A stretch of DNA of 11,553 nucleotides. Source: a virus. Its lineage: Duplodnaviria > Heunggongvirae > Uroviricota > Caudoviricetes. The notes below the pieces were generated by a model. That model worked only from the letters and a program-made list of their open reading frames with translations. It was not told where the DNA came from and made no database searches. Below, piece by piece: positions 1 to 11,553 of this stretch (position 1 is its first letter; each line of letters opens with the position of its first letter). The DNA is taken from the IMG/VR virus record IMGVR_UViG_2675903654_000008, positions 1 to 11,553 of that record, one strand, 5' to 3'. Position numbers and translations under genes: made by a program.

Positions 1-109
1 TACTCCTCCGGCAGAAGCAGAAAAAGCTTATTATGCTTCCATCGGAAAAGATGATCTGGCAGCCTGAGTTCACAGATAAAACACTCTCCAGGAAACCCGG
101 GGCGGTTCA
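1..109 (+). mobile_element. IS3-family insertion sequence, right (3') end, IS629/IS1203-like; window starts inside the element
   Basis: Terminus ...GGAAACCCGGGGCGGTTCA ends at 109. Bases 2-67 encode an in-frame transposase OrfB C-terminus (TPPAEAEKAYYASIGKDDLAA, stop at 65-67). The reverse complement of 1-109 recurs at 11430-11538 with one mismatch. Matches my recollection of the IS629 3' end. Confidence 0.85.
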
Positions 110-161
110 ATCGGGTTGAAAGGGCGAACCGATGCCGCCCTGCAATAGCGAACTGTTGCAT
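110..161 (-). pseudogene. 5' fragment of a leftward gene (17 codons, MQQFAIAGRHRFALSTR) truncated by the IS end; N-terminus weakly cIII-like
   Basis: ATG at 161-159 (minus) preceded by SD AAGGAGC. The frame runs straight into the IS terminus at 109. Lambda CIII begins MQYAIAG, and the position (distal pL operon) fits. Confidence 0.35.
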
Positions 162-344
162 AGGATGCTCCTTCTGTTTGATTGCATAACGAAAACGCCT
201 CGAGTGAAGCGTTATTGGTATGCATATAAAAAGGCCCTCACACTGGAGGGCAAAGAAGATTTCCAATAATCAGAACAAGTCGGCTCCTGTTTAGTTACGA
301 GCGACATTGCTCACATAGCAGACTCGCAAATCTGATATAGGCGC

Positions 345-506
345 TTATTCGCATCGCATGACAACATCAAATTTTTCGAGATTACTTTGCCGCAACAATC
401 CCTCTTCTACGCGGTCAGCTTTTCTATAATTATCAAATTCGAAATGTTTAATTACTTCTTTCGTTTCTCGCTCTATAACTTCAACGATGTATTTCTTATT
501 CATCAT
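345..506 (-). CDS. hypothetical small protein (53 aa, MMNKKYIVEVIERETKEV...)
   Basis: ORF below the track size cutoff. Its ATG overlaps the stop of the upstream 96-aa ORF (ATGATGA arrangement), suggesting translational coupling. Confidence 0.35.
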   Translation of the reverse strand: MMNKKYIVEVIERETKEVIKHFEFDNYRKADRVEEGLLRQSNLEKFDVVMRCE

Positions 507-793
507 TCTTCCCCAAGAGCTTTGCTGATTGCTGACTGTGCTTTCGATACTTCATCAGGATAATGGTCATTCCAGTTTTGCTTGTATGCCTTGTTTAGCA
601 TCGCTTGCAGGGCATTTAAAAGGTCAGGTGCTGCCGCTATTAGATTGGCATCTTCAATGCATTGAACTTCCTCACAGATTGCAATATACGAACGCCAGCC
701 TGCGCCATTTTCAAGTGAGTCTGCCTGGATGATTTTAATCTCATCGCCATCCATCATTATTTCCCACTTACCTTCGGTACCTTTAAATTCCAT
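503..793 (-). CDS. hypothetical early-left phage protein (96 aa); AAAPDLLNAL segment reminiscent of Ead/Ea22-like phage proteins
   Basis: Track ORF, same orientation as the pL operon. The family resemblance is from memory only. Confidence 0.55.
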   Translation of the reverse strand: MEFKGTEGKWEIMMDGDEIKIIQADSLENGAGWRSYIAICEEVQCIEDANLIAAAPDLLNALQAMLNKAYKQNWNDHYPDEVSKAQSAISKALGEE

Positions 794-845
794 GTTAGCC
801 TCTGTTGTTTATGCCAAAAATAAAGGCCGACTATGCGGCCTGAAA

Positions 846-1295
846 TTACTTAACCAATGATGCTGCATATTCGATAAGGTAAAGTTTTGGGGCCAGCCAA
901 ATTTTTAACCAAGTCATATTGGTTACTACACCAATAATAAAAATCCCCCACAGAGTCAAAACTCCAACCAATGGCATGATAAGAAGGTTAATATCTCCTT
1001 TGCTATCCCAAACCATTGTCGGCCTGTATTTGGGATTTCCCCTCTCCCATGAGTATCCTTCATCACCGATTTTACCTGTCTCAACTCTTTGGCACTGCTT
1101 CTTCATAAACCAGAAAACCAGTGGGATTGTTAGAATGGCTATTAATGTTTTAATCAGACTGTCAACCATATTCCATAGCAGCAACTGATGAACAACATCA
1201 GGAATCTGTGCCTGGCTAAATGAAACAGCCGCGTCTATTCCATTACTGGCTTTTTGCAGTAGTTCTACGAGAATCTTGTTTGCTTGTTCTTCCAT
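846..1295 (-). CDS. hypothetical small membrane protein (149 aa, two hydrophobic helices)
   Basis: Track ORF. SD AAGGTG upstream of the ATG at 1295. Hydrophobic stretches LIKTLIAILTIPLVFWF and LLIMPLVGVLTLWGIFIIGVV. Confidence 0.6.
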   Translation of the reverse strand: MEEQANKILVELLQKASNGIDAAVSFSQAQIPDVVHQLLLWNMVDSLIKTLIAILTIPLVFWFMKKQCQRVETGKIGDEGYSWERGNPKYRPTMVWDSKGDINLLIMPLVGVLTLWGIFIIGVVTNMTWLKIWLAPKLYLIEYAASLVK

Positions 1296-1438
1296 ATATC
1301 ACCTTAAATAGTGGATTGCGGTAGTAAAGATTGTGCCTGTCTTTTAACCACATCAGGCTCGGTGGTTCTCGTGTACCCCTACAGCGAGAAATCGGATAAA
1401 CTCTATTCACCCCTACAGAGAGCAAAAGAGAAACGCCG

Positions 1439-2020
1439 ATGAACAACTCATGGTGGCAGGAACTAATGCATTTTTTCCTGCAAGGAATGACACTTAAACA
1501 GTTGATTCATATGCTAATCATCCTGATCATATTGATTATTGTTATGCCGGTAAGCGTAAAAGAATGGATAAACCTGCATAATCCAGAAATCCTTCCTCAT
1601 TATTGGATGTATTACATCCTGTTGTTCTGCGTTAGCTATGTGCTTAACGGTGTTGTTAATTCCGCTTATCACGCTGTGACTGAAAGAATTGAGGTATCCG
1701 CTGCTCAGAAGCGCAAATCTAAAGAAGAAAAATATGTGCAAGATTTGTTTGATTCGTTAACTCTTGGAGAAAGAGCGTATTTGGCATTCGCTGTAGCCGC
1801 GAATAACCAGCTAAAGACAGAAAAGGGAAGCCATGAAGCAATCTCATTGCTCGAAAAAGGGCTTCTTATTCGGATACCTTCTGCTACTGGATATCCTGAA
1901 ATCGACCGTTTTGTTATCCCTGAACGCTATAGAAATGAGTGCTACATTAGGTTTGCTGGGAAGAAAGACAGCCTTATGGATGAACTTATCGCTCAGGATA
2001 AGCATGGCAAAAACAAGTAA
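1439..2020 (+). CDS. sieB: superinfection exclusion protein B-like (SieB-like) membrane protein
   Basis: 193-aa ORF with an N-terminal transmembrane segment (LIHMLIILIILIIVMPV) and a second hydrophobic helix. Sits next to the N gene on the opposite strand, as sieB does in lambda/P22-type phages. Family assignment from memory. Confidence 0.55.
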   Translation: MNNSWWQELMHFFLQGMTLKQLIHMLIILIILIIVMPVSVKEWINLHNPEILPHYWMYYILLFCVSYVLNGVVNSAYHAVTERIEVSAAQKRKSKEEKYVQDLFDSLTLGERAYLAFAVAANNQLKTEKGSHEAISLLEKGLLIRIPSATGYPEIDRFVIPERYRNECYIRFAGKKDSLMDELIAQDKHGKNK

Positions 2021-2036
2021 TTAGCAAATGAATTTA

Positions 2037-2309
2037 TCATCTCGCCGTCAGTTGTTTTGATTTCCGGTAGCCTGCCGAGTAAATGGCTACGTTTGGCAGG
2101 CAAATACTTCCACTGCATTCTTCTGCCTTCTTGCAGCGAAGGCTTCCGAGTGATGCTGCTTTATCTGCTCTGACGCAACCAGAGAGCTTTAGCGCAATTT
2201 TTCGCGCCAGTCGCTGCTCTTGCATTGCCTGTTCACGTTGAGCCTGTCTGCGTGCTCTGCGGCGATTTCTGGCGTTATCGTCAGCCAGATATGTAATGAC
2301 TACTGTCAT
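2037..2309 (-). CDS. N: N-like transcription antitermination protein with an arginine-rich motif
   Basis: 90-aa ORF, first gene downstream of pL/nutL. Arginine-rich N-terminus (NARNRRRARRQAQREQA). SD GGAGGT before the ATG at 2309. Confidence 0.7.
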   Translation of the reverse strand: MTVVITYLADDNARNRRRARRQAQREQAMQEQRLARKIALKLSGCVRADKAASLGSLRCKKAEECSGSICLPNVAIYSAGYRKSKQLTAR

Positions 2310-2416
2310 GTTGACCTCCGATGATTGACTTTGGCGGTGACGCGCCGGGTGCTTATCTTCCGGTTGCCGTCGTGCAGCTGCACTTCACGTCACCCCAAAG
2401 CCAACTACTCTTTGGT

Positions 2417-2457
2417 TCCCGCATTTCGGCGGGACAATCCCATCAATGTTAAAGAGC
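2417..2457 (-). promoter_or_regulatory. nutL: boxA-like GCTCTTTAA plus boxB hairpin UCCCGC-CGAAAU-GCGGGA
   Basis: On the minus strand, boxA (2457-2449) is followed by a boxB stem-loop (2434-2417), between pL and N. The boxB sequence is identical to the one at nutR. Confidence 0.65.
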
Positions 2458-2503
2458 CTGCCAAGCTGTTCCGTTTGGCTACCAGCGTCCTGCTGATGGC
2501 TTA

Positions 2504-2584
2504 AATTTAAGATCTCTTTAATTAATGGTCAAGAGTATTTTTGAAGAAAACTTAAATTTTCTTTCGTAACTTAAGTTTAGCTTT
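2504..2584 (-). promoter_or_regulatory. pL promoter candidate with OL operators
   Basis: Minus-strand -35 TTGACC (2532-2527) and -10 TAAATT (2509-2504), 17-bp spacer. Overlapping TTAAG...CTTTAA-type operator-like sequences (e.g. ATTTAAGATCTCTTTAAT at 2505-2522). Confidence 0.45.
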
Positions 2585-2600
2585 GATTTTTAAAGGAAAT

Positions 2601-2622
2601 AAAAAAAGGGGCGAATGCCCCC
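2601..2622 (-). terminator. intrinsic terminator immediately downstream of the repressor gene
   Basis: Minus strand reads TAA-GGGGGCATTCGCCCC-TTTTTTT: a GC stem followed by a T-run directly after the cI stop. Confidence 0.6.
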
Positions 2623-3273
2623 TTATGGAAGGTTTGCTAGTTTTGCATCGACAACTACGCCGATGATTTTGCAGTTTCCGTTGATCTCGATCATCGGATA
2701 TTGTGGGTTAAGTGGTTTTAGAAACTTCCTGCCTGCATCAATAACTAACTTCTTGAAAGTTGCCTCGTTTTCTCCTTCGAGCTTTGCAACTACAAGTTTC
2801 CCGTTACGCGGCTCTACTTCAGGATCGACGAGTATTATCATTCCTTCAGGGATACTGAGACCGGCTGGAGCCGTCATTGAGTCTCCCTTCACGTCCAACC
2901 AAAACGAATCTTCTGAACAGTCTACGGTTGTATCGTACCAGTTATCTATTGCACGCTTATGATATGGTTCTACAGCTTCCATCCAGCATCCTGCGCTCAC
3001 CCAGCTAATCAGAGGGAATGACCCTCTTGGATCATGCCTACTGTGATAGGCAATGTTTGAAAGACTTTCCTCTCCTTTCATCAGATAGTCAGGGGAACAC
3101 TTCAACGCATTAGCCAGGGCGAGAAGATTCTCTCCATTTGGCTCTGTCTCAGAGCGTTCCCACTGAGATATGGCAACATTAGACACGCCGACCATCTTTC
3201 CAAGTGCGGCCTGCCTGATCTTGAGTTCTTTTCTCCGAGCGCGAATGCGCTCTCCCATCAATTGAGTTTTCAT
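2623..3273 (-). CDS. cI: cI/c2-type prophage repressor (N-terminal HTH, C-terminal LexA-like S24 autopeptidase); closely P22 c2-like
   Basis: 216 aa. HTH segment QAALGKMVGVSNVAISQWE. C-terminal GDSM serine and FKKL lysine motifs. C-terminal half similar to lambda CI and the whole protein to P22 C2 as I recall them. Confidence 0.9.
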   Translation of the reverse strand: MKTQLMGERIRARRKELKIRQAALGKMVGVSNVAISQWERSETEPNGENLLALANALKCSPDYLMKGEESLSNIAYHSRHDPRGSFPLISWVSAGCWMEAVEPYHKRAIDNWYDTTVDCSEDSFWLDVKGDSMTAPAGLSIPEGMIILVDPEVEPRNGKLVVAKLEGENEATFKKLVIDAGRKFLKPLNPQYPMIEINGNCKIIGVVVDAKLANLP

Positions 3274-3339
3274 AGTTAAGACATCTTAAATAAACTTGAC
3301 TTAAGATTCCTTTAGTGGATAATTTAAGTGTTCTTTAAT
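3274..3339. promoter_or_regulatory. OR operator cluster (three 18-bp sites) with pR
   Basis: AGTTAAGACATCTTAAAT (3274-3291), ACTTAAGATTCCTTTAGT (3299-3316), ATTTAAGTGTTCTTTAAT (3322-3339) fit the P22-type A.TTAAG....CTT.A.T pattern. pR -35 TTGACT (3296-3301) and -10 GATAAT (3318-3323). Confidence 0.7.
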
Positions 3340-3353
3340 TTCGGGGCGAGTCT

Positions 3354-3539
3354 ATGTACAAGAAAGATGTTATCGACCACTTCGGAACCCAGCGTGCTGT
3401 AGCTAAAGCGTTAGGCATTAGCGACGCAGCAGTCTCTCAGTGGAAGGAAGTCATCCCAGAGAAAGACGCCTATCGACTGGAAGTCGTTACAGCTGGCGCC
3501 CTGAAGTATCAAGAAAGCGCTTACCGCAAAGCGGCATAA
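3354..3539 (+). CDS. cro: Cro repressor (P22-type)
   Basis: 61-aa ORF divergent from cI across the operator region. HTH QRAVAKALGISDAAVSQW. Confidence 0.85.
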   Translation: MYKKDVIDHFGTQRAVAKALGISDAAVSQWKEVIPEKDAYRLEVVTAGALKYQESAYRKAA

Positions 3540-3545
3540 GCAAAT

Positions 3546-3590
3546 TGCTCTTTAACAGTCATGGTCCTCATTCCCGCCGAAATGCGGGAA
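3546..3590 (+). promoter_or_regulatory. nutR: boxA TGCTCTTTAA plus boxB hairpin UUCCCGC-CGAAAU-GCGGGAA
   Basis: boxA at 3546-3555, 15-nt spacer, boxB at 3571-3590, just downstream of the cro stop. Confidence 0.7.
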
Positions 3591-3596
3591 TACAAC

Positions 3597-3630
3597 GCGC
3601 ATAAGTTGATGCGCATAACTTCTTATTTGT
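3597..3630 (+). terminator. candidate tR1 region (GCGCAT-loop-ATGCGC hairpin followed by T-rich tract)
   Basis: Inverted repeat 3597-3602 / 3609-3614 between nutR and cII. Lambda tR1 is Rho-dependent, so the hairpin alone is weak evidence. Confidence 0.3.
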
Positions 3631-3647
3631 TAAGGAAATACTTACAT

Positions 3648-3941
3648 ATGGTTCGTGCAAACAAACGCAACGAGGCTCTAAGAATCGAGAGTGCGTTGCT
3701 TAACAAAATCGCAATGCTTGGAACTGAGAAGACAGCGGAAGCTGTGGGAGTTGATAAGTCGCAGATCAGCAGGTGGAAGAGGGACTGGATTCCAAAGTTC
3801 TCAATGCTGCTTGCTGTTCTTGAATGGGGCGTCGTTGACGACGACATGGCTCGATTGGCACGACAAGTTGCTTCGATTCTCACCAATAAAAAACGCCCGG
3901 CGGCAACCGAGCGTTCTGAACAAATCCAGATGGAATTCTGA
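3648..3941 (+). CDS. cII: CII transcriptional activator
   Basis: Translation from the ATG at 3648 (MVRANKRNEALRIESALLNKIAMLGTEKTAEAVGVDKSQISRWKRDW...EQIQMEF, 97 aa) is near-identical to lambda CII as I recall it. The track's upstream start at 3561 would read through nutR. Confidence 0.9.
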   Translation: MVRANKRNEALRIESALLNKIAMLGTEKTAEAVGVDKSQISRWKRDWIPKFSMLLAVLEWGVVDDDMARLARQVASILTNKKRPAATERSEQIQMEF

Positions 3942-3962
3942 GGGAATTACTGGATCAATCCA
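3886..3962 (-). ncRNA. oop: oop antisense RNA candidate, overlapping the 3' end of cII
   Basis: The cII/O junction closely matches lambda. On the minus strand there is a GC-rich hairpin then a T-run (complement of AATAAAAAACGCCCGGCGGC at 3886-3905). Ends are approximate, inferred by analogy to lambda. Confidence 0.45.
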
Positions 3963-3973
3963 CAGGAGTCATT

Positions 3974-4912
3974 ATGACAAATACAGCAAAAATACTCAAC
4001 TTCGGCAGAGGTAACTTTGCCGAACAGGAGCGTAATGTGGCAGATCTCGATGATGGTTACGCCAGACTATCAAATATGCTGATTGAGGCTTATTCAGGCG
4101 CAGATCTGACCAAGCGACAGTTTAAAGTGCTGCTTGCCATTCTGCGTAAAACCTATGGGTGGAATAAACCAATGGACAGAATCACCGATTCTCAACTTAG
4201 CGAGATTACAAAGTTACCTGTCAAACGGTGCAATGAAGCCAAGTTAGAACTCGTCAGAATGAATATTATCAAGCAGCAAGGCGGCATGTTTGGACCAAAT
4301 AAAAACATCCCAGAATGGTGCATCCCTCAAAACGAGGGAGGTTCCCCTAAAATGAGGGACATCCCTCAAAACGAGGGAAAATCCCCTAAAACGAGGGATA
4401 AAACATCCCTCAAATTAGGGGATTGCTATCCCTCAAAACAGGGGGACACAAAAGACACTATTACAAAAGAAAAAAGAAAAGATTATTCGTCAGAGAATTC
4501 TGGCGAATCCTCTGACCAGCCAGAAAACGATCTTTCTGTGGTTAAACCGGATGCTGCAATTCAGAGCGGCAGCAAGTGGGGAACAGCAGAAGACCTGACC
4601 GCCGCAGAGTGGATGTTTGACATGGTGAAGACCATCGCACCATCAGCCAGAAAACCGAATTTTGCAGGGTGGGCTAACGATATCCGCCTGATGCGTGAAC
4701 GTGACGGACGTAACCACCGCGACATGTGCGTGCTGTTCCGCTGGGCATGCCAGGACAACTTCTGGTCCGGTAACGTGCTAAGTCCGGCCAAACTCCGCGA
4801 CAAGTGGGCCCAACTCGAAATCAACCGTAACAAGCAACAGGCTGGCGTGACAGCTGGAAAACCAAAACTCGACCTGACAAACACTGACTGGATTTACGGG
4901 GTGGATTTATGA
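3974..4912 (+). CDS. O: replication initiator protein O (lambda-type)
   Basis: 312-aa ORF. N-terminus MTNTAKILNFGRGNFAEQERNVADLDDGYARLSNML matches lambda O. Contains the origin iterons in its linker region. Confidence 0.9.
   Translation: MTNTAKILNFGRGNFAEQERNVADLDDGYARLSNMLIEAYSGADLTKRQFKVLLAILRKTYGWNKPMDRITDSQLSEITKLPVKRCNEAKLELVRMNIIKQQGGMFGPNKNIPEWCIPQNEGGSPKMRDIPQNEGKSPKTRDKTSLKLGDCYPSKQGDTKDTITKEKRKDYSSENSGESSDQPENDLSVVKPDAAIQSGSKWGTAEDLTAAEWMFDMVKTIAPSARKPNFAGWANDIRLMRERDGRNHRDMCVLFRWACQDNFWSGNVLSPAKLRDKWAQLEINRNKQQAGVTAGKPKLDLTNTDWIYGVDL
4322..4446 (+). repeat. ori iterons: six ~18-bp O-binding repeats, followed by an AT-rich unwinding region (~4447-4490)
   Basis: ATCCCTCAAAACGAGGGA (4322-4339), TTCCCCTAAAATGAGGGA (4342-4359), ATCCCTCAAAACGAGGGA (4361-4378), ATCCCCTAAAACGAGGGA (4381-4398), ATCCCTCAAATTAGGGGA (4405-4422), ATCCCTCAAAACAGGGGGA (4428-4446). 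Confidence 0.85.
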
Positions 4913-5610
4913 AAAACATCGCCGCACAGATGGTTAACTTTGACCGTGAGCAGATGCGTCGGATCGCCAACAACATGCCGGAACAGTACGACGAAAAGCC
5001 GCAGGTACAACAGGTAGCGCAGATCATCAACGGTGTGTTCAGCCAGTTACTGGCAACTTTCCCGGCGAGTCTGGCTAACCGGGACCAGAACGAACTGAAT
5101 GAAATCCGCCGCCAGTGGGTTCTGGCTTTCCGGGAAAACGGGATCACCTCGATGGAACAGGTTAACGCAGGAATGCGCGTAGCCCGTCGGCAGAATCGAC
5201 CATTTCTTCCATCACCCGGGCAGTTTGTTGCATGGTGCCGGGAAGAAGCATCCGTTATCGCCGGACTGCCAAACGTCAGCGAGCTGGTTGATATGGTTTA
5301 CGAGTATTGCCGGAAGCGTGGCCTGTATCCGGATGCAGAGTCTTATCCGTGGAAATCAAACGCGCACTACTGGCTGGTTACCAACCTGTACCAGAACATG
5401 CGGGCCAATGCGCTGACTGACGCGGAATTACGGCGCAAGGCTGCCGATGAACTGACCTGTATGACAGCACGAATTAACCGTGGTGAGACGATACCTGAAC
5501 CAGTAAAACAACTTCCTGTCATGGGCGGCAGACCTCTAAATCGAGCACAGGCTCTGGCGAAGATCGCAGAAATTAAAGCTAAGTTCGGACTGAAAGGAGC
5601 AAGTGTATGA
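4909..5610 (+). CDS. P: replication protein P (DnaB helicase loader), lambda-type
   Basis: 233-aa ORF overlapping the O stop. Sequence matches lambda P as I recall it. Confidence 0.9.
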   Translation: MKNIAAQMVNFDREQMRRIANNMPEQYDEKPQVQQVAQIINGVFSQLLATFPASLANRDQNELNEIRRQWVLAFRENGITSMEQVNAGMRVARRQNRPFLPSPGQFVAWCREEASVIAGLPNVSELVDMVYEYCRKRGLYPDAESYPWKSNAHYWLVTNLYQNMRANALTDAELRRKAADELTCMTARINRGETIPEPVKQLPVMGGRPLNRAQALAKIAEIKAKFGLKGASV

Positions 5611-5897
5611 CGGGCAAAGAGGCAATTATTCATTACCTCGGGACGCATAAGAACTTCTGTGCACAGGACGTTTCCGCGGTAACAGGCGCAACCGTAACCA
5701 GCATAAATCAGGCTGCGGCTAAAATGGCGCGGGCAGGAATCCTGGTCATTGATGGTAAGGTCTGGCGAACGGTGTATTACCGGTTTGCTACCAGGGAAGA
5801 ACGGGAAGGAAAGGTGAGCACGAACCTGATTTTTAAGGAGTGTCGCCAGAGTGTAGCGATGAAACGGGTATTGGCGGTATATGGAGTTAAAAGATGA
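5607..5897 (+). CDS. ren: Ren protein
   Basis: 96-aa ORF overlapping the P stop (ATGA), lambda ren-like sequence and position. Confidence 0.85.
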   Translation: MTGKEAIIHYLGTHKNFCAQDVSAVTGATVTSINQAAAKMARAGILVIDGKVWRTVYYRFATREEREGKVSTNLIFKECRQSVAMKRVLAVYGVKR

Positions 5898-5922
5898 CCA
5901 TCTACATCACTGAGCTAATAAC

Positions 5923-5954
5923 AGGCCTGCTGGTAATCGCAGGCCTTTTTATTT
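5923..5954 (+). terminator. tR2-like intrinsic terminator
   Basis: AGGCCTGC-TGGTAATC-GCAGGCCT stem-loop followed by TTTTTATTT, right after ren; same context as lambda tR2. Confidence 0.7.
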
Positions 5955-5967
5955 GGGGGAGAGGGAA

Positions 5968-6246
5968 GTGAACGATAGCTACCGACAGTTTGAAAACTGG
6001 TGGTCAAAAGACAAAAGCCAGTTCACGGGAGACGATGAATTAAAAGAGTTTGCCTGGGTGATATGGCAGGCATCGCGCTCTGCTATTGAACTGGATATCG
6101 ACTGGCCCGAATCGAATGACGACCTTTGGAAAGATGGTGAAGAAGGTGCTTATGCGATGGGTTATGAGGATGGGCGTGACAAAACGGTAATTGCAGTAAT
6201 GAAAGCCATCAGGGCCGCAGGAATCAAAGAAAAGAATTTCGATTAA
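5968..6246 (+). CDS. hypothetical nin-region protein (92 aa from GTG 5968; 97 aa if TTG 5953 is used)
   Basis: Track ORF. SD GGAGAGGGAA immediately upstream of the GTG. Acidic, Trp-rich protein with no family I can recognise. Confidence 0.55.
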   Translation: MNDSYRQFENWWSKDKSQFTGDDELKEFAWVIWQASRSAIELDIDWPESNDDLWKDGEEGAYAMGYEDGRDKTVIAVMKAIRAAGIKEKNFD

Positions 6247-6378
6247 GCAAATATCACTTCAATAAATCGCTTTTAAGGCATCACAATCGCTCTGTGGTGA
6301 GGTAAGCACGTGCAAGGCATGCCGATAAGCAGCGAGAATGAAAAATGCGTCAGAATGCGTTTGAGGAGGTTTTAAGAA

Positions 6379-6594
6379 ATGAGTACGATAGCTGAGCTTG
6401 TCAGGGCTAATTTTCGTGAAGAGTTGGTGCGTTGGTATCGGTATCGTTCATCGTCCAGTTTGCCGCTTGATGAGTTGTATGAGCATTCACCTGCCGCACG
6501 ACGCTATCCGCGTGACCGTGTTCTTCGACGGTTGTTCAAACTCAACAATGAGTTTCAGCGCAACAGAATTATCCGGAGTCTGGATTTTAAGTGA
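6379..6594 (+). CDS. hypothetical protein (71 aa, basic, Arg-rich)
   Basis: Track ORF with a strong SD (GAGGAGG) 8 nt upstream of the ATG. Confidence 0.5.
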   Translation: MSTIAELVRANFREELVRWYRYRSSSSLPLDELYEHSPAARRYPRDRVLRRLFKLNNEFQRNRIIRSLDFK

Positions 6595-6604
6595 AGGAGT
6601 GAGC

Positions 6605-6841
6605 ATGAGCGACCTATCATTAACCCAGCCAAAGCTAAAAGAATGTCCGTTTTGCGGCGGTAATGCTCGTCTGTGGGTTGAGGCCGGAATAAATATTGAT
6701 GTGTGGGGCTATGCAGAATGTGACCTCTGTGAAGCCAGGGGGGCATGGGCACCATCAGTTGCTGCGGCGGCTGAAAAATGGAACCGGAGAGCAGGAGATG
6801 AAGCAAACCTTTCTGCTTCGCAACGAAGCAATCAGAAATAA
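6605..6841 (+). CDS. Lar-family restriction-alleviation-like small zinc-binding protein
   Basis: Internal ATG at 6605 with SD AGGAGTG. Product MSDLSLTQPKLKECPFCGG...ECDLCEARGAWAPSVAAAAEKWNRR has the CPFCG / CxxC / (A/K)WNRR pattern I associate with Lar-like proteins. The 3' end overlaps the ninB start. Confidence 0.55.
   Translation: MSDLSLTQPKLKECPFCGGNARLWVEAGINIDVWGYAECDLCEARGAWAPSVAAAAEKWNRRAGDEANLSASQRSNQK

Positions 6842-11553: not shown

Follow-up and report, generated by a model that had tools for sequence, protein, structure and literature searches.

The question raised by this locus is whether a sieB-like gene and the small membrane protein gene beside it together form a dedicated superinfection-exclusion or abortive-infection (Abi) module, as a preliminary description of the DNA had suggested. 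The window analysed here is the whole stretch of 11,553 nucleotides (positions 1 to 11,553 of the IMG/VR record IMGVR_UViG_2675903654_000008, Caudoviricetes). We find that the region consists of a known gene, sieB, and of an unrelated gene encoding a two-helix membrane protein, and that a dedicated exclusion module is not supported. Our explanation as a whole, which we hold to be likely, is that the region is laid out like the early-left region of lambdoid phages in general, with pL, nutL and N followed by sieB on the other strand and then by a variable slot for accessory genes, a terminator and additional pL-operon genes. The features of the region are as follows.

846–1295, minus strand: 149-aa ORF encoding a two-helix membrane protein, family phrog_3054 (ORF list, PHROG profile, hydropathy, mosaic joints)
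824–841, minus strand: terminator-like hairpin followed by a T-run (scan; alignment with lambda and HK140)
1318–1443, minus strand: putative equivalent of the P22 sas antisense RNA (P22A-sas sequence given in PMC13397905, Table 2, mapped by alignment)
1373–1403, plus strand: putative sieB promoter/RNA start region (transferred from the P22 annotation)
1439–2020, plus strand: sieB, P22-type, 193 aa, with a hydrophobic N-terminal region (profile matches, pairwise comparison with P22 SieB)
1511–2020, plus strand: putative esc, in-frame internal product from SieB Met25 (P22 esc annotation, codon 25)
2037–2309, minus strand: N antiterminator, 90 aa, first gene of the pL operon (Pfam N_peptide, phrog_271, HK140 gp46)
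2440–2461, minus strand: nutL boxA-like site, GCTCTTTAAC (HK140 'putative Nut boxA site', placed via blastn offset)
2504–2532, minus strand: pL-like promoter between cI and N (TTGACC, 17-nt spacer, TAAATT; scan)

The N gene product matches Pfam N_peptide (PF25694, 1e-15) as well as phrog_271, and the gene is 98% identical to HK140 gp46 at the DNA level, while the pL-like promoter occupies the position of P22 pL/OL between c2 and gene 24. As initially described, sieB converges on N, with a gap of 16 bp (2021–2036) up to the N stop codon (2037–2039). On its other side, sieB is separated by 143 bp, counted from its ATG, from the 149-aa ORF, which had been termed divergently arranged. This wording is correct relative to sieB and incorrect relative to N and pL, with which the ORF shares its strand; the odd-strand gene of the region is sieB. 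No match to Rfam families was obtained across the whole window.

The designation of the 193-aa ORF as sieB-like was borne out by all comparisons made. The protein matches Pfam SieB (PF14163, residues 24–164, E = 3.4e-24, 85.6 bits versus a cut-off of 26) and phrog_1301 (5e-123), is 85% identical to P22 SieB over 191 aa, with greater divergence in its C-terminal third, and carries the PGAP name 'super-infection exclusion protein B'. The Kyte–Doolittle mean rises up to 3.0 in windows centred on residues 21–38, a second hydrophobic stretch is discernible by direct reading of the sequence at about residues 55–75, and the protein thereby displays the arrangement of N-terminal hydrophobic membrane segment(s) followed by a soluble C-terminal domain. 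Its gene lies between N and the ral slot, opposite to the pL strand. Judged by homology, the 193-aa ORF is a P22-type SieB, a superinfection exclusion (abortive infection) protein.

The regulatory surroundings of P22 sieB likewise appear to be preserved. Met25 and its flanking nucleotides are identical between the window and P22, in which esc is annotated from codon 25, and the internal Esc start seems to be retained. The region annotated in P22virB-3 as 'promoter, sieB RNA start site' lies 38–68 nt 5' of the sieB ATG; its counterpart in the window (1373–1403) falls below the sigma-70 consensus threshold of our promoter scan. Identity to P22 amounts to 97% over the psieB/sas region, and the 133 nt 5' of the sieB ATG are 97–98% identical to P22, Oslo and sal5, as compared to merely 85–88% within the sieB coding sequence, a difference which fits constraint on both strands (psieB and sas). 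The sas equivalent spans the sieB start and leader, and a distance of 22 nt separates its 3' end from the ATG of the 149-aa ORF, which follows downstream on the same strand. Folding of the sas/leader RNA showed no extra stability relative to shuffled sequence (z = −0.2).

The expectation that pL transcription runs antisense through sieB is consistent with these data, and would correspond to the sieB/esc/sas arrangement of P22, which reportedly goes back to Ranade and Poteete in 1993. In P22, Esc protects the phage against its own SieB. By homology, sieB would be transcribed rightward in the lysogen from its own weak promoter, and membrane-anchored SieB would abort the lytic growth of superinfecting relatives, with Met25-initiated Esc neutralising SieB; leftward transcription over the sieB 5' end would yield the sas antisense RNA and move translation from SieB to Esc. 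Summaries of the P22 system are available (PMC10883804, PMC12197685, PMC7067206). The sieB part of the locus is already known, being one more instance, at the canonical location, of a system known for 30 years; position and orientation are those of P22 sieB, flanked by N (gene 24) and the ral slot. What differs from P22 is the left neighbour, which is the 149-aa ORF in the window and ral in P22. Lambda (sieB, lambdap48) shares the order N (minus), sieB (plus), orf28/ral (minus), but the convergent N and sieB ends are 0 bp apart in lambda as opposed to 16 bp in the window, and lambda SieB is of a distant sequence type, which is missed by tblastn with the window protein at 1e-5; the lambda-type phrog_6399 matches the window SieB at E = 0.0012 only.

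In line with the preliminary description, the neighbouring gene encodes a two-helix membrane protein. The ORF is a real gene. The exact 149-aa protein is present on at least 1000 contigs, an ungapped frame of 447 nt is kept in 77 of 80 related viral loci, and about 3,700 cluster representatives (50% identity; 3,699 at E ≤ 1e-3) match its profile. A spurious ORF was considered as well and rejected on the basis of this conservation across thousands of sequences. Kyte–Doolittle windows of 19 residues reach at least 1.6 around residues 48–56 and 109–121, and hydropathy delimits two hydrophobic helices at about 45–64 and 102–125. Exactly two hydrophobic segments were counted in 120 of 146 phrog_3054 representatives; among these 120, the loop is the side richer in K+R in 114, and it contains 6.0 K+R compared to 1.9 in the two outer flanks. 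According to the positive-inside rule, this crude hydropathy and charge count predicts a periplasmic location for the acidic N-terminal (∼45 aa) and the C-terminal (∼25 aa) segments and a cytoplasmic one for the basic, variable loop. The C-terminal segment of the 149-aa protein is itself fairly hydrophobic and could be membrane-embedded. An AF2 model built from a 27-sequence alignment places helices at residues 2–68, 106–125 and 128–148, at low confidence (pLDDT 66, pTM 0.42). Foldseek with this model gave no match in the PDB, and its best BFVD match (E = 0.12) was not significant; we draw no fold-based inference from a low-confidence model with a null search; a sequence-profile search of the PDB with the protein likewise returned 0 matches at E ≤ 10.

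Comparison with related phages places the 149-aa ORF in the pL-operon slot that is held by orf28/ral in lambda, P22 and HK140. Mosaic joints are located at 1284–1305, at the ORF start codon, and at about 835, just beyond its stop: HK140, which bears ral, matches the window solely at 801–834 and from 1284 onward, and Gally, which is without sieB, matches 801–1305 at 99.4%. The upstream limit of the exchanged segment lies about 10 nt 5' of the ATG and the downstream limit at the hairpin, and joints in these positions indicate that the 149-aa ORF is a cassette without a promoter of its own. The intergenic DNA upstream belongs to sieB and travels with it. Scanning of 1296–1438 for consensus sigma-70 promoters, a search which weak or non-consensus promoters escape, detected none facing the ORF, and psas or any other leftward promoter, sought by eye and by scan, yielded no convincing candidate. 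The hairpin lies 5 nt past the ORF stop codon, and its T-run and 3' flank match the sequence found directly downstream of ral in lambda and HK140 (the latter by the homology at 801–834); as these elements are common to ral-bearing phages, the terminator belongs to the slot and is not private to the ORF. The combination of own promoter and terminator within one cassette, by which a prophage 'moron' is recognised, was accordingly not found for the 149-aa ORF.

With orf28/ral of lambda and P22, the 149-aa ORF has in common the slot, strand, upstream leader, start position, RBS region and downstream T-rich flank, as well as the status of a dispensable pL-operon accessory gene. It differs from them in lacking any sequence similarity and in encoding a predicted two-pass membrane protein; Ral is a small soluble protein which acts on type IA restriction-modification enzymes (PMC12707154). 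P22 and HK140 share a conserved ATGGAAGAA ahead of ral, which is not the ral start: Ral starts with MTTTID, and the shared start belongs to a small lambda-orf28-like ORF. Both ral and an ORF of the 149-aa family coexist in ETEC H10407, in the order sieB, ral, ORF, and strain A41 has the ORF 8 nt downstream of an N-like gene.

The 149-aa protein matches phrog_3054 over its full length (2.8e-64, residues 1–149 against profile positions 1–137 of 137), and all 27 aligned relatives match the family. The family is characterized by an N-terminal motif, F..QIP.V..QLL.W, and a C-terminal one, WLKIW.APK.YL.EYAA.L, which flank the two variable TM helices and which are both present in the 149-aa ORF in alignments. 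Across 143 representatives the mean frequency of the top residue is 0.58 at the N-terminus and 0.75 at the C-terminus, as compared to 0.17–0.30 in TM1, loop and TM2; the termini of phrog_3054 are strongly conserved and the TM-loop-TM centre is hypervariable. We retrieved 181 phage records with the family, including N4-like, phi92-like, jumbo, Vibrio and Pseudomonas phages. Members are common in strictly virulent phages (N4-like, phi92-like, jumbo), and the family reaches across podoviruses, siphoviruses, myoviruses and jumbo phages and across Enterobacteria, Vibrio, Pseudomonas and Ralstonia as hosts. Nothing sets the window copy apart from the family, with which it shares the full-length match and the invariant terminal motifs. 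In some sources the family is named 'Sf6 gene 34 protein' or 'phage transmembrane protein'.

Searches for a functional label were negative in the databases covered. phrog_3054 is not represented in Pfam, and its structure has been neither solved nor predicted with confidence; the 149-aa ORF matches no Pfam or NCBIfam model, and PADLOC returned 0 matches at E ≤ 1. At E ≤ 1, the 27 relatives produced no more than scattered noise from membrane proteins in Pfam and, among named PHROGs, phrog_1486 ('membrane protein'), phrog_306 ('minor head protein Ace-like', E = 0.014) and phrog_8125 ('tail length tape measure protein', E = 0.22), with no match of any of the 27 to PHROGs annotated as exclusion or immunity. 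A conserved partner gene was not found in the virulent-phage contexts, and a literature search by accession, family name and Sf6 gene 34 retrieved nothing on function.

These data bear directly on the proposed module, according to which sieB and the 149-aa ORF would both be expressed in the lysogen from the divergent intergenic region between them and act as an exclusion/Abi unit, a reading which we regard as very unlikely. In its favour, the genes diverge from each other across 143 bp, both encode membrane proteins, a terminator-like hairpin follows the ORF, and the adjacency recurs in Salmonella P22-like phages, as the 149-aa form in Oslo and as a 121-aa allele in 103203_sal5 and in SPN9CC-type phages. 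However, among 5,426 complete E. coli genomes the ORF was found in 130 and sieB in 577, and the two were directly adjacent in none. sieB is the immediate upstream neighbour of the ORF in just 7 of 80 IMG/VR viral loci; a co-directional ral-like, Gally-31-like or N-like gene is located 8–59 nt upstream in 28, and every N-like gene detected in these loci is on the strand of the ORF. HK140 and P22 carry sieB with ral in place of the ORF, and Gally carries the ORF without sieB, so that each gene is found without the other, and neither the co-occurrence nor the fixed adjacency of a conserved two-gene module is seen. The intergenic region moves with sieB and not with the ORF, and the missing consensus promoter towards the ORF in the scan points in the same direction. 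Taken together, these results indicate that sieB and the 149-aa ORF, each exchanged independently as a cassette, lie side by side by chance. For the membrane ORF as a prophage-expressed exclusion/Abi factor we see no sign either: it sits in the orf28/ral slot as a cassette without upstream DNA, matches nothing in PADLOC, Pfam or NCBIfam, and belongs to a family that is frequent among virulent phages, in which a prophage state does not exist. This negative outcome is of use to annotators, who should not assign the 149-aa ORF an exclusion or Abi role by position.

The analysis above shows which genes are present and in what order, the mosaic joints, the independent assortment of the two genes, the breadth of the family and its conservation pattern, whereas expression timing, topology and function are inferred. 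We read the 149-aa ORF as encoding an early-lytic inner-membrane accessory protein. Leftward transcription of the pL operon would include the ORF, for which the sas region would act as 5' leader, and the product of a promoterless cassette read from this operon should appear upon induction or at an early stage of lytic growth and not in the repressed prophage; a leftward promoter active in the lysogen, psas or one within sieB, could nevertheless read into it. The protein is predicted to span the inner membrane twice. Guided by its location, we tentatively consider it a dispensable early accessory factor similar to its pL-operon neighbours Ral, Kil, CIII and Gam. Its termini, which are conserved, might act on an equally conserved component of the host envelope, with the variable TM hairpin serving as an anchor only. 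Its effect could be a modulated membrane process or defence, or an infected cell closed to further phage entry.

The last of these effects is close to a further explanation, by which the 149-aa protein is an exclusion protein of the T4 Imm or P22 SieA kind, made early and possibly also in the prophage, whose termini block DNA entry by later phages. Such a function would suit a small inner-membrane protein placed in the early region of temperate and virulent phages alike, with conserved segments predicted to be periplasmic and a dispensable gene on mosaic cassettes; one homologue moreover lies in an ant/tailspike neighbourhood, the place of sieA in P22. We nonetheless consider it unlikely, as known entry blockers target the ejection apparatus of one phage and are narrowly distributed, whereas near-invariant termini across phage types and hosts argue for a host rather than a phage target, and the exclusion/immunity PHROGs were without a match among the 27 members at E ≤ 1. 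T4 Imm, P22 SieA and HK97 gp15 resemble the 149-aa protein by analogy only (small, inner-membrane, dispensable, in accessory position); sequence or profile similarity is not detectable, and the distribution of phrog_3054 is far broader. During lytic growth, an exclusion role of the protein may still apply. Highly improbable, in our view, is a lysis-timing or pore-forming function as a holin, an antiholin-like protein or a Kil-type membrane-depolarising toxin. Two TM helices are also found in class II holins, the C-terminal segment, being conserved and hydrophobic, might promote oligomerisation, and host-killing genes such as kil do occur in pL operons; yet conservation of the 149-aa protein is lowest in the TM helices, on which holin function centres, its long acidic N-terminal segment, which is conserved, does not resemble holins, and no endolysin or spanin neighbour was present in at least 8 contexts inspected, which were always early or accessory regions. 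Foldseek gave nothing significant here as well, the sole lysis-type name being a spanin at E = 8.8.

The residual interest of the locus is the family of the 149-aa protein, with about 3,700 clusters at 50% identity, which is confined to phages and prophages, is shared between temperate and virulent phages infecting several host genera, and shows an unusual conservation pattern. Functional annotation of one member could be carried over to thousands of genes. A broader proposal, which we put forward as doubtful, is that phrog_3054 comprises early phage inner-membrane proteins whose invariant, predicted periplasmic termini engage one conserved host envelope component, as a generic host-directed entry-closing or anti-defence device. 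If true, this device would be common to temperate and virulent phages of Gamma- and Betaproteobacteria, with the window copy being one allele in the ral slot. As to placement, family members are also found inserted on the opposite strand, in a Vibrio phage tail module or beside a tailspike and an O-antigen acetylase; these placements, together with the hairpin after the ORF, look moron-like and would be compatible, for some lineages, with expression that is independent or comes from the prophage.

The window represents a lambdoid immunity and early region, the relevant features of which are as follows.

Features of the early-left region (ORFs marked with a dagger† are from the ORF listing)
345–506, minus strand: 53-aa ORF of the pL operon (phrog_6949, function not assigned in PHROG; no above-threshold Pfam match)
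503–793, minus strand: 96-aa ORF of the pL operon (phrog_1273, function not assigned in PHROG; no above-threshold Pfam match)
846–1295, minus strand: 149-aa ORF†
1439–2020, plus strand: 193-aa ORF (sieB)†
2037–2309, minus strand: 90-aa ORF (N; Pfam N_peptide at 1e-15)†
about 2440–2461: boxA-like nutL
2504–2532: pL-like promoter
2623–3273, minus strand: LexA-type repressor†
right of the repressor: cro-, cII- and O-like ORFs†

These coordinates bear out the ORF positions of the preliminary description and the convergence of sieB with N, as the 193-aa ORF ends (2020) 16 bp from the stop codon of the 90-aa ORF (2037–2039). On its other side, 143 bp separate its ATG from the start of the 149-aa ORF, which is directed away from it. 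The order is identical to that of lambda, N (minus), sieB (plus), orf28/ral (minus). The 96-aa and 53-aa ORFs overlap by 4 nt, and upstream of the pL-like promoter, at 2605–2624 on the minus strand, a strong terminator-like hairpin (8 pairs, then a T-run) overlaps with the stop codon of cI.

The 193-aa ORF had been described as sieB-like, and profile searches upheld this homology, with matches to Pfam SieB (PF14163; 3.4e-24, 85.6 bits, cut-off 26) and phrog_1301 (5e-123). Its product shares 99% identity with SieB of HK140 and 85%, over 191 residues, with that of P22, which is defined by experiment, and E. coli copies carry the PGAP label 'super-infection exclusion protein B'. Judged by homology, the 193-aa ORF encodes SieB. 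In the P22 annotations, Esc, the product of an internal in-frame start, begins with codon 25, and 38–68 nt before the ATG lie the promoter and RNA start of sieB; Met25 and this whole promoter/RNA-start region are kept in the window. The 133 nt upstream of the sieB ATG (1306–1438) are 97–98% identical to P22, Oslo and the Salmonella P22-like phage sal5, whereas the sieB coding sequence reaches only 85–88%. This higher conservation of the upstream DNA fits a constraint on both strands, imposed by the sieB promoter and leader (plus) and by the antisense RNA sas (minus). The 127-nt P22 sas recovered by small-RNA sequencing (PMC13397905, Table 2) maps to window positions 1318–1443 on the minus strand. 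The preliminary description was right that transcripts from pL would cross sieB in antisense, an arrangement known to underlie the sieB/esc/sas switch (PMC12197685, PMC7067206); the sieB arrangement, antisense pL transcription included, is already known. In relatives that superinfect, SieB aborts the lytic cycle midway (PMC10883804), and, by homology to P22, membrane-bound SieB from the prophage would act likewise here, the phage itself being shielded by Esc and sas. A weak PADLOC '2TM-TIR' match (E=0.0077) to the N-terminal membrane region of SieB (residues 4–102, 1439–1740) may reflect a two-TM anchor type shared among Abi effectors, or hydrophobic composition alone.

The 149-aa ORF lies downstream of N on the same strand and hence within the pL operon, in a variable accessory slot left of sieB that is occupied by orf28/ral in lambda. 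No consensus sigma-70 promoter directed at it was found in 1296–1438, and its placement most simply predicts that it depends on pL for expression and is repressed in the lysogen. Mosaic joints were located by pairwise blastn of the window against annotated phages. HK140, carrying ral in the slot, matched only at 801–834 and from 1284 rightward; Gally, which has the 149-aa ORF and a different gene replacing sieB, matched 801–1305 at 99.4%. These joints define a mobile unit that runs from about 10 nt upstream of the 149-aa ORF (its RBS) through the first arm of the hairpin behind it. Segment 1296–1438, between the 149-aa ORF and sieB, accompanies sieB regardless of the left-hand gene, and in phages with ral the start of a small lambda-orf28-like ORF coincides exactly with the 149-aa ORF start position. 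Since the T-run and 3' flank of the terminator-like hairpin (824–841) are common to DNA downstream of ral in lambda and HK140, sequence comparison assigns this hairpin to the slot and not to the cassette. Mosaicism is also seen inside the gene: a 121-aa allele in Salmonella phage 103203_sal5 shares only the ends (1185–1295, 5'; 846–911, 3'; 87–95% DNA identity), its TM1-loop-TM2 centre being replaced and 28 codons shorter.

About 22 nt separate the 3' end of the sas-equivalent RNA from the ATG of the 149-aa ORF, which lies downstream on the same strand (1296–1443 region, minus), and no intrinsic terminator is present in this interval. The RNA may thus also serve the slot gene, whether ral/orf28 or the 149-aa ORF, as its 5' leader, or be processed from such a leader. 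The fold of the sas/leader RNA is not unusually stable (z=-0.2), and a psas promoter, looked for in the window, was not located.

According to the preliminary description, sieB and the membrane ORF may form a prophage-expressed superinfection-exclusion or abortive-infection module. Among 5,426 complete E. coli genomes, the 149-aa ORF (at least 80% coverage) was present in 130 and window-type sieB in 577, and both occurred in one place in two records only, ETEC H10407 and its duplicate, with ral in between. At 80 IMG/VR loci whose ORF has 75% or more identity to the 149-aa ORF, the immediate upstream neighbour was sieB in 7 (142–144 nt, divergent), ral in 15 and a Gally-31-like gene in 5 (both 58–59 nt, co-directional), and an N-like gene in 8 (8–41 nt, co-directional). 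In strain A41, too, an N-like gene precedes the ORF, at a distance of 8 nt. Further loci had a more distant upstream N-like gene, and all N-like genes detected were on the strand of the 149-aa ORF. The adjacency to sieB recurs in Salmonella P22-like phages, because the slot order is fixed and each gene is replaced independently. The initial interpretation is thus partly supported: SieB and the antisense arrangement hold, whereas a module, given independent assortment, and prophage expression of the membrane ORF, given its position in the pL operon, are not supported, and the combined proposal is improbable.

The 149-aa ORF is a real gene. Hydropathy agrees with the two-helix membrane protein proposed initially (helices at about residues 45–64 and 102–125), and at least 1000 contigs carry the identical protein, under the label 'hypothetical protein' or 'phage transmembrane protein'; a close allele takes the name 'gene 34 protein' from phage Sf6. 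Its sole family match was phrog_3054 (2.8e-64), which has no annotated function; Pfam, NCBIfam and PADLOC searches yielded no match, PDB sequence, PDB fold and viral fold searches returned nothing, and the AF2 model is of low confidence (pLDDT 66). Using tblastn, relatives were detected in 181 phage records, including lambdoid and P22-like phages, virulent N4-like Salmonella and Vibrio phages, phi92-like Justusliebigvirus, Pseudomonas and Rheinheimera phages, and the Ralstonia jumbo phage RsoM2USA (three copies). In these non-lambdoid genomes the gene lies among small early or middle genes, and no conserved partner gene was seen in the contexts inspected. A profile search over 1.84 billion representatives gave 3,699 matches at E<=1e-3 and 1,774 at 1e-10; among the matches listed, all were small single-domain proteins, mostly of 115–185 aa. 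Within this large and uncharacterised phage family the 149-aa protein is unexceptional, and the remaining interest, low to modest, lies only in the breadth and odd conservation pattern of the family.

In 143 representatives with a median identity of 38%, the frequency of the top residue averaged 0.58 for the N-terminal 44 residues, 0.30 for TM1, 0.21 for the loop, 0.17 for TM2 and 0.75 for the C-terminal 24 residues; the invariant motifs are F..QIP.V..QLL.W and WLKIW.APK.YL.EYAA.L. The loop averages 6.0 K+R compared to 1.9 for the two outer flanks, and is the richer in 114 of 120 two-TM representatives. By the positive-inside rule this predicts an N-out/C-out topology with the conserved termini toward the periplasm; the fairly hydrophobic nature of the C-terminal segment makes this assignment provisional.

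That the termini are nearly invariant in phages of unrelated virion types points to a host rather than a phage-specific partner. The slot and its neighbours Ral, Kil, CIII and Gam serve host-directed early functions. We tentatively propose that the 149-aa protein could be a dispensable, early-lytic inner-membrane accessory factor whose conserved termini would act on a conserved host envelope component, the variable TM hairpin serving as anchor only. A T4-Imm/SieA-like entry blocker appears unlikely. A pore or lysis-timing protein is much less likely still, since conservation is lowest in the TM helices and no lysis gene is adjacent in the contexts inspected.

Two family members occupy other settings. 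In Vibrio phage 1220 g2 (3001–3405), an opposite-strand member sits inside a tail-sheath and neck gene cluster, a moron-like placement. In another relative (L097, 943–1368), the end of a KilA-N (antirepressor-like) gene overlaps with a 52%-identical member, which is followed by a P22-type tailspike gene and an acyltransferase; lysogenic-conversion and immI genes are known from this neighbourhood.

Follow-up and report, generated by a model that had tools for sequence, protein, structure and literature searches.

The window (the whole stretch of viral DNA analysed, 11,553 nt) carried at positions 2037–3941 what is very probably the centre of early regulation in a lambdoid Escherichia coli prophage, made up of four known modules and holding a matched pair of an N arginine-rich motif (ARM) and boxB. 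The early-control region is real and ordinary, and all of its modules were already known from earlier sequencing. The modules and the homologies observed for them are listed below.

2041–2504: module a, N with the pL leader and nutL; HK620-type, 98.7% identity to HK620
2505–3546: module b, OL, cI, OR and cro; imm21/P22-type
3547–3650: module c, nutR up to the cII start; 100% identity to HK620
3631–5969: module d, cII, O, P and ren; lambda-type, 94.7% DNA identity to lambda

A preliminary description of this DNA had proposed a mosaic in which P22-like sequence passes into lambda-like sequence between nutR and the cII start, and the alignments agreed with both points. Phage 21 and P22 showed 83–84% DNA identity to the window over about 2118/2441–3560. 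This similarity ended at 3559–3560, directly past boxA of nutR, and the DNA comparison with lambda placed the onset of similarity at 3631 and its end at 5969, so that the junction falls after cro/boxA-R and before the cII start. Colinearity of the whole region with one known phage, which had been named beforehand as evidence against the mosaic, was found in part. Positions 2041–3937 (N through cII) were colinear with the E. coli P22-like podovirus JEP4 (MT740315) at 98.7%, and the E. coli P22-like podovirus CUS-3 (CP000711) matched at ~99% over 2118–3937. Past cII, however, lambda O-P-ren is replaced in both phages by another O and a helicase of DnaB type. Of the 5426 complete E. coli genomes compared, 255 contained at least 80% of the region, and one viral contig was 100% identical across every compared segment from sieB to O. 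Against Rfam the whole window showed two sub-threshold chance matches only, with no nut or oop family.

The central part of the region was an immunity cassette with the following features.

2504–2532, minus strand: pL-like promoter (TTGACC/17-nt spacer/TAAATT), overlapping OL1
2505–2522, 2540–2557 and 2569–2586: left operators OL1, OL2 and OL3, 18 bp each (phage 21 annotation mapped, consensus scan)
2597–2624, minus strand: intrinsic terminator, GGGGGCATTCGCCCC plus a T-run, its hairpin beginning at the repressor stop codon (hairpin and T-run called at 2605–2624)
2623–3273, minus strand: prophage repressor of imm21/P22 type, 216 aa, with HTH_3 and Peptidase_S24 (Pfam domains, identity)
3274–3291, 3299–3316 and 3322–3339: right operators OR3, OR2 and OR1, 18 bp each
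3296–3323, plus strand: pR-like promoter
3354–3539, plus strand: cro, 61 aa, P22_Cro family (Pfam PF14549, E = 9e-28)

At the amino acid level the repressor was 97% identical to the repressors of phage 21, HK629 and mEp235 and 92% identical to P22 c2, while Cro was 96.7% identical to phage 21 Cro and 95.1% identical to P22 Cro. Repressor residues 17–53, which should include the helix-turn-helix, were invariant in the window, P22, phage 21, HK629 and mEp235. OR1 and OR3 were identical to the phage 21 operators, OR2 was one base off, and the left operators differed at a few bases; the phage 21 pL transcription start corresponds to window position 2497. With the DNA-binding domain of the repressor and the operators matching phage 21 and P22, the cassette is best called imm21/P22-type. 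The P22 likeness first described for the repressor, Cro and operators therefore stood, but the P22 label did not, phage 21 being the closest relative. P22 proper was rejected on two grounds: the repressor of phage 21 is the nearer one, and DNA identity is only ~84% with either phage. The terminator after the repressor is the counterpart of one annotated in phage 21, and no rex-like ORF was present between cI and OL among the ORFs of the window, as expected from the earlier statement that the repressor gene is followed directly by its own terminator, with no rexAB-like genes.

Downstream of the nutR segment, the genes were of lambda type.

3648–3941, plus strand: cII, 97 aa (Pfam Phage_CII, E = 2e-48), 99.0% identity to lambda CII
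3890–3917, minus strand, opposite cII: oop-like terminator (terminator scan)
3974–4912, 4909–5610 and 5607–5897, plus strand: O, P and ren, a lambda-type replication module (identity to lambda)

The amino acid identities to lambda of O (98.3%), P (97.4%) and ren (89.6%), together with that of CII, confirmed the view that the DNA from cII onward is nearly lambda. The presence of O, P and an iteron-containing ori places the replication module in the lambda type, with six lambda-type iterons in the window ori versus four in lambda.

The leftward early operon began with the N gene, the first gene downstream of the pL-like promoter and nutL (N start at 2309).

2037–2309, minus strand: N antiterminator gene, 90 aa (ORF, Pfam PF25694, alignments with known N proteins)
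2211–2309, minus strand: N residues 1–33, HK620-type ARM
2118–2210, minus strand: N residues 34–64, identical to phage 21 N
2037–2117, minus strand: N residues 65–90 and the stop codon, like the C-terminus of P22 gp24

The product matched Pfam PF25694 N_peptide (E = 1e-15) and PHROG 271 'anti-termination protein N-like' (E = 5e-34), and the arginine-rich motif reported earlier, NARNRRRARRQAQREQA, was present at residues 12–28. Alignment with the N proteins of HK620, JEP4, CUS-3, phage 21, P22 and lambda revealed a three-part mosaic within N, which the preliminary description had missed. Compared to phage 21 N, 7/34 residues were identical over the ARM and 31/31 over residues 34–64, and this abrupt switch argues for module replacement, not drift. 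N and its HK620 counterpart agreed at 88 of 90 residues (97.8%), including all of residues 1–55. Among the named phages, the C-terminal module of N, whether P22-like or lambda/21-like, occurred alongside both ARM types. Identity with the N of H-19B, a protein of 127 aa with the ARM RSRRRER (PMC3526286), was rejected. A tblastn search with the 44 N-terminal residues alone gave no match, probably due to low-complexity filtering, and full-length N gave matches. No relative of N came up among the PDB sequences, where the only matches, weak and non-significant, were to a coiled region of RNF168. The sieB gene adjoining N was P22-like.

Both early transcripts carried a boxA followed by a boxB.

2447–2458, minus strand: boxA of nutL, GGCTCTTTAACA (conserved in phage 21, P22, HK620 and JEP4)
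2416–2434, minus strand: boxB of nutL, stem UCCCGC/GCGGGA, loop CGAAAU (19-mer shared with nutR, fold)
3547–3558, plus strand: boxA of nutR, TGCTCTTTAACA (within 3547–3650, 100% identical to HK620)
3570–3591, plus strand: boxB of nutR, 8-bp stem AUUCCCGC/GCGGGAAU, loop CGAAAU (repeat, fold, HK620 annotation)

The boxB 19-mer TCCCGCCGAAATGCGGGAA was present in exactly two copies, at 2416–2434 (minus strand) and 3572–3590 (plus strand), and no copies were expected by chance (200 shuffles). Each copy lay 12 nt downstream of boxA GCTCTTTAACA in the pL and pR transcripts and folded into a hairpin with a 6–8 bp stem and the loop CGAAAU, consistent with the earlier claim of identical boxB elements at nutL and nutR. 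Since the two stems are identical, the HK620-type class offers no compensatory base changes. Short, G+C-rich hairpins of this kind could also be terminators or chance palindromes, and the folding energies of these small hairpins were not unusual for their composition (z = -0.66 and -0.45). Yet neither hairpin is followed by a T-run, the terminator scan called neither, the exact repeat and the boxA consensus 12 nt before it recur in both leaders, and in the alignment the hairpins occupy, column for column, the place that boxB has in phage 21 and P22, which makes a terminator or palindrome extremely improbable. Both hairpins, which we take as boxB elements, fall inside the nutL and nutR annotated as putative in the HK620 record (AF335538). 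The N family match, the ARM, the gene position and the boxA and boxB in both transcripts together identify a lambdoid N/nut system by its sequence features.

Comparison with named phages assigned this system to an existing class. HK620, whose record includes N and the two putative nut sites, has the same ARM and the same boxA and boxB at both sites, and its boxA-spacer-boxB strings were identical to those of the window except for the first base of boxA-R. Outside these elements HK620 is unlike the window, with a 434/L-like cI, a lambda/HK97-like cro, a P22 c1-like cII, and HK022-like O and P. The N of CUS-3 differs in having a lambda/21-type C-terminus, and in CUS-3 the distance from the N start to nutL is longer by ~205 bp. 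Phage 21 (OL657228) resembles the window in gene order, operator layout, boxA sequences, the terminator after cI, and the sizes of the boxB stem and loop, but its N/boxB class (GTAKSRYKARRAELIAERR ARM, CUAACC hexaloop) differs in ARM, loop and stems, its N has another C-terminus, and its cII is only 42% identical. P22 shares the 26 C-terminal residues of N and 84% DNA identity over 2441–3560. Its gp24 is 43% identical overall, however, and its N/boxB class (GNAKTRRHERRRKLAIER ARM, 5-bp stem, GACAA pentaloop) has neither the ARM nor the CGAAAU hexaloop of the window; P22 is also different in c1 and in the replication genes, and it lacks a T-run after c2. Lambda is alike in its logic, with N as the first pL gene and boxA-boxB sites in both early transcripts, but its N is 27% identical, its boxB has a GAAAA/GAAGA pentaloop, rexAB follow cI, and its operators are 17 bp long. 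The preliminary description was therefore right that the ARM and boxB match neither the lambda nor the P22 pair, and they are also unlike the phage 21 pair. Its further suggestion of an N/nut pair of distinct specificity holds in so far as the pair differs from those of lambda, P22 and phage 21, but the pair is of the known HK620 type and does not form a new class.

The ARM and boxB types were inherited together. The HK620-type ARM occurred with the CGAAAU boxB in the window, HK620, JEP4 and CUS-3, while the phage 21-type ARM occurred with the CUAACC boxB in phage 21, VT1-Sakai, HK629 and mEp235. Among 133 IMG/VR loci, 80 had the HK620-type ARM and 53 the phage 21-type ARM, and none had a discordant boxB. 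In all 73 HK620-type loci with both sites, nutL and nutR had the same 16-nt boxB core. The interval between the two sites in these 73 loci was occupied by four unrelated immunity cassettes (31 imm21/P22-like, 42 other), so that the HK620-type N/nutL/nutR set flanks at least four different immunity cassettes. As N lies only ~110 bp from nutL, the linkage of N to nutL alone proves little, and the retention of nutR could partly reflect recombination always at conserved linkers such as boxA, not selection for matching.

The same data bear on the view that the N/nut set is a drifted phage 21-type pair, whose ARM still recognises phage 21-type boxB and has no separate specificity. The hairpins of both types have a 6-bp stem and a 6-nt loop with positions C1, A3 and A4 in common, and the two N proteins share the ARR triplet (residues 19–21) in addition to the identical residues 34–64. 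Such drift is nonetheless quite unlikely, given the few common N-terminal residues followed by the abrupt switch to full identity, and given that 0 of the 133 loci were intermediate or mixed although the cassette between nutL and nutR had been exchanged at least four times. An N-boxB specificity distinct from those of the lambda, P22 and phage 21 pairs is thus the reading that these comparisons of sequence make well supported.

From the paradigm of lambda, P22 and phage 21, we infer how the region would work. The repressor on its six 18-bp operators would keep pL and pR off, and after induction N would be the first product of the pL transcript. BoxB would be bound by the ARM, the adjacent boxA would recruit NusB and NusE, and the remainder of N would engage NusA and RNA polymerase, so that antitermination dependent on NusA, NusB, NusE and NusG would allow readthrough of tL and tR1 into cII-O-P and beyond. 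The predicted geometry of the boxB hairpin follows the architecture of phage 21, in which a pyrimidine-pyrimidine pair within the 6-nt loop encloses a tetraloop. The CUAACC loop of the phage 21 complex (PDB 1NYB) has its UAAC in a GNRA-like fold, with a C-C pair at the flanks (PMC12550061). The loop core has a true GNRA sequence in the window, C[GAAA]U, versus C[UAAC]C in phage 21. It is conceivable that the HK620-type ARM and boxB constitute a fourth orthogonal N-peptide/RNA pair, free of cross-reaction with the lambda, P22 and phage 21 pairs; we put this forward tentatively, with the balance leaning somewhat against it. The RNA would then show a canonical GAAA tetraloop with a C-U mismatch as its closing pair. 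The ARM and boxB would serve as one more, independent tag for peptide-RNA tethering and as a natural case in which to study how GNRA-like folds are read by arginine-rich helices.

Lambdoid phages exchange N/nut, immunity and replication cassettes as modules. The discovery value of the region is small, since the sequence, gene calls and putative nut sites are public for HK620, JEP4, CUS-3, mEp213 and hundreds of E. coli prophages. Its modest value is that of a clean comparative case: the N-terminal ARM and the two boxB sites travel as a matched set, whereas the C-terminal part of N is freely exchanged, as is the immunity cassette that the sites enclose. The pair is also a common natural peptide-RNA pair, and no binding test or other experiment on the HK620-type N/boxB pair was found in the searchable literature.

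The ends of the window (1–109 and 11430–11538) were inverted copies of an IS3-family terminus of the IS1203/IS629 type. In a related prophage the same segment runs on leftward into ea10/cIII and rightward into ninG-Q, and in the window the IS copies interrupt ninG and the early-left operon. Because the segment is bounded by two IS3-family ends, this copy may sit in a defective prophage, and the module could then be an inactive relic whose features were inherited but are not in current use. We consider a relic rather unlikely. The ORFs for N, cI, cro, cII, O, P and ren were intact, as were both nut sites, the six operators and both promoters, and the window itself stops at the IS copies. The module was also 98–100% identical in plaque-forming isolates annotated as complete (HK620, JEP4, mEp213 and CUS-3).

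The window is early-region DNA from a lambdoid prophage of E. coli, and all of the elements named in the preliminary description were found. From N through cII, the stretch 2037–3941 contains:

2037–2309, minus strand: N, 90 aa
2447–2458, minus strand: nutL boxA
2416–2434, minus strand: nutL boxB
2532–2504: pL-like promoter
2505–2522, 2540–2557 and 2569–2586: three left operators, 18 bp each
2624–2605: intrinsic terminator and T-run, starting at the repressor stop codon
2623–3273, minus strand: repressor, 216 aa, HTH_3 and Peptidase_S24 domains
3274–3291, 3299–3316 and 3322–3339: three right operators, 18 bp each, overlapping the pR-like promoter
3296–3323: pR-like promoter
3354–3539: cro
3547–3558: nutR boxA
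3570–3591: nutR boxB
3648–3941: cII

The origins of these modules were mapped by BLAST of the window against reference phages. N, nutL and the pL leader (2041–2504) were 98.7% identical to coliphage HK620, and this identity ended one base short of OL1. The operators, repressor, cro and boxA-R (from ~2441/2505 to 3559) showed 83–84% DNA identity to phage 21 and to P22. The match to HK620 was 100% at 3547–3650 (boxA-R, boxB-R and up to the cII start), and the segment from the cII ribosome-binding site through ren (3631–5969) was 94.7% identical to lambda (protein identities: cII 99.0%, O 98.3%, P 97.4%, ren 89.6%), beginning where the preliminary description had placed the start of lambda-like sequence. 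The repressor had 97% protein identity to phage 21 cI and 92% to P22 c2, with residues 17–53 invariant in the five repressors compared; for Cro the figures were 96.7% (phage 21) and 95.1% (P22), and OR1 and OR3 had the same sequences as their phage 21 counterparts. By these identities and operator matches, the immunity cassette is of imm21/P22 type, slightly nearer to phage 21. The mosaic of P22-like immunity and lambda-like cII onward was thus borne out as a mosaic, but its immunity part is closer to phage 21 than to P22.

N itself is a mosaic of three parts. Residues 1–33 carry the arginine-rich motif (ARM), and phage 21 N shares only 7 of 34 positions there; residues 34–64 are identical to phage 21 N; and residues 65–90 resemble the C-terminus of P22 gp24 (…SKQLTAR), unlike the lambda/21 ending (…GSKPLI). 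The C-terminal 26 residues (2037–2117) thus exist in two unrelated forms, which assort independently of ARM type, all four combinations being seen in named phages: HK620-type ARM with the P22-like C-terminus in the window, HK620 and JEP4, and with the lambda/21-like C-terminus in CUS-3; phage 21-type ARM with the P22-like C-terminus in VT1-Sakai and HK629, and with the lambda/21-like C-terminus in phage 21. The P22-like form goes with an adjoining P22/VT1-Sakai-type sieB, which in the window has 97.9% amino acid identity to VT1-Sakai sieB.

Alignments showed that the nutL and nutR flanks are conserved in the window, phage 21 and P22, and that the boxB hairpin is swapped column for column. The window boxB reads UCCCGC-CGAAAU-GCGGGA, compared with CUCAAC-CUAACC-GUUGAG at phage 21 nutL, a UCACCU/GGGUGA stem with the same loop at phage 21 nutR, and GCGCU-GACAA-AGCGC at P22 nutL. 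The window has exactly two copies of the 19-mer TCCCGCCGAAATGCGGGAA, one in each early transcript, with no copy expected by chance. ARM type predicted boxB type without exception in eight named phages and the window. Of 133 loci from IMG/VR searches with both N types, 80 had an HK620-type ARM and 53 a phage 21-type ARM; nutL and nutR, wherever detectable, agreed with ARM type, and no locus was discordant. Matching is tested more stringently at nutR, which is separated from N by the immunity cassette, than at nutL, which is close to N. The 16-nt boxB core was the same at nutL and nutR in the 73 HK620-type loci holding both, and the interval between these sites fell into four unrelated classes, one imm21/P22-like (31 loci) and three others (42 loci together); HK620 has a 434/L-like repressor between the same nut sites. 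A requirement for N to fit boxB at both sites, with no such constraint on immunity, would produce this pattern. ARM–boxB concordance despite immunity swaps supports an N/nut specificity that is probably distinct from those of lambda, P22 and also phage 21. In one 44,120-bp IMG/VR contig with an HK620-type N, the nutL boxB (at about 2626) has a G-to-T stem change (CCCTCC…GCGGG), and a second HK620-type boxB was not found within 3 kb upstream; this nutL could be weakened, or its nutR could lie further off.

In the phage 21 N–boxB complex (PDB 1NYB), the UAAC of the CUAACC hexaloop folds in GNRA-like fashion, with a non-canonical C–C pair flanking it (PMC12550061). The window loop is of equal length and layout and reads C-GAAA-U, a genuine GNRA tetraloop sequence with a pyrimidine on either side. 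By analogy, we infer an architecture like that of phage 21, but differing in tetraloop and stem read-out. Both hairpins were predicted by folding, with energies unexceptional for their composition, which is typical of elements of this size.

The N/nut pair had been described as distinct from those of lambda and P22, which held, but it is not new and by sequence is the known HK620 type. The N proteins of the window and HK620 are 97.8% identical, and in the HK620 record (AF335538) the same sequences are labelled N, "nutL; putative" and "nutR; putative". Full-length N at ≥93% identity was also found in mEp213, HK630, HK140, JEP4, ECP1 and several Stx-converting phages, and the window-type ARM with another C-terminus in CUS-3, Gally, N7, IME10 and others. 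The preliminary description had named colinearity with one known phage, such as P22 around gene 24, as evidence against novelty; the whole region is colinear with JEP4 (98.7%) and CUS-3 (about 99%), though not with P22 gene 24. In CUS-3 the distance from the N start codon to nutL is about 205 bp longer than in the window and JEP4; the additional stretch (3207–3413 of the CUS-3 sequence) falls in a feature that the CUS-3 record names "bsq5; boundary sequence". At least 80% of the region was present in 255 of 5426 complete E. coli genomes, window-type N was encoded in at least 564 IMG/VR stretches, and one viral contig (L006) was 100% identical in every compared segment from sieB to O. Inferring a new boxB specificity from divergence at the N-terminal end of N is also a standard argument, e.g., for phage epsilon34 (PMC2629481). 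The initial observation was confirmed and its interpretation partly supported. A binding or reporter test of the HK620-type pair was not found in the literature searched.

The sequence features were observed directly, and the following steps are proposed on the model of the homologous systems of lambda, P22 and phage 21. The repressor would silence pL and pR via the six operators and be expressed from a pRM-type promoter. Transcription of the repressor gene would stop at the terminator adjoining the stop codon and would thus include no rex-like genes, in agreement with the earlier report of a terminator directly after the repressor gene. After cleavage of the repressor, which has a Peptidase_S24 domain, pL would yield N, whose ARM may bind boxB on both nascent early RNAs; boxA would recruit NusB and NusE, and N residues 34–90 would contact NusA and RNA polymerase. 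The modified polymerase could then pass tR1 and transcribe cII-O-P-ren and the nin region.

The window ends (1–109 and 11430–11538) form a 109-nt inverted repeat, 99% complementary, that corresponds to the end of IS3-family elements of the IS1203/IS629 type, present in E. coli by the thousands. A related prophage, in E. coli 2013C-4991, has this segment too; there it extends leftward into ea10/cIII and rightward into ninG-Q. In the window, two inverted IS copies cut ninG near 11430 and, near 134, the early-left operon, and the prophage may therefore be defective, though every module gene and site is intact.

Between the IS end and sieB lie three small minus-strand ORFs (345–506, 503–793 and 846–1295, the last predicted to be hydrophobic) without Pfam domains, whose PHROG matches are all of unknown function. 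Lambda and phage 21 have four iterons in the replication origin; the window has six of lambda type (4323–4446, inside O), the first two being duplicated, which lengthens O from 299 to 312 aa. In the nin region, a 33–35% G+C island (8000–10700) between ninE and an HNH gene holds a minus-strand ORF (8451–10223) for a 590-aa protein, annotated as "hypothetical protein" in E. coli genomes, which had no Pfam or PADLOC match and matched only PHROG 9230, of unknown function. About ten perfect tandem TATTTC hexamers (about 10540–10600) also lie in this island, ~110 bp upstream of an HNH_3/AP2-domain endonuclease ORF (10711–11358), and could be a slippage-prone tract.

Follow-up and report, generated by a model that had tools for sequence, protein, structure and literature searches.

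The O gene of the lambdoid phage sequence analysed here contains an array of iterons that is longer than the one in lambda, and the locus raises the question of whether this array is a new kind of replication origin and what its additional copies might do. The window, i.e., the whole stretch of 11,553 nt that was analysed, comes from an IMG/VR virus record of the Caudoviricetes. An earlier note on this DNA, made from the letters alone, had counted six O-binding iterons against four in lambda, had attributed about 39 bp to the two additional copies, and had set an O of 312 codons beside 299 codons for lambda. The note also supposed that the duplication lengthens the linker between the domains of O and could change origin strength or O-some geometry.

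A repeat search of the window identified six 18-nt iterons on the plus strand between 4322 and 4445, with the dyad-symmetric consensus ATCCCYYAAAAYGAGGGA and start-to-start spacings of 20, 19, 20, 24 and 23 nt (Table 1). Iteron 1 has the same sequence as iteron 3. All six lie inside the O ORF (3974-4912), as the earlier note had stated, and the interval 4322-4490 which it named as the origin proved to consist of the iterons followed by the AT-rich tract at 4446-4488. That this tract would unwind is presumed from work on lambda, which PMC7466680 summarises. The repeats do lie in coding sequence, and one might regard them as a chance, low-complexity or coding repeat without origin function, but the probability of this is practically negligible. 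A degenerate iteron pattern with up to three mismatches matched only the six array sites in the 11.5-kb window, against 0.12 sites expected by chance, and the seven strand matches observed were reached in none of 200 shuffles. Four of the sites have almost the same sequence as the lambda iterons defined by experiment, the sites are annotated as O-binding in phage 933W, and binding of O in vitro has been reported for this sequence type (PMC7466680). The explanation by chance or coding repetition was rejected on these grounds.

The genes around the array are those of a lambda-type replication module. The Pfam family Phage_rep_O (PF04492) matched O at aa 22-115 with E=1e-34 and 119.4 bits against a cut-off of 28.7. 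The P gene overlaps the stop codon of O, lies directly downstream, and is named replication protein P in the records of relatives. The window carries what is expected of a lambda-type origin, namely iterons inside O, an AT-rich tract followed by a palindrome, an initiator of the Phage_rep_O family, P downstream, and the iteron specificity of lambda.

Table 1. Features of the replication module in the window (positions are those of the whole stretch).
Feature	Position	Strand	Description and evidence
O gene, replication initiator, holds the origin	3974..4912	+	312 aa; ORF list and translation
39-nt in-frame block, absent from lambda	4322..4360	+	codons 117-129; IPQNEGGSPKMRD; alignment gap
Iteron 1	4322..4339	+	ATCCCTCAAAACGAGGGA; AT-distal extra pair; 'ori iteron 1' of AF125520; '1/1 double-prime' in PMC7466680
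Iteron 2	4342..4359	+	TTCCCCTAAAATGAGGGA; extra copy; 'ori iteron 2' of AF125520; '1 prime' in PMC7466680
Iteron 3 (lambda iteron 1)	4361..4378	+	repeat search, lambda alignment, AF125520 annotation
Iteron 4 (lambda iteron 2)	4381..4398	+	repeat search, lambda alignment, AF125520 annotation
Iteron 5 (lambda iteron 3 with the Stx-phage-type G>A)	4405..4422	+	ATTAGGGG
Iteron 6 (lambda iteron 4)	4428..4445	+	repeat search, lambda alignment, AF125520 annotation
AT-rich tract, presumed unwinding element	4446..4488	+	43 nt, 77% A+T, 60% A on the plus strand
28-nt palindrome flanking the AT-rich tract	4489..4516	+	GTCAGAGAATTC / GAATCCTCTGAC; inverted-repeat search
P gene, DnaB-helicase loader, partner of O	4909..5610	+	PF06992 Phage_lambda_P, E=1.9e-61, 207 bits

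The lambda reference (NC_001416, O at 38686-39585) bore out the values that the earlier note had given for lambda. Lambda O has 900 nt with the stop codon and encodes 299 aa, and four iterons are annotated in it. Apart from one block of exactly 39 nt, or 13 codons, the O gene of the window is about 98% identical to that of lambda, and in both the DNA and the protein alignments this in-frame block is the only difference in length. The four AT-proximal iterons of the window differ from the lambda origin at a single base (three are identical and one is changed), the AT-rich tract, the palindrome and the spacing of 20/24/23 nt are identical, and a lambda-type P follows. Lambda differs in having four iterons, an O of 299 aa and no duplicated 39-nt unit. 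The one-base variant of lambda iteron 3 is known as 'iteron 3*' in PMC7466680.

The 39-nt block (4322-4360) is a diverged tandem copy of the adjoining segment 4361-4399 (IPQNEGKSPKTRD). TRF reported a period of 39, 2.0 copies and 89% matches, and the two units have five mismatches in codon register; the identity of iterons 1 and 3 leaves the exact edge of the block ambiguous. Of the extra iterons, the first matches lambda iteron 1 exactly, and the second has two mismatches to lambda iteron 2 and four to lambda iteron 1. It is nearer to iteron 2, and the pair of iterons 1 and 2 was therefore duplicated; judged by these mismatches, the published name '1 prime' for the second extra iteron is slightly misleading. 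Of the five mismatches between the units, four alter amino acids, giving K>G (AAA to GGT) and T>M (ACG to ATG). In the spacer codon that separates the duplicated iterons, none of the three bases agrees between the units (GGT, Gly, at 4340-4342 and AAA, Lys, at 4379-4381), and such a cluster of changes in one codon is unusual, the remainder of the block being 87-90% identical. Among the matches listed, four IMG/VR loci with six iterons have AGT (Ser) at this codon, a possible intermediate between GGT and AAA.

In the protein, the insertion occupies aa 117-129 and abuts the end of Phage_rep_O, so it lies between the N- and C-terminal parts of O, where the earlier note had placed it, in a putative linker. 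A single-sequence AlphaFold2 model of O was unusable (mean pLDDT 40.7, pTM 0.24), and its lack of secondary structure at about aa 103-204 carries no weight at that pLDDT. A PDB sequence search with O gave no match at E<=0.01.

As to whether this origin is new, the GenBank phage search gave a clear answer. The O gene of the window is 99.7% identical in nucleotide sequence, over its full length, to that of 933W and of many Stx1- and Stx2-converting phages. The 1999 GenBank record of 933W (AF125520) lists misc_binding features named 'ori iteron 1' through 'ori iteron 6', whose positions map exactly onto the six sites of the window, so that any novelty implied by the earlier note does not hold up. 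The two phages share six iterons at homologous positions, the 39-nt block and an O of 312 aa, and over the segment 4322-4380, 59 nt that are specific to the six-iteron form, they are 100% identical. The window also carries the linked G>A in the fifth iteron, which is found in 17 of 19 six-iteron arrays among the matches listed. With the 39-nt in-frame insertion upstream of the lambda-like four and the 312-aa O, it has the sequence features of the 933W/P27 type. Against 933W, O of the window differs at three bases, which give S113P (4310), T279A (4808) and one silent change. S113P precedes the first iteron by three codons, and T279A falls in the C-terminal part of O. No 100% match to this O allele was found in the phage or complete E. 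coli collections, the best being 99.8%.

We conclude with high confidence that the feature is the theta-replication origin of a lambdoid prophage, located inside its own initiator gene O and belonging to the six-iteron Stx-type allele of 933W, P27, VT1-Sakai and BP-4795. The P22/P32 Stx phages and Stx2 phage I have origins of the same kind. There is no evidence that contradicts the identification as a lambda-type origin with six iterons. This origin was already known, annotated and experimentally characterised, and the window adds no new biology, being a further instance of a common allele with two conservative amino-acid changes.

What the comparison does yield is an estimate of how frequent the allele is. 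The 59-nt segment, used as the marker of six iterons, is present at 100% identity in 72 GenBank phage records, nearly all of them Stx-converting, out of 167 that hold a lambda-type O. Among 5,426 complete E. coli genomes, 363 contain it, at 571 places in all. This second count uses the 59-mer only because a query with the lambda-type junction does not cleanly separate the four- and six-iteron alleles, six-iteron copies aligning to it ungapped with four mismatches. The earlier note had named, as the finding that would speak against it, a lineage in which six iterons are routine and O is no longer than usual; six iterons are indeed routine in this lineage, but they always come with the longer O that the note had predicted.

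In IMG/VR, arrays were counted at 120 or more loci with the rightmost iteron and the beginning of the AT-rich tract as the anchor. About 117 arrays were countable among the listed IMG/VR matches together with the window, 933W and lambda, and these comprised 95 four-iteron arrays, 19 six-iteron arrays (17 of them IMG/VR loci, among the matches listed) and one five-iteron array. All six-iteron arrays that we saw have one 137-nt architecture and differ only by a few point variants, suggesting that they go back to one ancestral duplication. At one IMG/VR locus (L113, reverse strand, at about position 536) 23 nt of the iteron 3 unit are duplicated in tandem, giving five iterons and shifting the reading frame of O. 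The replicon is therefore probably dead, or the assembly is in error, and the frame shift illustrates why only in-frame changes such as the 39 nt persist.

The replication of an induced Stx prophage amplifies the dosage of the stx gene. The biology of the origin is therefore of medical relevance, and the six-iteron origin has accordingly been studied already (PMC7466680, and Nejman 2009/2011 as cited there). Kozlowska et al. (2020; PMC7466680) reported that the origins of Stx phages have six iterons as compared to four in lambda, that O gains 13 residues because the iterons lie in its gene, and that the first description of the six iterons is to be credited to Nejman et al. 2009. Their iteron-binding assays in vitro and plasmid replication assays used the O proteins and origins of 933W and P27, which have the same six iterons as the window, and the effects on O-some geometry and origin behaviour that the earlier note had considered are the very subject of that work. 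Every O protein bound each isolated iteron. On the whole six-iteron origin, a strong DMS footprint was seen at the four AT-proximal iterons only, iteron 1' and the outermost iteron being weakly bound, and O of the Stx phages bound more weakly than lambda O. When iteron 1 and/or 1' was mutated with the O sequence kept, transformation by P27-derived plasmids fell from about 5e4 to <10 per microgram. The comparison of ori plasmids with four and six iterons that the earlier note had suggested has therefore largely been done with these P27 iteron mutants (PMC7466680). In the authors' proposal, the extra iterons would raise the local concentration of O or make the O-some more stable, and the 13 residues would serve as a spacer or 'space barrier' which loosens O-some packing; their secondary-structure prediction suggested that the extra residues do not contact DNA.

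Based on the published work on lambda and on 933W and P27, O dimers would bind the iterons through the N-terminal domain to form the O-some, the AT-rich tract would unwind, and the C-terminal domain of O would recruit P-DnaB. The four AT-proximal iterons (4361-4445, spaced 20/24/23) would be the strongly bound core, and the two distal iterons (4322-4359) weak auxiliary sites that may make for a higher local concentration of O or a more stable O-some. It is proposed that the origin needs the distal iterons because the binding of Stx-type O is weaker than that of lambda O. The 13 extra residues would lengthen a putatively flexible segment of O and may loosen the packing of the O-some. Weak auxiliary sites are the reading of the two extra iterons that we favour, on evidence from one replicon (P27) and one assay (transformation). 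Lambda replicates with four iterons, and reportedly with three (Moore et al. 1981, as cited in PMC7466680), and such extra sites are therefore not generally required.

Two other explanations have to be weighed against this reading. The extra iterons may be a neutral by-product of an in-frame 39-nt slippage that a permissive part of O tolerated and that recombination then spread among Stx-type phages. The weak or missing footprints of the extra sites in vitro and the sufficiency of three or four iterons for lambda (PMC7466680) would agree with it, as would the single 137-nt architecture, which fits one event followed by descent or recombination and not repeated selection, and the out-of-frame duplication at L113 shows that slippage happens. 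Nevertheless we consider neutrality improbable: silent mutations in the extra iterons abolished transformation by the P27-derived plasmid (PMC7466680), the allele is frequent in complete E. coli genomes, and PhiR70_1, which belongs to a different class of iteron specificity, has independently gained an AT-distal copy.

Selection may on the other hand have acted mainly on the protein, in that the 13 residues lengthen the linker of O and alter O-some packing or the recruitment of P-DnaB, the DNA repeats being incidental. The insertion does follow directly on the DNA-binding domain, most of the differences between the two 39-nt units do change amino acids, and a 'space barrier' effect of the 13 residues has been proposed (PMC7466680). 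This account is also unlikely in our judgement, for iteron mutations that are neutral for the protein still killed the plasmid, so that the DNA sites matter in their own right, and the extra residues are predicted to make no contact with DNA (PMC7466680).

The gene order of the window, N, cI, cro, cII, O, P, ren, nin, is that of the standard early-right operon of a lambdoid prophage, and the best-matching E. coli prophage has the order N-cI-cro-cII-O-P-ren-nin. The window ends in the nin region, before Q and stx are reached. Among phage records, those of Stx1 phages come closest, with 68% of the window covered by the best match; the best E. coli prophage match, from a pig-faeces isolate, covers about 80%, so the window is mosaic relative to them. 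An Rfam scan of the whole window, in which oop and nut-type RNAs were sought, gave no match at the gathering thresholds.

Several neighbouring features were observed as well. A homologue of the superinfection-exclusion protein SieB (1439-2020, plus strand, 193 aa, PF14163, E=3e-24) adjoins N (2037-2309, minus strand). An ORF of 590 aa (8451-10223, minus strand) lies opposite to the nin genes, between ninE and the HNH endonuclease/ninG, within a low-GC island at about 8001-10800 (31-39% GC as compared to about 50% around it). It had no Pfam match and no PADLOC match, and its PGAP label in an almost identical E. coli prophage is 'hypothetical protein'. The ORF resembles a moron gained by horizontal transfer and may be a defence gene. 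A small ORF (10481-10732) upstream of the HNH gene contains a perfect TATTTC hexamer microsatellite at 10539-10597 (9.8 copies by TRF, nine whole units by exact count), which would be read as an (FL)n or (IS)n tract. Six related loci have 9, 10, 11 or 13 copies, so the repeat is polymorphic and always in frame.

Iteron-controlled plasmid origins, like those of R6K, pSC101, F and P1, are composed of multiple direct repeats, a replicon-encoded initiator and an adjacent AT-rich unwinding region. The plasmid iterons are located outside the initiator gene and also serve in copy-number control by handcuffing; we know of no handcuffing role shown for lambda-type iterons.

Closer to the window are the other O-type origins of lambdoid phages, of which five divergent ones were compared (P22 gene 18 and the O genes of HK97, vB_EcoP-720R6, PhiR70_1 and HK225). 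Each lies in the initiator gene just past a Phage_rep_O-like N-terminal domain and has dyad-symmetric iterons followed by an A-rich tract. Their N-terminal domains are 34-53% identical and their iterons differ in sequence, which means another initiator specificity than that of the window. [quoted passage not shown] P22 gene 18, HK97 and vB_EcoP-720R6 have four iterons at 20/24/23, exactly the spacing of lambda, HK225 has about four at a 21-nt spacing, and the PhiR70_1 type has five at 29/19/24/23 with the fifth copy on the AT-distal side. In the window, the last four iterons are spaced 20/24/23 and the extra pair is AT-distal. A core formed by the AT-proximal four, as this spacing suggests, agrees with the published footprint, and these five loci, which allow a descriptive comparison only, hint that iterons may be gained at the distal edge. 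AT-distal gain on a conserved 20/24/23 core might even be a recurrent route in lambdoid origins, taken independently by the 933W type (two copies more) and the PhiR70_1 type (one copy more); it could tune the dependence on host factors or on transcriptional activation, and the O with S113P and T279A might be a further step, although we regard this whole reading as unlikely. The small addition of the present comparison is that the spacing of the four-iteron core is kept in several divergent O-type origins and that extra copies sit on its AT-distal side.
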